From positions 2,848,001 through 2,912,000 of the forward strand of contig JAXHMG010000003.1 of the NCBI GenBank assembly GCA_034521595.1: a stretch of 64,000 nucleotides of DNA, given 5' to 3'. The notes below the pieces were generated by a model that saw only the letters and a list, made by a program, of their open reading frames with translations, was not told where the DNA came from and did not search any database. Below are positions 1 through 64,000 of this stretch, piece after piece. The DNA is from Gemmatimonadota bacterium (GTDB taxonomy: Bacteria > Gemmatimonadota > Gemmatimonadetes > Longimicrobiales > Gaopeijiaceae). A program made the translations under genes and the position numbers. Each line of letters opens with the position of its first letter. Within the stretch, counting starts at the first letter, position 1.

Positions 1-1
1 C

Positions 2-1171
2 CTCAAGCGGAAGCTCGACCTCGACGCGCTCCGGCTCAGCGAGGCCGAAGCCGCGCCCGACGATCCCGAGGCGTGGCCCGAGCGGCTCCGCAAGGCCATG
101 GACGAGGACCGCGTCGCGGCCGGCCACCTCGTCGTGATCGACGGACACGTGGTCCACACCGACCTCGACGAGGCCCTGGCCGAGAAGGGCGTGGTCCTGA
201 TGTCCCTCCATACGGCGCTCGAGACGCACGAGGAGCTCGTGCGCGAGCATCTGGCCACGGAAGCGGTCCCGCCCGAGGAGGGGAAGTTCGCCGCGCTCAA
301 CGCGGCGCTCTGGACGGACGGCATCTTCCTCTACGTGCCGCGGGGCGTGCGGCTCGAACACCCCATCCGGGTGACCCGGTGGGTCTCCGAGCCGGGCGCG
401 GCCTACTTCAGCCGCACGCTGATCGTGGCGGAGGACGCCAGCCAGGTATCCTACGTCGACGAAGTCGTCTCGGACCCCCTCGAGCGACAGACCCTCGTCT
501 CGAACGCGGTCGAAGTGCTCGCCCGGCAGGCCGCGCAGGTCCAGTACGTGTCGCTGCAGCGGCTGGGGTCCGGCGCCTTCTTCCAGTCGGTCCAACGCAC
601 GCTCGCCGAGCGCGACGCGACGCTCGACACGCTCAACGTCGGGCTCGGATCCTCGGTGAGCCGGGTCGACCTGAACGCGCGCTTGCTCGGCTCCGGAGGG
701 AACTCGGACATGCTCGGGCTCTACTTCGGGGACCAAAACCAACATTTCGATTTCAATACCAGCCAGGACCACGTCGCGCCGAACGCGTCGAGCAACCTGC
801 TCTACAAAGGCGCGCTCGACGGCGAGAGCCGGGCGGTGTTTCGCGGCCTCATCCGGGTGCACCCGAAGGCGCAGCGCACCGACGCGTACCAGACGAACCG
901 CAACCTGCTCCTGTCGGGCAAGGCCCGCGCCGACACGCTCCCGAACCTCGAGATCGAGGCGGACGACGTGAAGTGCTCGCACGGAGCCACCGTCGGTGAG
1001 CTGGATTCAGAAACCAAGTTCTATTTGATGAGCCGGGGACTCGACCGGATCACCGCCGAGCGCATGGTCGTGCTCGGGTTTCTGGGAGAGGTCCTCGCCC
1101 GGCTGCCGCTCGGCGGCGTGGTCGAGAAGGTCACGCGGGTCATCGAGGAGAAGCTGGCGGGCCATGGCTAA
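2..1171 (+). CDS. sufD: Fe-S cluster assembly protein SufD (5' partial)
   Basis: Frame is open from base 2. Beta-helix motifs LYKGAL, VFRGLIRV, QRTDAYQTNRNLLLS, PNLEIEADDVKCSHGATVG and FYLMSRG are present. Lies upstream of sufS/sufU. Confidence 0.93.
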   Translation, partial: LKRKLDLDALRLSEAEAAPDDPEAWPERLRKAMDEDRVAAGHLVVIDGHVVHTDLDEALAEKGVVLMSLHTALETHEELVREHLATEAVPPEEGKFAALNAALWTDGIFLYVPRGVRLEHPIRVTRWVSEPGAAYFSRTLIVAEDASQVSYVDEVVSDPLERQTLVSNAVEVLARQAAQVQYVSLQRLGSGAFFQSVQRTLAERDATLDTLNVGLGSSVSRVDLNARLLGSGGNSDMLGLYFGDQNQHFDFNTSQDHVAPNASSNLLYKGALDGESRAVFRGLIRVHPKAQRTDAYQTNRNLLLSGKARADTLPNLEIEADDVKCSHGATVGELDSETKFYLMSRGLDRITAERMVVLGFLGEVLARLPLGGVVEKVTRVIEEKLAGHG

Positions 1172-1475
1172 CTGGATTCGGGTCGCGGACACGGAGTTCT
1201 GCCCGGCGGGGCAGCTCAAGGGCGTCATGGCCAACGGCCAGCCGATCGTCCTGGCCAACGTCGACGGAGACCTCTGCGCGCTGGAGGACAAGTGCTCCCA
1301 CGAGGACTACCCGCTCTCCGACGGAGAGCTCGACGGGGATGAGGTGGTCTGCGAGTATCACGGTGCCCGGTTCGACGCGTGCAGCGGTGCCCGCAAGGCC
1401 CTTCCGGCCGTCCGTCCCGTTCGCGCCTATCCGGTCGAGGTGCGCGAGGACGGGATCTACGTAGACGTCGAATGA
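1164..1475 (+). CDS. Rieske-type (2Fe-2S) ferredoxin of the suf operon
   Basis: CSHE and CEYHGARFD Rieske boxes. Overlaps the sufD stop and the sufS start. Confidence 0.9.
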   Translation: MANWIRVADTEFCPAGQLKGVMANGQPIVLANVDGDLCALEDKCSHEDYPLSDGELDGDEVVCEYHGARFDACSGARKALPAVRPVRAYPVEVREDGIYVDVE

Positions 1476-2722
1476 GCACGGCCGCCACCGCGCCGACCAC
1501 CTTCGATCCGTACGCGGTCCGGCGCGAGTTTCCCGCCTTGGACCAGGCCGTCCACGGCAAGCCGCTCGTCTACCTCGACAACGCCGCGACCTCCCAGAAG
1601 CCGCGGGCGGTGCTCGACGCGGTCGCGGGCTACTACGAGCGGGACAACGCGAACGTGCACCGGGGGATCCACGAGCTCTCCAGACGGGCGACGGACGCGT
1701 ACGAGGACGCCCGGCGCCGCGTGGGCGCCTGGGTCGGCGCCGACGATCCGGCCGAGCTGGTCTGGACCCGAGGCACCACCGAAGCCATCAACCTCGTCGC
1801 GACCGCGTGGGGTCTCGACCACGTGGGCGAAGGCGACGAGATCCTGATCTCGGTGCTCGAGCACCATTCGAACATCGTCCCCTGGCAGCTTCTCGCCCGG
1901 CGGACGGGCGCGCGCCTCCGGTATTTGGAGCTCGACGACCAGGGCCGGTGGATTCTGGACGACCTGGACACGTTGCTGACCGAGCGCACGAAGCTCGTCG
2001 CCGTGTCGCACGTCTCCAACGCCCTCGGCACCGTCAACCCGGTCCGTGAGATCGCCAAGGCCGCGCACGACGTGGGCGCCCGGGTGCTGATCGACGGCGC
2101 TCAGGGCGCGGTCCACGCCAAGGTCGACGTGAAGGAGCTCGGAGCGGACTTCTACGCGTTCAGCGGCCACAAGATGTGCGGGCCGACCGGCATCGGCGCG
2201 CTCTGGGCCCGGCGCGAGCTCCTCGAGGAGATGGCGCCGTATCAGGGCGGCGGCGAGATGATCCACGTCGTGGGCAGGGACGAGAGCACGTGGGCCGGCA
2301 TCCCGCACAAGTTCGAGGCCGGCACGCCGAACATCGCGGGCGCGGTGGGCTTCGGCGCGGCCGTGGACTTCCTGTCCGGGATCGGGATGGACGCCGTGGC
2401 CGAGCACGAGCGGCGGATCCTCGACTACGCGAACGAGCGGATCCGGGAGCTCGACGGCATCGAGGTCCACGGCCCCCGTTCGCCGGCGGAGCGCTCGGCG
2501 GTGCTCTCGTTCTCGATGGAGGACGCGCATCCGCACGACATCGCCACCATCCTCGACACGGAAGGCGTCGCGGTGCGCGCCGGCCACCACTGCGCCCAGT
2601 TGGTGATGAAGCACCTCGGGGTCCCGGCGACCGCCCGGGCGTCGTTCTACCTCTACAACACGGTGGAGGACGTGGACCGGCTCGTCGACGCGCTCCGGCG
2701 GGTGCGAAGCATCTTCCACTAG
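1472..2722 (+). CDS. sufS: Cysteine desulfurase SufS
   Basis: YLDNAATSQKP, NVHRG, FSGHKM (PLP Lys) and RAGHHCA (catalytic Cys). ATGA overlap with the upstream gene. Confidence 0.96.
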   Translation: MSTAATAPTTFDPYAVRREFPALDQAVHGKPLVYLDNAATSQKPRAVLDAVAGYYERDNANVHRGIHELSRRATDAYEDARRRVGAWVGADDPAELVWTRGTTEAINLVATAWGLDHVGEGDEILISVLEHHSNIVPWQLLARRTGARLRYLELDDQGRWILDDLDTLLTERTKLVAVSHVSNALGTVNPVREIAKAAHDVGARVLIDGAQGAVHAKVDVKELGADFYAFSGHKMCGPTGIGALWARRELLEEMAPYQGGGEMIHVVGRDESTWAGIPHKFEAGTPNIAGAVGFGAAVDFLSGIGMDAVAEHERRILDYANERIRELDGIEVHGPRSPAERSAVLSFSMEDAHPHDIATILDTEGVAVRAGHHCAQLVMKHLGVPATARASFYLYNTVEDVDRLVDALRRVRSIFH

Positions 2723-2788
2723 GCCCACGTGGCGAGAACGGCCCCTCCCGCCCTATGTTGTCCCCCGTCGCGCAACCGAGGACGTCCC

Positions 2789-3241
2789 ATGGAGACACCG
2801 CAGCTCAGCTCGCTCTACCAGCAGCTCATCCTCGAGCACTACAAGAGCCCGCGCAACAAGGGCGAGCTCGAGGAGCGCACGGTCGAGGTCCACATGAACA
2901 ATCCGGTCTGCGGCGACGAGATCCGGCTCCAGCTCCGCGTCGAAGGCGACACGATCGAGCACGCCAAGTTCGTCGGCCAGGGGTGCTCCATCTCGCAGGC
3001 TTCCGTGAGCATCATGACGACCCTTCTCGAAGGCCGGTCGCTGTCCGACGCCGAAGGCCTCGCGGACCGGTTCACCGAAGTCATGCACGGCGATGCCGAC
3101 GCAGCCCGGGACAAATCGCTCGGAGATCTGCGGGCGCTCCAGGGCGTCAGCAAGTTCCCCGTCCGGGTGAAGTGCGCGCTGCTCGGATTCGACGCTCTGC
3201 GGGAGGCGCTGCGCCAGAGCGCGGCGGAGCCCGCGAGCTGA
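2789..3241 (+). CDS. sufU: SUF system sulfur-transfer protein SufU (NifU-like)
   Basis: LYQQLILEHY, NPVCGDEI, GCSISQAS and RVKCA motifs. Confidence 0.93.
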   Translation: METPQLSSLYQQLILEHYKSPRNKGELEERTVEVHMNNPVCGDEIRLQLRVEGDTIEHAKFVGQGCSISQASVSIMTTLLEGRSLSDAEGLADRFTEVMHGDADAARDKSLGDLRALQGVSKFPVRVKCALLGFDALREALRQSAAEPAS

Positions 3242-3246
3242 TCCCC

Positions 3247-3786
3247 GTGGAGGTGCACTCCGCCCACGTGCCGGAGACCCGTGCGGGTCCCCTCACCGTG
3301 TGGGCCTCTTCCGAGGGTGTCCGCCACATCGAGTTCGGCCCCCTCCCCGCCGGCCACCACGCCGACCCGCCCGAGCGCTTCACCAAGACGCTGACGGAAG
3401 CCGTGCGCCAGCTCCGGGAGTACCTCTCCGGTGCGCGGACCGGCTTCGACCTTCCGTTGGATCTGGCCGGGGTCACGACCGACTTCCAGCGGCGGGTCTA
3501 CGAGCGTCTCCGCACCGTCGGGTACGGACAGGTCACCTCGTACGGCCACCTCGCGGACGCGCTCGGCGGCCCGGAGCTGGCCCGGGCGGTGGGCCGCGCC
3601 GTCGGCGCCAACCCCCTCCCCATCGTGATCCCCTGCCACCGGGTCGTCGGCTCCGAGGGGCGCCTGACCGGGTTCGGCGGGGGCCTGCCGGCCAAGGTCG
3701 CGCTGCTCCGGCTCGAAGGCATCGACGTGGACGGTGACCGTCCGTCGAGCCGGGTCCGCCGGGACGTCATTCCGCTGGATCTGTAG
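3247..3786 (+). CDS. ogt: Methylated-DNA--protein-cysteine S-methyltransferase
   Basis: RAVGRAVGANP and the IPCHRVV active site, in the 3' part of ORF 2176..3786. GTG start inferred just after sufU. Confidence 0.9.
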   Translation: MEVHSAHVPETRAGPLTVWASSEGVRHIEFGPLPAGHHADPPERFTKTLTEAVRQLREYLSGARTGFDLPLDLAGVTTDFQRRVYERLRTVGYGQVTSYGHLADALGGPELARAVGRAVGANPLPIVIPCHRVVGSEGRLTGFGGGLPAKVALLRLEGIDVDGDRPSSRVRRDVIPLDL

Positions 3787-3880
3787 GCGGCGAGCCGGCC
3801 GCGGCCCCCACTCCGGCCGTGATCCTCAGCCATTCCCGTCGTGATGGCGTCATGTCGATCCCCTCTCGCTCGTGGTTCAG

Positions 3881-5173
3881 TCAACGCCCATCATGGAAGC
3901 GCTCGGGCCCGAGCGCCAGTAGATGAGGGCTCGGAGCGCCACCCAGGAGCCCGTCCGCGACGAGCTCTCCCGTGACGGGTCCGAGCGTCAAGCCGAGCAT
4001 GCCGTGGCCGGTGGCGACCCATACGTCCTCGAGGCCGGGGAGAGGCCCGACGAGCGGCAGGCCGTCCGCGCTCATGGGGCGGAGCCCACACCACTCGGAC
4101 ACCGAGGGCCGTCCGGCCAGGGCGGGAAAAGCTTCGCCGGCGGCCCGCGAAAGCTGGGCGAGACGCTCCGGCCGCAGCTCCCGGTCGACGCCGGCGAACT
4201 CCATGGTGCCCGCGAGGCGGACGCGACCGGCGAGCGGCGTGCAGAAGACCGCCGATTCGTGGAGCACACAGGCGATGCGGAGCGGCGGCGTATCGTCCAG
4301 TCCGACAGGGAGATCCCGGTGATACCCTTTGCCGGGACGCACCGGCAGGCGGGTCCCGAACCGTCCGGCGAGCTCGAGGGCGAACGGCCCCGTGGCGAGC
4401 AGGGCCGCGTCCGCGGGAACGACCGTGCCGTCGCCACGGCGGGCTCCCACGAGCGCTCCGCCCTCGACCACCAGATCCGTCACTTCCGCGCCCTCCACGA
4501 TGCACACCCCGAGTCGGCGCGCCGCTTCTGCGAGGCCCGTGACGAAGGCGTAGGGGTCGACGGTCGCGGCCTCGGGATAGAAGACGCCGCCGGCGAAGGT
4601 GGGCGCGAGGGCCGGCTCGTGGCGGCGGAGCTCCTCGATGGCCAGGACTTCCGGCCGGTAGCCGTGCGGCCGGATGAGGTCCGCTTCGTCGGACGCGACG
4701 GCCAGCGCGGCCGCGGAGGCGCACACGTCGTAGTACCCGTCGGCCCGGTAGCCGCAAGCCAGGCCTTCTTCGGCGACGGCGGCCTCGAACAGCTCGAGCG
4801 AGCGGTGCCCGAGCGGTGCCATGACGTCGGTGGCCGCGACGAGCTGCTCGCGCGTGCAATTCTCCGCGAACTCCAGCAGCCAGCGCCAGAGCCCCGGATC
4901 CCAGCGGGGAGGGACGTGGACCGGACTGGCGGGATCGAACATGCCTCGGAGGCCCTGCCGGACACGGCCCGGTCGGTTGAGCGGCGGGTGGCCGGGCGAG
5001 ATCGTGCCCGCGTTGCCCGCGGACGCCTCCGCGGCCACGGCTCCCCGCTCGAGCAGCGTCACCCGGGCGCCGGCTCGGGCCAGGTAGTACGCCGAGCACA
5101 CCCCGATCACGCCTCCGCCGACCACGACCACGTGGGTGCGTGCGGATCCCGCGGAAGGCTGGTGCACGCTCAC
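3881..5173 (-). CDS. FAD-dependent oxidoreductase, D-amino acid dehydrogenase (DadA)-like
   Basis: VVVGGGVIG FAD motif, ASAGNAG, PGKGY, WCGLRP and ATGHGMLG. GTG start overlaps the upstream stop. Confidence 0.88.
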   Translation of the reverse strand: MSVHQPSAGSARTHVVVVGGGVIGVCSAYYLARAGARVTLLERGAVAAEASAGNAGTISPGHPPLNRPGRVRQGLRGMFDPASPVHVPPRWDPGLWRWLLEFAENCTREQLVAATDVMAPLGHRSLELFEAAVAEEGLACGYRADGYYDVCASAAALAVASDEADLIRPHGYRPEVLAIEELRRHEPALAPTFAGGVFYPEAATVDPYAFVTGLAEAARRLGVCIVEGAEVTDLVVEGGALVGARRGDGTVVPADAALLATGPFALELAGRFGTRLPVRPGKGYHRDLPVGLDDTPPLRIACVLHESAVFCTPLAGRVRLAGTMEFAGVDRELRPERLAQLSRAAGEAFPALAGRPSVSEWCGLRPMSADGLPLVGPLPGLEDVWVATGHGMLGLTLGPVTGELVADGLLGGAPSPHLLALGPERFHDGR

Positions 5174-6426
5174 CCCAGGCCGGGGTCGAGAAGGACCTTG
5201 AGGGACTCCGTATGGCGTCGCTTCTCGGCCGTGGAAAGCGCTTGCCTGTACTCGCTCAACGGATACACGTGCGTGACCACCCGGTCGACGGGCGAAGCGG
5301 TCTCGAGGAGAAGGTCGTGCGTGACCTCGAACGTATGGCGCTCGTGGCCCCGCCATTCTTCGACGCCGTACCCGACGAACCCTTTGAAGTCCAGCTCACG
5401 GGCCCACAGGAAGGTGAGGTCGAGCTCGGGAACCTCCGCGGCGCATCCGAGCATGACCACCCGCCCGCGCGGCGCGGCGTAGCGAAGGGCTTGCGCGATC
5501 GTGCCGCCACGGCCCACGCAGTCGAAGATCAAGGGGAAGCCACCCCCGGCGAAGACCTCGTCGCCGACGATGGGCATGTAGGCCCGGGCTCCCGTCTCGA
5601 CCAGCGCCTGGCGGGCCTCGTCCCCGGGCGAGACGACCGTGTCGGCACCCAGAGCTCCGGCGAGCCGCGCCTCGTGACCGTGTTCGCTCTGCGCGACGAT
5701 CTCGCCCTCGTAGCCCGCGGCCCGGAGCGCCCAGACCGTGCCCAACGCGATCGGTCCGCTTCCGATGACCAGGACCGGACCCGGCCCGAGGGGTCGCACA
5801 CCCAGGACCGCGTGCATCCCGGTCGCCAGGGGCTCGATCAGCACCGCCTCCTTGTCCGAGAGCCCCTCGTCCACGGGGAACACCTGGGTCTGGTGGGCCA
5901 ACAGTCGCTCGGACCAGCCGCCCGGAAGGTCGGGGTGGCGGCCGAGCGATGCGCCCGGCCGGAGCGGTCGGCCGTCGACTTCCAAGGCGCCCTCCTCCCC
6001 GGCGCGCTCACACGTGGCGGGCCGCCCGAGCGCGCAGGAAGGACAACCCTCCCCCGCCGCGAAGCCCCGGGCCGTGCACGAGATCACCGGATCGACCACC
6101 ACCCGCCGACCGACGTCGAGGCCGCGCACGGCCGGGCCGGTCTCCACGACCCGGCCGAGGATCTCGTGCCCCAACGTCGCGGGATACAAGCCGAACGGCT
6201 CGAGGGCCGCGCTCGTGTCGAAGCGGAGTCGGGCGAGGTCGGTGCTGGAGATTCCGGCCTTGAGCACCTCCACGCGCACCCAATCGTCCGCGGGCAGGGG
6301 GTGCTCGGGGACGTCGGCGAGGCGGAGGCCGCTGAAGCCGCCGAAGCGTGCGGCTTCGGACCACCGGCCCAGGATGCGTCCGATCCGGTAGCGCTGAAGC
6401 GTGAGGTCGAAAGTGACGGCGCGCAT
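5170..6426 (-). CDS. Zinc-binding (MDR) alcohol dehydrogenase family protein
   Basis: GHE motif, four structural-Zn cysteines, LIEPLA and the GSGPIA nucleotide-binding loop. Confidence 0.85.
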   Translation of the reverse strand: MRAVTFDLTLQRYRIGRILGRWSEAARFGGFSGLRLADVPEHPLPADDWVRVEVLKAGISSTDLARLRFDTSAALEPFGLYPATLGHEILGRVVETGPAVRGLDVGRRVVVDPVISCTARGFAAGEGCPSCALGRPATCERAGEEGALEVDGRPLRPGASLGRHPDLPGGWSERLLAHQTQVFPVDEGLSDKEAVLIEPLATGMHAVLGVRPLGPGPVLVIGSGPIALGTVWALRAAGYEGEIVAQSEHGHEARLAGALGADTVVSPGDEARQALVETGARAYMPIVGDEVFAGGGFPLIFDCVGRGGTIAQALRYAAPRGRVVMLGCAAEVPELDLTFLWARELDFKGFVGYGVEEWRGHERHTFEVTHDLLLETASPVDRVVTHVYPLSEYRQALSTAEKRRHTESLKVLLDPGLG

Positions 6427-6436
6427 GCCGGACGTC

Positions 6437-6979
6437 CTACGACATCAGGTCGGCCAGAGCCTTCAACGCGGTCTTGAGCGGCCGGAGCGTGCGTCCCGAG
6501 ACGGCGCTGAGCCCGAGGGCGAGGGCGAGCGCCAGCGCCACGAACTCCCACACCCCGACCCAGGGCACCGCTCCCGCTCCTCCGGCCGCGGCGAGAAGGA
6601 ACAGGAGTAGGGCGGCCGCGCCGGCCACCCTCCGCTCGCCGCGCGCGAGAGGCTGGAGGCCCGGTTCGGATCGTGCGGGCTCCACGCCGGGCCGATCCAC
6701 CTTCCGCCGGACCTCGGGCCCCGAGCCGTCGAGCCCGAGGAGGGACCGTGCGTCTTCCTCGTCCTCGGCCCGCACCCAGATCCTGGCGGGGCGAGCGATG
6801 GTCACCCCGGCGTCGGCTCCGCCGGCGTCATCGATCTGCAACCGGAAGGGGATCCCCGCATCCCGGAGGAAGCCGGCCGCGAACTCCGCCTCGTGTCGGT
6901 ACAGATACTCGGCGATGGCCACATGGGGCCGGTCCTCTCGATGGGAGCCCTCGAGACCTTCCTCGGACGGACTGCTCAC
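6437..6979 (-). CDS. Membrane protein with a DUF2007-like N-terminal domain
   Basis: EAEFAAGFLRDAGIP...IWVRAEDEEDAR pattern plus two C-terminal hydrophobic helices. GTG start inferred from an upstream GAGG. Confidence 0.65.
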   Translation of the reverse strand: MSSPSEEGLEGSHREDRPHVAIAEYLYRHEAEFAAGFLRDAGIPFRLQIDDAGGADAGVTIARPARIWVRAEDEEDARSLLGLDGSGPEVRRKVDRPGVEPARSEPGLQPLARGERRVAGAAALLLFLLAAAGGAGAVPWVGVWEFVALALALALGLSAVSGRTLRPLKTALKALADLMS

Positions 6980-7200
6980 GACGCCCTCGTCCGGCCGGGC
7001 TCCGAGCGATCGTGGGTCTGCGGCATGGTCATGGCGGACCGTTGAAGGGTAGTGCGGCTGGCCTGCGACCCGCCGCTGCCTCACCTTACTCACTCCGTCC
7101 GAGCCGGTAAATGCCCCGGATCGAAAAACGGATGGCGAGCGAGCACCGGCCGGAGGCCGGTGCCGCCCGAGTCCCGCTCACCGCACAGCCCCTCTGAACC

Positions 7201-8436
7201 GTGCGCATCGCTATCATCGGAGCCGGAGTCTCCGGCCTGGTTGCGGCCCGGCTGATCCGGGAACGCCACGAAGTGGTGGTCTTCGAAGCGCGGGAACGCA
7301 TCGGCGGACACGTTCACACCGTCCCGGTGCGGGACCGGGACGGCATGCCGCACGCGGTGGATACCGGGTTCATCGTTTTCAACGAATCGAACTACCCGCT
7401 CTTCACCAGGCTGCTCGACCGACTCGGGGTCGCGTCTCAACCCTCCGAGATGAGCTTCAGCGTACGCTGCGACCGGACGGGGCTGGAGTACAACGGGTCG
7501 AGCTACACGGGTCTGTTCGTGCAACGTCGGAACCTGCTGCGTCTCCGGTTCCACCGGATGCTCGTCGACATCCTCCGCTTCAACCGCCGTGCGACACGGG
7601 ACCTCGAACGGGGCATCGGAGAGGAATCGCTCGGAGCCTACGTGCGGCGCGGGCGCTTCACCCGCGAACTGGCGGAGCACTACCTGGTTCCCATGGGCTC
7701 GGCGCTCTGGTCCATGCCTCCCGGGCGCGTCCTCGAGCTCCCCGCCGCGTTCTTCCTCGGCTTTTTCGCGCAACACGGCATGCTCTCCGTCGACGACCGT
7801 CCCCAATGGCGGGTGATCCGTGGAGGCTCGCGCAGCTACGTGGACGCGCTCGTGGCGCCGTTCCGCGAGGGGGTGCGCACCGGCGGAGCCGTCCGGCGGG
7901 TGACGAGGCACCCGGAGCACGTGCTGGTCGACGGGGAAGCGTTCGACGAGGTGGTCTTCGCATGTCACGCCGACCGCGCGCTTGCCGCCCTGGGCGACCC
8001 GACGAGGGAGGAACACGATATCCTCGGCGCCTTCCCGTACACGGACAACGACGTCGTCCTCCACACGGACGTGGCCATGTTGCCGACCCGGCGGAAAGCC
8101 TGGGCCTCGTGGAACTACCGGATTCCCGAAGGCCGGACCGACGCGGCGACCGTGACCTACAACATGAACACCCTGCAGGGGCTCCGCTCGAAGGACACCT
8201 TCTGCGTGACGCTGAACGAGCCGGGCGGCGTGAACAAGAATTCTGTTTTGTTCCGCACTCGCTACCGGCATCCGGGCTACAGCGCCGAGGGTTTTCGGGC
8301 CCAGAGCCGCCACCCCGAGATCAGCGGGCGGGAGCACCGGACGCACTACGCGGGAGCGTACTGGGGCTTCGGGTTTCACGAAGATGGCGTGCGGAGCGCC
8401 GTGCGGGTGGCGGGCGAGTTCGGGGCGACGTTATGA
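7201..8436 (+). CDS. FAD-dependent oxidoreductase (COG2907; UfaD-like fatty-acid desaturase)
   Basis: IAIIGAGVSG, VDTGFIVFN, WASWNY and GAYWGFGFHEDG. Confidence 0.88.
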   Translation: MRIAIIGAGVSGLVAARLIRERHEVVVFEARERIGGHVHTVPVRDRDGMPHAVDTGFIVFNESNYPLFTRLLDRLGVASQPSEMSFSVRCDRTGLEYNGSSYTGLFVQRRNLLRLRFHRMLVDILRFNRRATRDLERGIGEESLGAYVRRGRFTRELAEHYLVPMGSALWSMPPGRVLELPAAFFLGFFAQHGMLSVDDRPQWRVIRGGSRSYVDALVAPFREGVRTGGAVRRVTRHPEHVLVDGEAFDEVVFACHADRALAALGDPTREEHDILGAFPYTDNDVVLHTDVAMLPTRRKAWASWNYRIPEGRTDAATVTYNMNTLQGLRSKDTFCVTLNEPGGVNKNSVLFRTRYRHPGYSAEGFRAQSRHPEISGREHRTHYAGAYWGFGFHEDGVRSAVRVAGEFGATL

Positions 8437-9194
8437 AAAGCGCGCTCTATTTCGGGCGAGTCCGCCACCGGAGGCACGAACCGGTCGGTCACCACTTCTC
8501 GCAACGCCTCTTCATGGTCTACCTGGACCTCTCGGAGCTCGACGAAGTGTTCCGTGGCCGCTGGCTGTGGTCCACCGGGGCGCCCAGCGTGGCCTGGTTT
8601 CGAAGGGCGGACTACCTCGGCGACTCCGGCCGCCCACTCGACGACACCGTACGGGACACCGTCGAGCGAACGGGCCGCGCACGCCCCGGCGGCCCCATCC
8701 GCATGCTCACGCACCTGCGCTATTTCGGCTACATCCAGAACCCGGTCACGTTCTACTACTGCTTCGAGGCCGACGGCTCCGGCGTCGAGACCGTGGTGGC
8801 CGAAGTGACGAACACGCCGTGGGGCGAGCGGCACGCGTACGTGGTCGACTTCGGAGGGCTGCACGACGCCGACGACGGGGCTCCCGGCAGCTCGTTCCCC
8901 AAGGGGTTCCACGTCTCGCCCTTCATGTCGATGGAGCAGGAGTACCGTTGGCGCTTCTCCACGCCGGGTCCCGACCTCACCGTTCACATGGAGAGCTTCG
9001 AAGAGGACCGGCGAATCTTCGACGCCACGCTGACGCTCGAGCGGCGTGCGATCACGGCCCCCGCGCTGGCTGGAGCCCTCCTGCGGTTCCCGTGGATGAC
9101 GGCGGGCGTGCTCGCCGGCATCTACACCCAGGCCGCCCGCGTTTGGCTCAAGGGCGCGCCGTTTCATGCACACCCGGAGCGAGGTGAGCGATGA
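8433..9194 (+). CDS. DUF1365 family protein (UfaO-like)
   Basis: GRVRHRR, NPVTFYYC, EVTNTPWGERHAY, KGFHVSPF and IYTQA..WLKG..F..HP. ATGA overlap with the upstream gene. Confidence 0.9.
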   Translation: MKSALYFGRVRHRRHEPVGHHFSQRLFMVYLDLSELDEVFRGRWLWSTGAPSVAWFRRADYLGDSGRPLDDTVRDTVERTGRARPGGPIRMLTHLRYFGYIQNPVTFYYCFEADGSGVETVVAEVTNTPWGERHAYVVDFGGLHDADDGAPGSSFPKGFHVSPFMSMEQEYRWRFSTPGPDLTVHMESFEEDRRIFDATLTLERRAITAPALAGALLRFPWMTAGVLAGIYTQAARVWLKGAPFHAHPERGER

Positions 9195-10450
9195 GCGTGC
9201 TCGAACGGGCGGCGGAACGGCTGGTCCGAAGCCGGCTTTCACGCATCCGGGCCGGGTGCCTGCTCCTGCGCTGGCAGGGAGAGACGCTCGCGTTCGGAGA
9301 CGGCGGCCCGCCGCACGCCGAAATCCAAGTCCACGACTCCGGCGTGTTCACCGCGCTCGCGCTCGGAGGCCACGTCGGTGCCGCCGAGGCGTACGTGGAC
9401 GGGGCGTGGACGAGCGACGACCTCACCGCCGTGGTGCGCCTCTTCCTCCGCAACCGCGAGGTCCTCGACGATCTCGAGCGTGGCGCGGCCCGGCTCGCGC
9501 AACCCCTACGCGCGCTGGCCCACCGCTGGAACCGAAACACCCGGGGAGGGGCGCGCCGGAACATCCGTGCACACTACGACCTCGGCAACGACTTCTTCGC
9601 CGCCTTTCTCGACGAGACGCTCACGTATTCCGCCGGGGTGTTCGACGGGGACCCTCAGCGGTCGATGCGCGACGCGTCCCTGGCCAAGTACGACCGCATT
9701 TGCCGGAAGCTCGGCGTGGGCCCGGAGCACCACGTTCTGGAGATCGGCTCGGGCTGGGGCGGCTTCGCGATCCACGCCGCGGAGCGGTACGGCTGCCGGG
9801 TCACCACGACGACGGTGTCGCGCCGTCAACGCGACCTGGCGGAAGCGAGAGTGCGCGAAGCCGGACTATCGGATCGCGTGACGGTGCTGTGCCGTGATTA
9901 CCGCGATCTGGACGGCTCGTTCGACCGGCTCGTCTCGATCGAGATGATCGAGGCGGTCGGTCACCAGTACTACCGCACCTTCTTCGAGCGCTGCGCCGGG
10001 CTTCTCGCCCCACACGGGTTGGCGCTGCTGCAGGCGATCACGATTCAGGACCGCTACTACGAGGCCGCGCGCCGGGAGGTGGACTTCATCAAGCGCTACA
10101 TCTTTCCCGGAAGCTGCATTCCGTCCGTCTCGGTCCTGACGGCCGCCGCGGCGCCGACGGACCTCCGACTGGTCCACATGGACGACATGACGCCCGACTA
10201 CGCGGAGACCCTGCGCCGGTGGCGGGCTCGCTTCCTCGACCGATGGCAAGACATTCGTGCGCTCGGATTCGATGAATCGTTCAAACGCTTGTGGGACTTT
10301 TACTTCTGCTACTGTGAGGGAGGGTTCGAGGAAGCCGTGCTCGGAAGTGTTCAGATGATGTTCGCGAAGCCGGAGGGCGACCTCACGTCCGTCCGCGGTC
10401 ACGGAGGAGCCGCGGTCGGAGCGGCGGTCCGAGCCGGAGAACGAGCATGA
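9191..10450 (+). CDS. cfa: Cyclopropane-fatty-acyl-phospholipid synthase family SAM methyltransferase
   Basis: NIRAHYDLGNDF, LEIGSGWG, SIEMIEAVG, FIKRYIFPG and YFCYCEGGF. Confidence 0.9.
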   Translation: MSVLERAAERLVRSRLSRIRAGCLLLRWQGETLAFGDGGPPHAEIQVHDSGVFTALALGGHVGAAEAYVDGAWTSDDLTAVVRLFLRNREVLDDLERGAARLAQPLRALAHRWNRNTRGGARRNIRAHYDLGNDFFAAFLDETLTYSAGVFDGDPQRSMRDASLAKYDRICRKLGVGPEHHVLEIGSGWGGFAIHAAERYGCRVTTTTVSRRQRDLAEARVREAGLSDRVTVLCRDYRDLDGSFDRLVSIEMIEAVGHQYYRTFFERCAGLLAPHGLALLQAITIQDRYYEAARREVDFIKRYIFPGSCIPSVSVLTAAAAPTDLRLVHMDDMTPDYAETLRRWRARFLDRWQDIRALGFDESFKRLWDFYFCYCEGGFEEAVLGSVQMMFAKPEGDLTSVRGHGGAAVGAAVRAGERA

Positions 10451-11463
10451 ACGCCATCGGGATCACCATCGCGGAGCGCGGTCTCCTCCCCCTGCCACTT
10501 CTGCGCCTGGGCATACGCCGGCTTCTCCGCAGTCGGCTTCGAGAAGGCGCGCGCGACTTCAATGTCGACGATTTCCTGCGGATGCTCGAGGACAGCCCGC
10601 TCGCCGTGGCGACGGACCGGGCCAACACCCAGCACTACGAAGTCCCGCCCGAGTTCTTCCAGCATACTCTGGGGCCCCGACTCAAGTACAGCAGTGCGTA
10701 CTGGCCCGAGGGTGTCGACCGCCTGGGCGCGGCCGAGACGGCGATGCTCGACCTGACCTGCACGCGAGCTCGACTCGCCGACGGCCAGGACATCCTCGAG
10801 CTCGGATGCGGGTGGGGATCCTTGACGCTCCACATGGCCCGAGCCTATCCCCGAGCTCGCATCACCGCCGTCTCCAACTCGTGGTCCCAGAAGGAGTTCA
10901 TCGAAGCACGCGCACCCGGGAACGTGCGCGTGATCACCGCCGACATGCGGGATTTCCGCCCCGAGGGCCGCTTCGACCGCATCGTGAGCGTCGAGATGTT
11001 CGAGCACATGCGGAACCTCCCGGAGCTGCTTCGGCGAGTGACCGGCTGGCTACGCCCGGAAGAGGGCCGCCTGTTCGTGCACGTGTTCTGCCACCGCCGG
11101 TTCGCCTACCTCTTCGGTGTGGACGGTGCGGACGACTGGATGGGACGCCACTTCTTCACCGGCGGGATGATGCCATCCGTGGAGCTCCTTCCCCGTGCGG
11201 CCCGGACCCTCGAGCTCGAAAGCTTCTGGCCGGTCGACGGCACGCACTACGCGCGCACCGCGCGAGCGTGGCGCACCCGGCTCGAGGGCAACCGCGAGAC
11301 CATCATGCCGGTGTTGGAAGCGACCTACGGCGCGGACGCATCCACCTGGTACCACCGCTGGCGCCTGTTCTTCCTGGCGTGCGAGGAGCTCTTCGGATAC
11401 GCGGACGGACGGGAGTGGCTGGTCGGACACTACCGCTTCCGCGCTCCTGCGGGCTCAGGATAG
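10447..11463 (+). CDS. Second CFA-like SAM-dependent methyltransferase
   Basis: ANTQHYEVP, LKYSSAYW, LELGCGWGS, SVEMFEHMRN and FFTGGMMPS. Confidence 0.88.
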   Translation: MNAIGITIAERGLLPLPLLRLGIRRLLRSRLREGARDFNVDDFLRMLEDSPLAVATDRANTQHYEVPPEFFQHTLGPRLKYSSAYWPEGVDRLGAAETAMLDLTCTRARLADGQDILELGCGWGSLTLHMARAYPRARITAVSNSWSQKEFIEARAPGNVRVITADMRDFRPEGRFDRIVSVEMFEHMRNLPELLRRVTGWLRPEEGRLFVHVFCHRRFAYLFGVDGADDWMGRHFFTGGMMPSVELLPRAARTLELESFWPVDGTHYARTARAWRTRLEGNRETIMPVLEATYGADASTWYHRWRLFFLACEELFGYADGREWLVGHYRFRAPAGSG

Positions 11464-12075
11464 AACCAACGCCGCGCCCCAGAGAACGAGGCCCACACCC
11501 AGAGGCCGAGAGAGACGTGTGCCCCACGGCCCGAGGGTCTCGAGCAGCATGACCGCCATCAGCAGGGCCATCATGCGGAGATCCATCATGCCGAGGACGA
11601 GGGCGAGCGCCATGATGGCCCAGCAACACCCGAGACAGAACAGCCCGTGCCGAAGGCCCATCGCCAGCGCACCGGAGACCCCCGGACGCCAGTTTGCGGC
11701 GAAGTAGCCGAACGGACTCCTGCAGTGGGAGAGGCAGGCTTCCTTGAGCCGCGTGAACTGGAACCCGCCCGCCGCGAGCAGCGCCATGCCGGCGAGGGTC
11801 GGAGCGCTGACCCGGAGGGGAGCGGCCCAACCGACGTCGAGAAGCGATTGCTGCAGGGCGGCCATGACCGTGCTGAACACGCCCCACGCGACCGCGTACC
11901 CCGTGGCGAAGGCCGGCACGGTCCCGACGCCGGCCCGCTCCGGCTGAATCCGCGACAAGGCGCGGAGCCACGGCCATACGACGGGCGTCATCATGACCGC
12001 GGTCATTCCCGCCCACATCGCCAAGACGAACCAAAATCCTGATTCGGCCACGGCGGGGCGACTCAGGGCGCCCAC
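11455..12075 (-). CDS. DUF2182 family predicted metal-binding membrane protein
   Basis: MTAVMMTP, QFTRLKEACLSHCRSP and GLRHGLFCLGCCWAIM, with several TM helices. Confidence 0.85.
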   Translation of the reverse strand: MGALSRPAVAESGFWFVLAMWAGMTAVMMTPVVWPWLRALSRIQPERAGVGTVPAFATGYAVAWGVFSTVMAALQQSLLDVGWAAPLRVSAPTLAGMALLAAGGFQFTRLKEACLSHCRSPFGYFAANWRPGVSGALAMGLRHGLFCLGCCWAIMALALVLGMMDLRMMALLMAVMLLETLGPWGTRLSRPLGVGLVLWGAALVLS

Positions 12076-12713
12076 GCGAAGTGGGACCAGAGGCCATGCG
12101 TCCCTTCGGTGTCGATCACGATCGTCCCGTCGTCGTACCGGGTCTCACCGCGGGCGATCACCTGGTGAGGCGCATGGATCTGATTGTAGATGTTTTCGAA
12201 CGTGACCGGCTTTGCGCGGTCGCGGCCGCGCAGGGCCGAGACGACACCTTCGAGCAGCCCCTGAACGCGCACGGCCATGGAACCCTCGTCCTCCTCCTCG
12301 ATGCGGATCGGCACGACCCGGGTGGGGAGGCGCTCCTCGACGAAACGGCCGAGGACTTCCCAAGGCCCTCCGAGCGAGCCCGTCAACAGCTTCTCCACCG
12401 CGGCCCGCTGTGCCTCGCTCGCGCCTTCCGAGACGAGGATCACCTCGCGCCATCCGCCGTCGATCATCACCTGCGGGCTTTCGTACACCACCACGGCGTC
12501 CACTCCGTCGACGACGACCCCGTCCACCACGCCCTCCCGGAAGCGCATGGCCCAGAAGCCGTGGCAGACGTCGTGGGTGCAGGGTTGGCTGAAGTGCACG
12601 TGACCCGGACACACCGCCGTGCAGTTGCAGTTCTCGAACAACAGGCCCTTGGCCCACCAGTCGTTCGGGGGCCCCTGCTCGGCGCCCCGCGCGTCTCCGG
12701 AGCCGTCAGGCAT
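12063..12713 (-). CDS. DUF1326 family protein
   Basis: ENCNCTAVCPGH...PCTHDVC Cys-rich N-terminus. Adjacent to DUF2182, its usual partner. Confidence 0.82.
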   Translation of the reverse strand: MPDGSGDARGAEQGPPNDWWAKGLLFENCNCTAVCPGHVHFSQPCTHDVCHGFWAMRFREGVVDGVVVDGVDAVVVYESPQVMIDGGWREVILVSEGASEAQRAAVEKLLTGSLGGPWEVLGRFVEERLPTRVVPIRIEEEDEGSMAVRVQGLLEGVVSALRGRDRAKPVTFENIYNQIHAPHQVIARGETRYDDGTIVIDTEGTHGLWSHFAWAP

Positions 12714-13173
12714 CGGACCCGGCCTCCCCGTCGGCCTTCCGCAGGGCGAGCGCGTTGATGCAGTACCTCACGCCGGTGGGTGCCGGGCCGTCGGGAAACA
12801 CGTGCCCGAGATGGGCGTCACAGACGTTGCACACCGCTTCGATGCGCTCCATGCCGTGGGAGCGATCGCTCCGGTGGGCGACGACGCCGGGCGCGACCGG
12901 CCGTGTGAAGGAGGGCCAGCCGGTTCCCGATTCGAACTTCTCACCCGCGTCGAAGAGCAGGGTGCCGCAGCAGACGCAGGCGTAGCGCCCCGGCTCGAAA
13001 CGGCTGCACATCTCGGAGCTGAACGGACGCTCGGTCCCCTGCCGGCGGGTGATCCGGAACTGCTCCGGGGTCAGCAGGGACCGCCATTCCTCGGGGGCAC
13101 GCTCCACGCGGGAAGGAGGCTCGGGATCCCCTTCCTCGACCAGACGCAAGACATCCTTCCAACTCTCGATCAC
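12706..13173 (-). CDS. msrB: Peptide-methionine (R)-S-oxide reductase MsrB
   Basis: GTERPF, KFESGTGWPSF, HLGHVFPDGP and RYCIN, plus two CxxC Zn motifs. Confidence 0.95.
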   Translation of the reverse strand: MIESWKDVLRLVEEGDPEPPSRVERAPEEWRSLLTPEQFRITRRQGTERPFSSEMCSRFEPGRYACVCCGTLLFDAGEKFESGTGWPSFTRPVAPGVVAHRSDRSHGMERIEAVCNVCDAHLGHVFPDGPAPTGVRYCINALALRKADGEAGSDA

Positions 13174-13285
13174 GTTGCTCCTCCCGGTGCGGTGTCTCCG
13201 AAGGCCCGCGGCGCTCGGACGCGGCGTCTATCCCCGCGTGGCGGCTCGGGTTCCGGACGCGTCCCGCCGCATGCCGCACGCGGTG

Positions 13286-13330
13286 TTGCTCGCCACGCCC
13301 GCCAATTATAGAATGATGCATTCATTCTAT
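13286..13330 (+). promoter_or_regulatory. Sigma70-like promoter overlapped by a palindromic TetR operator
   Basis: TTGCTC (13286) - 17 bp - TAGAAT (13309). Perfect inverted repeat ATAGAATGA-N5-TCATTCTAT at 13308-13330, just before the GGAGG RBS of the tetR gene. Confidence 0.75.
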
Positions 13331-13343
13331 TTACGGAGGCCAC

Positions 13344-14132
13344 ATGGCCGACGCGACCCACGTCAATCCGCCGCAGCAGGCGCGATCCCGCCGCACGTTG
13401 GAACGCATCGTCAAGGCGGCGCTCGCGATCCTCGAAGAAGAAGGCACCGAAGGGCTCACGGTGCAGGCGGTGGTTGCGCGCGCCGGATCGTCGGTGGGTT
13501 CCTTCTATGCACGCTTCGGGGGCAAGGACGACCTTCTCGACTACCTCGAGGAGCGCGTGTGGGACGAGGCCCGGGAGCGATGGCAGGAGGCTCTGGAGAA
13601 CCGCTCGTGGGAGGGGCTGGACCTTCCGGAGCTCGCTACCGGCGCGGTGAAGCTCCTGGCGGACGCCCACCGTTCACGCGCCACCTACCTGCGCGCGCTC
13701 GACCGCATGGGCGCGGGCGAGCGTGGCGGCTACGCGTCGTTCCGGCGGCACGTCCTGACCGGCTTGACCGAGCTGCTCCTGGAACGCCGGAAGGAGATCA
13801 CGCACCCCGATCCGGAGCTGGCCGTGCGGCTGGCTCTCGCGGCGCTCAGCGGCGCCGTCGAATCCGGAGACCCGGCCACGGGGGAGCCGTTCGATCGGGA
13901 CGCGCTCGGCCGTGAGGGTCGGTGGCTGCTGCTCGCCTATCTCACGGAGCACGGCGCGGAGCCCGGAGAGCGGGTCGACGGGGCCCGTCCCGGCGCATCC
14001 GCCGCGGAGGACGCGGACGGCGCGACCGGCCGGGCCCCGGACGGAGACGGCACGGAGACCACCGACCCCGCCCGGGACGACGAAGACGAAGAAGAAGACG
14101 AAGACGTGGACTTCTTCGACGTCTGGGGCTGA
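13344..14132 (+). CDS. TetR/AcrR family transcriptional regulator
   Basis: PQQARSRRT...TVQAVVARAGSSVGSFYARFGGK HTH, with an acidic C-terminal tail. Confidence 0.92.
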   Translation: MADATHVNPPQQARSRRTLERIVKAALAILEEEGTEGLTVQAVVARAGSSVGSFYARFGGKDDLLDYLEERVWDEARERWQEALENRSWEGLDLPELATGAVKLLADAHRSRATYLRALDRMGAGERGGYASFRRHVLTGLTELLLERRKEITHPDPELAVRLALAALSGAVESGDPATGEPFDRDALGREGRWLLLAYLTEHGAEPGERVDGARPGASAAEDADGATGRAPDGDGTETTDPARDDEDEEEDEDVDFFDVWG

Positions 14133-14198
14133 AGTTCCCCGGCCTTTATCGGCCACGAGCCGCACCATGCGGCCTTCGACGGCATCCGGCTCCCGCTT

Positions 14199-16709
14199 CT
14201 ACCGGCGGCCCCAGGGGCACGACAGGTCCGTCCAGCTCATGCCACCGTCCCCGATGGGGCTTCCCGGAGGCATGTCCGGAGCGGACGGCGTCTCCACCGG
14301 CTCGTAGGGCCGCTCCAGGAACCGGGAGATGTCGGCCGCCAGCGTGAGGTTGTGAGCACGGTCCGCCGGATTGGCATTCACCGATGCCTCGGCGACCTCC
14401 ACGGCGATCTCCTCGAGCTGATACGACGTGATCGCGCGCACCTGTGCCATCGGTGCTTCGGCAGCCAGCGAGATGAGCCGCTCCACGAAAGCCCGTTCGA
14501 CCGCCCGGACGATCTCGGCCTCGTAGTTGTCCACCGGCCGCGCGCCGAACGTCGCCTCCCGCACGCGCGCGATCACCTGCTCGAGCCCGGGTAGCGTGGT
14601 GTCGAACGCCCGCTGTTGGATCATGCGCGCGGCCCGCTCCGGGTGGAAGAGGAAGCGCAACGTCGCTTCGGCCGCCGCCCGGGCCGGCGCGATGGCGTCG
14701 AAGACCACGCCTGTATGGCGCTCGAACAGCTCACGGTGGGGGCCGTAGCGCGCGGGTCGCGGGGGAAGCGTCTCGAGGACCGATTCAGGGATGGTGAGCT
14801 CCGCGGGATCGAGCGTGCGCATCAGGACGTTCAACGCGCGCTGCTGCTCCGGGGCCGGAACCGGTCGCAGGGGCGTCTGGCCGTCTCCCCGCATCGCGTA
14901 GGTATAGTACTGCCCGGCCACGACCTTCGTCGTCGCCTCCGCCTGGTACCGGTGGTGCAGGAAGAGGGGCACGAGCGCCTCCTCGATGGTCGCGAGCGGC
15001 TCGCCCGTCCGGACGGCCGTCTCGCCGAACGCGTCGAGGGCCGTACGGCGCACGTCCAGCATGCGCTCGAGCTCCCCCGCCGCCGTCGCGCCGTTGTCCC
15101 AGAGGTGGACGTTGGGATGCGCGCTCCCCGCGGGCCGTGCGTCCTGGTCCGTGATGAAGGTGATGCCCTCCTCCATGCCCTCCGCCAGGATGTCCTCGAG
15201 CGCCTGGGCTTCGTCGGTCCCGGGCGGAAAGTCGGTGTACCCGTACCGGACGGCGATCTTGTCCCAGGCCCCGATCCCGTCGGCATAGGAATCGCGGCCG
15301 AGCGTGACCTCCCCGTCTTCGAGCCGCACCCGTGGGTGGGGATAGTCCATGACGGACTGGATTCCGTCGTCGGTCTGGGCGCTCGCGATGTAGTTGTGGC
15401 TGAGACCGATCGTGTGTCCGATCTCGTGGGCGGAGAGCTGGCGAATCCTCTGCAACGCCATCTCGCGCACATCGGTCGGATCCTCGTCTCCGGTCAGGTA
15501 CGGGGCGGTCAGGCCCTCACCGATGAGGTAGTCCTGACGCACCCGCAGCGAGCCCAGGGTCACGTGTCCCTTGAGGATCTCTCCGGTGCGCGGGTCCTGG
15601 ACCGAGCTTCCGTAGCTCCATCCTCGCGTCGACCGGTGCACCCACTGGACCACGTTGTAGCGCACGTCCATCGGGTCGGCCGTGTCGGGCAGGATCTCCA
15701 TGCGGAACGCGTCGATGAACCCGGCCTCTTCGAAGGCCTCGTTCCACCATGCACCGCCCTCCAGCAGCGCGCTCCGGACGGGCTCGGGCGTGCCCGGGTC
15801 GAGGTAATAGACGATCGGCTCGACCGGCTCCGAGCGCTCGGCCGAAGGGTCCTGCTTCTCCAAGCGGTGGCGCGCGATATACCGGACCGTCAGGTCCTCC
15901 TCGATGGGCCGCGCGAAGTCCATGAAGCTCGGCCCTCCATAGCCCGCGCGAGGATCCGCCCGGCGGGGCTCGAACGAGCCGTCGAGGGCCGGGAGCTCGA
16001 CGAACGAATGGTGCTGGCGGACGGTGACGGCGTTTCCGGTCGGCGTGACGCTGCGCACCAGACCGCCCGGATCGTCCGAAGTGAACGTGAGCGTCACCTC
16101 GATCTCGGTGTTGCTCGGGAAGCCCTTGGTACGCGGCATGAAGGGCGCGCTGCGCGACGGCTCGAGGCTCCACGAGCCCTGGCTCCGTTCGAGCGTCGTC
16201 TCCACGCCGGCCCAATCCGTCAGGAGGAAATCGGTGGCGTCGACCAGCACCCGATCCTCCGTCTCGGCGGCGGCCGTGAAGCCCCAGAGGATCGACGTGG
16301 GAAAGCCGTCCTCCACCGAGCGCCGCTCCAGCGCGTCGTCGGAGTTCGCCCGGTAGTCGTAGTTCGGCTGCTCCATGAGCACCTTGGGCCCCACGCGTCG
16401 GAACACGACCACCTGCCGGCTCCCCAGATCGCCCCGATTCAGCCCGATGTCGTTCTGACCCATGCCCGCCGGCAGCGACGTGTAGTGGAGCAGCTCCTCG
16501 TCCCACCGCCCGATCTCGAGCCAGAGGGTCCCCGCCTCCTCGTCCCAGTAGAGGGGGATGAAGCCCTCGATGCGCGTCATGGCCTCGGTCTTCTCTTCGA
16601 TGGAAGGAAGGTCCGTGTCTTCCTGAGCGAGCAGGGGCCCGGGGGCGGGCGCGATCACCGCGGCTGCAAGGGCCATCATCCACATGCCACTCATCAAGCG
16701 CTGAACCAT
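14199..16709 (-). CDS. Secreted zinc-dependent metalloprotease (Met-zincin, DUF5117/DUF4953 type)
   Basis: Signal peptide, HEIGHTIGLSHN zinc motif, SVMDY Met-turn, and EPIVYYLD and DPRTGEILKG motifs. Confidence 0.88.
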   Translation of the reverse strand: MVQRLMSGMWMMALAAAVIAPAPGPLLAQEDTDLPSIEEKTEAMTRIEGFIPLYWDEEAGTLWLEIGRWDEELLHYTSLPAGMGQNDIGLNRGDLGSRQVVVFRRVGPKVLMEQPNYDYRANSDDALERRSVEDGFPTSILWGFTAAAETEDRVLVDATDFLLTDWAGVETTLERSQGSWSLEPSRSAPFMPRTKGFPSNTEIEVTLTFTSDDPGGLVRSVTPTGNAVTVRQHHSFVELPALDGSFEPRRADPRAGYGGPSFMDFARPIEEDLTVRYIARHRLEKQDPSAERSEPVEPIVYYLDPGTPEPVRSALLEGGAWWNEAFEEAGFIDAFRMEILPDTADPMDVRYNVVQWVHRSTRGWSYGSSVQDPRTGEILKGHVTLGSLRVRQDYLIGEGLTAPYLTGDEDPTDVREMALQRIRQLSAHEIGHTIGLSHNYIASAQTDDGIQSVMDYPHPRVRLEDGEVTLGRDSYADGIGAWDKIAVRYGYTDFPPGTDEAQALEDILAEGMEEGITFITDQDARPAGSAHPNVHLWDNGATAAGELERMLDVRRTALDAFGETAVRTGEPLATIEEALVPLFLHHRYQAEATTKVVAGQYYTYAMRGDGQTPLRPVPAPEQQRALNVLMRTLDPAELTIPESVLETLPPRPARYGPHRELFERHTGVVFDAIAPARAAAEATLRFLFHPERAARMIQQRAFDTTLPGLEQVIARVREATFGARPVDNYEAEIVRAVERAFVERLISLAAEAPMAQVRAITSYQLEEIAVEVAEASVNANPADRAHNLTLAADISRFLERPYEPVETPSAPDMPPGSPIGDGGMSWTDLSCPWGRR

Positions 16710-16868
16710 CGTACTCTCCTCACCGTGAACCGGGACCGGGCCTCGTGCCGGAGCGCCGCTCCGGCCGAACTCGAATCTGCCCGGCGGACTCCGGCCGCGC
16801 CAGCCGGGGCCCGTGCACGGACGTGCGCCCTCGCCCGGAAGGAGCAGCTCGCCGCGAGCCGGCGCGGC

Positions 16869-17657
16869 TCAGTCCCCCGAGGTCGTGGCCTCGCGGTGCA
16901 CGGTGCGGAGAACCCGCCTGAAGGTCTCGAGCGGCAACGCTCCCTGGAGCGGACCGTGCCCGACGACGATGAAGGTCGGCGTCCCGCGCACCCCGAGCTG
17001 GCGAGCCAGCTGTTCGGCCGCGGCGATCCGCTCGAAGCGCCGGCCGCTCTCGATGCAGTCGTCGAACGCGTCGGCGTCGGCTCCGGCGCTCACGGCCCAC
17101 GTGCGCACCACACCGGCGGGGTCGTCACTGCCCTTCCACTCCGGCTGCTCCCGCCAGAGGCGCTCGTCGAGATCCTCGAAGACCTGCGGGGACTGCTCCA
17201 GCGTGCACTCGGCGCCACGCAGGGCCGCGAGCGAATTGTCGAACATGCCGGTCACGTACGGGACGAACTTCCACTCCACCATCCCGCTCTCGATGAACTC
17301 CTCCCTCAGGGCAGGGAACGTCTCGCGATGGAACCGGCGGCAGTAGCCGCATCCGTAGTCGGACATCTCGATGACGCGCACCGGCGCTTCCGAGCTTCCC
17401 CGGTCGAACCCCAGCTCGGCCAGGGGCACCTCGCGCAACGGGCCGGCACTGCCGTCCGCACCGGAACGCGACCCGGAGCCCGCTTCGGCCCCGGCCCCCG
17501 AGAGGAGGCCCCGGTTCAGCTCCGCCCCCCCGGAGTCCGGCTGCGGCTCGGACCCACACGCGGCGAGGGAAAGCGCCGCCGCGAGCACGACCACCGTCCG
17601 GAACCGGACGGGGGCGGGGAACACGGTGCGGCGGTCGAATGCGGTTCGGTGCGTCAT
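16869..17657 (-). CDS. DsbA/thioredoxin-fold lipoprotein
   Basis: Lipobox LAAC, DYGCGYC redox motif and GTPTF cis-Pro loop. Start overlaps the ccdA stop. Confidence 0.88.
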   Translation of the reverse strand: MTHRTAFDRRTVFPAPVRFRTVVVLAAALSLAACGSEPQPDSGGAELNRGLLSGAGAEAGSGSRSGADGSAGPLREVPLAELGFDRGSSEAPVRVIEMSDYGCGYCRRFHRETFPALREEFIESGMVEWKFVPYVTGMFDNSLAALRGAECTLEQSPQVFEDLDERLWREQPEWKGSDDPAGVVRTWAVSAGADADAFDDCIESGRRFERIAAAEQLARQLGVRGTPTFIVVGHGPLQGALPLETFRRVLRTVHREATTSGD

Positions 17658-18391
17658 GGCATGTCCAGGTCGATGAGTTGGCCCATTCCCGCGAGTCCGG
17701 CCGTGATCTCGGCGAAACGCCCGGAAACCATCAGCCCGCCCACGAGCACGAGGATCGCGCCCGCCGCGCGTTGCAGCGGCACCATCCAGCGGCGGGCACG
17801 CGCCGCGCCGACGAGGAAGATGTTGAGGGCGGAAGATGCGAGAACGAACGGAATACCCAGGCCGGCCGCATAGGCTCCGAGAAGCCCCAAGCCCTCGAGC
17901 ATCGTCGATTCCAGACTCGTATACAGCAAGATGGAGGCGAGGATGGGACCGATGCAGGGCGTCCAGCCCGCCGCGAACGCCATCCCCACCAGCACCGATC
18001 CCACGGGACCCGCGGCCTTCCGGGACGAATCGGGGCGAAGCTCCCGTCCCAGCCACCGCGTCGGCAACCAGCCCAGGAGGTAGAGCCCGAGCAGGATGAC
18101 CACCACGCCCCCGACGCGGGCGAGCCACGGCAAGGCGCGCGCGATCGGCGTGCCCACGGCGGTGGCCACGAGGCCCAGCGTCATGAAGATCGCGGAGAAG
18201 CCGACGACGAACAGGATCGAGTGCAGCACGGCGGCTCGCCGAGCTCCGGGCAGCGCTCCCTCCCGGAGCTCCTCCAACGTCATCCCGGAGACGAACGCCA
18301 CGTAGCTGGGCACCACGGGGAGCACGCACGGCGAGAGGAAGGAGACCAGGCCCGCCGCGAAGGCGAGCGGAAACGAGATCTGAACGTCCAT
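17654..18391 (-). CDS. ccdA: Cytochrome c biogenesis protein CcdA
   Basis: SFLSPCVLP and GWTPCIGPIL motifs, about six TM helices. Confidence 0.92.
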   Translation of the reverse strand: MDVQISFPLAFAAGLVSFLSPCVLPVVPSYVAFVSGMTLEELREGALPGARRAAVLHSILFVVGFSAIFMTLGLVATAVGTPIARALPWLARVGGVVVILLGLYLLGWLPTRWLGRELRPDSSRKAAGPVGSVLVGMAFAAGWTPCIGPILASILLYTSLESTMLEGLGLLGAYAAGLGIPFVLASSALNIFLVGAARARRWMVPLQRAAGAILVLVGGLMVSGRFAEITAGLAGMGQLIDLDMP

Positions 18392-18394
18392 CCG

Positions 18395-19261
18395 CTACAG
18401 GCTGAAGTCCGTCAGAAGCCGTTTTTCCTCGTCGCCGAGCTTCGCCTCGATCTCCAGATAATGCTCGATGCCGCTCCCGTTCAGCTTGTTGCGCAGAAGC
18501 TGGTCGAGCTGGAACAAGCCCGCGGAGTTGGAGAGCTCCACGGTGATCCGGATGGGCTTCTCTTCACCACGCTCCAGCGACACCGAGTCCACCGCGGCCG
18601 CCGACACGGAATGGATGGAGAGGGAGCCCGCGGAAAAGGGAATGCGGGACCGCCCCTTGGCCATGTCCAGCGCGTCGGCGATGCGCACGACTCCGGCCTC
18701 CAGCGTGAGCGGCTTCCCGCCCGAACGGTGGGCGATGATCGCGTGCAGGATCTCCGAGCGGATCACCGTGCACCTGCGGAGATCGTAGATCTCGGGCAGC
18801 ATCGTCCGGAGCTTGGCGGTCGCGATGAAGAGGCTGTACGACTCGTGATCCTGTCGGTGGATCGACATGCCCACGTCGTGCATGAGGGCCGCCAGCGCCA
18901 CGACCACCTCCGCGTCCTCGGGGTCGAGCTGGTAGTTGCGGACCACGCTCGGCTCCACTCCGGCGTCGACCAGGAGACGTAGCATGCGGACCGCGATGTT
19001 CATGACGATCTTCACGTGCACGGGGCCGTGATCCGTCATCCCGAGCCGCTCCACCGCGTTCACGTTGGCCGCGAGCCAGAGGCCATAGAGGTCGTCGTCG
19101 TCGTTCACCATCTCCATGGCACGGCGCAGCTTCGGATTGTGGCGATCCGGAACGGCCATCTCGATCCTGCGCTCGAAGCGCTCGTCGACACCCCGCACCA
19201 GGTCGTCCAACGCGGGTGCGACCTCGGTATCGAAATAACCTCCGGGCCTGGATGCGCTCAC
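18395..19261 (-). CDS. HD-domain metal-dependent phosphohydrolase (COG3294-like)
   Basis: DHGPVH, MHDVG, IIAH and ADALDM HD-superfamily motifs. Confidence 0.85.
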   Translation of the reverse strand: MSASRPGGYFDTEVAPALDDLVRGVDERFERRIEMAVPDRHNPKLRRAMEMVNDDDDLYGLWLAANVNAVERLGMTDHGPVHVKIVMNIAVRMLRLLVDAGVEPSVVRNYQLDPEDAEVVVALAALMHDVGMSIHRQDHESYSLFIATAKLRTMLPEIYDLRRCTVIRSEILHAIIAHRSGGKPLTLEAGVVRIADALDMAKGRSRIPFSAGSLSIHSVSAAAVDSVSLERGEEKPIRITVELSNSAGLFQLDQLLRNKLNGSGIEHYLEIEAKLGDEEKRLLTDFSL

Positions 19262-19270
19262 GGTCAGAGC

Positions 19271-19678
19271 TCAGCGGCCACGTCGGAGCAAGCGCACCAC
19301 CGCGAGCCCCGCGGCCGCTCCGATGAGGGCGCCGCCGAAAACGATGCGCTTCCGGTCACGATCATGCCAGCTGACCGAACCGGGCATGCCTCCGCCCGTG
19401 CTCTCCTCCCTGCTCTCGACGGTTTCGTCGTAGGCGCCTTCCCACCCACAGTCCGGGCATTCCAGCACGTCCCGATCCCGAGCCGTCCGGTTGGGATACG
19501 CTACCTCCGCGCCGCAGATGGGACATTCCACACCCGCGGCGAGCGGACCGATCATCCCGTAGAGCCCGCTCTTGGAGAGGTCGAGCCGTTCGGCGATCCG
19601 GTTCACGCTCTCATCCGAGCTCCAATAGAGGTCGTTCGCGCGACGCGTGATGTTCCGTTCTTGCCTTGCCGCTGCCAT
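19271..19678 (-). CDS. Hypothetical protein with HTH, zinc ribbon and C-terminal TM helix
   Basis: SVNRIAERLDLSKSGLY (HTH-like), CPICG...CPDCG, and a hydrophobic C-terminus. Confidence 0.7.
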   Translation of the reverse strand: MAAARQERNITRRANDLYWSSDESVNRIAERLDLSKSGLYGMIGPLAAGVECPICGAEVAYPNRTARDRDVLECPDCGWEGAYDETVESREESTGGGMPGSVSWHDRDRKRIVFGGALIGAAAGLAVVRLLRRGR

Positions 19679-19800
19679 GGTGCTCCCGTAAGTCGGGTTG
19701 ACCCTCGATCTCGTGACGATGAACATAGCTGGCACCTCCCGGTCTCGCACGGATCCGGCGCATCCGGGGGAAACGGCGCGCGCTACCCGAGGAGGCCGTC

Positions 19801-20055
19801 ATGCGCAGTCGAGAGCGTGTGCTCCAGAGTCTCGAGAAGGTTTACCGTTCGGCGTTCAGCGAAGCCGAGGAAGCGAACGACACGGAACGGATGCAGCAAC
19901 TCGACCTGGAGTATCAAAAAGACCAGATCCAGCTCGAAGTGTTGCTCGACATCCGCGAGCTCCTGGCCTTGCCGCCCACCGAAGAAGCCGGCGAAGACCA
20001 GACCTCGCTCTTCGACCGGGCGCAGCAGCTCCGAAACCTGACCAAACTCCGCTAG
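19801..20055 (+). CDS. Hypothetical helical protein
   Basis: GAGG RBS, protein-like composition, and leads directly into the adenosyltransferase gene. Confidence 0.65.
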   Translation: MRSRERVLQSLEKVYRSAFSEAEEANDTERMQQLDLEYQKDQIQLEVLLDIRELLALPPTEEAGEDQTSLFDRAQQLRNLTKLR

Positions 20056-20065
20056 CGACGGGTCG

Positions 20066-20620
20066 ATGAAAATCTACACACGCGCGGGCGACAGCGGAGG
20101 GACCTCCCTGTTCGGGGGCGGCCGGGTGCCGAAGAGCCATGCCCGCGTCGAAGCGTACGGAACCGTCGACGAGTTGAACGCAGTCCTCGGACAGGCGATC
20201 GTCCAGGTCGGCGACCCGGACATCGTGGGGCACCTCCAAGCCGTGCAGCACGACCTCTTCACCCTGGGATCCGACCTGGCGACGCCCCCGGCTCGGGAGG
20301 GCCGGGATCAGCCGGTGACGCCCACGCTTCCGACCGACCGAGTCAGCCGGATGGAAGCATGGATCGATGCCGCGGACGAAGAGCTCGCTCCGCTGCGCGC
20401 GTTCGTGCTGCCGGGCGGCTCCGGCGGAGCCGCGGCGCTCCACCTGGCACGCACGGTGTGCCGGCGGGCCGAGCGGAGGGTCGTGGACCTCGCCGACGCC
20501 GAACCGGTCGGCGAGCAGATCGTCCCGTACCTCAACCGGCTGTCCGACCTCCTCTTCACCTTCGCCCGCCTCGAGAATCACCGCGCCGGAATCCCCGACG
20601 TCGAATGGGAGAAACCGTGA
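20066..20620 (+). CDS. pduO: Cob(I)alamin adenosyltransferase, PduO type
   Basis: KIYTRAGDSG, AYGTVDELN, CRRAER and YLNRLSDLLF. Confidence 0.92.
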   Translation: MKIYTRAGDSGGTSLFGGGRVPKSHARVEAYGTVDELNAVLGQAIVQVGDPDIVGHLQAVQHDLFTLGSDLATPPAREGRDQPVTPTLPTDRVSRMEAWIDAADEELAPLRAFVLPGGSGGAAALHLARTVCRRAERRVVDLADAEPVGEQIVPYLNRLSDLLFTFARLENHRAGIPDVEWEKP

Positions 20621-21453
20621 GATCCACACCGTTTACGCTCGAGCCCCGTGCCGGAGACGTCATCCGGGGCGACATCCGGCTGCCCGACGCCGAAGGAGCC
20701 CGCCCGGAGACGGCGGTCATCGTCGTCCACGGGTTCAAGGGCTTCAAGGATTGGGCATTCTTCCCCCATGTGTGCGAGCGGCTCGCGGCCGCGGGGCACG
20801 CCGTGATCTCGTTCAACTTCTCACACAACGGCGTCGGCCCCGACCTCGAGCACTTCAGCGAGTTGGAGAAGTTCGGAGAGAACACCCTCTCGCTCGAGCT
20901 GGACGAGCTGCGGCTGGTGCTGGACGAGGTGTGCTCCGGGGCGCTGCTCGGATGGATCCCCGAAGAGGTGGGCCTTCTCGGGCACAGCCGTGGCGGCGGA
21001 CAAGCGATCCTCGCCACCCATGAGGACGGGCGGGTGGCATCGTTGGTGACGTGGGCGGCCGTGGCGGACTTCGACCGTTGGACGGACGAGACGAAGGAAG
21101 CGTGGCGCGAGGACGGGCGGATCTGGATCGCGAACCAGCGGACCGGTCAGCAGATGCCGTTGGACCTGACCCTCCTGGAAGACTTCGAGCGGAATCGGGA
21201 GCGCCTGGACATCCTCACCGCGGCGAAGAGCGTCCCCGTCCCGTGGCTCATCGTTCACGGCCGGGAGGACGCGAGCGTCTCTCCCGAGGACGGGCGCGCC
21301 CTGGACGAGGCATCGACGACGGGGAACCTCCGTTGGGTCGAGAGTGCCGGACACACCTTCGAAGCCCGCCATCCGTTCACGGAAAGCCCACCGGAGCTCG
21401 ACGAGGCGCTCAGCGCCACCCTCGAGCACTTCGACCGCACCCTCCGGGGCTGA
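20617..21453 (+). CDS. Alpha/beta hydrolase
   Basis: HGFKGFKDW, GHSRGG nucleophile elbow, HGREDASV and GHTF. GTGA overlap with pduO. Confidence 0.88.
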   Translation: MRSTPFTLEPRAGDVIRGDIRLPDAEGARPETAVIVVHGFKGFKDWAFFPHVCERLAAAGHAVISFNFSHNGVGPDLEHFSELEKFGENTLSLELDELRLVLDEVCSGALLGWIPEEVGLLGHSRGGGQAILATHEDGRVASLVTWAAVADFDRWTDETKEAWREDGRIWIANQRTGQQMPLDLTLLEDFERNRERLDILTAAKSVPVPWLIVHGREDASVSPEDGRALDEASTTGNLRWVESAGHTFEARHPFTESPPELDEALSATLEHFDRTLRG

Positions 21454-21488
21454 CGCCCGCATTGAGCGGGAGCGGCCGGGGCGAAGCG

Positions 21489-22043
21489 ATGGCGGCATCC
21501 GTCGCCGCCACCTGCGAGCGGCGGAGCTTTTCGGCACCCGACATCGAGACCGTCCGGAAGGCGCTCCACCTCGCCATGGAGCCGCGGGAGGCCGCTCTGG
21601 ACGACGACCATCACCCCGCCTTCCTGCATCCGGGCCGCGTGGCCCTGGTCCTCCTCAACGACGTGGACGGCGCACCCGCCCCTGCCGTCGTGCTCGGGAC
21701 GCTCCTGGAGTCGCGCGACCCGCAGCTTCGAGCCGACTCCGAAAAGGTCGCGGAGGCCTTCGGGACCCAGGTCGCCGACGCCCGGTCCTCGGTGCCCGCT
21801 CCGGGCGCACCGGACCTGGCGGAGCGCCTGGTCACGCTCCCGCCGGATATAGCCCTCGGGGCGCTCGCCGAACGGCTGGACCACCTGCGCCACGAGCACC
21901 TGCGCGAGCCCGTGATCCCCTGGGCCACGCTCGTCGACGAAGTCTCCGGCGTGTGGCTCCCGGTCGCGGAGCGTGCCTCGGAAGCCCTGGCGCGCCGGTA
22001 CCGCCATTGGCTTCGGACCTTCAGAAGAAGAGCGAGGGTATAG
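21489..22043 (+). CDS. Hypothetical protein, degenerate HD / RelA-SpoT hydrolase-like fold
   Basis: FLHPGRVALVL...LLES...FGTQVA...LAERLDHLR resembles the Mesh1/SpoT HD fold but lacks the HD dyad. Start uncertain. Confidence 0.55.
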   Translation: MAASVAATCERRSFSAPDIETVRKALHLAMEPREAALDDDHHPAFLHPGRVALVLLNDVDGAPAPAVVLGTLLESRDPQLRADSEKVAEAFGTQVADARSSVPAPGAPDLAERLVTLPPDIALGALAERLDHLRHEHLREPVIPWATLVDEVSGVWLPVAERASEALARRYRHWLRTFRRRARV

Positions 22044-22218
22044 CCTCGCCCTGGGAACGCCGACGGCGACCCGGCGATACGCCGGTCACGAGGTGGTCGG
22101 CTCGAGGCGTTCTTCTGAAGCTTGCGACCGATCCGCGCTTTGATTATCGGTTCACCTCACGTGCGGCAACCCGCGCGGGCGGTCGCTCGCGACACGCAAC
22201 CAAGGATGTTTGCGAATC

Positions 22219-22452
22219 ATGACATATATCATCACCGAGCCATGCATCGAGACGAAGGACGCGAGTTGCGTGGAGGTGTGCCCGGTAGACTGCATCTACG
22301 AAGGTGAAGATCAGTTCTATATCCATCCGGACGAGTGCATCGACTGCGGAGCCTGTGAGCCCGAGTGTCCCGTCCAGGCGATCTTTCCCGACACCGACGT
22401 TCCACCCGAGTGGACGAGCTACGTCGAGAAGAACAAGGCGCACTTCGAGTAG
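22219..22452 (+). CDS. fdxA: 7Fe ([3Fe-4S]/[4Fe-4S]) ferredoxin
   Basis: [27 protein letters not shown] and [16 protein letters not shown]. Confidence 0.93.
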
Positions 22453-22503
22453 CGCCGAGCTGCGGAACCCGATCCCCGGACATTTCGGAATGGCACGAGA
22501 AAG

Positions 22504-22540
22504 AGCGGCGAGGGAGACCCGGTCCCCCTCGCCGCTTTTA
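22504..22540 (+). terminator. Intrinsic terminator after the ferredoxin gene
   Basis: Stem AGCGGCGAGGG (22504-14) / CCCTCGCCGCT (22526-36) followed by T residues, between convergent genes. Confidence 0.7.
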
Positions 22541-22567
22541 CGTGATGCCTTCGCTGCCGCGGACCCG

Positions 22568-22741
22568 TCAGAAGCCGACCGCGCGCAACCGTTCGAGCGA
22601 GACCTGCTGCTGAGGCACTTCACCTTCATCGGTCAGGGCGCGCGGACCTTTGACGTCCATCGGCTCACGCTGTTGACGCACCAGCACGAGTGTCGTCGCG
22701 AGCGCCGTGGCACCGAGCAATCCGACAACCAGTTTCTTCAT
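22568..22741 (-). CDS. Small membrane-anchored hypothetical protein (57 aa)
   Basis: GGAG RBS and an MKKLVVGLLGATALATTLVLVR hydrophobic N-terminus. Confidence 0.55.
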   Translation of the reverse strand: MKKLVVGLLGATALATTLVLVRQQREPMDVKGPRALTDEGEVPQQQVSLERLRAVGF

Positions 22742-22953
22742 GGCACTCTCCGAAAGGGCGGAAGGTCTGTCCGCCCCGGAAAGCAAAACGCGAGCCACGG
22801 CGGACCTCGCCCGTACATACCCCTGATCGGGCGTTTCGTCCCGCCGAACCGGGCGGGAAGTGCTGCGGCACCGCACCAGTCGTGCGGTCCGAACGCAGCA
22901 ATCACGACGACCGGTGACCGCGATCCGACGCCCGGCGTCGGAGATGTCGAACG

Positions 22954-24141
22954 GTGACGCCTCCCGGCGGCGGCAGCGAGACGTACGCGGCCGATCCCGT
23001 GGCCCTCGCACAGGCACTGGTTCGGATTCCGTCCGTCAATCCCGGGCTCGAAGCCGAGGGTGCGGGCGAACGTGCAATGGGCGATTTCTGTGCGCGCCTC
23101 CTGGAGCAGTGGGGGCTGGACTACCGCAGCTACGAGGCCGCCCCCGGACGCCCGAACGTCGTGGCCGAGCTACCCGGAACGGGTCCGACCCTCCTCCTGA
23201 ACGGTCACCTCGACACGGTGGGCGTAGCCGGGATGAAGGAAGACCCTTTTTCCGGCGCCCTCCGGGACGGGACGCTCCGCGGTCGGGGCGCCTGCGACAT
23301 GAAGGGCGGCGTCGCCGCCATCCTGACGACGGCGCGCGAGCTGGCCGGCGTCCCGGTAACGGAGCGACCGCACCTGACGGTAGCCCTCACGTCCGACGAA
23401 GAGCATGCCAGCGTCGGAATGGAGCGTCTGGTCCGCGACGGCATCCATGCGGACTTCGGCATCATTTGTGAGCCGACCGAGCTGAGCGTGATGCCGGCGC
23501 ACAAGGGGTTCATCTGGCTGCGCGTGACTTTCGGTGGCCACGCCGCGCACGGCTCCCGCCCCGACCTGGGTGTGGACGCGATCCGACACGCGGGCCGGTA
23601 CCTCGCGCTCGTGGACCGTATCGAAGCCGACCTGCGGGAGCGCCCGCCCCATCCACTGTTGGGACACGCCTCCTTTCATGCCGGCACGATCCGGGGCGGC
23701 TCCGCGGCGTCGGTATACCCGGACGGCTGCGAGCTCGTGCTGGAACGCCGCACCCTTCCGGGGGAGACGAAGGACGAGGTCGTACGCCCCTTCCTGGACG
23801 CGCTCGACACACTCCGTTCCGAACACGACCAGGTCGACGCCCGGCTCGACGTGACGCTGGAGCGACCGGGCAGCGAGGTGTCCGCGGACGAGTCCCGCGT
23901 CGCGGCGCTCCTCGACGCCGTTCGGACGTCCGGCCGCGAGGGCTCGATCCGGGGCATGACCGCCTGGGTCGACGCGGCGTACCTCAACGAAGCCGGAGTG
24001 CCGACGGTGTGCTTCGGGCCGGGCTCCCTCGAGCAAGCGCACACCGCCGACGAGTGGGCCTGCGTGGACGAGATCCGGAGCTGCGCCAACACCCTGCAGC
24101 GCTTCGCGCGGGGACTGGTCCCGAACGGCCCCAAGGGTTAA
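22954..24141 (+). CDS. M20 family ArgE/DapE-like deacylase
   Basis: LNGHLDTV, GRGACDMKGG, DEE, ICEPT, AAHGS and AHTADE. Confidence 0.9.
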   Translation: MTPPGGGSETYAADPVALAQALVRIPSVNPGLEAEGAGERAMGDFCARLLEQWGLDYRSYEAAPGRPNVVAELPGTGPTLLLNGHLDTVGVAGMKEDPFSGALRDGTLRGRGACDMKGGVAAILTTARELAGVPVTERPHLTVALTSDEEHASVGMERLVRDGIHADFGIICEPTELSVMPAHKGFIWLRVTFGGHAAHGSRPDLGVDAIRHAGRYLALVDRIEADLRERPPHPLLGHASFHAGTIRGGSAASVYPDGCELVLERRTLPGETKDEVVRPFLDALDTLRSEHDQVDARLDVTLERPGSEVSADESRVAALLDAVRTSGREGSIRGMTAWVDAAYLNEAGVPTVCFGPGSLEQAHTADEWACVDEIRSCANTLQRFARGLVPNGPKG

Positions 24142-24150
24142 CGATGCCTC

Positions 24151-24843
24151 ATGTCGACGCCTGACGAATCACACCGCCCCCCTCCGCTCGAGCGGAGTCG
24201 CCAGAAGGCCGTGGATGAGCTCTGCGAGCACTTCGCGAACGACCGGCTGACGGTCGAGGAGTTCGAGCGCCGCGTGGACTCCGCGCACCAAGCCCGGACG
24301 AGCGCAGAGCTCCGCGGCTTGCTGGACGACCTCCCCCAGTCACGGAACACGGCCGTGACACACGGAAGGGAATCATCGTCCTCCGACTCCGAGACCCGGT
24401 ACACCTTGGCCGAGCCGGACCGGGTGAAGGACCGGGGGATCGTGATCGCGGTCCTTGGCGGAACGGGCCGCAAAGGCAGGTGGAGCCCGGCGCGAAGCAA
24501 CTTCGTCCTCGCCGTCATGGGGGGCGCGGAGCTCGATTTCCGCGAGGCGGTGCTCCCTCCCGGCGTCACGGAGGTGCAGATCTATACCGTCTGGGGTGGC
24601 GTGGACATCGTCGTGCCGCCGGACATCCATGTGGAAAGCCACGGATTCGCGTTGCTCGGCGGCTTCGAGCATGCTGCCGGGGACGCGGTGGATCCCGCCC
24701 CCGGCACACCGACCCTACGCATCACGGGGATGGCGATCATGGGCGGCGTGGACATCAACGTGCGGCGCCCCGGGGAAACGGTACGGGACGCCAGGCGCCG
24801 CCGCCGCCTGGAGCGCAAGCAGCGACGGCGCAACGAGGACTGA
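24151..24843 (+). CDS. DUF1707 (SHOCT-like) plus LiaF-like C-terminal domain protein
   Basis: LCEHFANDRLTVEEFERR...LLDDLP, followed by AVMGGAELDFR and VWGGVDIVVP repeats. Confidence 0.82.
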   Translation: MSTPDESHRPPPLERSRQKAVDELCEHFANDRLTVEEFERRVDSAHQARTSAELRGLLDDLPQSRNTAVTHGRESSSSDSETRYTLAEPDRVKDRGIVIAVLGGTGRKGRWSPARSNFVLAVMGGAELDFREAVLPPGVTEVQIYTVWGGVDIVVPPDIHVESHGFALLGGFEHAAGDAVDPAPGTPTLRITGMAIMGGVDINVRRPGETVRDARRRRRLERKQRRRNED

Positions 24844-24913
24844 CCGCGGAGCCGCAGCAGCCGGTGCCGGAACGGGCCGAGGCCCGACTCCGGCTATCCG
24901 GCGTACCGGGTCG

Positions 24914-25783
24914 TCATCCCCCGAGCGTGCGGTCCAGGTAAGCCTTCAGCCGCGTCCACGCGTCGAGCGCCGGCTCCGTGCGGGTCTCCGGGTCCTCGTC
25001 GACCCGCAGCCAGAAGCCGTGATCCACGGCATCGTAGATGTGGAGGTCGTGGTCCAACCCGACGGAGTCCAAGGCCTCCTCGAACGCTTGGACATCTTCG
25101 GGCGACGGCCCGTTGTCCAGCCGGGCGAACGTCCCGTACACCTCGTGATCCATGCTCTCGAGCGTCTCCGGGTCGTCCACCAGACGGCCATAGAAGATGG
25201 CCGTCGCTTCGTGATTCTCCCCGTCCAGGCCGAAGGAGAGGGCGATCCCGCCGCCGAAGCACCACCCCATCGCGCCGACCCGTCCGGTCACGTCGGGACG
25301 GTCCTTCAGGTAGCTGACCGCGCCGTTCAGGTTCTCGACGACCCGCGGCATGTCGCTCATGGTCTCCTCGACGAGAGCCATGTTCTCTTCGGAGCTCGAG
25401 CCGGTGCGACCCTGATACAGGTCCGCCGCGAGCGTCACGTAGCCTTCCGCCGCGAAATCGTCGGCGATGTGCCGCACGCGGTCCACCAACCCGCCCCACT
25501 CATGGATGATGACCAGAGCCGGGAAGGGGCCTTCACCCTCCGGGACGGCGAGGTAGCCGGTCGTCGCGGTGTCCTCGGGCAAATAGTCGAGGTCCGCGCC
25601 TTCGAGCGTGCCGCCCTCCCCCACGATTGCAGAAGGCAGCTCTCCTTCACCGGTCGGGTCCACGGCGACCCGCGGCTCCGCCGAAGAAATCGAAGCCTCC
25701 GGAGCCCCTTCCGTGTCGTCTCCCGCACCTCCGCAGGCCGTGAGCATGGACAGGGTGACGACGACGGCAAACCTTCTCGACAT
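24914..25783 (-). CDS. Dienelactone hydrolase family lipoprotein
   Basis: Lipobox LTAC, IHEWGGL, GWCFGGG nucleophile and HGF. Confidence 0.9.
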   Translation of the reverse strand: MSRRFAVVVTLSMLTACGGAGDDTEGAPEASISSAEPRVAVDPTGEGELPSAIVGEGGTLEGADLDYLPEDTATTGYLAVPEGEGPFPALVIIHEWGGLVDRVRHIADDFAAEGYVTLAADLYQGRTGSSSEENMALVEETMSDMPRVVENLNGAVSYLKDRPDVTGRVGAMGWCFGGGIALSFGLDGENHEATAIFYGRLVDDPETLESMDHEVYGTFARLDNGPSPEDVQAFEEALDSVGLDHDLHIYDAVDHGFWLRVDEDPETRTEPALDAWTRLKAYLDRTLGG

Positions 25784-26196
25784 GGTTCCACTCCTGGATG
25801 AAAGCCCCGCGGATCCGGTGATCCCGGAACGCTCGGAAGACTCGCAAGGGACGACGGATCCGGCCCCGACGCAACCCGACGGCCCCGGACCGGCCGACAT
25901 CCACGGCGCGACCCACGGACCCGTCCACGATCGAGGACACAGGCCGGACACACACCGGCGAACCCACGGCCGAGGGACATGGCCACACCGCCCAACTAGC
26001 GCGCCACAACTGGCTTTCCCGTTGTTCGTCAGTGCTCGGAACCGGTCCGGCACGCCTCTTGTACCATGGAAGCACAGGTGACGAGATCCGCGAAATGCTG
26101 TAGGATCGAGTCCCGCGTCCGCGTCGGTAGAAACCCCGGCCGGAGCGTCCATACCATGAACGGCGAGCAGATCCTCGCTGAAGGACAGGAGATTGA

Positions 26197-26628
26197 ATGT
26201 TGCGTCAGAAGAGCAAGAAGCTTCTCTCGGCGATGGTCCTTCCGGTCGGCGTCGCGCTTGCGGTCCAGGGTAGCACCCCGGACGCACAGCCGGCCGACCG
26301 CGACGGGTCCGTGTGGACCCATCAGGCCGTCGACGTCAGCTACCAGGAAGATGTCGTCCCGATCCTCGAGGCTTCGTGCCTCGACTGCCACGGCGCCGAG
26401 AACGAGGACGGCGAGGTCGTGATCGAGCTGGGCTACGACATGACTACCTACGAGGGCCTCATGGCCGGTTCAGAATACGGCCCGGTCATCGAGCCCGGTG
26501 ATCCCGACGAGAGCCTCTTCCTCGACATGATCATCAACGGGGACATGCCGGAGGACGGTGACCCGCTTCCGGAGGAAGAGATCGAGATCATCCGGGCCTG
26601 GATCGCGGAAGGCGCACAGAACAACTGA
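26197..26628 (+). CDS. Monoheme cytochrome c (planctomycete cytochrome C type domain)
   Basis: Signal peptide, VSYQEDVVPIL, CLDCH, PGDPDES, MP and WIAEGA. Confidence 0.88.
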   Translation: MLRQKSKKLLSAMVLPVGVALAVQGSTPDAQPADRDGSVWTHQAVDVSYQEDVVPILEASCLDCHGAENEDGEVVIELGYDMTTYEGLMAGSEYGPVIEPGDPDESLFLDMIINGDMPEDGDPLPEEEIEIIRAWIAEGAQNN

Positions 26629-26661
26629 TGCCCGGGCGGGCGCTACGCGCCACCAAGCACG

Positions 26662-26704
26662 AAGGGCCGCACGCTCGGATGGAGCGTGCGGCCCTTTCGT
26701 TTGT
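26662..26704. terminator. Probable bidirectional intrinsic terminator
   Basis: Perfect 15-bp stem AAGGGCCGCACGCTC / GAGCGTGCGGCCCTT with a 5-nt loop and a T-rich tail, between the convergent cytochrome genes. Confidence 0.8.
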
Positions 26705-26736
26705 CCCGCAACCGAGGCCCGGCTGCTAACACCGGT

Positions 26737-28527
26737 TCATTGCTGCTCCGTCGGCCGGTACCAGTCTTCTCGGAGCCAGTCGACGAGCAGCCCCATCTCG
26801 CGCTCGGTCAGGATTCCGTCTTCGCCGAACGCCGGCATGCGGTCGTTGTCCGCTCCGTAGAGGGACGGATGCGCGGGGTTGTTCACCATCCGCAGCACCC
26901 ACTCACGCGAAGCCCAACCGGTGAGATCGGGACCGTCATCCTCCTCCCCTTCACCGTACACGGTGTGGCAGTCCTTGCAGTTGACCACCTCGTTGACGAC
27001 GGCCTCGCGCCCGCGCTCGATGTCCGCGGCCTCGGCCGAATCCAGCTCGGCCTGCAAAGGCAGGTTCGCTTCCGCCGAGAGCCACTTGATCACGTATTCG
27101 AGCTCGTCCCGCTGCTCGTCCGTCCACGCGTTCGGAATCCCCCGCTGAACGAAGCGGACCATGTCCCCGTTGCGGAACTCGGTTCCGCCGAAGTACTCCA
27201 GCGTGTTCACCCGGTCGGGATCGAAGAGGCCCTCGAGCCACTCTCGGCTGCCGAAGCCGGCCAGGTCCGAGGCGGTCGGCTCTTCGGCCGGAGGCAACCC
27301 CGTCCCGTCGTGCCCCTCGTACGTATGGCAGCTCGCACAGTTGCTGTTGAAGAGCTTCGGGCCCTGGGTCAACGGATCGTTGCGGAGCAGCTCGAGGGCG
27401 CCCGTGGGGGGAATCCCCGCCGGGGCGTTCGCGAGCTCCCGGACCCTGTGAGCGGCTTGCTCCGCCTCCTCCTGCGCGACCGCGAACTCCTCGTCTCCCG
27501 CGTCCTGCGCGTACGCGAGCACGGTCAGCAGGCCGATGCCCGCGATGAGCGCGCCCATGAGACCGAGATTGAAGCGATGCCCGAGTTGCCAGTTGCCGAT
27601 GATCGGCATGAGGGCGACGACCGCCACGATCGCGCCCGGAATGATCATCGCTCCGACCACCTCCCACCCCGCCGGGAAGTATTTCAGCCACTGGAACAGG
27701 AACATGAAGTACCACTCGGGGCGGGCAGCCGCGTACGGCTCCGTCGGGTCCGCCGGAGCACCCAACTCCGCGCCACCGGTCACGAAGACCAGCACCAGCA
27801 CCGTGGCCATCACGGCCAGCATGGCGACCGCGTCCCGGAACACCTGCTCCGGCCAGAACGTGGCTTCCGGCGCACGCTCGGGATCCTTGACGGTGATCCC
27901 GTGATGTCGGAACAGATACACGTGCCCCACGATGAGGGCCACGATGAGCGCCGGAATGATGCCCGCGTGGACGGCGAAAAACCGGGTGAGCGTAAGGTGA
28001 CCGTACTCGGCCCCGCCCACCATGAAACGCTGGACCTCGGGGCCGACGAACGGAGTGATGGCCGCGATGCTCGTCGCGACCTTGGTCGCCCAGAAGCCTT
28101 TCTGGTCCCAGGGCAACAAGTACCCCGTGAGGCCGAGTCCCAGCACCAGGCCGAGCAGGCCGAGCCCGAACCAGAAGTTGACTTCCCTCGGTGCACGGTA
28201 CGCCCCGTCGATCACCACCTGCATGAGGTGCAGCAACAGCAGCACGATCGTGACGTGCGCCATGTAGTGGTGGATGCCACGCAGCATCCAGCCACCCCAC
28301 ATCTCGTACTGGATGAAGTAGACGCTCTCCCAGGCCCCCTGCGCGTTCGCGCTATAGGCCGCCCACAGGATGAGCCCGGTGATGAACTGAACGCCGATGG
28401 CGAAGGCGAGCGTGCTGCCCCATACGTAACGCCACCGGGCGCCTCCCGGAATCCGCTCGTAGAGGGCTTCGCTCAGGATGCTCCGATAGCCGGTTCGGTT
28501 GTCGAGCCAATCGAGTAGCGCCCTCAT
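26737..28527 (-). CDS. qcrB: Cytochrome b of a Rieske/cytb complex fused to a diheme cytochrome c domain
   Basis: RGIHHY, LLHLM, TGYLLPWDQ, FAVH, GHVY and PEWY (Qo motif). C-terminal CASCH and CKDCH. Confidence 0.9.
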   Translation of the reverse strand: MRALLDWLDNRTGYRSILSEALYERIPGGARWRYVWGSTLAFAIGVQFITGLILWAAYSANAQGAWESVYFIQYEMWGGWMLRGIHHYMAHVTIVLLLLHLMQVVIDGAYRAPREVNFWFGLGLLGLVLGLGLTGYLLPWDQKGFWATKVATSIAAITPFVGPEVQRFMVGGAEYGHLTLTRFFAVHAGIIPALIVALIVGHVYLFRHHGITVKDPERAPEATFWPEQVFRDAVAMLAVMATVLVLVFVTGGAELGAPADPTEPYAAARPEWYFMFLFQWLKYFPAGWEVVGAMIIPGAIVAVVALMPIIGNWQLGHRFNLGLMGALIAGIGLLTVLAYAQDAGDEEFAVAQEEAEQAAHRVRELANAPAGIPPTGALELLRNDPLTQGPKLFNSNCASCHTYEGHDGTGLPPAEEPTASDLAGFGSREWLEGLFDPDRVNTLEYFGGTEFRNGDMVRFVQRGIPNAWTDEQRDELEYVIKWLSAEANLPLQAELDSAEAADIERGREAVVNEVVNCKDCHTVYGEGEEDDGPDLTGWASREWVLRMVNNPAHPSLYGADNDRMPAFGEDGILTEREMGLLVDWLREDWYRPTEQQ

Positions 28528-29075
28528 ACGATTGGCACCTTGTGTTCCTGACCGGGCTGGAAGTTCTGGAACCGGACCCAGACTTCGTTTTCGTTACGGA
28601 CCTCGACCTCGAGCTCGTCCATGGCTCGGGGGGCCGGGCTGGCGGGGTCTTCGATCTCCCCGTCGAGCGAGAACCGACTCCGGTGACACGGGCAAGCGAA
28701 GTGCGTAGCCCCCGGAGCCAGGTTCACGAAGCAGCCGGCGTGCGGACACACCACGTTCAGGCAGGTGATGTCGTTGCCCTCGGTTCGACGCAGATACACG
28801 GCGCCGATCGGTGTGTCCTGATAGGTCGTCCAGGCATCGACCCGGTCGTCCGTGACCGTGAACTTCTTGGGAATCCCGTCCGAGGGCAGCACCGGCAGCT
28901 TGGTGACCATCACCATGTTCTGCTCGCCGCTCGTTCTGCGGAGCGGATCGAACAAGGTGGCCAGGCCCGCGAGCACGGGAGCCACGCCCGCCAACCCGCC
29001 GGCGATCACGGCGCCCATCGCCGCCAGGAAGTTCCGGCGCGGTGCGCCGTCCTGCTGTGAGGTTTCGTCGCTCAT
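28524..29075 (-). CDS. qcrA: Rieske iron-sulfur subunit of the bc-type complex
   Basis: Tat motif RRNFL plus a TM helix, and CPHAGC / CPCHRSRF boxes. Coupled to the cytochrome b gene. Confidence 0.9.
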   Translation of the reverse strand: MSDETSQQDGAPRRNFLAAMGAVIAGGLAGVAPVLAGLATLFDPLRRTSGEQNMVMVTKLPVLPSDGIPKKFTVTDDRVDAWTTYQDTPIGAVYLRRTEGNDITCLNVVCPHAGCFVNLAPGATHFACPCHRSRFSLDGEIEDPASPAPRAMDELEVEVRNENEVWVRFQNFQPGQEHKVPIV

Positions 29076-29350
29076 AAGCGCAATCGTACGATGTATCAAG
29101 TAAGATGAACCCCGGCGATGACATGCCGGGGCCGGTATGAGATGTCGGCCACCGCCCGCGTGGGCAGGTGCGTGGGAAGGGGCCAACGGGCTGGAAATAT
29201 ACGGCAATGCTCTTGGGATCCCACCGCGTGCGCAAGGGCCCGGTACCAACCGGAAGGCTCCACGGTGGCCGCTGGAGCCGTCCCTACCCATGCTCGGCGG
29301 CACCGAACTCGACTCCATGGAGGGGACATGCTCCGCCGACACAACGTTGA

Positions 29351-29488
29351 AGGGCTCTCACCGCGGGTGAGCCGCCGGGCGTGGCCACGTTCTCGGTGCT
29401 CGGATACGACCCCGAGACCGGTGAGGTCGGTGGAGCGGTCCAGTCCCGCGTCTTCTCGGTCGGCAACGGCGTGCTGTGGGCCGAGGCG
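29351..29488 (+). pseudogene. Remnant of a DUF1028 (Ntn-hydrolase-like) gene
   Basis: ATFSVLGYDPETGEVGGAVQSRVFSVGNGVLWAEA matches the DUF1028 N-terminus. An in-frame stop lies upstream and recognisable similarity ends after ~35 codons. Confidence 0.6.
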
Positions 29489-29618
29489 TGGCCTATAGAG
29501 GGGCGTCAGTTCGCCGTCATGGGTCCCACCGGGAGCGTCGCGGCCCATCGCCGAGCTGCGTCGGTTGGTCGAGCTCGCGGCGGAGCAACGCGAGCGGAGC
29601 GGCAGGTGAGCTGTGGCG

Positions 29619-31859
29619 TCACGGAGCGCTTTCGTCCGTGGCCTCCGTCCCCGCTTCCTCGAAGTGCTCCGCGAACCAGTCGAGCAGGCGCCGCCAATGG
29701 TCGTGGAAGCCCTCCTCGGTGCTGGCGCGTCCGGCCCCGTGTCCGCCGGCGGTGTAGTGCACCCAGACCACGTCCTTACCGAGTCGACGAAGCGCGTAGT
29801 ACATCTCGCGCTGGTTGGTGGCCGGCACGTTCCAGTCACCCTCGCCCGTGAGCATGAGCAGGGGCGTGTCGATGCGGTCGGCGAACATCACGGCCGAGTG
29901 TTCGATGTACTTGTGCGGCTGTTCCCAGAGGGTGGCGCCGATACGGTCCTGCCCGACCTCGGCGGCGGCGTAGTTACGCGTGGTGATCTTCGGTGAGTCT
30001 CCGAGGAACGAGATGATGTTGACCTTCCCGGACACGTTGGCGGCCGCGGTGAAGCGGTCCGTCTGGGTGATGAGCAGGTTGACCGCGTAACCTCCGTAGC
30101 TCTGCCCGTACACGCCCACCTTCTCGGCGTCGACCAATCCGCGCTCGATGAGGCCGTTGACCGCGTTCGGCACCGCCTTGAGCCAGGCCTCGCCGGGGTA
30201 TCCCTCCTCGAATTGCACCGACGGCCGCAAGCCGAACCACCCCTGGGCCGTGACGAGATTCATGTTCTCGTGGAAGCCGTTGTCGAAGAAGTCCTCGTAC
30301 ACTTCGACGACGAGCGGGTAGGTGCGGTCCGGGTCGTAGTCGACGGGATAGTAGAGGATGCCGTGCAGCGTGTTCCCGTCCACGTCGAGGTACTCGACCA
30401 GCTCGGTCCGGGCGAGCGGGACGTCGTCGAGCTGGGGGTTGAGCTCGGTGAGCTGGACGGGATCCGCCGTGACAGCCTTGGTCCATACCTCGTCGGGCCG
30501 GTCCCCGTCGGAGCGCGCGTACACCAAGGTGCCGCCGTCTTCGGACACGTTCCATTGGCCGTAGACGGCGTCGTCCAGAATGATCTCGTCCACGGCTCCG
30601 GAGGCGAGGTCGAGGCGCTTGATCCCCCGTTGCCAACGGTCCCGCGCGGAGTAGGTGAAGAGCAGGTGCTCTCCGTCCCGGGTCCAGCGCTCCACGGAAC
30701 GGCGGGGGCGCTCGTCCTCGTTCTCCTCGAGCTCGAATACCGTGGCGAGCGGGCCGCCGTCCGCGGGGACCTGGTGCCACCCTTCCTCCGAGGTGAGCAG
30801 GAGGTGCTCGCCGTCGGGGCTCCAACGCTCGACCGAGAAGTCGGTCTCGACGGTGTCGCCCGGGAGGGTACGGAGCCCCTCGGTCACGTCGCGGGGCTCG
30901 TCCGCGTCGATCCCGCGGACCAGGACGGCGCCGTCCTCGGTGTACGCGAAGGCGTCTCGTGCCCGGGTCCAGCGAACGTCGATGCGGTCTTCCGTGGGCT
31001 CGACCAGCTCGCGACGCTCGCCGCTCTCCAGATCGAGGGCCGTGACGCCGTACTCGGTACCGTCCCGGCGCGTATACGACGTCTCGGTGGGCACGGCGGT
31101 CGTGTAGGTGATCCGCGCCCCGTCCTCCGTGAAACCGGGATCCCGGGGCACCGCGTCGGTCGGGAGCTCGCGGACGGATCCGTCCGCCACGGAGACGAGC
31201 ACCGTCACCTGCTCGTCCTCGAGGTCACGCACCCGATCCCAGGCCAAAAAATCATTCCGTGAGTCCTGCACGATCACCGGCGCTTCGGTCATCGCGTGGA
31301 ACGCCTCCCGGGCACGGCTCTCCCAACCGTCGGGCCGGAGCCCGAGCAGCAGCGTCTCTCCGTCCGGCGCCCACACGACCGGAGAGGACGAGGCGATCGG
31401 CTTGCCCGAATCCAGCGGGAGCGTGCGGGCCCGCCCCTCCTCGGCATCGTATATGCGGAGACGGAACGCGTCACCGTCATACAGCAAGTAGGCCAAGCGA
31501 TCGCCCTCGGGGGACCAGGTGAAGTCACTGACCTGGGCCGGCTCCTCGTGCAGCCAGACGCGCTCGCCGCTGCGCGTGTCCACGACCATCGCCGTGACCA
31601 GCGACGGCGCCACGTACGTGGGATCTCCGAAGCGCTCGTGATCGGTATCGAGGCGTCCGCGACGGGTCCGCAAGGTGACCGCGGCACGCGCTCCGTCGTC
31701 CGTGACCGCCACGATCCGGGGCGACCGCACGTCCAGCGCCAACTCGGTGTCGAAGCGCTGCTGGGCTTGCGCCGCTCCGGGCAGCGGCGTGCCGGCCATC
31801 GTCAGGAGGCAGATGAGCGGGATAGCGAATCGACGGATCGGGGAGCGGGTCGGGCACAT
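29619..31859 (-). CDS. Secreted S9 (prolyl oligopeptidase family) peptidase
   Basis: Signal peptide, beta-propeller repeats (WSPEG/WAPDG), GQSYGG Ser, GEGDWNV Asp and GGH His. Confidence 0.9.
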   Translation of the reverse strand: MCPTRSPIRRFAIPLICLLTMAGTPLPGAAQAQQRFDTELALDVRSPRIVAVTDDGARAAVTLRTRRGRLDTDHERFGDPTYVAPSLVTAMVVDTRSGERVWLHEEPAQVSDFTWSPEGDRLAYLLYDGDAFRLRIYDAEEGRARTLPLDSGKPIASSSPVVWAPDGETLLLGLRPDGWESRAREAFHAMTEAPVIVQDSRNDFLAWDRVRDLEDEQVTVLVSVADGSVRELPTDAVPRDPGFTEDGARITYTTAVPTETSYTRRDGTEYGVTALDLESGERRELVEPTEDRIDVRWTRARDAFAYTEDGAVLVRGIDADEPRDVTEGLRTLPGDTVETDFSVERWSPDGEHLLLTSEEGWHQVPADGGPLATVFELEENEDERPRRSVERWTRDGEHLLFTYSARDRWQRGIKRLDLASGAVDEIILDDAVYGQWNVSEDGGTLVYARSDGDRPDEVWTKAVTADPVQLTELNPQLDDVPLARTELVEYLDVDGNTLHGILYYPVDYDPDRTYPLVVEVYEDFFDNGFHENMNLVTAQGWFGLRPSVQFEEGYPGEAWLKAVPNAVNGLIERGLVDAEKVGVYGQSYGGYAVNLLITQTDRFTAAANVSGKVNIISFLGDSPKITTRNYAAAEVGQDRIGATLWEQPHKYIEHSAVMFADRIDTPLLMLTGEGDWNVPATNQREMYYALRRLGKDVVWVHYTAGGHGAGRASTEEGFHDHWRRLLDWFAEHFEEAGTEATDESAP

Positions 31860-32170
31860 GAGGTCCTCTCAGGAATGCGTACGGGGACACGTCGAGCGGC
31901 GGCTCCTCGGGCGAGCACCTACCTCATCATACGGTGCGGGGCGGGCCACCGCGACCGGCCTTTCGCACGCCGCGGCAGCACGCTACCCGTCGAGGTGTTC
32001 GGGAACTCGTTCCCGTCCTCGGGGGTTGGGTGCGGTCGCACCAACCCTGGTCGCCGTCCTCCGGAACGCCTCCCCGGAACGCCTCCCGGTCGGATCGTCG
32101 GCCCGCGACACACCACAGCCTGTCGACACAACCCGAGGAGCCCGAGTCGTGCACTCTCCCAACGCGGAAC

Positions 32171-33099
32171 GTGGACGCACGCCACGATCCACCGAACCCC
32201 GGCAGCGGGCTCACCGCGACCCGAGCCCCGGTCATCGAGGACGCGCAGAACCGGGGCGAGCTGTTCATCGAGCAGCCGTACCACCTGTACTCCGAAGAGA
32301 ACCACCGGACATGGCAGCGGCTCTACGACCGGATGGCGGATCGCTGGGATCGCTACGCCAACGCCCACTTCCTCGAGGGCCTCGACCGGCTGTGCTTCGA
32401 CCGTGAGCGCGTCCCCAAGCTCGAGGACGTCAATCAGTTCCTCGAGCCCCTGACCGGCTTCACCGCTCGCGCTGTCAGCGGCTACATCCCCGCCTTCCAG
32501 TTCTTCGATTCGATCGCGAGCGCGAGTCTTCCGACCACGATCACCATCCGGTCGGGTGAGAACCTCGACTACCTCCCCGAGCCCGACATCTTCCACGACA
32601 TCGCCGGGCACGTGCCGATGCACACCGACCCGGCATTCGCCGAGACGCTGGTGAAGCTCGGCGGCTGGACCGCTCGCGGCCGAGCGCGCACGGAGCCACA
32701 GGGCACCGCCGACGTCGACGCTTCGGCTCGCCTCGCCAGCATTCTCCGGGTATCACCCGCTTCTTCTGGTTCTCGGTCGAGTTCGGCCTGATGCGCGACG
32801 GCGACGGCATCCGCGCCTATGCAGCGGCCTCCTGAGCTCCTACGGGGAGCTGGCCTACTCCGCGAGCTCGCCACAGGTCCAACGTCAGCCGTTCCAGCTC
32901 GAATGGGTCATCAACCAGGGCTTCCAGATCGACTCCTATCAGCCCTTGCTCTTCGTCGTCGACTCCTTCGACCACCTCTTCGCGCTCGTCGAGGAGCTCG
33001 AAGATTGGGCTCCGCCAAGGCAAGCTCGACAACGTCGCCCTCGGCGACCCCGACGTCAGCGACGACCAGCTCCGCGAATTCATGAGCGCCGGCGAATGA
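32171..33099 (+). CDS. phhA: Pterin-dependent aromatic amino acid hydroxylase (phenylalanine 4-hydroxylase), frameshifted in this sequence
   Basis: DYLPEPDIFHDIAGHVP (two Fe His). After frame changes: FFWFSVEFGL (Fe Glu), SGLLSSYGEL and YQPLLFVVDSF. Confidence 0.82.
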
Positions 33100-33648
33100 C
33101 CCAGCCGCCCCGCCTCGGAGATCCCGCGCCGCCCCTCGACCTCCCGACGCTCGACGGCGGGCGAGTCGCACTCGACGGACCGCGGGACCGCGCCGGTCAT
33201 CATCTCGTTCCTCCGCCACGCCGGCTGACTCGATCTGCCGCTCGCATCTCGTGAAGATGCACGACAGGAAAGACCGCATCGCGGAGCTCGGAGCCGACGT
33301 CGTCTTCGTCGCGTTCGACGAGCCGGACGAGCTGCGCGCGAAGCTGGTCGCGGACGTCGACCTCGCGTTTCCGTTGGCCTACGATCCCGCGCGGGAGTCC
33401 TACCGGCAGTGGGGGCTGCAGCGCGTGGCCTGGTGGAAGATCTGGCTCGACCCCGGAGTGTGGAAAGCGTACGCGCGTCTGCTCGCCTCGGTGAGCGGCT
33501 GCGCGGCGGGGGCACCGACGCGCTTCAGCTCGGCGGAGACTTCGTGGTAGCGGCCGACGGAACGGTGGTGTACGCGAGGCCCCAGGAGCGGGACGACCGC
33601 CCACCCGTGGGAGAGCTGCTGCGCGCGGTGGGGAAGCTGGAGCGTTAG
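33096..33648 (+). CDS. Peroxiredoxin-like (AhpC-TSA_2 / SelU / PRXL2-like) protein, probable selenoprotein (UxxC)
   Basis: The reconstructed frame reads SFLRHAG-TGA-LICRSH, with C-terminal QLGGDFVV...DRP. TGA at 33226-33228 occupies the first redox Cys position. Several 1-nt indels are needed. Confidence 0.72.
33235..33267 (+). promoter_or_regulatory. Putative bacterial SECIS element
   Basis: Stem GCATCT/AGATGC (33244-49/33255-60) with loop CGTGA about 21 nt after the in-frame UGA. Extendable by TC/GA and CTG/CAG pairs. Confidence 0.55.
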
Positions 33649-33662
33649 CGGACCACGGGACG

Positions 33663-34760
33663 CTAGCGCCCCGGCGGTCGCCTCGGGATCATGACCGGCT
33701 GGATCCGCTGGTGCTTCACGACCCGGCGCTGCGAGACCTCTCCGCCGTAGACGTTGCCGTCGCCGTCCACCGCGACGCCTTCGGGTCCGCTGAGCTCATC
33801 ACCCCCAGGTTCGGGCTGTTCCAGGTCTCGGGGATGAAGTGGAAGACCCAGCCGGTGCGCGCGTCCCCGACCCGGATGCCCCGCTCCCAGCCGGCGTTGC
33901 GCTGGCCCGTGTAGTCGTTCTCGGCCGGGCTCGACTCGGAGTCGGCGACATAGATCAGGTCGTTCTCGTCGATGAAGATGCCGCTCGGACGGCCGAACTG
34001 CGTCCAGAACGCGATGAACTCACCGTTCTGGTCCAGGATGTGGATGCGGTTGTTGTACCGGTCGCCCACGAAGAGCCGCCCCTGGGAATCCATCGCCAAC
34101 GCGTGGGGCTCCAAGAACTCGCCCGGCCCGTAGCCGGACTCGCCGAACGTCGCGACGTGCGTGCCGTCCGGGGCGAACTTCACGATCCTGTTGGGGCTCG
34201 AAGGGCCGTGTCCTTCGGCGACGAAGATGTGTCCGTCGGGTGCGACCAGCACGTCGTTGGGGCGGGTGAGATGGGTGGGCGGATCCCCGGGCTCGCCGGG
34301 GCACCCCGAGCGTCATCGAGAAGCTCCCCGTCCGGACTGAACTTGCGGACCGCGTGGCCGAGCCCTGCTTCCTCGGCACCCTGCCTCCACGCGTCGGTGA
34401 TCCAGACGTTGCCGTTCGGCTCCACGAACATCCCGTGCGGCCAGGCGAGCAGGCCCGCGCCGAAGCTACAGAGAGCACGTTCCCCTCGGTGTCGAGCAGG
34501 AGCACGGGATCGAGATCGGAGCCCACGCAGGTGTTCCGCCCGCACCGCTCCGCCACCCAGAGATCACCGTCCGGCGACGGATACATCGCGCTCACCGAGC
34601 CCCAGGAGCGCCCGTCGGGAAGGTCACCCGCAGGTGTAGTCGGGCTTGAAGGGGTTGGTGACGGACTGGGCATCGAGGATGGCGGGCAGCGTCGCCGCCA
34701 GCGCCAAGCACACGACTATGGGGGCGGACCTCGATGGGACGGCTCCTGCGGCTGGAAGGG
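33663..34760 (-). CDS. Secreted NHL-repeat beta-propeller (peptidyl-alpha-hydroxyglycine lyase-like), frameshifted
   Basis: PHGMFVEPNGNVWITD, PHALAMDSQGRLFVGDRYNNRI, GRPSGIFID and GPEGVAVD across several frames. Start approximate. Confidence 0.78.
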
Positions 34761-34936
34761 TACCCGAACGGTGGATGTCGATACGGGAACGCCCGTCGGG
34801 CTCGGGTCAACGCCCGTTAGCTTGCGTCACGGCACCGGGTCCCGCAACCGACGGGCGGGAGCGGACAGCTGTTCGGCCTGGACACCCACGTGCCGGCCTC
34901 GACCGCTGGCACCCGACGGACCGATGACCCGTCGGC

Positions 34937-37653
34937 TCAATGCGCCACACGCACGGGGGTCCTGGCGGTGCGCCAGGGTGCCATCTCCGAGCTGCCCGTG
35001 CGCGTCGCGAACCGAGCAGGTACGCTTCCCCGGTAGCGGCGAGCGCGCAGGCGCGCGCCGCGACCCGGCCGTAGACCGTTCTCCATCGACAGGGTCGTGA
35101 ACACGGGGTCGGCGTGTCGCGGTCCACGGTGGTGCCGTCCCCGAGCTGGCCCGCTCCCATCGTCGCCCCGCAGCAGCTGGGGCCGGCGCTCGGCGTGATC
35201 CCGCACGTCCGACTCCACCCCGCGGAGATCGCCTCGAGAAGGAGGATCCCCAACGACGACCGTGCTCGGCTCGGTCGAGGGTCGTTCGATCCCCGAGCTC
35301 TCCGTTGCAGTTCTGCCCCCAGCAGACCGGGACATCGTCGCTCCCGAAGCCGGTGTTGGCGAGTCCGCAGGTATGCGCGGCGCCGGAGGTGACCGGCGGT
35401 CCAGCTCACCGGACCGAGATCCGGCGGATCGGACACGGTGACCGGAGACAGCCGGTCGCGGTGGTGGTTCCGTCGCCCACCTGCCCGAAGCCGTTGTCGC
35501 CCCAGCACATCAATGCCTCGGACGTCCGTGATCCCGCAGGTATGGACTCGCGCCCGCGCTCAGGCCGACGAACGTCGGCGGACGTCTGGACGGCCACGGG
35601 AATGCGTGCCCGAGCCTGGCGTCTACCGGTCCCCAGGCGCTGCCGGAGAGGATCGGCGCCCGAGCAGTAGGCCGTCCCGCCGCTTCCGCGCCCGCACGTG
35701 TGGCCATTGCCCGCGCTGACCTCCGGCCGACTCCACGCCTTCCCGACTCGGGATCGGAGCACCTGCGTCGGCACCAGAGCGCCGGTTCCGCTCCCGTCAC
35801 CCACGACGCTCCCGCAGCACTCGAGAGTGGCGGGCACGATCGCGAGCGGGATCGCGCAGGGTGTGGGAGCCCCCGGTGGCGATTTGCGCGAATCGGAAGC
35901 CTCCGGAGACGGCAACCGCCCGGCGTCGCGCTGGGGCTCCGGTCCCCCCGCGTGCTCGAGCTGGCCGGCCGACCCCTGGCCCCAGCAGTAGGCCCGGTTC
36001 GCGACCGTGATGCCGCAGGTATGGCTTCCGCCGGCACTGATGCGGTCGAAGGTTAGCTCCACGGCGAACGGCTGACTCGTAGTGTTCGTGAGCCCGTCGG
36101 CATAGGCTTCGATCGCGTATCCCCTCCCCTGGCAGATCGACCGAGACGTCGGGAAACTCCGCCGACCCCGTTCGTGGCCGTCACGGAGAGCGTGCCCACG
36201 AAGCTCCGCGCTCCCGGGTCCGCCGCCACCGTGCTGCAACCCGATGCACGATGCTCGGCCGTCGGAACCCGGTTCTCCGGACTCGTCCTGGATGGTGACC
36301 TCGAGCGCCGGCGCGAAGTCCACCTGCCCTTCGACGTCCGTGGGCTGCTCCGGTGAACGCCAGCTCGGCCTGCGCGGACCGGAACGACGTCGAAGGGCCG
36401 CGGACTACGTCGGACTCCGACGCGTCCGACCAACGCACGCAACCGATGATCCGTCCGCCGCGGCTTCGATGACCAGGTCGTCGAAGACGGCCACGCCTCC
36501 GCTCGGCGTGACCTCCCGGACACCGCCCAGGATCGCGTCGCCCGGGTTCGAGCCCAACTCGACGGTCACCGGATCACTGTCCGAGGGGGACGACGTTGCC
36601 GAACGCATCCTCGATCCTCACCTCGACGGTCGGTCCTATGGGCGAGCTGGCCGTCGTCTCCGGAGCTGCCCGCCGAGCAGACCTGGGCGGCCGGGCCCGC
36701 CGACACGTCGAACGCATCACTCGTGGCTGCCGGGACCGACCCGGCCGTCTTCGCCGTCAGCGTATAGCCGGAGCCGACGCGGGTCACGGTCAGTCCCGAG
36801 AACTGCGCCACGCCGTTCACCGCTTCGGCATGACCCCGAGCCACGGAGGGGATCACTCCCCTGTTGGCCCGTCAGCTCGAGGGAGATCGTCAGATCGGCA
36901 TCCTCGATGACCGCACCGTCGGCATCGAGCACCTCGACTTGGACGGCCGGATCTATGGCTTCCCCCGCGACCGCGTTCGACGGATTCATCCGGAACGCCA
37001 GACTCGCGATCTCCTGATTCACGGTCAGCGTCGCGTGCCCAGGAATGTCCTGGGCCGTCGCCGTAATGGTCGAGGTGCCCGAGCCCTTCGCGGTCGCGGT
37101 CCCCTCCGGCCCGATCGTCGCCACCGAATGGTCCTTGGCTCTCCATACGAAGCGGGCGTCTTCCAGGGCGTTCCCGTTGGCGTCGGTCGCCTCCGCGGTG
37201 AACACTTCGGTCGCGTTGACGGCAGTGAGCGTGCTCGCGCCCGGAGTAACCGTCACCGCCTCCACTCGCTGGCTCACCGCGAGCGCCGCCGAACCGCTGG
37301 CTCCCGCGCTCGTCGCCGACGCCGCGATCTCGGCCGCTCCGTCGCCTTCGCGGTCACCACGCCGCTACCGCTGACCGTGACGACCTGATCCGTCCCGCGC
37401 TGGACCACGTGAAGTCGACAGCTCGCTCGACGACATCGCCTCCGGCGTCCCTCGCGACCGCCTGGAACTTCCTCGCGTCCCCGAGAGCCGTCAGGGTGTC
37501 GGCTCTCGGCGTCACCTCCACGCTGGCCACCTGTCCCTCGCCGTCTCCGTTGCCGCCGGCCCGGAGGGCCCGTCGGCTCCTCTCCTCCGCAGCCGGAGAG
37601 GCCGAGAGTGAAGCCGACGAATCCGACCGAGGGAGCGGCCCGAAGTGTGTCAT
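34937..37653 (-). CDS. Surface lipoprotein with Ig-like (Big_2) domains and RCC1 repeats, heavily frameshifted
   Basis: Lipobox LSGC, VASVEVTP/VATIGPEGTATA Ig motifs, and ISAGGSHTCGI..AYCWG.G..GQL and GQLGDGTT RCC1 repeats. Confidence 0.72.
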
Positions 37654-37915
37654 GGATGCGGTTGACCCCCGGCACGCGAATCTCCCGGTCTCGGCGGCAG
37701 TGCTCGGCGTCGCGAGGACGCTCCTGGCACCATATGAGCGGTCGCGGTGAGCCGCAACGTCCGTGCGAGGGGGGAAGGCCCGGCGCTCGGGCCGCCGTTC
37801 GTGGCGCCCGTTCGTCGGCCGGCAGGAGGCGAGGTCCCGTCGCCCGCCCGCGGACGGTTATGATGAGTGTGAGGCACCGAGGGAGTCGAGTGGAACCACG
37901 GAAGGAAGGAACGTC

Positions 37916-39286
37916 ATGACGTGGACGGCGGTCAATCCGGCGACGGGCGAGACGATACGGCACTACGACCAGACGACCTGGGCGGATGCGGAGCGTGCCG
38001 TCCGGGAGGCGCACGAGACGCACGAGATCTGGAGACGGACCCGTTCCGGGACCGTTCCGCGGCGATGAAGCGCGCGGCCGAGCTTCTTCGGTCCCGCGCG
38101 GACCGCTACGCGGAGCTCATGGCCCAGGAGATGGGCAAGCCCGTCACGGATGGCCGCTCCGAGGTCGAGAAGTGCGCCTGGGTCTGCGACTACTACGCCG
38201 ACGAAGCGGAGGGGCAGCTCGCCCCCGTGCCCGTGGACACGCCGGACACGGACGCGCGCACCTACATCGCCTACCGCCCGCTCGGGGTGGTGCTGGCCAT
38301 CATGCCCTGGAACTTCCCGTTCTGGCAGGTCTTCCGCTTCGCCGCGCCCAACCTGATGGCCGGCAACGCCGGCCTGCTCAAGCACGCGGCGAACGTGCCG
38401 GGGTGCGCGCTGGCCATCGAGGAGGTCTTTCGGGACGCGGGCTTTCCCGAGGAGCTGTTCCGGACGCTCCTCATCGACCACGAGACGAGCGAGAAGGTCA
38501 TCGAGCACCCGCTGGTGCGGGGCGTGACGCTCACCGGGAGCGTGCGGGCCGGTAAGACCGTGGCGGCGAAGGCCGGATCGCTCGTGAAGAAGACGGTGCT
38601 GGAGCTCGGTGGTAGCGACCCCTACGTGGTGCTCGAGGACGCCGACCTCGACGCGGCGGTGGAGACGTGCGTGGCGAGCCGGCTCGTCAACTCGGGCAGA
38701 GCTGCATCGCGGCGAAGCGGTTCGTCGTCGTTGAGCCGCTCAAGGAAGCATTCGAAGCCCGCATGGTGGAGCAGATGAGGGCGGTCCGGATGGGCGATCC
38801 CACGGACGAGGCCACGGACGTGGGCCCGCAAGCCCGCGCCGATCTCCGCGACGAGCTCCACGCGCAGGTGCTCGGAAGCGTCGAGGCGGGCGCGCGCTGC
38901 CTGCTCGGCGGGGAGCTGCCCGAGGGCCGGGTGCGTTCTATCCGCCGACGGTGCTCACGGACGTCGGCCCCGGCATGCCGGCGTACGAGGAGGAGCTCTT
39001 CGGTCCGGTGGCGGCGGTCATCGCCGTGGCCGACGAGGCCGAAGCCATCCGCGTGGCGAACGACACCGTGTTCGGGCTCGGCGCGGCCGTATTCACCCGG
39101 GACGTCGAGCGCGGCGAGCGGATCGCCCGCGACGAGCTCGACGCCGGGGCCTGCTTCGTCAACGCGTTCGTGCGCTCGGACCCGCGCCTCCCGTTCGGCG
39201 GCGTGAAGGAGAGCGGCTACGGCCGCGAGCTCTCGCCGCTCGGCATCCGGGAATTCGTGAACGCGAAGACGGTGTGGGTGGCGTAG
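37916..39286 (+). CDS. NAD(P)-dependent succinate-semialdehyde dehydrogenase family aldehyde dehydrogenase, frameshifted
   Basis: [37 protein letters not shown] and [13 protein letters not shown]. Confidence 0.88.
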
Positions 39287-39308
39287 CGGTCCGCGGCGCC
39301 CGCCCGCC

Positions 39309-40713
39309 TCACCCCTCGATCGTCGCGAAGAGGTTGTTCAGCGACTCGGTGAGGGTGGGGTGGGAGAACACGCCGTCGCGGAGGTCCTGCCACCGGAGCC
39401 CGCCCATCATGGCGATCTGGACGGCCGACGCGACCTCTCCACCTTCGATCCCGAGGATGGCGGCGCCGAGGATCCGGTCGGTCTCGCCGTCCACGACCGC
39501 CTTCATGAAGCCGCGCGTCTCCGCGGTCTCCACGGCCCGCGCGACCCGGCTCATCGGGATCTTGCGCCACCCGGACGTCATGGCCCCGGTCACGCGCCTC
39601 GCGCTCCGTGAGGCCCACGCGCCCGAGCTGGGGATCGGTGAAGAGCGTGTACGGAACGATGCGGTCCTCGCGGCTCTTGCCTCCGTCGCCGAGCACGTTC
39701 TCGAGCACGATCCGGTAGTCGTCATACGCGATGTGCGTGAACGGGGGACTCCCGGCCACCTCACCCAGCGCCCACACACCGTCCGCGGTGGTACGCAAGG
39801 CGTCGTCGACACGCACGAAGCCGCGCTCGGTGCGCTCGATCCCTGCCTCATCGAGCCCGAGGTCGTCCGCGTTCGGCTTCCGACCGACCGCCACGAGCAA
39901 ATGGCTGCCGACGACCTCGTGGGGCGAGCCGCCCGTATGGCCGTTCCCGTCACCGTCGTCGAGCGACACCCGCACGCCTTCAGCATCCCGCTGCACCTTC
40001 CGCGCAAGCGAGCCGCAAAGGATCTCGATTCCGTCTTCCCGCAGGATGTCGCGGAGCTCGTCGGCGACGTCCTCGTCCTCCCGCGGCGCGAGCCGGTCCT
40101 GGCCTTCGATGACCGTGACCCGGGCACCGAAGCGGCGGAACATCTGGGCGAACTCCAAGCCGATGAAGCCACCGCCCAGCACGACCAGGTGGTCCGGCAC
40201 CTCGCCGAGCTCCATGAGCGACGCGTTGTCGAGCCATGGAACGGTGTCCAGACCCTCGATGGGCGGGACCCGATTCCGGGTGCCCGTGTTGATGAAGACC
40301 TGGTCGGCCTCCATCGTCCGGCTACCCCCGTCGGTGAGCTCGACCTCGATCCGGCGCTCCCCGACGAATCGTGCCGTGCCGAACACGAGCTCCACGGCGT
40401 CGATTCGGCGGAGCCCCTTTTCGCCCCCGGAGCTCCACGCGTCCACCATCTCGCGCTTGCGCCGCCGCACGACCTCGAGGTCCACCGTCACGTCGCCCGT
40501 GTTCACCCCGTAGTCCGCCGCGCGCCGAGCCAGATGCGCGACCCGTGCGCTCGCGACCATGGTCTTGGTCGGAGTGCAGCCGTCGACGACGCAGGTGCCC
40601 CCCACACGACCCTTCTCGATGATGGCGGTGCGGTGGCCGGCCTTTCCCAGAGCACCGGCGAGCGGCTTGCCCGCCTGTCCCGTGCCGATGACGATCGCGT
40701 CGAAGTGCTCCAA
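39309..40713 (-). CDS. Pyridine nucleotide-disulfide oxidoreductase (mercuric reductase / RclA-like), one frameshift
   Basis: [19 protein letters not shown] redox pair, GGGFIG and HPTLTE. Lacks the MerA C-terminal CC. Confidence 0.88.
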
Positions 40714-40921
40714 GAGTCCCTCCGGGTAACGCGCGGTGCGCGGTGAAGTGATTGCGTCGTGCTGGCTGCCGAACGCACGAGCATCCCGCACGGTTCCGAG
40801 AGGACGGGGCGACCCACCTCCCGAACGTGAAGCGGGCCCCCGACCGACAAGCCGGGAGCCCGTTCACTCACCTACCACCTTCCGCTTCGCGCCGCGCCTT
40901 GGATACGGCCGCGGCGAGCGG

Positions 40922-41338
40922 TCAGCAGTGCTCCTCGTACGCCTTCTGGAGATCCGCCGCGATGTCCTCGGGGTGGCGCCCCTCGATGCGGTGACGCTCC
41001 ATGAAGTAGACGAGCTCGCCGTCCTTGAAGAGTCCGACGGCGGGCGACGACGGCGGATAGCCGGTGATGTACTCCCGGGCCTTCTCCGTCGCGTCCATAT
41101 CCTGGCCCGCGAACACGGTCGTGAGAACTTCGGGCTTCTTCTCACCCTGCAACGAGAGGTACACGGCGGGCCGCATCATCGCGGCGGCACAGCCGCACAC
41201 CGAGTTGACCGCGAGCAGGGTGGGGCCCTTCTCGGACCCGAACACGGAGTCGACGTCTTCGGGAGTCTTGAGCTTCCTGGAAACCGATGCGTACGAGGTC
41301 CTCGCGCATCGGGGCGACCATCATCTCGGGTACGGCAT
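40922..41338 (-). CDS. BrxA/BrxB family bacilliredoxin, frameshifted
   Basis: MPYPEMMVAPMREDL N-terminus, NSVCGCAA (CGC motif), TVFAGQD, PSSP and ERHRIEG. Confidence 0.88.
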
Positions 41339-41559
41339 ATCGCTCTCTCCTGTCCCACGGGTCCTCCCGAACCACCACCGGTCGCGACCGGACGGATCGC
41401 GCGACGGCGCCGTTCGTATTGAGCTTGAAGGTCATCCCGGAAGCCCATGTTGTCCACGGGAGGGTCGGGATGGATGAGTAGCTACCCCGATCGAAGCTCC
41501 CGGGATCCACATTGCGGGACGCCTCCCCGCGTGACCAACTTGTCCGCATGGATAACACC

Positions 41560-42059
41560 ATGGAGATCGTGCGTCTTGACGGTGAACGGAGACCGGCACG
41601 AGGTCGGGGTCCCGACGCACTACACCTTGCTCGAGACGCTCCGATACGTCCTCGGGCCTGACCGGCTCCAAGCGAGGGTGTGACAAAGGAGACTGCGGCG
41701 CGTGCACCGTCCTCGTCGACGGGGTGCCCACGTTGTCGTGCATCAGTCCCGTGTGGGCAGCCGCGGGCACCCGGGTGGTCACGGTCGAAGGTCTTGCGAC
41801 CCGCGACGGCCCGCATCCCCTGCAGGACGAGTTCGACGTCCACGGCGCTGCCCAGTGCGGCTTCTGCACTCCGGGCATCCTCTGTTCGGCGGCGGCGCTC
41901 CTCGACGAGAACCCGAGCGCGACCCGCGAGGAGATTCGCGAAGCGCTCTCGGGGAACCTCTGCCGCTGCACCGGCTACGCGAAGATCTACGACGCGGTCG
42001 AAGCGGCGGGGCGGCGCCTGCGCGAAGGGCGACTCGACGAAGAAGGAGTGGCAGGATGA
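41560..42059 (+). CDS. hcrC: (2Fe-2S) small subunit of a xanthine oxidase-family molybdoenzyme (HcrC-like), frameshifted
   Basis: GCDKGDCGACTV, QCGFCTPG and NLCRCTGY. Confidence 0.75.
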
Positions 42060-44453
42060 TCAAGACTCCGGACGGCCCGCGGTCGGACACGAACCTGATC
42101 GGCACACCCAACCGGAAGGTCGAGGGACTCGACAAGTCCACCGGCCGGGCCGTGTACACGGACGACATCCAGCTCCCCGGGATGCTCCACGGCAAGATCC
42201 TGCGGAGCCCGCACCCGCACGCGCGCATCGTCTCCATCGACACCTCGGAGGCCGAGCGACTCGAGGGCGTGCACGCGGTCGTGACGGGTCGGGACATGGA
42301 GACGACCTACGGCATCATTCCCCTGGACGCCGGACGAGTATCCCCTCTGCGTCGACCGGGTGCGCTACATCGGAGACGGGGTCGCGGCCGTGGCGGCCGT
42401 GGATGAAGACACCGCCATCCGTGCGCTCGACCTCATTCGCGTGGAATACGAAGAGCTCCCGGCGTTCCACGACCCCTTCGCGGCGCTCGCGGCCGCCGGG
42501 AGCACCCCGTACATCCACGAGCCCCGCAAGGAAGGGCGGAGCGGGAACATCACCAAGAAGGTGCACCTGGAGTTCGGCGAGGTGGAGGAGGGGCTCGAGC
42601 AGGCGGACGTGGTCGTCGAAGGGGACTACCTCTTCGAAGGCACGACTGCACACGCCGATCGAGCCCCACTGCGCCATCGGTCTGTACGAGGGCAACGGCA
42701 AGCTGACCGTGTGGTCGGCGACGCAAGTGCCGCACTACCTGCACCGCGAGCTCGCACGCGTGCTCGAGGTGGATCCGGCGATGGTGCGGGTGCTTCAACC
42801 CCTGGTGGGGGGCGCGTTCGGAGGAAAGAGCGAGCCGTTCGACCTCGAGTTCTGCGTCGGGAAGCTGGCCATGCTGACCGGCCGGCCGGTGAAGATCCTC
42901 TATACCCGTGAAGAGGTCTTCTACAGCCACCGGGGACGGCACCCCTACCATATGACGTACCGGACGGGCGCGACCCGGGACGGCGAGCTGACCTCGGTGG
43001 ACGCGGAGATCGTCCTCGACGGCGGAGCGTACGCCTCGTTCGGGCTCGTGACCACGTACTACTCGGGACAGCTCCTCTGCGCCCCGTACCGGATGCCCGC
43101 CTACCGTTTCGACTCCACGCGGGCCTACACGAACAAGCCGGCCTGCGGGCCCAAGCGGGGACACGGGTCGGTCCAGCCGCGGTTCGCCTTCGAGGTCCAG
43201 CTCGACAAGCTCGCGGAACGGGTCGAGCTCGACCCGATCGAGTTCCGGAGGCGCAACTCCATCGGCTCCAACACGCGGACTGTCAACGAGTTACGCGTTA
43301 CATCGAATGGATTCCTCGAATGCCTGGAATCCGTGGAGCGCGCCAGCGAGTGGAGTGCCAAATTCCGTAAGATGCCATTTGGCAGGGGGATAGGGGTCGC
43401 CGGCTCAACCTATATATCCGGTACGAACTACCCGATTTACCCCAACGAGATGCCCCAGTCGGGCGTGCAGATGCAAGTCGACCGGTCGGGCCGCGTCGCG
43501 GTGTTCAGCGGCGCGAGCGAGATCGGACAGGGCTGTGACTCCATGGTGGCCTACGTGGCCGCGGAGGAGCTCGGCGTCCCCTCGACCACATTCGTGTCAT
43601 GCGGGGCGACACCGACTTCACGCCGGTCGATCTGGGCGCCTATTCGAGCCGGGTGACCTTCATGGTCGGGAACGCGGCCATCGACGCCGCGCGAAAGCTC
43701 CGGCGCATGATCCAGGAGGCCGTGGCGGAGGCGTGGGAGGTGAAGCCGGGCGAGGTGCTTCTCGCCGGTGGCCGCGCCTACTGGGCCCCCGACACGGAGC
43801 GGCAGATGCCGGTCCGTGAAGCGTTCAATCTGGCGGAAGCGAAGTTCGGGACGCTCGGCTCGACCGGATCGTACGACACGCCCAAGGACGTGCACGGCGA
43901 GTACCGGGGTGGAACCATCGGCGCATCGCCCGCATACTCGTTCACGGCGCACGTCGCCGAGGTCGACGTCGACGTGGAAACCGGATTCGTGGACGTGAAG
44001 AAGATCTGGATCGCCCACGACTGCGGCCGGGCGCTCAACCCCGTGCTGGTCGAAGGTCAGATGGAGGGATCCGCGTACATGGGCTTCGCGGAAGCGCTCA
44101 TGGAAGAGCAGATCTTCAAGGACGCCGATCACGGCCGGGCCGGCCTCCACAACGCCCCCTCCCTCCTCGACTACCGGATCCCCACGAGTCTGGACACGCC
44201 CGAGTTGGAATCGCTGATCGTGGAGTCCATCGACCCCGAAGGCCCTTACGGGGCCAAGGAAGCGGGTGGAGGGACCGCTCCACCCGTCGATCCCCGCGAT
44301 CGCCAACGCGATCTACGACGCCATCGGGATCCGCATGGACCGTCTGCCGTTTCCCCACCCCGGGTCTGGAAGGCAGTCGAGGGTGCGCGCGCGCGAGAGG
44401 GGCTGGCCAAGCCCGAGGCGCCGAGCCGCACGGTCGCCGGCGTGCCGAGCTGA
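42056..44453 (+). CDS. hcrA: Molybdopterin-binding large subunit, 4-hydroxybenzoyl-CoA reductase alpha-like, frameshifted
   Basis: LRSPHPHARI, TQVPHY, GGAFGGK, HRGR, CGPKRGHG, EIGQG, YSSRVT and KEAG(E)G. Confidence 0.72.
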
Positions 44454-44465
44454 GCCGGCTCATTC

Positions 44466-45414
44466 ATGAAGACTCTACGCTGGATCGTGGCCATGGCCGG
44501 AGTGATCGCCGCGAGTGTGGCGATCGTGGCGCTCCCGACCGACAGCCCGCGCGGTCCGGCCACCGCCGGCCGTCAGGAGCTCGACGAAGGCGAAACGCAG
44601 TGGCACGACGCGGATTGGCACGTCCTGCGGAGCACCGTGCGGTGGGCCGAGGCGGCGCAGGTGGACACGCTGCCCTTCGGCGAGGCCGTGGTGGCGATCG
44701 GCAGGCGGTTCGTCGGGTACCCCCTACAGAGCCCGGGACGCTCGAGGTCGACGGCCGCGAACGCGTGGTCGTCAACTTCCGCGCGCTGGACTGCGTGACC
44801 TTCGTGGAGAACGCGCTCGCGCTCGACCCGCTTCGTGCGGGAAGGCGGAGCCGGCCCTGCTGGACGACCGACCCGCGGCCGAAGACCGCTATGCGGGGCT
44901 CCTCCGCGAGATGCGCTATCGCAGCGGTGTGCTCGACGGCTACCCGAGCCGGCTCCACTACTTCAGCGAGTGGATCGCCGACAACGCGCGCCGGGGCCTG
45001 TTGGTCGACCTCGGGGGCGAGCTGGGCGGCGTGATCGACCGGGAGCCGATCGATTTCATGTCCACACACCCCGACGCCTACCGGCAGCTCTCCCGGCCGG
45101 AGAACCTTCGAGCGCATCCGGGCGGTGGAGGCGCGCCTCGACGAGAAGACCGCGTGTACGTTCCCGAGGAAGCCATCCCCGACGTCGCGGACCGGATCCG
45201 GAACGGCGACGTGATCGCGGCGACCAGCACGGTTCCCGGGCTCGACATCGCCCACACGGGGCTGGCGCTCTGGATCGACGGCCGGCTCCACCTGCTGCCG
45301 CGCACGCCCTCGTCGGCGAGGCGGTCCAAGTCAGCGAAGCGCCGCTCGCCGAACGCATCCTCGGCATCGAAAGCCAGGAGCGGTCTCATGATCGCTCGAC
45401 CCCAGGGACGCTGA
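44466..45414 (+). CDS. DUF1460 (AmiA-like NlpC/P60) peptidoglycan amidase-like protein, frameshifted
   Basis: N-terminal signal/TM, LDCVTFVE (Cys), RLHYFSEWI, IRNGDVI and GLDIAHTG (His). Confidence 0.8.
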
Positions 45415-45415
45415 C

Positions 45416-46419
45416 ATGCTTCGAATGGCCCGTCTCGGACATCACCGGCCGAGCGCGGTGGCCGAGGCCGTCGACCTCGAGGGCGAGCACGGCGACCGCC
45501 GCGATGTACGTGGCCGGCGGCACGGACGTCGTGCCCAACCTGAAGCATCGCCTCTTCGAGCCCGAGCACCTGATCGCGTTGAAGGGCCTCGACGAGCTTC
45601 GGCATCCGAGCCGAAGGCGACGTGCTCCGGATCGGCGCGGCGAGACGCTCGCCGAGGTAGCCCGGAGCCCGAGGTCGCGGAACGCTTCCCGGCGCTCGCC
45701 AGCGCAGCCGGTCACGTCGCGGGACCGCAGCACCGCAACATGGGCACGATCGGCGGCAACCTCTGCCTCGACACCCGGTGCACCTCTACAACCAGAGCGA
45801 ATTCTCGGCGTGGCGCCCTCGGCTTCTGCCTGAAGAAGGACGGCGACGCGTGCCACGTGACGAAGGTCGGCAAGAAGTGCGTGGCCGCGCATTCGGCGGA
45901 CACCCCGCCGGTGCTCATGACGCTCGACGCCGTGGCCGTGCTGGAGGGCCCGGAAGGGCACCGCGAAGTGCCCGTGGCCGACTTCTTCGTCGCGGACGGC
46001 ATCTGGAACACCGTGCGCCGCCCGGACGAGATCGTCGCGGAGGTGCGGATTCCGCTGGAACGGTCGACACGAAAGCAGGCGTACGAAAGGCTTTCGCCAG
46101 CGGCAGGCGATCGACTTTCCGCTCCTCACCGTCGCGGTACTCGGCCGACCTGGAGGACGACGGGACGGTCCGGGCGATCGACGGAGTGGTGTCGGGACTC
46201 GGATCGCGCCCCCGTGTGCTCTCGGGCTGGGGTGACGCGGCGACCGGAGCGCGTCTCGACGACGCGCTCGTCGAGGAGCTGGCGGCCCGGGCCCACAAGC
46301 AATGTCATCCCCTGGAGAACATCATCGTCGATCCCGAGTGGCGGCGAGCGATGGTGCCGGTGTACGTGACGAGAGCGCTCGACCGGGATCCGGGCCGCGT
46401 GAACGGTGCGGCTTCGTGA
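45416..46419 (+). CDS. hcrB: FAD-binding subunit with a [4Fe-4S] insert, HcrB-like, frameshifted
   Basis: AGGTDVVPNLK, RNMGTIGGNLC, and the Cys insert RC..YNQSEF...FCLKKDGDACHV...KCVA. End approximate. Confidence 0.75.
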
Positions 46420-46471
46420 GCGCGCGATTCACGAGCGCGCTACGGGCAGGGGTCGGCCCCGAGGCCACGCC

Positions 46472-47320
46472 GTGATCCGGGGCATCGTGGCGGCCGGCGC
46501 CGCCCTGGCCGGGCTGGTCGCCCTGGACCGCGTCGCGGGGCGCCTCGGTGCGACCCAGGGTGCGTCCTCCGGACCGGACGATCGACGAGCTGGACGAAGG
46601 CGCGTACGAGGACTTCCGTATTCCGGCGGGCGATCACGAGCTCGCGGCCTGGGAGCTCCGCCCCGACGGGGAGCCGCGCCATCCGGTCTTTCTGATCGCG
46701 CACGGTTGGGGCGCGAGCTACGGAACCATCCTCCGTCTCGGCGAGCCGCTCGCCGAAGCGGGCTACGAGGTCGTGCTGTTCGACGTGCGCGGACACGGAC
46801 GCAACGAGCAGCTTCCCTACGTGACGGTGCGGGACTTTCGCGACGACGTGGCCGCCGCCCTCCGCCACATGCGCCAACGCTTCCCGGACCGGCCGATCGT
46901 GCTCGTCGGCCATTCCCTCGGGGGGGCCGGTGCCGTCCTGGCCATCGCCGACGGGGCGGTGGTGGACGGGCTCGTGCTCATCGCCACTCCGGCCGACGTG
47001 ATGCGGATCACCGCCGGTACCTCACCGACCACGGCCTGCCCGGCCGACTCATCGTGACCGCGTTCCTGCCGTTCTTCTGGCGCCGCGTGGGAAGCACGTT
47101 TCGGACGCTCACGCCGAGTCGCCGCATCGGTGAGTTGCGGGTTCCGCTGCTCATCTTGCAGCCGGAGCACGACACCCGGGTCGTGCGGGATCACGCGGAC
47201 CGCCTCGCCGCTGCGGCCGGCCGGCCCTACGTGCTGATCGAGGGAACGGAGCACACCGACGTCCTCGAACACCCGAAAACCGTCGAGCTCGTGCGCGCCT
47301 TCGCCAGCGACTTCGAGTAG
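46472..47320 (+). CDS. Alpha/beta hydrolase, frameshifted
   Basis: AHGWG, FDVRGHG, GHSLGG, D (HDTRV) and H (TEHTD). Confidence 0.8.
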   Translation: MIRGIVAAGAALAGLVALDRVAGRLGATQGASSGPDDRRAGRRRVRGLPYSGGRSRARGLGAPPRRGAAPSGLSDRARLGRELRNHPPSRRAARRSGLRGRAVRRARTRTQRAASLRDGAGLSRRRGRRPPPHAPTLPGPADRARRPFPRGGRCRPGHRRRGGGGRARAHRHSGRRDADHRRYLTDHGLPGRLIVTAFLPFFWRRVGSTFRTLTPSRRIGELRVPLLILQPEHDTRVVRDHADRLAAAAGRPYVLIEGTEHTDVLEHPKTVELVRAFASDFE

Positions 47321-47414
47321 CCTGGAGGCTAGCAGCCCGCCAACGGCTCGGCCCTCTCGTGTGTCGGAAAAGTGTGTGCACCTACGACTCGATTCGACCG
47401 CTGCAACCCTCCCG

Positions 47415-50221
47415 ATGCACCTCATAGATCGTTCGCTTCCGCTCCGTCCGTCCGGGCTGCGGCCGGCGGGCGCCGGCCTTCTCCTGTGTGCCTCGTTCGT
47501 TCTCGGCTCGCCGCGGGCTGTCACGGCTCAGACGGAGTCCGACGACACCACCGCCCTGCAGAACCGTTGGCCGGACTCACGTGAACGGACGCTACGCGCG
47601 CATCGTCGCTCGGGGCCGATAACCCTCGATGGCAGGCTCGACGAAGCCGACTGGGAAGAGGCCCCCATCGCGACCGGCTTCGTGCAGGAAGAACCCTTCG
47701 ACGGGCGGGCCGCGATGGAGGAGACCGAAGTCCGGGTGCTCTACGACGACGAGGCCGTCTACGTCGGCGCGCTTCTCCGGGATTCGGATCCTTCCCGCAT
47801 CGCGAGTCAGCTCACCCGCCGCGACGAGACGGGCCGAGCCGCGGGATACCTGCGAGTTCTCGTTCGACCCCAACCGCGACCGGTCGACCGGATACACCTT
47901 CAGGATCACCGCCGCCGGACAACGGCGAGACGAATGCGTCTACGACGATACCCGATCGGACCGCGCATGGGACGCCATCTGGGATAGCGAGGTCGCCCAC
48001 ACCTCCGAAGGGCTGGGTCGCCGAGGTCCGCATTCCGGTCTCCCGGCTTCGGTACACACCGTCCGACGAGCCTCAGACCTGGGCGTCAGCTTCGCCCGCC
48101 GGCCGAATCGCCGAGCAACGAACGCTCCGCGTGGGCGTGGCGCCCCCAAGGCGTGCACGGCGACGTGAGCCGGTGGGGTCGCTTGGAAGGGATCGACCTC
48201 AGCGCCGGTGCGCGCCGGGTCGAAGTGCTTCCCTACACGATGGCCGGAGCCGAGCGCGTGTCCGGCGAGGCGAGCAACCCGTTCCACGAGCCGACGAGCA
48301 CCACCGCCCGGGTGGGAGGGGACGTGCGAGTCGGGCTCGGATCCACCTTCGTCCTCGACGCGGCGCTCAACCCCGATTTCGGACAGGTCGAGGTCGATCC
48401 GCAGGTCATCGACCTCTCGGCGTTCGAGACCTTCTTCCCGGAACGGCGGCCCTTCTTCACCCAGGACGATCGTCTGTTCGACTTCGGCCTCTCGGGACGG
48501 CGGAACAACCTCTTCTACTCCCGACGCATCGGGCGTAGCCCACAGGGTCCGGCCCCGGGAGGCGCCGACTTCGTGGAGGAGCCCAGCCAAACCACGATCC
48601 TCGGCGCGGCGAAGGTGACCGGGCGAACGAGCAGCGGCCTCACGCTCGGCGCTCTCTTCGCGTCGACCGACCGGGAACGAGGCCGGGCGTTCCTTGCCGA
48701 CGCGGACGAGGAAGACATCGTGCGCTACGAAGCCGAGCCGCGGACTCGAGTACGGGACCGTGCGCGCCCAGCAGGAGTTCCGCGACGCACAGAGTCGCGT
48801 CGGCGGCATCTTCACCATGGTGGATCGGGACCTCTCGGCCGAGGCGACGCGTCAGGTGCTCCCGAGCCGCGCCTACACCGGAGGCATCGACTTCGAGCAC
48901 ACCTGGTCGGACCGGGAATGGGCGCTCTGGGGATTTCTGGCCGGGAGCCGCGTGAAGGGAAGCCCCGAGGCGATGCTCCGGCTCCAACGTTCCTCGAACC
49001 ACTACTATCAGCGACCGGACCAGGACTACCTCGAGCTCGATTCGACGCGCACATCGCTCTCCGGCGCCGAGTGGCGGCTGGAGTTCGAGCGCAGGAGCGG
49101 GGAGCACTGGACCGGAGCGGTCTGGGCGGCGCAGCGCACACCGGGGTTCGAGATCAACGATCTCGGATTCAGTCGCTCGACCGAGCGGCTCGACGGGGGC
49201 GCGAGGATCGGATACCGGGAGCGGGAGCCCGGAAGTTGGTACCAGAGCTACGGGTTCAACTTCTTCACGTTCCACAACTGGCGGCACGAAGCGCTGGACG
49301 ACGTGCTTTCGGCTTCGCAATGGGGTGACGCGCACAAGAACGGGCAAGCCTCCCTGAACGGCGACGTCACCCTCCGCAATTGGTGGAGTCTCCGGGCCGA
49401 CATCCAGTATTCGCCGGAGGTGCTCAGTGACGTCATGACGCGCGGCGGACCGCTCATGATCGAGCCGGGCTCGTGGGCGTTCGACGTGGGCGTGAACACC
49501 GACCGCCGGGACGCGCTCAGCTATGGCACGTCGTTCGAGTGGGAGCGAGGCTCGCGGGGCGGCGGAAGCGTCTCGGCCGACTTCGACGTCGACTTCCGAC
49601 CGACCAGCGGCGTGTCGTTGAGCCTCGGACCGAACTACACCCGGTCGACGGATCCCGCCCAGTACGTCACGCAGGTCGACGACTGCCTCGTACGAGCCCA
49701 CGTACGGCACCCGCTATGTGTTCGGCGAGCTGGAGCGCGAGGAGTTGACCATCGATACGCGACTCGACGTCGTGCTCACCCCGACTCTCTCGATCCAGGT
49801 TTTCGCGCAGCCTCTGATCTCGGCCGGAGACTACATCTCGTACCATCAGCTCGCGCAATCGTCGAGCTTCGACCTGGCCCGGTTCCGGGAAGGCGAAGCC
49901 GTGACCGTCGGAGACGACGTCCTGTGCGCGAGCGGAACCATGTGCAAATCGGACGGGCGGACCTACCTCGACTACTCCGGCGACGGCGTGCCCGACACGT
50001 CGTTCGGGGAGCGTGACTTCACGATCCGTTCGCTCCGAGGCAGCGCCGTGCTTCGGTGGGAGTACCGCCCCGGCTCGCGCATCTACCTGGCCTGGCAGCA
50101 ACAGCGACAGGATCGCGGGCCGCTGGGCGACTTCCGACTCGGCCGCGACAGCCGCGCGCTCTTCTCGGGCGCGGGCGAGCACTTCTTCATGATCAAGATG
50201 GACTACTGGTTCGACTTCTAG
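47415..50221 (+). CDS. DUF5916 / CBM9-like domain outer-membrane protein, frameshifted
   Basis: Signal peptide, ITLDGRLDEADW, TEVRVLYDD, NPDFGQVEVD, FFPERRPFF, LFYSRRIG, LRWEYRPGS and a terminal KMDYWFDF. Confidence 0.82.
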
Positions 50222-50260
50222 GGGTCCGTGCTGGAAGGGTGTCGAGAACGCTTCCCTGAG

Positions 50261-50614
50261 TCAGGGGGCTTCCCCGGAATCCTGATCGGCCAGGTGCCGC
50301 ACGTACGCCTGGAGGCGGTGGCCCTCGGTGCGCTGGCGTCTCGCGCGTTGGTCAGCCAGATGGCGACCCAAGTGCCAGGAAGAACCGACGGCGAGGGCCG
50401 CCGCACCCACCGAGCCCCACAGGCCCAGCGGGGGTGTGAACGACGCGGTCACGGCGAGGAAGCCGAGAAACGTCCCCACCACCACCTCGAGGATCGATGG
50501 CAGATGTGTGCCCAGGCGGGCACGCTTCCCGGCTCGAAGCTTCACCGTGCCCGAGACGAGGAGGAGCAAGGCGAGCAGGAGCGGCAACCCGACGGAAAGC
50601 GCGGCAGTGGACAT
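50261..50614 (-). CDS. Hypothetical membrane protein
   Basis: 117-aa ORF with three hydrophobic segments. Confidence 0.55.
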   Translation of the reverse strand: MSTAALSVGLPLLLALLLLVSGTVKLRAGKRARLGTHLPSILEVVVGTFLGFLAVTASFTPPLGLWGSVGAAALAVGSSWHLGRHLADQRARRQRTEGHRLQAYVRHLADQDSGEAP

Positions 50615-50746
50615 GCGAAAATGGTACGATGAGAGCTACGGAAAGGAAAAGGGGACCGCATGCGCCGCCCGGTGTACGCGATCCGGAAATACGATCCCGA
50701 AACAGGACCGGGCTGTGAGCACCCAGCCGAGCATCGAGGAATAGAG

Positions 50747-51159
50747 ATGGCGAAGAAGAAAAAGCAGAAGAAGGGGAAGAAGGGCGGAGGACAGCCGGGG
50801 GACAGCAGGTCAAGGGATTCCGCCCCGGGAAGGAGCCCGCCTATGTGAGAAAGCAGCGCGCCAAGCAACAGCTCGGCCAGGAAGCGCCCCGCGCGCAGGA
50901 ACGTGCGCTCGATCTCGTGGCGGACCGCAGCCCGGGCGAGGTTCGGAGCTTGATGAACCGATGGGTCACGGTGCTGCTCGTCGTCGGGGCCCTGCTGGGC
51001 GTCGGCGGGGCCCTGACTCTACGACTGGTCATTGGCGGCGGGGATCGTGACGCACATGCTGGCGGCGGCAGCGATCTTCCTGTGGCACCGCTTGCCGGCG
51101 CCAGCGTAACCCAGCTCGTGGAGCTCGCGGAGCAGTTCGGCAAGCCGTCGGGCGGGTAG
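50747..51159 (+). CDS. Hypothetical membrane protein with a Lys-rich N-terminus, probable frameshift
   Basis: GAGG RBS, then MAKKKKQKKGKKGGG, joining ORF 50845..51159 which contains one TM helix. Confidence 0.45.
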
Positions 51160-51192
51160 GGTGGAGCGGGCCCGGAAGGGGCGCCGGTCGAG

Positions 51193-53128
51193 TCAGAAGG
51201 ACTGTTCCGCCCCGGTGCGCCGCAACAGCACGGCCGACCAAGGAGGGAGTCGCAGCCCGACGCGCTCCCCGTCGGAGGTGACGCGCTCGGGGACGCCATC
51301 GCCCGGGCCCGCCCAGAGCTTCCGCCGGAGGAATCGAGGAGCACCTCCCACGCTCCGGACGGGGGAACCAGCGTCGGCTCCGACCGCTCCGCGGCGAAGT
51401 GGAAGTAGACGAACAGGTCGCCTTCGGGATCGCGGCGGTGTAGGACCAGCAATCCCTGCGCGCTCGCGGATCGGACGTCGAGCGTCTCGCGGCCGGGGTA
51501 GGTCAGGGCCCGCAGGCGTCTCCGGAGCGCGACGAGCCGACGATAGTAGGCGAAGAGGGCGCGGTGCCACCCTTCCGTCCGCTCACCGTGATCGAGCCGC
51601 GACTCGAAGAACGTCTCCGGGTCCTGCGGATCGGGCACGCCCTCCGGCCACTCGAATCCCCCGAACTCGCGTCGCCGCCCCCGGCGGACGGCTCCGATCA
51701 GATCCTCGTCGGAGTGATCGACGAAATAGAGGAACGGTGCGAGCTCACCGTACTCTTCGCCCATGAACAGGAGCGGCGGATAGGGCGAGAGGAGCGTGCA
51801 CGCGGCCGCCAGCTTGAGCTTCTCGAGGCCCACGAGCGCCGACAGCCGGTCGCCCTGAGCCCGGTTGCCCACCTGGTCGTGGTTCTGCGCGCACACCACC
51901 ATCCGATCCGTTCGGACGCCGACAGACGACCTCCCGTGCCGGCGCTCGCGGAAGCTCGAGCGCGTGCCGGAGAGGACGTACCCCTCCCGAAAGGCCTTCT
52001 CCAGGTGGCGCAGGGTCCCGAAGTCACGGTAGTAACCCTGCCGCTCCCCGGTGAGAAGGGCGTGGAGCGCGTGATGGAAGTCGTCGTTCCAGAGCGCGTC
52101 CAGACCGTGGCCCCCTTCTTCCGGATCACGCAGGATCCGTGGATCGTTGCGGTCGTCCTCGGCGATGAGATGGACCGAGCGGCCCTGTCGGTCGGCTTCG
52201 TGCCGCACCGCCCGAGCCAGCTCCTCCAGGAAAGGGAAGGCGCTCGGGTCGACGATCCCGTGGATCGCGTCCAGGCGCAGGGCGTCGATATGGAACTCCG
52301 TGATCCAGATAGAGCGCGTTCTCGATGAAGAAGCGACGCACCTCGTCCGAGCCAGGTCCGTCGAAGTTGATGGCGCGGCCCCACGGAGTCTCGTAGCGAT
52401 CGGTGAAATCAGGGCCCGAAGTCGTCCAGGTAGCAGCCTTCCGGCCCCATGTGGTTGTACACGACGTCCAGGACCACCGCCAGCCCCCGTGCGTGACAGG
52501 CGTCCACCAGCCGCTTCAGCCCGGAAGGCCCGCCGTAGGAGCTCTGCACGGCGTAGGGATAAGCACCGTCATAGCCCCAGTTCCGCGTCCCGGGAAACTG
52601 GGCCACGGGCATGAGCTCCACCGCCGTGATCCCGAGGTGCTCCAGACGGTCCAGGTGGCGGATCACCCCGTCGAACGTGCCCTCCTCGGTGAACGTCCCC
52701 ACGTGGAGCTCGTAGAAGACGTGATCGCGCAGGGGAAGGCCCACCCAATCGTGGTCCGTCCATGCGAAGCCCGGATCGACGAGCTGCGAGGGGCCGTGCA
52801 CTCCCTCGGGCTGGAACCGGGACGCCGGGTCGGGGCGCTCGGTCCCATCACTCAGCCGATACCGATACGACGACCCGGGAGCCACGTCGTCCAAAACGAC
52901 GGTCCAGTACCCATGGCGCTCGGGCTCCATGGGCGCGACCCGGTCGCCCGGCTCGAGGAGATGGACGGCCACCTCCTCGGCATCGGGCGCCCACACACGA
53001 AAGCGCCAGCGCCGCTCCTCCAGGTGGATCGGCCCCACCGAAGCCCGAGCGACCCCGCCGGATGCGTGCACGTCCGCGGGCCCGCTACCCTCGGGACGGA
53101 TCGGGACGGCGCTCCGTTCGTCGCACAT
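51193..53128 (-). CDS. treZ: Malto-oligosyltrehalose trehalohydrolase (GH13), frameshifted
   Basis: [61 protein letters not shown] and QNHDQVGNR. Confidence 0.9.
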
Positions 53129-53185
53129 CGGACATCCGTGTCACGGTTCGGCCCTCCGCGTCTGCTCGGCTATCGATGGAGTCGA

Positions 53186-53767
53186 TCAATCGCCGGACAT
53201 GCCACCCGACGACGGCGGCACGATTCCGTTCAACCGCAGATACGTCACGAGGTTCCCGTAGTGCTCCCACGTGTGCGTCGCATTGAACGTGAGCACCCAG
53301 AGCCGCGTGCCGGTCTGTCCGAAGAGCTCCACCTCTTCCATCGCGCGGGGCCCGCGCAGCTCGCCGTGGACGCGGTCGCAGTACGAAAAGGCTTCCTCCA
53401 GCGCCTGGGTGAGGCCGGCCTTGTCGGTCACCGCCTCGTAGTCCGTCGAGTTGGGAGATTGCTCGCCCACGGCCGCGGAACAGAACGAGTAGGACGCGTT
53501 CGCGATGTGTCCCAACAGCTCACCGAAGGACCGAACCTCTTCGGTCGGACGGTACGTCACGAGGTCCTCGGGCAGGCCCCGTGCCGTCTGCAGCACGTAG
53601 TCCCGGACGGCCTCGTATTGCTGACGAGCGGCGTCCATGGCCGGCGCTCCCCGTTGTCCACCGGGTCCACGACCCATCTGGGCTTCGACCACCGCGGGAG
53701 TGACGAGCAACACGGAAAGCACGGCGAGCAGCAGTCGGCGAGCATGAGCCCAGCGGGCGGGCGGCAT
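53186..53767 (-). CDS. Secreted DinB family protein
   Basis: Signal peptide, YRPTEEVRSFGELLGH and HTWEHYGNLVTYLRLNGIVPPS. Confidence 0.85.
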   Translation of the reverse strand: MPPARWAHARRLLLAVLSVLLVTPAVVEAQMGRGPGGQRGAPAMDAARQQYEAVRDYVLQTARGLPEDLVTYRPTEEVRSFGELLGHIANASYSFCSAAVGEQSPNSTDYEAVTDKAGLTQALEEAFSYCDRVHGELRGPRAMEEVELFGQTGTRLWVLTFNATHTWEHYGNLVTYLRLNGIVPPSSGGMSGD

Positions 53768-54019
53768 CCATCATCGTGTTCTCCTGAGAGCGAGTCGCGG
53801 TCGGGACATATTCTCACGGCCTCGCGAAGGTCGCAATCGCGACGGTTCGAGCCTTCGGGTCCGCGACCCGGGGTGGCAGCGGATCGCTGCAAGACGCGCG
53901 GCGGGACCCTTCGCGAGGCATAAACCAAGGATGGTCGTGAAAACGAGAGTCTTGCAAGATCGGGCGCTACGCCGACATGGTTGACCATACCATTCTCCAC
54001 TCCTGGCCAGGCCCCGCCC

Positions 54020-54598
54020 ATGCCCGAACGGGTCCCCCCACCCGCCGACCGCCCGTCGCCCGACGCTTCCCTCGAGGGCGGCGGATGCGACGTGTCGGAT
54101 CCGGATTTCTCGGCTCGGATCTACGACGAGCTTCGGGCCATCGCGGCACGACACATGGCTCGGGAACGGGCGGGCCATCCTCTTCGCCCCACCGAGCTCG
54201 TGCACGAGGCCTACCTGAAGCTCTCGTCCGATTCGAGCCCGCGATTCGCCAGCCGGAACGATTTTCTCAGGATCGCGAGCCACGCCATGAGGCAGGTACT
54301 CGTCGACGCCGCCCGCCGCCGCGACGCGGTCAAGCGGGGTGGGGACAGGACCGCGGTGACCATGGACGTGAACATGGCCCCGGATGACGATCGGAGCCTC
54401 GACCTGCTCGAGCTTCACGATGCGCTCAGGGTGCTGGGTCGCATGGACTCGCGCCTCGAGCGACTCGTCGAGCTGCGGTTCTTCACGGGGCTGACGCTCG
54501 AAGAGGTGGCCGAGACACTCGGTGTCTCCCGACGCAAGGCCTCGAAGGACTGGGCGGCGGCCCGCCTCTGGCTCCGGCGCGAGCTGGCCCCGGGCTGA
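54020..54598 (+). CDS. ECF sigma factor, kinase-associated (TIGR02999-like)
   Basis: YDELRAIA, PTELVHEAYLKL, MRQVLVDAAR...KRGG, VELRFFTGL and DWAAARLWL. Start uncertain. Confidence 0.88.
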   Translation: MPERVPPPADRPSPDASLEGGGCDVSDPDFSARIYDELRAIAARHMARERAGHPLRPTELVHEAYLKLSSDSSPRFASRNDFLRIASHAMRQVLVDAARRRDAVKRGGDRTAVTMDVNMAPDDDRSLDLLELHDALRVLGRMDSRLERLVELRFFTGLTLEEVAETLGVSRRKASKDWAAARLWLRRELAPG

Positions 54599-54601
54599 AT
54601 C

Positions 54602-57370
54602 GTGGACGACGCGCGCTTCCGCACGCTCATCGACGTTCTCGGCGATGCGCTCGAGCGACCGGAGCCGAGCGGGACGCATGGCTTCGACACCGCTGCGCGG
54701 ACGACGACGAGCTGCTCGAGGAGGTGCGGGCGCTCTTGAAGCTCGCAGGGGACGCTTCGAAGCACGAGATCACACTCGACCTGGAAGCTCGGGTCGGACG
54801 GCCGCCGTACGTCATGGAGTCCGCCCGGAGCCTCCCTCGCGAATCGGCCCGTACGTGGTGGAAGCAGTGCTCGGAGAAGGGGGCATGGGCACGGTGTACG
54901 CCGCACGCCAGGAGGAGCCGCTCGAACGGGACGTCGCCCTCAAGGTCCTGCGAGCCAGTGCCGTGCACCCACAGTCCAGTGCCCGGTTCGAAGCCGAGAT
55001 GCACGTCCTGGCCCGGCTCGACCATCCCTACATCGCTCGGATCTTCGACGCCGGCACGACGGACGAAGGGTTGGCGTACTTCGTCATGGAGCGGATCCGG
55101 GGCGAGCCCGTCACGACGTACTGCGAAGGAAGGGGCCTCTCGAGTCGGGGGCGCCTCGAGCTCTTCGTCAGGGTCCTGCGGGCCGTAGCGCACGCGCACC
55201 AGAAAGCCGTCGTGCACCGCGACCTCAAGCCGTCGAACATCCTCGTGACCGACCTCGACGGGCAGCCGGTCCCGAAGGTGATCGACTTCGGCATCGCCTC
55301 GGTGCTTTCCGACTCCGCCGGCCACGCGGGGCGCGGAGCCGATGGCCGTCTGTTCGGCACGCCGACCTACATGAGCCCCGAGGCCCGGGCCGGACACGAG
55401 ATCGACACGCGGTCGGACCTCTACGCGCTGGGGGTGCTCCTGCACGAGCTGCTCACGGGAGCGGTGCCGTGCGCGCCGGACGTCGACGACGACCGGAGCG
55501 TGGCCGACCTCGGGACGGTTCGCACCGCGCCGAGCCTCCCGACGGACCTCCGGTGCATCCTGGATAAGGCCTTGGCTCCCGATCCGCAGACCCGCTACGC
55601 CTCCGCAGCCCACTTCGCGGACGACATCAGCCGATACCTCACGGAGTATCCCGTGCACGCGCGCGCACCGACGCTCACCTATCGGCTGCACCGGTTCGCC
55701 GCCCGCTATCGACTACGCGTATTGGGTGCCACGGCGGCGGCGATCATGCTGCTCGCCGTGACCTCGATCTTCATGGTGCGCCTCGCTGCCGAGCGAGACC
55801 GTGCACGGATCGAGGCCGAAAAGGCCACCGAAGTCGCGGCATTCCTCCAGGGCCTGTTCCGGATTCCGGATCCGGCCACGCTCGCCCCGGATAGCTTGAC
55901 GGCCAGAGAGCTTCTCGACGATGGCGCGGATCGCCTCATGACGGAGCTCGCCGGTCAACCGGAGGTTCAGGCATCCCTGCTGGGCGTGATCGGAAATACC
56001 TATCGCGGCCTCGGCCTCTGGGGTGAAGCGGAGGACCTGCTGCTGGACGCGGTCGAGCGCGAAAGGGCCCTGAAGGGCGCCGGGCACGTAGATGTCGCCG
56101 CGCTGCTCCACGACCTCGGAGAGGTTCGCACCGACCGCGGCGACCTTCCCGGCGCAGAAAGCGCGCTCCGCGACGCGCTCGAGATCCGCCGGAGCTCGCT
56201 CGGCGCCGAGCATCCGGAAACCGCACACACGATGTCCCAGGTCGGCCTCGTCCTCAGGAATGCGGGAGAGCTGTCCGAAGCGGAGGTTTTCGCGGTGGAA
56301 GCGGTCGAGATTCTCCGGCGAGCCGAGGGGACCGATGTTCGCCCGGTCCTCGCGCTCGCGCTGCACCATCTGGCGTTCCTCCGTCGCACACAGGAGCGTC
56401 TCGAAGAGTCGGAAGCGCTGTACCGTGAAGCGCTCGAGCTCAGGCGGGCACTCTACGATGCGTCACATCCCGACCTCCTCACGACCATGGGCAACCTGGC
56501 GGTGGTGCTGGAGCGCCGAGGACGGTACCAGGAAGCCGAGCGCTTGCTCCGTGAAGCGCTCGAGGCTCGCCGCGCACGACTCGGCGACGACCATCCGAAC
56601 ACGCTCAACGCGTTGAACAACCTGGCCTATACGCTGTGGCGAAACGGCCAATATGCACGAGCGGAAGACCTCTTCCGGGAAGCGATCCCCATCGCCCGGA
56701 GCGTGCACGGCTCGGAGCACACGACCACCGCGATCATGATCAACAACCTCGGTGTCGCGGTTCGACGGGCGGGTGACGCCGAGGCCGCGGAAGCGCTTCA
56801 CCGCGAAGCTCTGGCCATCAACCGGAGACTGCTCGGCGAGGAGCACCCCAGAATCGCGGGCGACCTGGACAACCTGGGTAGGGCGGTCCTCGCCCGTGGA
56901 GACCCCACCCAGGCGCAGGCCCTGCACCGACGAGCGCTCGATATGCGCACGCGGCTGCTCGGCGCCGACCATCCCGACCTCGCCGAGAGCCTCTCCGGCC
57001 TGGCCGCCGTACGTCTGGCCACGGGGGAGCCGGAAGAGGCCGTCAGTCGGCTGCGGAGCGCCCTGGCTCTACGGGCGGCACGGCTTTCGCCGGAAAACCC
57101 CCGCGTGGCCGAAACGACCCACGAGCTCGGTGTGGCCCTGCGGGAAGCCGGGGACCTCGCGGAGGCGGAGGAGCTCTTGCGTCGCGCCCTCGAGGCCCGC
57201 GCCGCCACGCTCGATCCCGGCCATCCCGACCTCGGGGTCACGCGTCGCGAGCTCGCCGTGTTGCTTCGAGAGACCGGTCGCTTCGCCGAAGCCGACAGGC
57301 TGCTGCGGAACGAGCGAGATCACGCGCTGGAGCGCCTGGGCCCGATCATCCCAGCGGCCCGTCGTAGTAC
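54602..57370 (+). CDS. Membrane Ser/Thr protein kinase with C-terminal TPR repeats, frameshifted at both ends
   Basis: LGEGGMGTVY, VALK, HRDLKPSN, DFG and GTPTYMSPE, then one TM helix and many 42-aa LG..HP TPR repeats. End approximate. Confidence 0.88.
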
Positions 57371-57387
57371 CCGGGCCAGTAACGCCC

Positions 57388-60300
57388 CTACTCCACCGTC
57401 ACTGTCGCCTCACCGAACTGCTCACCCGAGGTGGCTCGGATCGTCGTGGTGCCCGATCCCGACAGCGGTGACCAACCCGGTCGTGTCGACGGTCGCAACC
57501 GACTCGTCGAACGACTTCCAGGTGAATTCGGCATCTTCGATCAAATGCCCGTTCGCGTCGTACGCGGAGGCCGTGAGCTGCTGCTCCTCGGGCGCCGGGC
57601 CGACGACTAGTGCGGGACCGGTCTCAGGCTCATCCTCGCTCACAGCCAGCGTGAAGTCGGACGGCTTCACCTTCACCTTGGCTACTTCCTGCTGAACCGT
57701 GACGTCGATCTCGGCCGTGGCGTCGTCGGCCGCCGCGCGGATCGCCGTGGTCCCGTTCCCGATCGCGGTGACCAGCCCGGTGTCGTCCACCGCCGCCACC
57801 GTGGCGTCGCCGCTCGTCCAAACGATGTCCGGCGTGTCGACCGGATGCCCGTTCGCGTCGCGCGCGTCGGCCACGATCTGGACCTGGTCGTCGAAGGAGG
57901 TGAGGGATTGCACGTCTCCAAGCCGCCGACGCACTCCTTCGTGAGGTTGAGCGTGGCCACTCGCTGATCCACGGTCAGGGAAGCGGTGCCGGACACGCCG
58001 TCCGCCGTGGCCGTGACGGTGGTCTCACCGTTTTCCACGGATGTCGCGACTCCGGTATCCGTGTCGATCACGGCTACCGATTCGGCCTCGACGCTCCACG
58101 TGAACGTGACGTCGGAGATTTCGGCACCGTCAGCGTCCCGAGCCACCGCCGTGAACTGCAGAGTCGAGCCGAGCGCGTGCAACGTATCCAGCTCCGGTGA
58201 GACTTCCACGCTGGCGATGACCGGCGCGACAGTCGTGAATGTCACCGCCGCCTGGTCGTCGATCGGCTCACCATTCAGCGTGCCCGTCACCGTCGCGGTC
58301 CCCTCCTCCGCGCTCCGCAGCTCCGCCGTGTACGTCCCGTCCGCGTTGTCCGTCACCGCCGTCAGCTCGCCCAGGTCCGTCGACAGCGTCACCTCGTCCC
58401 CGCCCTCCGTGAGCGGCGTCTCGTCCGCTTCGTAGAGCTGCACCGTGATCGTCGACGCCGCGTCGCCGTCCGCCTCCACCTCGATCGGCTCCGCCGTGAT
58501 CGTCGCGAACGCCGCGGTCGGGCTCGTCGGGTCTCCCGTCGTCGTGAACGTCACCGCCGCCTGGTCGTCGATCGGCTCACCATTCGACGTGCCCGTCACC
58601 GTCGCGGTCCCCTCCTCCGCGCTCCGCAGCTCCGCCGTGTACGTCCCGTCCGCGTTGTCCGTCACCGCCGTCAGCTCGCCCAGGTCCGTCGACAGCGTCA
58701 CCTCGTCCCCGCCCTCCGTGAGCGGCGTCTCGTCCGCTTCGTAGAGCTGCACGGTGATCGTCGATGCCGCGTCGCCGTCCGCCTCCACCTCGGTCGGGTC
58801 CGCCGTGATCGTTGCGAACGCCGCGGTCGGGCTCGTCGGCTCGTCGCTCGTCGTGAATGTCACCGCCGCCTGGTGGTCGATCGGCTCACCATCAGCGTGC
58901 CCGTCACCGTCGCGGTCCCCTCCTCCGCGCTCCGCAGCTCCGCCGTGTACGTCCCGTCCGCGTTGTCCGTCACCGCCGTCAGCTCGCCCAGGTCCGTCGA
59001 CAGCGTCACCTCGTCCCGCCCTCCGTCGAGCGGCGTCTCGTCCGCTTCGTAGAGCTGCACCGTGATCGTCGACGCCGCGTCGCCGTCCGCCTCCACCTCG
59101 ATCGGCTCCGCCGTGATCGTCGCGAACGCCGGCGGTCGGGCCCGTCGGCTCGTCGCTCGTCGTGAACGTCACACTCGCCTGGTCGTCGATCGGCTCACCA
59201 TTCAGCGTGCCCGTCACCGTCGCGGTCCCCTCCTCCGCGCTCCGCAGCTCCGCCGTGTACGTCCCGTCGTCCCGGTCGACCACCTCCGTCAGCTCGCCCA
59301 GGTCCAGTCGACAGCGTCACCTCGTCGCCGCCCTCCGTCAGTGGCGTCTCGTCCGCTTCGTAGAGCTGCACCGTGATCGTCGACGCCGCGTCGCCGTCCG
59401 CCTCCACCTCGATCGGCTCCGCCGTGATCGTCGCGAACGCCGCGGTCGGGCCCGTCGGCTCGTCGCTCGTCGTGAACGTCACGCTCGCCTGGTCGTCGAT
59501 CGGCTCACCGTTCAGCGTGCCCGTCACCGTCGCTTCGCCCTCGTCCGCGCTCCGCAGCTCCGCCGTGTACGTCCCGTCTCCGTTGTCCGTCACCTCCGTC
59601 AACTCGCCCAGGTCCGTCGTCAGCGTCACCTCGTCGCCGCCTTCCGTCAGCGGGTTTCCATCCGCGTCATAGAGCTGCACCGTGATCGTCGACGCCGCGT
59701 CACCGTCCGCTTCCACCTCCGTCGGGTCCGCCTCGATCGTCGCCGTGCCGGGCTCGGCCGAGCCCGGCTCCGCAGTGACCTCGAGCGTGACCGACGCCAT
59801 GCCCGCCGAGGACGCGACGAAGGTATATGGTCCGGCCGACGCTCCCAGCGTCCCCACCGTCTCGGCATGCCCGTCGGGTCCGCTCGCAACGGTCCTCTCT
59901 CGGGTCGAAGCGCCGGACGGCGCCTCGAACGACACGTCCACATCCGCCACACCCTCTCCGTCGGCGCCGACCACGCGGACCTCGAGGGGCACCGACGAGC
60001 GTACGGGCGCGCTCACGCCATCGCCCTCCACGACCACCAACGAGGCGGCCGCCGGCTGGAACGCGACGGCCGTGGAGTCGGACAGGCCGGTCGGGGTCAT
60101 CGCCGAGACGCGAACCGAGCCCCGTTCCTCCGGTGCCGAGAGCAGAGCCGCCGCGGATATGGGAGCGAGCCCGGGATCACTCGACGACCACACGGCGACG
60201 ACGTCCGAGATCGTATTCCCCTCGGCATCCACGCCCGTGACGCGATAGCGGAGCGTATCACTGAACGTGAGGAGCGAGTCGATGGGACTCACGGTGATGG

Positions 60301-60749
60301 ACACCGCTTCGCTGCCCGGTCCGACGAACGCCAGGGAGACATCGTGGACCTCGGCCGCTCTGCCCGGAGCCGTGTCGACGACCTCGGTCTCGAGGCTGCC
60401 CGCGAACATCACGGTGCCGGCGGACCACACCTCCGCGTCGACGCGCACCTCCGCCGGAAGCGCCTCCACACCCAGGATCCACCCCAGCACGGTCTCGGCT
60501 TCGGCGTCGTACGCCATGACGGTGTCGGACAGGACCGTCGCGTCCGCCGCATCGCGAATCGTGACGTGGATCGCGTCGAGGTCGAGGAGCGCGGGATCGA
60601 CGGCACTCTCGAGCAGGGGGGTGATCCGCAGCGGACCGTCCTCCCGGACCCGTCGGATCGGTCGGTCCCCCGTTGCAACCGAGGGCCAGGACGCCGAGAA
60701 GCGTTCCGGTGCAGCGCGCCGCGCGGCGCATCAGAAGCGACGTGTCCAT
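57388..60749 (-). CDS. Large surface lipoprotein with invasin/intimin-like (Big_1) and Big_2 Ig domains, frameshifted
   Basis: Lipobox-like LALGC, repeated ADGDAASTITVQLY...DNADGTYTAEL domains and VATVDTTGLVTAVG Big_2 domains. Reconstructed stop at 57388. Confidence 0.8.
58232..59745. repeat. Five tandem ~309-bp near-identical repeats encoding 103-aa Ig domains
   Basis: The unit start GTCGTGAA(T/C)GTCAC recurs at 58232, 58541, 58850, 59159 and 59469. Confidence 0.92.
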
Positions 60750-62442
60750 CGTAGACTCAATGTGGATTCGCGGAAGCTCCGCTCCGCGGCGGCCACGTTC
60801 TCGTTGTCACTGAGCCGCATACTGAGGATGACCGCATCCTGACCGGTCACCTGATAGCGGGATGAAAGCGAAGCCTGCGATACCGTCGTCTGATGCACGT
60901 GCGAGCGGCCCAGGTTGAGCGAGGACACCCATTTCCCCCGCAGGAGGTTCAGCTGGCCGCCCAGGCCGAAATTGCTCCGAAGGCTCGACGGATCCTCACC
61001 GAACCGAGACTGCACCAAGCCCGCGGTGGGCGTGATCGATACGATGCGCGCGGGCGCCAGAACCACCCTGGCGTTCACCGTGTGCGATGTCGAGGTGCTC
61101 CGGACCCGGGCCGGATTGTCGTCGCCGGTCGTCCGGTAGTTGTAGTCCACGGACACGGTTCGGGCCAGGCTCCGTCGGCCGAAGCTGACGGACTGGCGGG
61201 TCCCGGCCAGCCAGCTTCCGTAGGCGATCCACCGTTCCGGGTCCGAGGCGTCGTTGTGCAACGTCGCCCGCTGAAGCCGGAGGCTCGACGTCCAGTTCGC
61301 CGTGAGGCGGGTGGAGAGCGACGCGCCGAGCCGATCGCGCTCCGTGGTGAATAGCTTCTGATCGGCCAGATTGTCGTGCTGCCGCGACACATCCACACTC
61401 GCCTGCACCCGGCCGCGTCGGAACACGGTCCGCGCCTCGATCTCGCGACGATCGGACAGGAGCGACGCCGTACCGAGCGACACATAGCCCGCCCCGAGAT
61501 TGCGGAAGGTCACCGTCGTCGTCAGGGGCGTCACGGGCGAAACTCACCCTCGAGGGTGTACGCGTAGTCCGCGGAGGAGCTGTTCCGCGGCGTGAACAGC
61601 GCCCGGGCGATGCCGGGGATGCGGTCGAGGATCTCGGGGTTCTCGATCGGGTCCGAGCGCCGATCCCGCGTGTAGCCGCTCGCCGCGAGCTCTCCCGCGA
61701 GCTTCACACGGTCGTCGAGCAAGGCGAGCCCGCCCGCCACGCTCACCACCAGGTTCCGCTGGGGCGTGACGGCGAACTGGTTGTTCCGCCCGACCGACAA
61801 CGTGTCTTCGACGAAGGCCGTGTCGGGCTCGTGGTCTGCGAATGTGGTATCGGTCGGAGGAGGGAGCGAGCCGGGTTGTCCCAGGCGCTCACCACGGCCA
61901 GCCTGAGGGATGAACGGTCCTCGTCGCCGAGCGCCAGTTGCCCGCCGGCCACCGTCCGCGAATAGCTTCCCGACACGGCACCACCGGAGCTGGCGCCGCC
62001 GGGAACGGCCGCCGAAGGCCGAGACCGAGAACGCGCCGCGCTCGACCTCGAGGCTCGCACCGCGGGCCCTGATTCCGTTGTAGGTGAGCGGTGAATAGCT
62101 GCCGCTGAAGTCCCCGACGGTCGCTCGGCCCCACCCCCAGTCAGGCGTGAGGGCGTACCGGTTGATGTCCTGGCGGGCATCGGCGCCGAACCGGTTCCCT
62201 TCGGTCGAGAGGAGGAAGTCGCCCGTCACGCTCACGAGCCCGTAGAGCGAGACGGAGGGGCGGAAGTAGAGGCGCCCGGTCGCCGTGGGCCGCCGCTGCT
62301 CCGCGCCGGAGATGCCGTACAGCTCCGAAAACGTCCCGGCCTCGCCCCCGAAGTCCAGGCCGTCGGTGACGACGTCCTGGGCATGGCCGCCACCGGGAAC
62401 CCACGACATCAGTACGCAGCACAGCACGATACCTCGCATCAT
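60731..62442 (-). CDS. Putative outer-membrane beta-barrel protein, frameshifted
   Basis: Signal peptide, alternating amphipathic beta-strand patterns, and a C-terminal LSLRWTRRF ending in Phe. Confidence 0.6.
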
Positions 62443-64000
62443 CGGTCACCTCCCGCGTCCGTCAGCTCGATGGTCCGGACCAGGTCGGCGGTGCGCACGA
62501 CGGCCCGAACGAGGTAGTGTGGAGCGTCGGCCCGCACGAACCACTCCTCCCGGGCGCCCTCGGAAGCATCCCATGCCAGCGTCAGACGCCAGGTGTCGAA
62601 CGTCCCCGCGCCCGTCGTGACACGCTCCCCGCCCTCGACGGTGAGGTCCAGCGTGGCGAGCTCGAGCGTCTCGGCGTCGAACACGGTGAACCGGGCGGCG
62701 TATCCCTCCTCGAGCGGCAAGGCGGCGACGAGCATTTCGAGGGCGGGGCCGTCCGCCCACGCGGACCGTCCGGCTCCACCTCGAACGGCGTCTCGAACCC
62801 GTCCGTCGGTGACCCCCATGACACGCTCGTCTTCGAAGTCGATCCGAACCGTCAAGGGTTCCACCGCCCGCCGCCGGACGGGCATGAGCGACGCGGAATC
62901 CAGCACGACCGTGTCCGACGCCTCCGTGCGCCCCTCCGGGCCGGGCATCTGCTCGAACGGATCCGTACCCTCCTCCGGGTCCTCGGGCAAGGCGGCCGCT
63001 TCGAAGTCCGTAGCGGCGTAGGTGGGCACCTCGGCCACGTCGACCACCCGCCAGACCGAGCGTCCGTCTTCCGTGTCCCGTTCGATGCGGCGCTCCACGG
63101 TCAGAGGCTCGGAGCCCGGCTCGTCGATCGTCACCGTGTACGCCGCCGATCCGGGCACGAGCGCCGCCGGGACGGGACGGGGTGGAATGAATCCGGACGC
63201 GAGAACCACATCCGCGCGCGGATCCAGGGCGAGGATCCGCGTCGCCTCACCCGCCCAGCGGTCGAGGAGATAGATCGAAGCGTCGTCGCCGTCACGCGCG
63301 GTGGCCAGCATGCGTGCCCCTTCGGCTCGCCGGGGATGGAACGTCAGGCGAGCGGCATCACCTACGACCTCGCGCAAGGTCCCGACGCCTTCGCGGAACG
63401 TGGAATCGCTCCGGAACGCTGCCTCCGGGTCGTCGGTCAGGTCGCTCCGGACGACCTCCTCCTCCAAGGTGATGGGATCGAGGAGGATGAGCGCAGGAAC
63501 GTCACGGTCCCTGCTCGACCGCAACCAGACCCGGCCGTCCGGATGGAAGCCCACGGGCTCGCAGGCCTCTCCGTCCGCGCACGCGAAGATCGGCACGACC
63601 CCGTCGTCCCGCCGCCGAACGACCTCGGTCCCGCCGTCCTCCCCGGTCCGCAGCCCCAGGCGGGGGACCCCGGCCTCGTCGGGCACCCACCGACGCACGC
63701 TTCCGTCGTTCACGACCACATCGGTGCGGGCGCCGGTCTCGAGCTCCACCCGGATCAGGTCCGGCGCGTCCGGCTCCGCGCCGGGAACCTCGATCAACGC
63801 CGCGGCGGGGTCTTCGGCGAACCCGGCGAGCCGCACCGGCCCGTTCTGGTCCGGCAGGAGCTCGCGCGGGTCGGGAGCGGCAGCGGCTCGGCCGTCCCGG
63901 GGTCGCGGCGCTGGTCCGGGACGTCGGCTCCCGCCAAGGGATCGACGGAGACGACGTAGAGGCGTCCTTCCACTCCGGCCGCACGGGCCTGCAGCACGAG
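62439..64000 (-). CDS. Hypothetical protein (propeller-like N-part, DUF3108-like C-terminal domain), 5' partial
   Basis: 465-aa ORF continuing by frameshift to the window end. C-terminal ERVTTGAGTFDTW...EWFV...PHYLVR pattern. Overlaps the start of the barrel gene. Confidence 0.5.
   Translation of the reverse strand, partial: RAAGPCGRSGRTPLRRLRRSLGGSRRPGPAPRPRDGRAAAAPDPRELLPDQNGPVRLAGFAEDPAAALIEVPGAEPDAPDLIRVELETGARTDVVVNDGSVRRWVPDEAGVPRLGLRTGEDGGTEVVRRRDDGVVPIFACADGEACEPVGFHPDGRVWLRSSRDRDVPALILLDPITLEEEVVRSDLTDDPEAAFRSDSTFREGVGTLREVVGDAARLTFHPRRAEGARMLATARDGDDASIYLLDRWAGEATRILALDPRADVVLASGFIPPRPVPAALVPGSAAYTVTIDEPGSEPLTVERRIERDTEDGRSVWRVVDVAEVPTYAATDFEAAALPEDPEEGTDPFEQMPGPEGRTEASDTVVLDSASLMPVRRRAVEPLTVRIDFEDERVMGVTDGRVRDAVRGGAGRSAWADGPALEMLVAALPLEEGYAARFTVFDAETLELATLDLTVEGGERVTTGAGTFDTWRLTLAWDASEGAREEWFVRADAPHYLVRAVVRTADLVRTIELTDAGGDR

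Follow-up and report, generated by a model that had tools for sequence, protein, structure and literature searches.

The stretch of DNA analyzed here, referred to as the window, comprises 64,000 nucleotides of a Gemmatimonadota contig and has a G+C content of 69%. A gene for a peroxiredoxin-like protein, with all of its features on the plus strand, occupies positions 33096 to 33648 and is split between reading frames. Its ATG start codon (33096 to 33098) overlaps the TGA stop codon (33097 to 33099) of a broken upstream phenylalanine-hydroxylase gene (ATGA overlap). The first coding segment (33096 to 33191), delineated by frame translation, extends from Met1 to Arg32 and corresponds to an N-terminal part that is conserved in relatives (alignment A2). 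It is followed by a frame-shifting extra base at 33192, probably an assembly insertion, and by a second coding segment (33193 to 33225; PVIISFLRHAG), which provides a strand and the loop leading into the redox motif. Frame translation bore out the claim, made in an earlier note on this DNA, that codons for SFLRHAG precede a TGA: the codons for VIISFLRHAG (GTC ATC ATC TCG TTC CTC CGC CAC GCC GGC; 33196 to 33225) are directly followed by an in-frame TGA at 33226 to 33228, which is the candidate codon for selenocysteine (Sec or U), residue 44 of the protein and the first residue of a U-L-I-C redox motif.

The frame located one base past the TGA encodes ICRSHLVKMHDRKD... An extra C at 33231, probably also an assembly insertion, lies inside the Leu codon of the motif (CT-c-G). 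The third coding segment (33232 to 33489) supplies the last base of this Leu codon, continues with ICRSHLVKM... and ends with ...YARLLA and two bases of a Ser codon; it includes the TGC codon of the putative resolving Cys (33236 to 33238) and a SECIS-type hairpin (33244 to 33260). Between 33489 and 33490, a run of G residues is one base short, and the missing G shifts the frame back. The fourth coding segment (33490 to 33648) encodes GERLRGGGTDALQLGGDFVV... down to GKLER, covers positions 74 to 112 of the 114 positions of AhpC-TSA_2, and terminates at a TAG stop codon (33646 to 33648). The QLGGDFVV motif reported in the earlier note is indeed encoded, at approximately 33525 to 33548, in yet another frame. 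That note had postulated a single extra base; removal of one base does open the LICRSHLVKM frame, but three frame changes within 553 nt are needed to recover the whole gene (extra bases at 33192 and 33231 and a G missing after 33489). The corrected protein is composed of 183 residues, and its motif reads RHAG-U-LIC. The open frames on either side of the TGA belong to one AhpC/TSA domain, the fragment encoded by 33230 to 33547 matching AhpC-TSA_2 with 32.2 bits and AhpC-TSA with 29.6 bits.

The window (32400 to 34000) was compared with contigs of two public runs, X1 and X2, which originate from one sample and in which the fraction of sampled words found was 0.35 and 0.27, respectively. X1 record 2 (1,253 nt) spans 33123 to 34000 with 4 substitutions and 4 gaps, and X2 record 7 (2,765 nt) spans 33123 to 33671 with 2 substitutions and 6 gaps. 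The contigs of both runs leave out one base at 33192 (depth 8.32 of 8.32 in X1 and 6.44 of 6.44 in X2), leave out one base at 33231 (two X1 contigs and one X2 contig), and insert a G behind 33489. These three indels are exactly those that generate a single open frame. Dropping the C at 33231 leads to TGA CTG ATC TGC, that is, U-L-I-C, in agreement with the repair chosen in the earlier note. No other letter was found at 33226 to 33228, indicating that the TGA itself is retained. In addition, the protein P0011 (129 residues), encoded by a 2,765-nt contig, corresponds to the C-terminal part of the window's protein and reads ...LLASGERLRGG... without a break. The X1 and X2 contigs are of low depth (8.3 and 6.4, respectively), and rare variants are lost in contigs. 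Because their sequence departs from that of the window upstream of 33123, their source is a close relative or a different strain and not demonstrably the assembled organism. Two further runs, X9 and X3, did not cover the gene itself and contained short, less similar pieces elsewhere.

An intact relative of the protein, P0001, was used as the query for the family, structure, and protein searches. P0001 matched AhpC-TSA (PF00578) with 59.7 bits (cut-off of 26), AhpC-TSA_2 (PF13911) with 48.8 bits (cut-off of 27), and Redoxin with 36.4 bits. The best-scoring curated family was the "SelL-related redox protein" family of NCBIfam (NF040769), which matched P0001 over positions 2 to 171 of 173 with 114.6 bits (E value of 3.7e-33), a score under the curated cut-off of 120. 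The pieces encoded by the window, in which the gene is split, scored 44.6 and 21.5 bits against this family, and all 30 members of alignment A2 matched it below an E value of 1e-5 (best E value of 4.3e-36). We therefore consider the gene as a borderline neighbor of NF040769, filed outside its membership. The relationship to AhpC-TSA_2 and to peroxiredoxins claimed in the earlier note stands, with the correction that the closest curated family is NF040769 together with AhpC-TSA and AhpC-TSA_2.

The AlphaFold2 model of P0001, which is a relative and not the window's own protein, displayed a thioredoxin fold (pLDDT of 93 and pTM of 0.90), with the first helix (residues 47 to 58) starting directly after U46. 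The best Foldseek matches of this model were Bcp4 (3hjp; E value of 1.4e-11; TM score of 0.72), peroxiredoxins, and ResA. A profile search of PDB sequences, with alignments to 2ywn and 2cx3, placed the U column on the motif Thr of the peroxiredoxin and the second Cys on the peroxiredoxin Cys. We take this Thr to belong to the peroxiredoxin TxxC motif and the aligned Cys to be the peroxidatic Cys. The canonical Thr-x-x-Cys motif of peroxiredoxins is not found in the present protein, its Thr column being a Sec/Cys column here.

The middle fragment of the gene was searched in 41 related genomes, and the matches were confined to the window's genus. Two of these genus relatives (L022 and L023, on the same contigs as L026 and L025) contain a single open frame reading FLRHAG-TGA-LICR(A/S)HLVKMHD, and a third genus locus (L024; 46% identity) contains a Ser codon (TCA) at the TGA column. 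The loci gathered for comparison comprised 18 loci from genome contigs and 26 from metagenome contigs, in addition to L024. The column was present in 37 of them (L024, 17 from genomes, and 19 from metagenomes), the remaining 8 being devoid of the N-terminal part. TGA occupied the column in all of these 37 loci except L024, and FLRHAG was present in each of the 36 TGA-bearing loci. The genome records containing the locus belong to Gemmatimonadota, Longimicrobiales, Actinomycetota (Nitriliruptorales, Egibacteraceae, Gaiellaceae, and others), and Vicinamibacteraceae. In alignment A1, the 30 relative rows all retain the TGA; 26 of them read TGA CTG ATC TG(C/T), the other 4 differing in the Leu or the Ile codon. 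Alignment A2 revealed a mean column identity of 60% over the whole length and conservation of the part upstream of the TGA, in frame, across three phyla. The second Cys of the motif (UxxC) is invariant in the clade.

Within the phylum, 7 of 301 genomes produced a match at an E value of 1e-10 or less. Besides the window's own genome, the TGA form was found in two of these seven (L074 and L075, the latter at 45% identity), which add to the 36 TGA-bearing loci above, and distant CxxC forms were found in four (L077 to L080). The gene thus has a rare and patchy distribution in the phylum. Two proteins, P0019 and P0020, read RHAG-C-LIC, and a third, P0021, has W at the Sec column in its database translation. 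In the wider family, the column was present in 81 of the best 150 of 8,543 cluster representatives, with CxxC in 68, SxxC in 6, WxxW in 2, and other residues in 5; of the 69 representatives without the column, 56 begin 2 to 14 residues past it.

The hairpin is formed by GCATCT (33244 to 33249) and AGATGC (33255 to 33260), which enclose the loop CGTGA (33250 to 33254; CGUGA in the RNA), a 5-nt apical loop with G and U. In the corrected sequence, the stem begins 14 nt and the loop lies about 20 to 21 nt after the UGA, matching the location given in the earlier note. This spacing (stem at 14 nt and loop at 20 nt) presumably fits the published rules for bacterial SECIS elements. Over the 48 nt that start at the TGA, 31 sequences displayed a mean identity of 83%, and RNAalifold applied to these sequences found, unaided, a single 6-bp stem closed by the 5-nt loop CGUGA. 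Compensatory changes were observed at two of the six pairs, namely, pair 22-32 (CG in 25 sequences, UA in 5, and UG in 1) and pair 19-35 (GC in 27, CG in 2, and broken in 2). The covariation score of 0.139 was not reached in any of 500 shuffles (mean of 0.065), and controls with a slid register scored 0.000 to 0.114. L075 (45% identical) retains the stem at an unchanged offset; its closing pair 19-35 is U-A, and its loop is GGUCG. The Ser homolog L024 and the four Cys homologs L077 to L080 adopt a different fold at this place. The folding energy of the hairpin in the window was no better than that of shuffled sequences (z = -0.34, with 64 of 200 shuffles folding at least as well); the same comparison was not significant for L025 and L037 and was weakly significant for L028 and L031. 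An Rfam scan of 33000 to 33700 at an E value of 10 or less returned neither a SECIS element nor another credible family. The case for the hairpin being more than a chance occurrence is based on its conservation and covariation in relatives, and not on its folding energy.

The genome encodes the selenocysteine machinery. The tRNA-Sec (68.9 bits) was called SeC with anticodon TCA by ARAGORN, and the genes selA (542 bits), selB (313.5 bits), and selD (375.2 bits) were detected, all four scores being over the cut-offs. The selD gene contains an in-frame TGA of its own (GAG-U-ACK). A second gene for a UxxC peroxiredoxin-like protein adjoins selD in this genome.

The TGA might be an artifact produced by the insertion of an A into TGC, yielding TGAC, which would create both a stop codon and a frameshift in the gene of an ordinary CxxC enzyme. 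Removal of the A at 33228 leads to C-S-I-C and mends the frame by one change, and the wider family is rich in CxxC forms. The short-read contigs drop the C at 33231 instead of this A, however, and the relatives share the TGA both in alignment A1 (30 of 30 rows) and among the gathered loci (36 of 37). This conversion was rejected on the basis of the contigs and of alignment A1, and we regard its probability as negligible. It is highly improbable that the UGA acts as a true stop codon, with synthesis of a protein of about 130 residues from the next start and with the upstream 43 codons untranslated or forming a separate peptide. Database annotation does follow this scheme, since 117 of the 120 relatives listed in the protein search with P0001 start just after the TGA, consist of 105 to 145 residues, and cover 56 to 73% of the query. 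Such a truncated product would be deprived of a whole active site, whereas the upstream part is conserved in frame in three phyla and is included in the Cys-containing homologs, which are full length. In the structural model, this part forms, with high confidence, the redox motif as well as the initial strands of the thioredoxin fold. Read-through of the UGA by near-cognate decoding, with insertion of Trp or Cys in place of Sec, is very unlikely. The presence of W at the column in the database translations of P0021 and of two representatives would be in keeping with it, but these W calls may be TGA codons translated under another table. TGA is the ordinary stop codon of 25 of 30 related genes examined, the genome contains a complete Sec system with a Sec-type selD, and the conserved hairpin is found at the SECIS distance from the UGA.

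The selenoprotein family could also be real and the gene of this particular strain a decaying pseudogene with genuine frameshifts. Three frame changes are required in 553 nt, the adjoining phenylalanine-hydroxylase gene is likewise scattered over three frames, and the indel-free contigs may belong to another strain, given their divergence from the window upstream of 33123. Against this explanation, X1 record 2 differs from the window by as many indels as substitutions (4 and 4 over 878 nt), a ratio typical of long-read consensus errors rather than of evolution. A further indel, at 33792, strikes the next gene, and partial Pfam matches are seen for other genes of the window as well, as exemplified by an aldehyde dehydrogenase matching positions 45 to 268 of 461. 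The reading frame is otherwise fully conserved, and we consider decay of the gene unlikely. The genome consists of 3 contigs totaling 3.49 Mb. Most likely, the organism itself lacks the three frame breaks, which would reflect patchy indel errors in an assembly of the long-read type.

Together, the short-read contigs, the relatives, the Cys homologs, and the Sec machinery support the proposal of the earlier note that a UxxC selenoprotein has been split into fragments by ORF callers. None of the three observations by which that proposal would have fallen was made: the short-read contigs keep TGA, and not TGC or TGT, at 33226; tRNA-Sec, selA, selB, and selD are all present in the genome; and TGA in 36 of 37 loci is paired with CxxC in 68 of the 81 column-bearing representatives (among the best 150 of 8,543). 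In addition, the hairpin is conserved in relatives at a fixed distance with compensatory changes. We conclude that the locus very probably encodes a 183-residue Sec oxidoreductase of the AhpC/TSA "SelL-related" type with a thioredoxin fold and the active site FLRHAG-U-L-I-C and that the breaks in the window are most likely assembly errors.

The product is expected to be a cytoplasmic oxidoreductase of the peroxiredoxin-like "SelL-related" AhpC/TSA group. The UGA at 33226 to 33228 would be decoded as selenocysteine by SelB and tRNA-Sec, both of which may be recruited by the short mRNA hairpin located 14 nt past the UGA, as suggested by its conservation and covariation. The Sec residue would lie at the N terminus of the first helix, where thioredoxin-like CxxC proteins have their attacking Cys, and the Cys located three residues past it would align with the peroxidatic Cys of true peroxiredoxins. 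This placement of Sec and Cys in the fold makes a selenolate attack likely, the target being possibly a disulfide, a peroxide, or another oxidized substrate. The attack could be followed by the formation of a selenenyl-sulfide with the second Cys and by re-reduction by a thiol system.

With the UGA interpreted as Sec, a whole enzyme is recovered in a group in which 117 of the 120 listed relatives were called without their active site. Three of these 120 are full length, two with C-LIC and one with W at the column, and several of the short ones are named, for example, "AhpC/TSA family protein." The selenoprotein inventory of the genome also grows by one, and three phyla share this gene and its hairpin. 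Here, a selenoprotein could be recognized despite the frameshifts of the assembly. Assemblies rich in indels that originate from long reads can hide or imitate recoding sites, and checks with short reads are warranted.

In the neighborhood of the gene, the longest open frame per flank matched no Pfam family for 19 of the 29 flanks analyzed, and such frames are probably spurious in GC-rich DNA. DUF3179 was the sole neighbor family that recurred among the flanks of the relatives. The window's own neighbors, encoding a phenylalanine hydroxylase and an NHL-repeat protein, were not common to the relatives; in genome G004, phenylalanine hydroxylase is encoded on another contig. It is conceivable, although we hold the idea only tentatively and consider it rather doubtful, that the FLRHAG-U-LIC-R proteins form an undescribed clade that moved horizontally, with a nearly unchanged SECIS hairpin, among Gemmatimonadota, Actinomycetota (Nitriliruptorales, Egibacteraceae, and Gaiellaceae), and Vicinamibacteraceae and that partners with the recurrent neighbor DUF3179, a family with selenoprotein members, in an undescribed redox pathway.

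Similar to BCP/PrxQ peroxiredoxins, the protein is predicted to adopt a thioredoxin fold (3hjp; E value of 1.4e-11), and its second Cys is aligned with the peroxiredoxin Cys; unlike in these enzymes, Sec replaces the Thr of the motif. The fold is also shared with ResA (2h19; TM score of 0.86 on the length of the target), the UxxC motif being aligned with the CxxC motif of ResA in the profile search, but no N-terminal membrane anchor is evident by eye. In comparison to both peroxiredoxins and ResA, the protein contains about 40 extra residues (WWKIWLDP...LRGGG) before the GGDF strand. Among eukaryotic selenoproteins with a peroxiredoxin-like thioredoxin fold, SelL contains the UxxU motif and SelU the CxxU motif. 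According to these motifs, the present protein differs from SelL and SelU in the position and number of Sec residues. The two WxxW database translations found in the wider family might be UxxU forms.

Prostamide/prostaglandin F synthase (9us9), a relative of solved structure, aligns over profile positions 19 to 161. The AhpC-TSA_2/prostamide synthase-type branch matched here is presumably the one that corresponds to cd02970. A peroxiredoxin-like cd02970 class of selenoproteins (AhpC/TSA family) with the motif UxxS appears in Table 1 of PMC13188914. As described in that table, this class resembles the present protein in being of the peroxiredoxin-like/AhpC-TSA type, in line with the match of P0001 to AhpC-TSA_2, but differs from it at the second position of the motif, which is an invariant Cys (UxxC) here. 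The same table contains, among selenoproteins "predicted with high confidence," a Prx-like thiol:disulfide oxidoreductase (PF00578; UxxC or UxxU) and Redoxin UxxC selenoproteins. Compared by these listed descriptions rather than by sequences, the Prx-like and Redoxin classes share the AhpC-TSA and Redoxin domains and the UxxC motif with the protein analyzed here. In comparison to these classes, as they are described in the table, the present clade has its own nearly fixed FLRHAG-U-LIC-R sequence and a nearly fixed hairpin. A term find for the accession NF040769 in the main text of this 2026 review of prokaryotic selenoproteins (PMC13188914) returned no occurrence. Judged by titles and abstracts, the papers retrieved on selenoproteins and selenocysteine in Gemmatimonadota included no report on this protein. 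In the article on the GOS selenoproteome (PMC2398784), Prx-like 1 to 3 are present in Table 2, and SelL is called "a Prx-like protein." Since Prx-like, Redoxin, and cd02970 selenoprotein classes have already been listed, this type of protein is known, and the gene analyzed here adds a further member to it.

The selD gene of the window's own genome (L009; G000:C3:3027242-3028168, minus strand) carries an in-frame TGA, reading GAG-U-ACKLG, and selenophosphate synthetase is therefore itself a selenoprotein in this genome. Separated from selD by 2.4 kb lies a second peroxiredoxin-like gene with one in-frame TGA (L044; G000:C3 about 3030545-3030862, minus strand), which gave a weak match to NF040769, the NCBIfam model of SelL-related redox proteins. 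The translation of L044 (...VVLVFFRGHW-U-PYC-ARQLGEL...), which begins with an N-terminus resembling a lipoprotein or signal peptide, indicates that the gene probably encodes another UxxC selenoprotein.

Within the window, the AhpC/TSA-type selenoprotein gene (33096-33648, plus strand) is preceded by a phenylalanine-4-hydroxylase (Biopterin_H) gene (32270-33099, plus strand), whose TGA stop codon (33097-33099) overlaps the downstream ATG in the sequence ATGA. Three reading frames of the hydroxylase gene are occupied from about position 32650 onward, and comparison with the contigs of two public short-read runs of one sample (X1 and X2) revealed no match for window positions 32832-33101. Additional frame breaks are probable in a split NHL-repeat gene (33716-34673, minus strand), in which a T is missing after position 33792 according to both runs, and at positions 37921-38778 and 39217-40791. 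Such probable breaks are also indicated by truncated profile matches for an aldehyde dehydrogenase (confined to profile positions 45-268 of 461) and for a pyridine-nucleotide disulfide oxidoreductase (dimerisation domain matched at only 32 of 110 positions). Indel errors seem patchy along the window, because the peptidase open reading frame at positions 29619-31859 (746 aa) is intact.

The neighborhood search revealed a DUF3179 gene adjoining the selenoprotein gene in 9 of 61 loci, a count that leaves out the match in L023, located on the same contig as L025, and that includes several closely related loci. These genes were found at L025:326-1501, L030:1-1224, L028:2198-3127 (minus strand), and L041:2056-3117 (minus strand), and in loci L050, L051, L052, L057, and L070. 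In one Gemmatimonadota and one Nitriliruptoraceae locus, DUF3179 precedes the selenoprotein gene in the same orientation, and in the others it lies downstream and convergent; the 64-kb window contains none. PMC13188914 lists DUF3179 among selenoprotein families, with the motif UxxC/T. In one Nitriliruptoraceae locus, the gene immediately downstream of the selenoprotein gene (L035:825-2324, plus strand) encodes an AIRS/AIRS_C protein; SelD has this domain pair as well.

Several relatives display Ser or Trp in the alignment column of the window TGA. The homolog from a genome of the same genus, G005 (L024:1366-1863; 44% identity in protein alignment A2 and 46% in the related-genome search), contains Ser, encoded by TCA, one base from TGA, in the sequence FLQEAS-S-PTC. 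Folding revealed no hairpin 3' of this codon, and the protein lacks the WWKIWLDP insert. Database translations display Trp at this position in cluster representatives P0224 and P0264 (WxxW) and in P0021 (W-LIC), and this residue may correspond to TGA translated under another table. If so, the WxxW proteins P0224 and P0264 would be UxxU forms, as is SelL, whose motif is UxxU.
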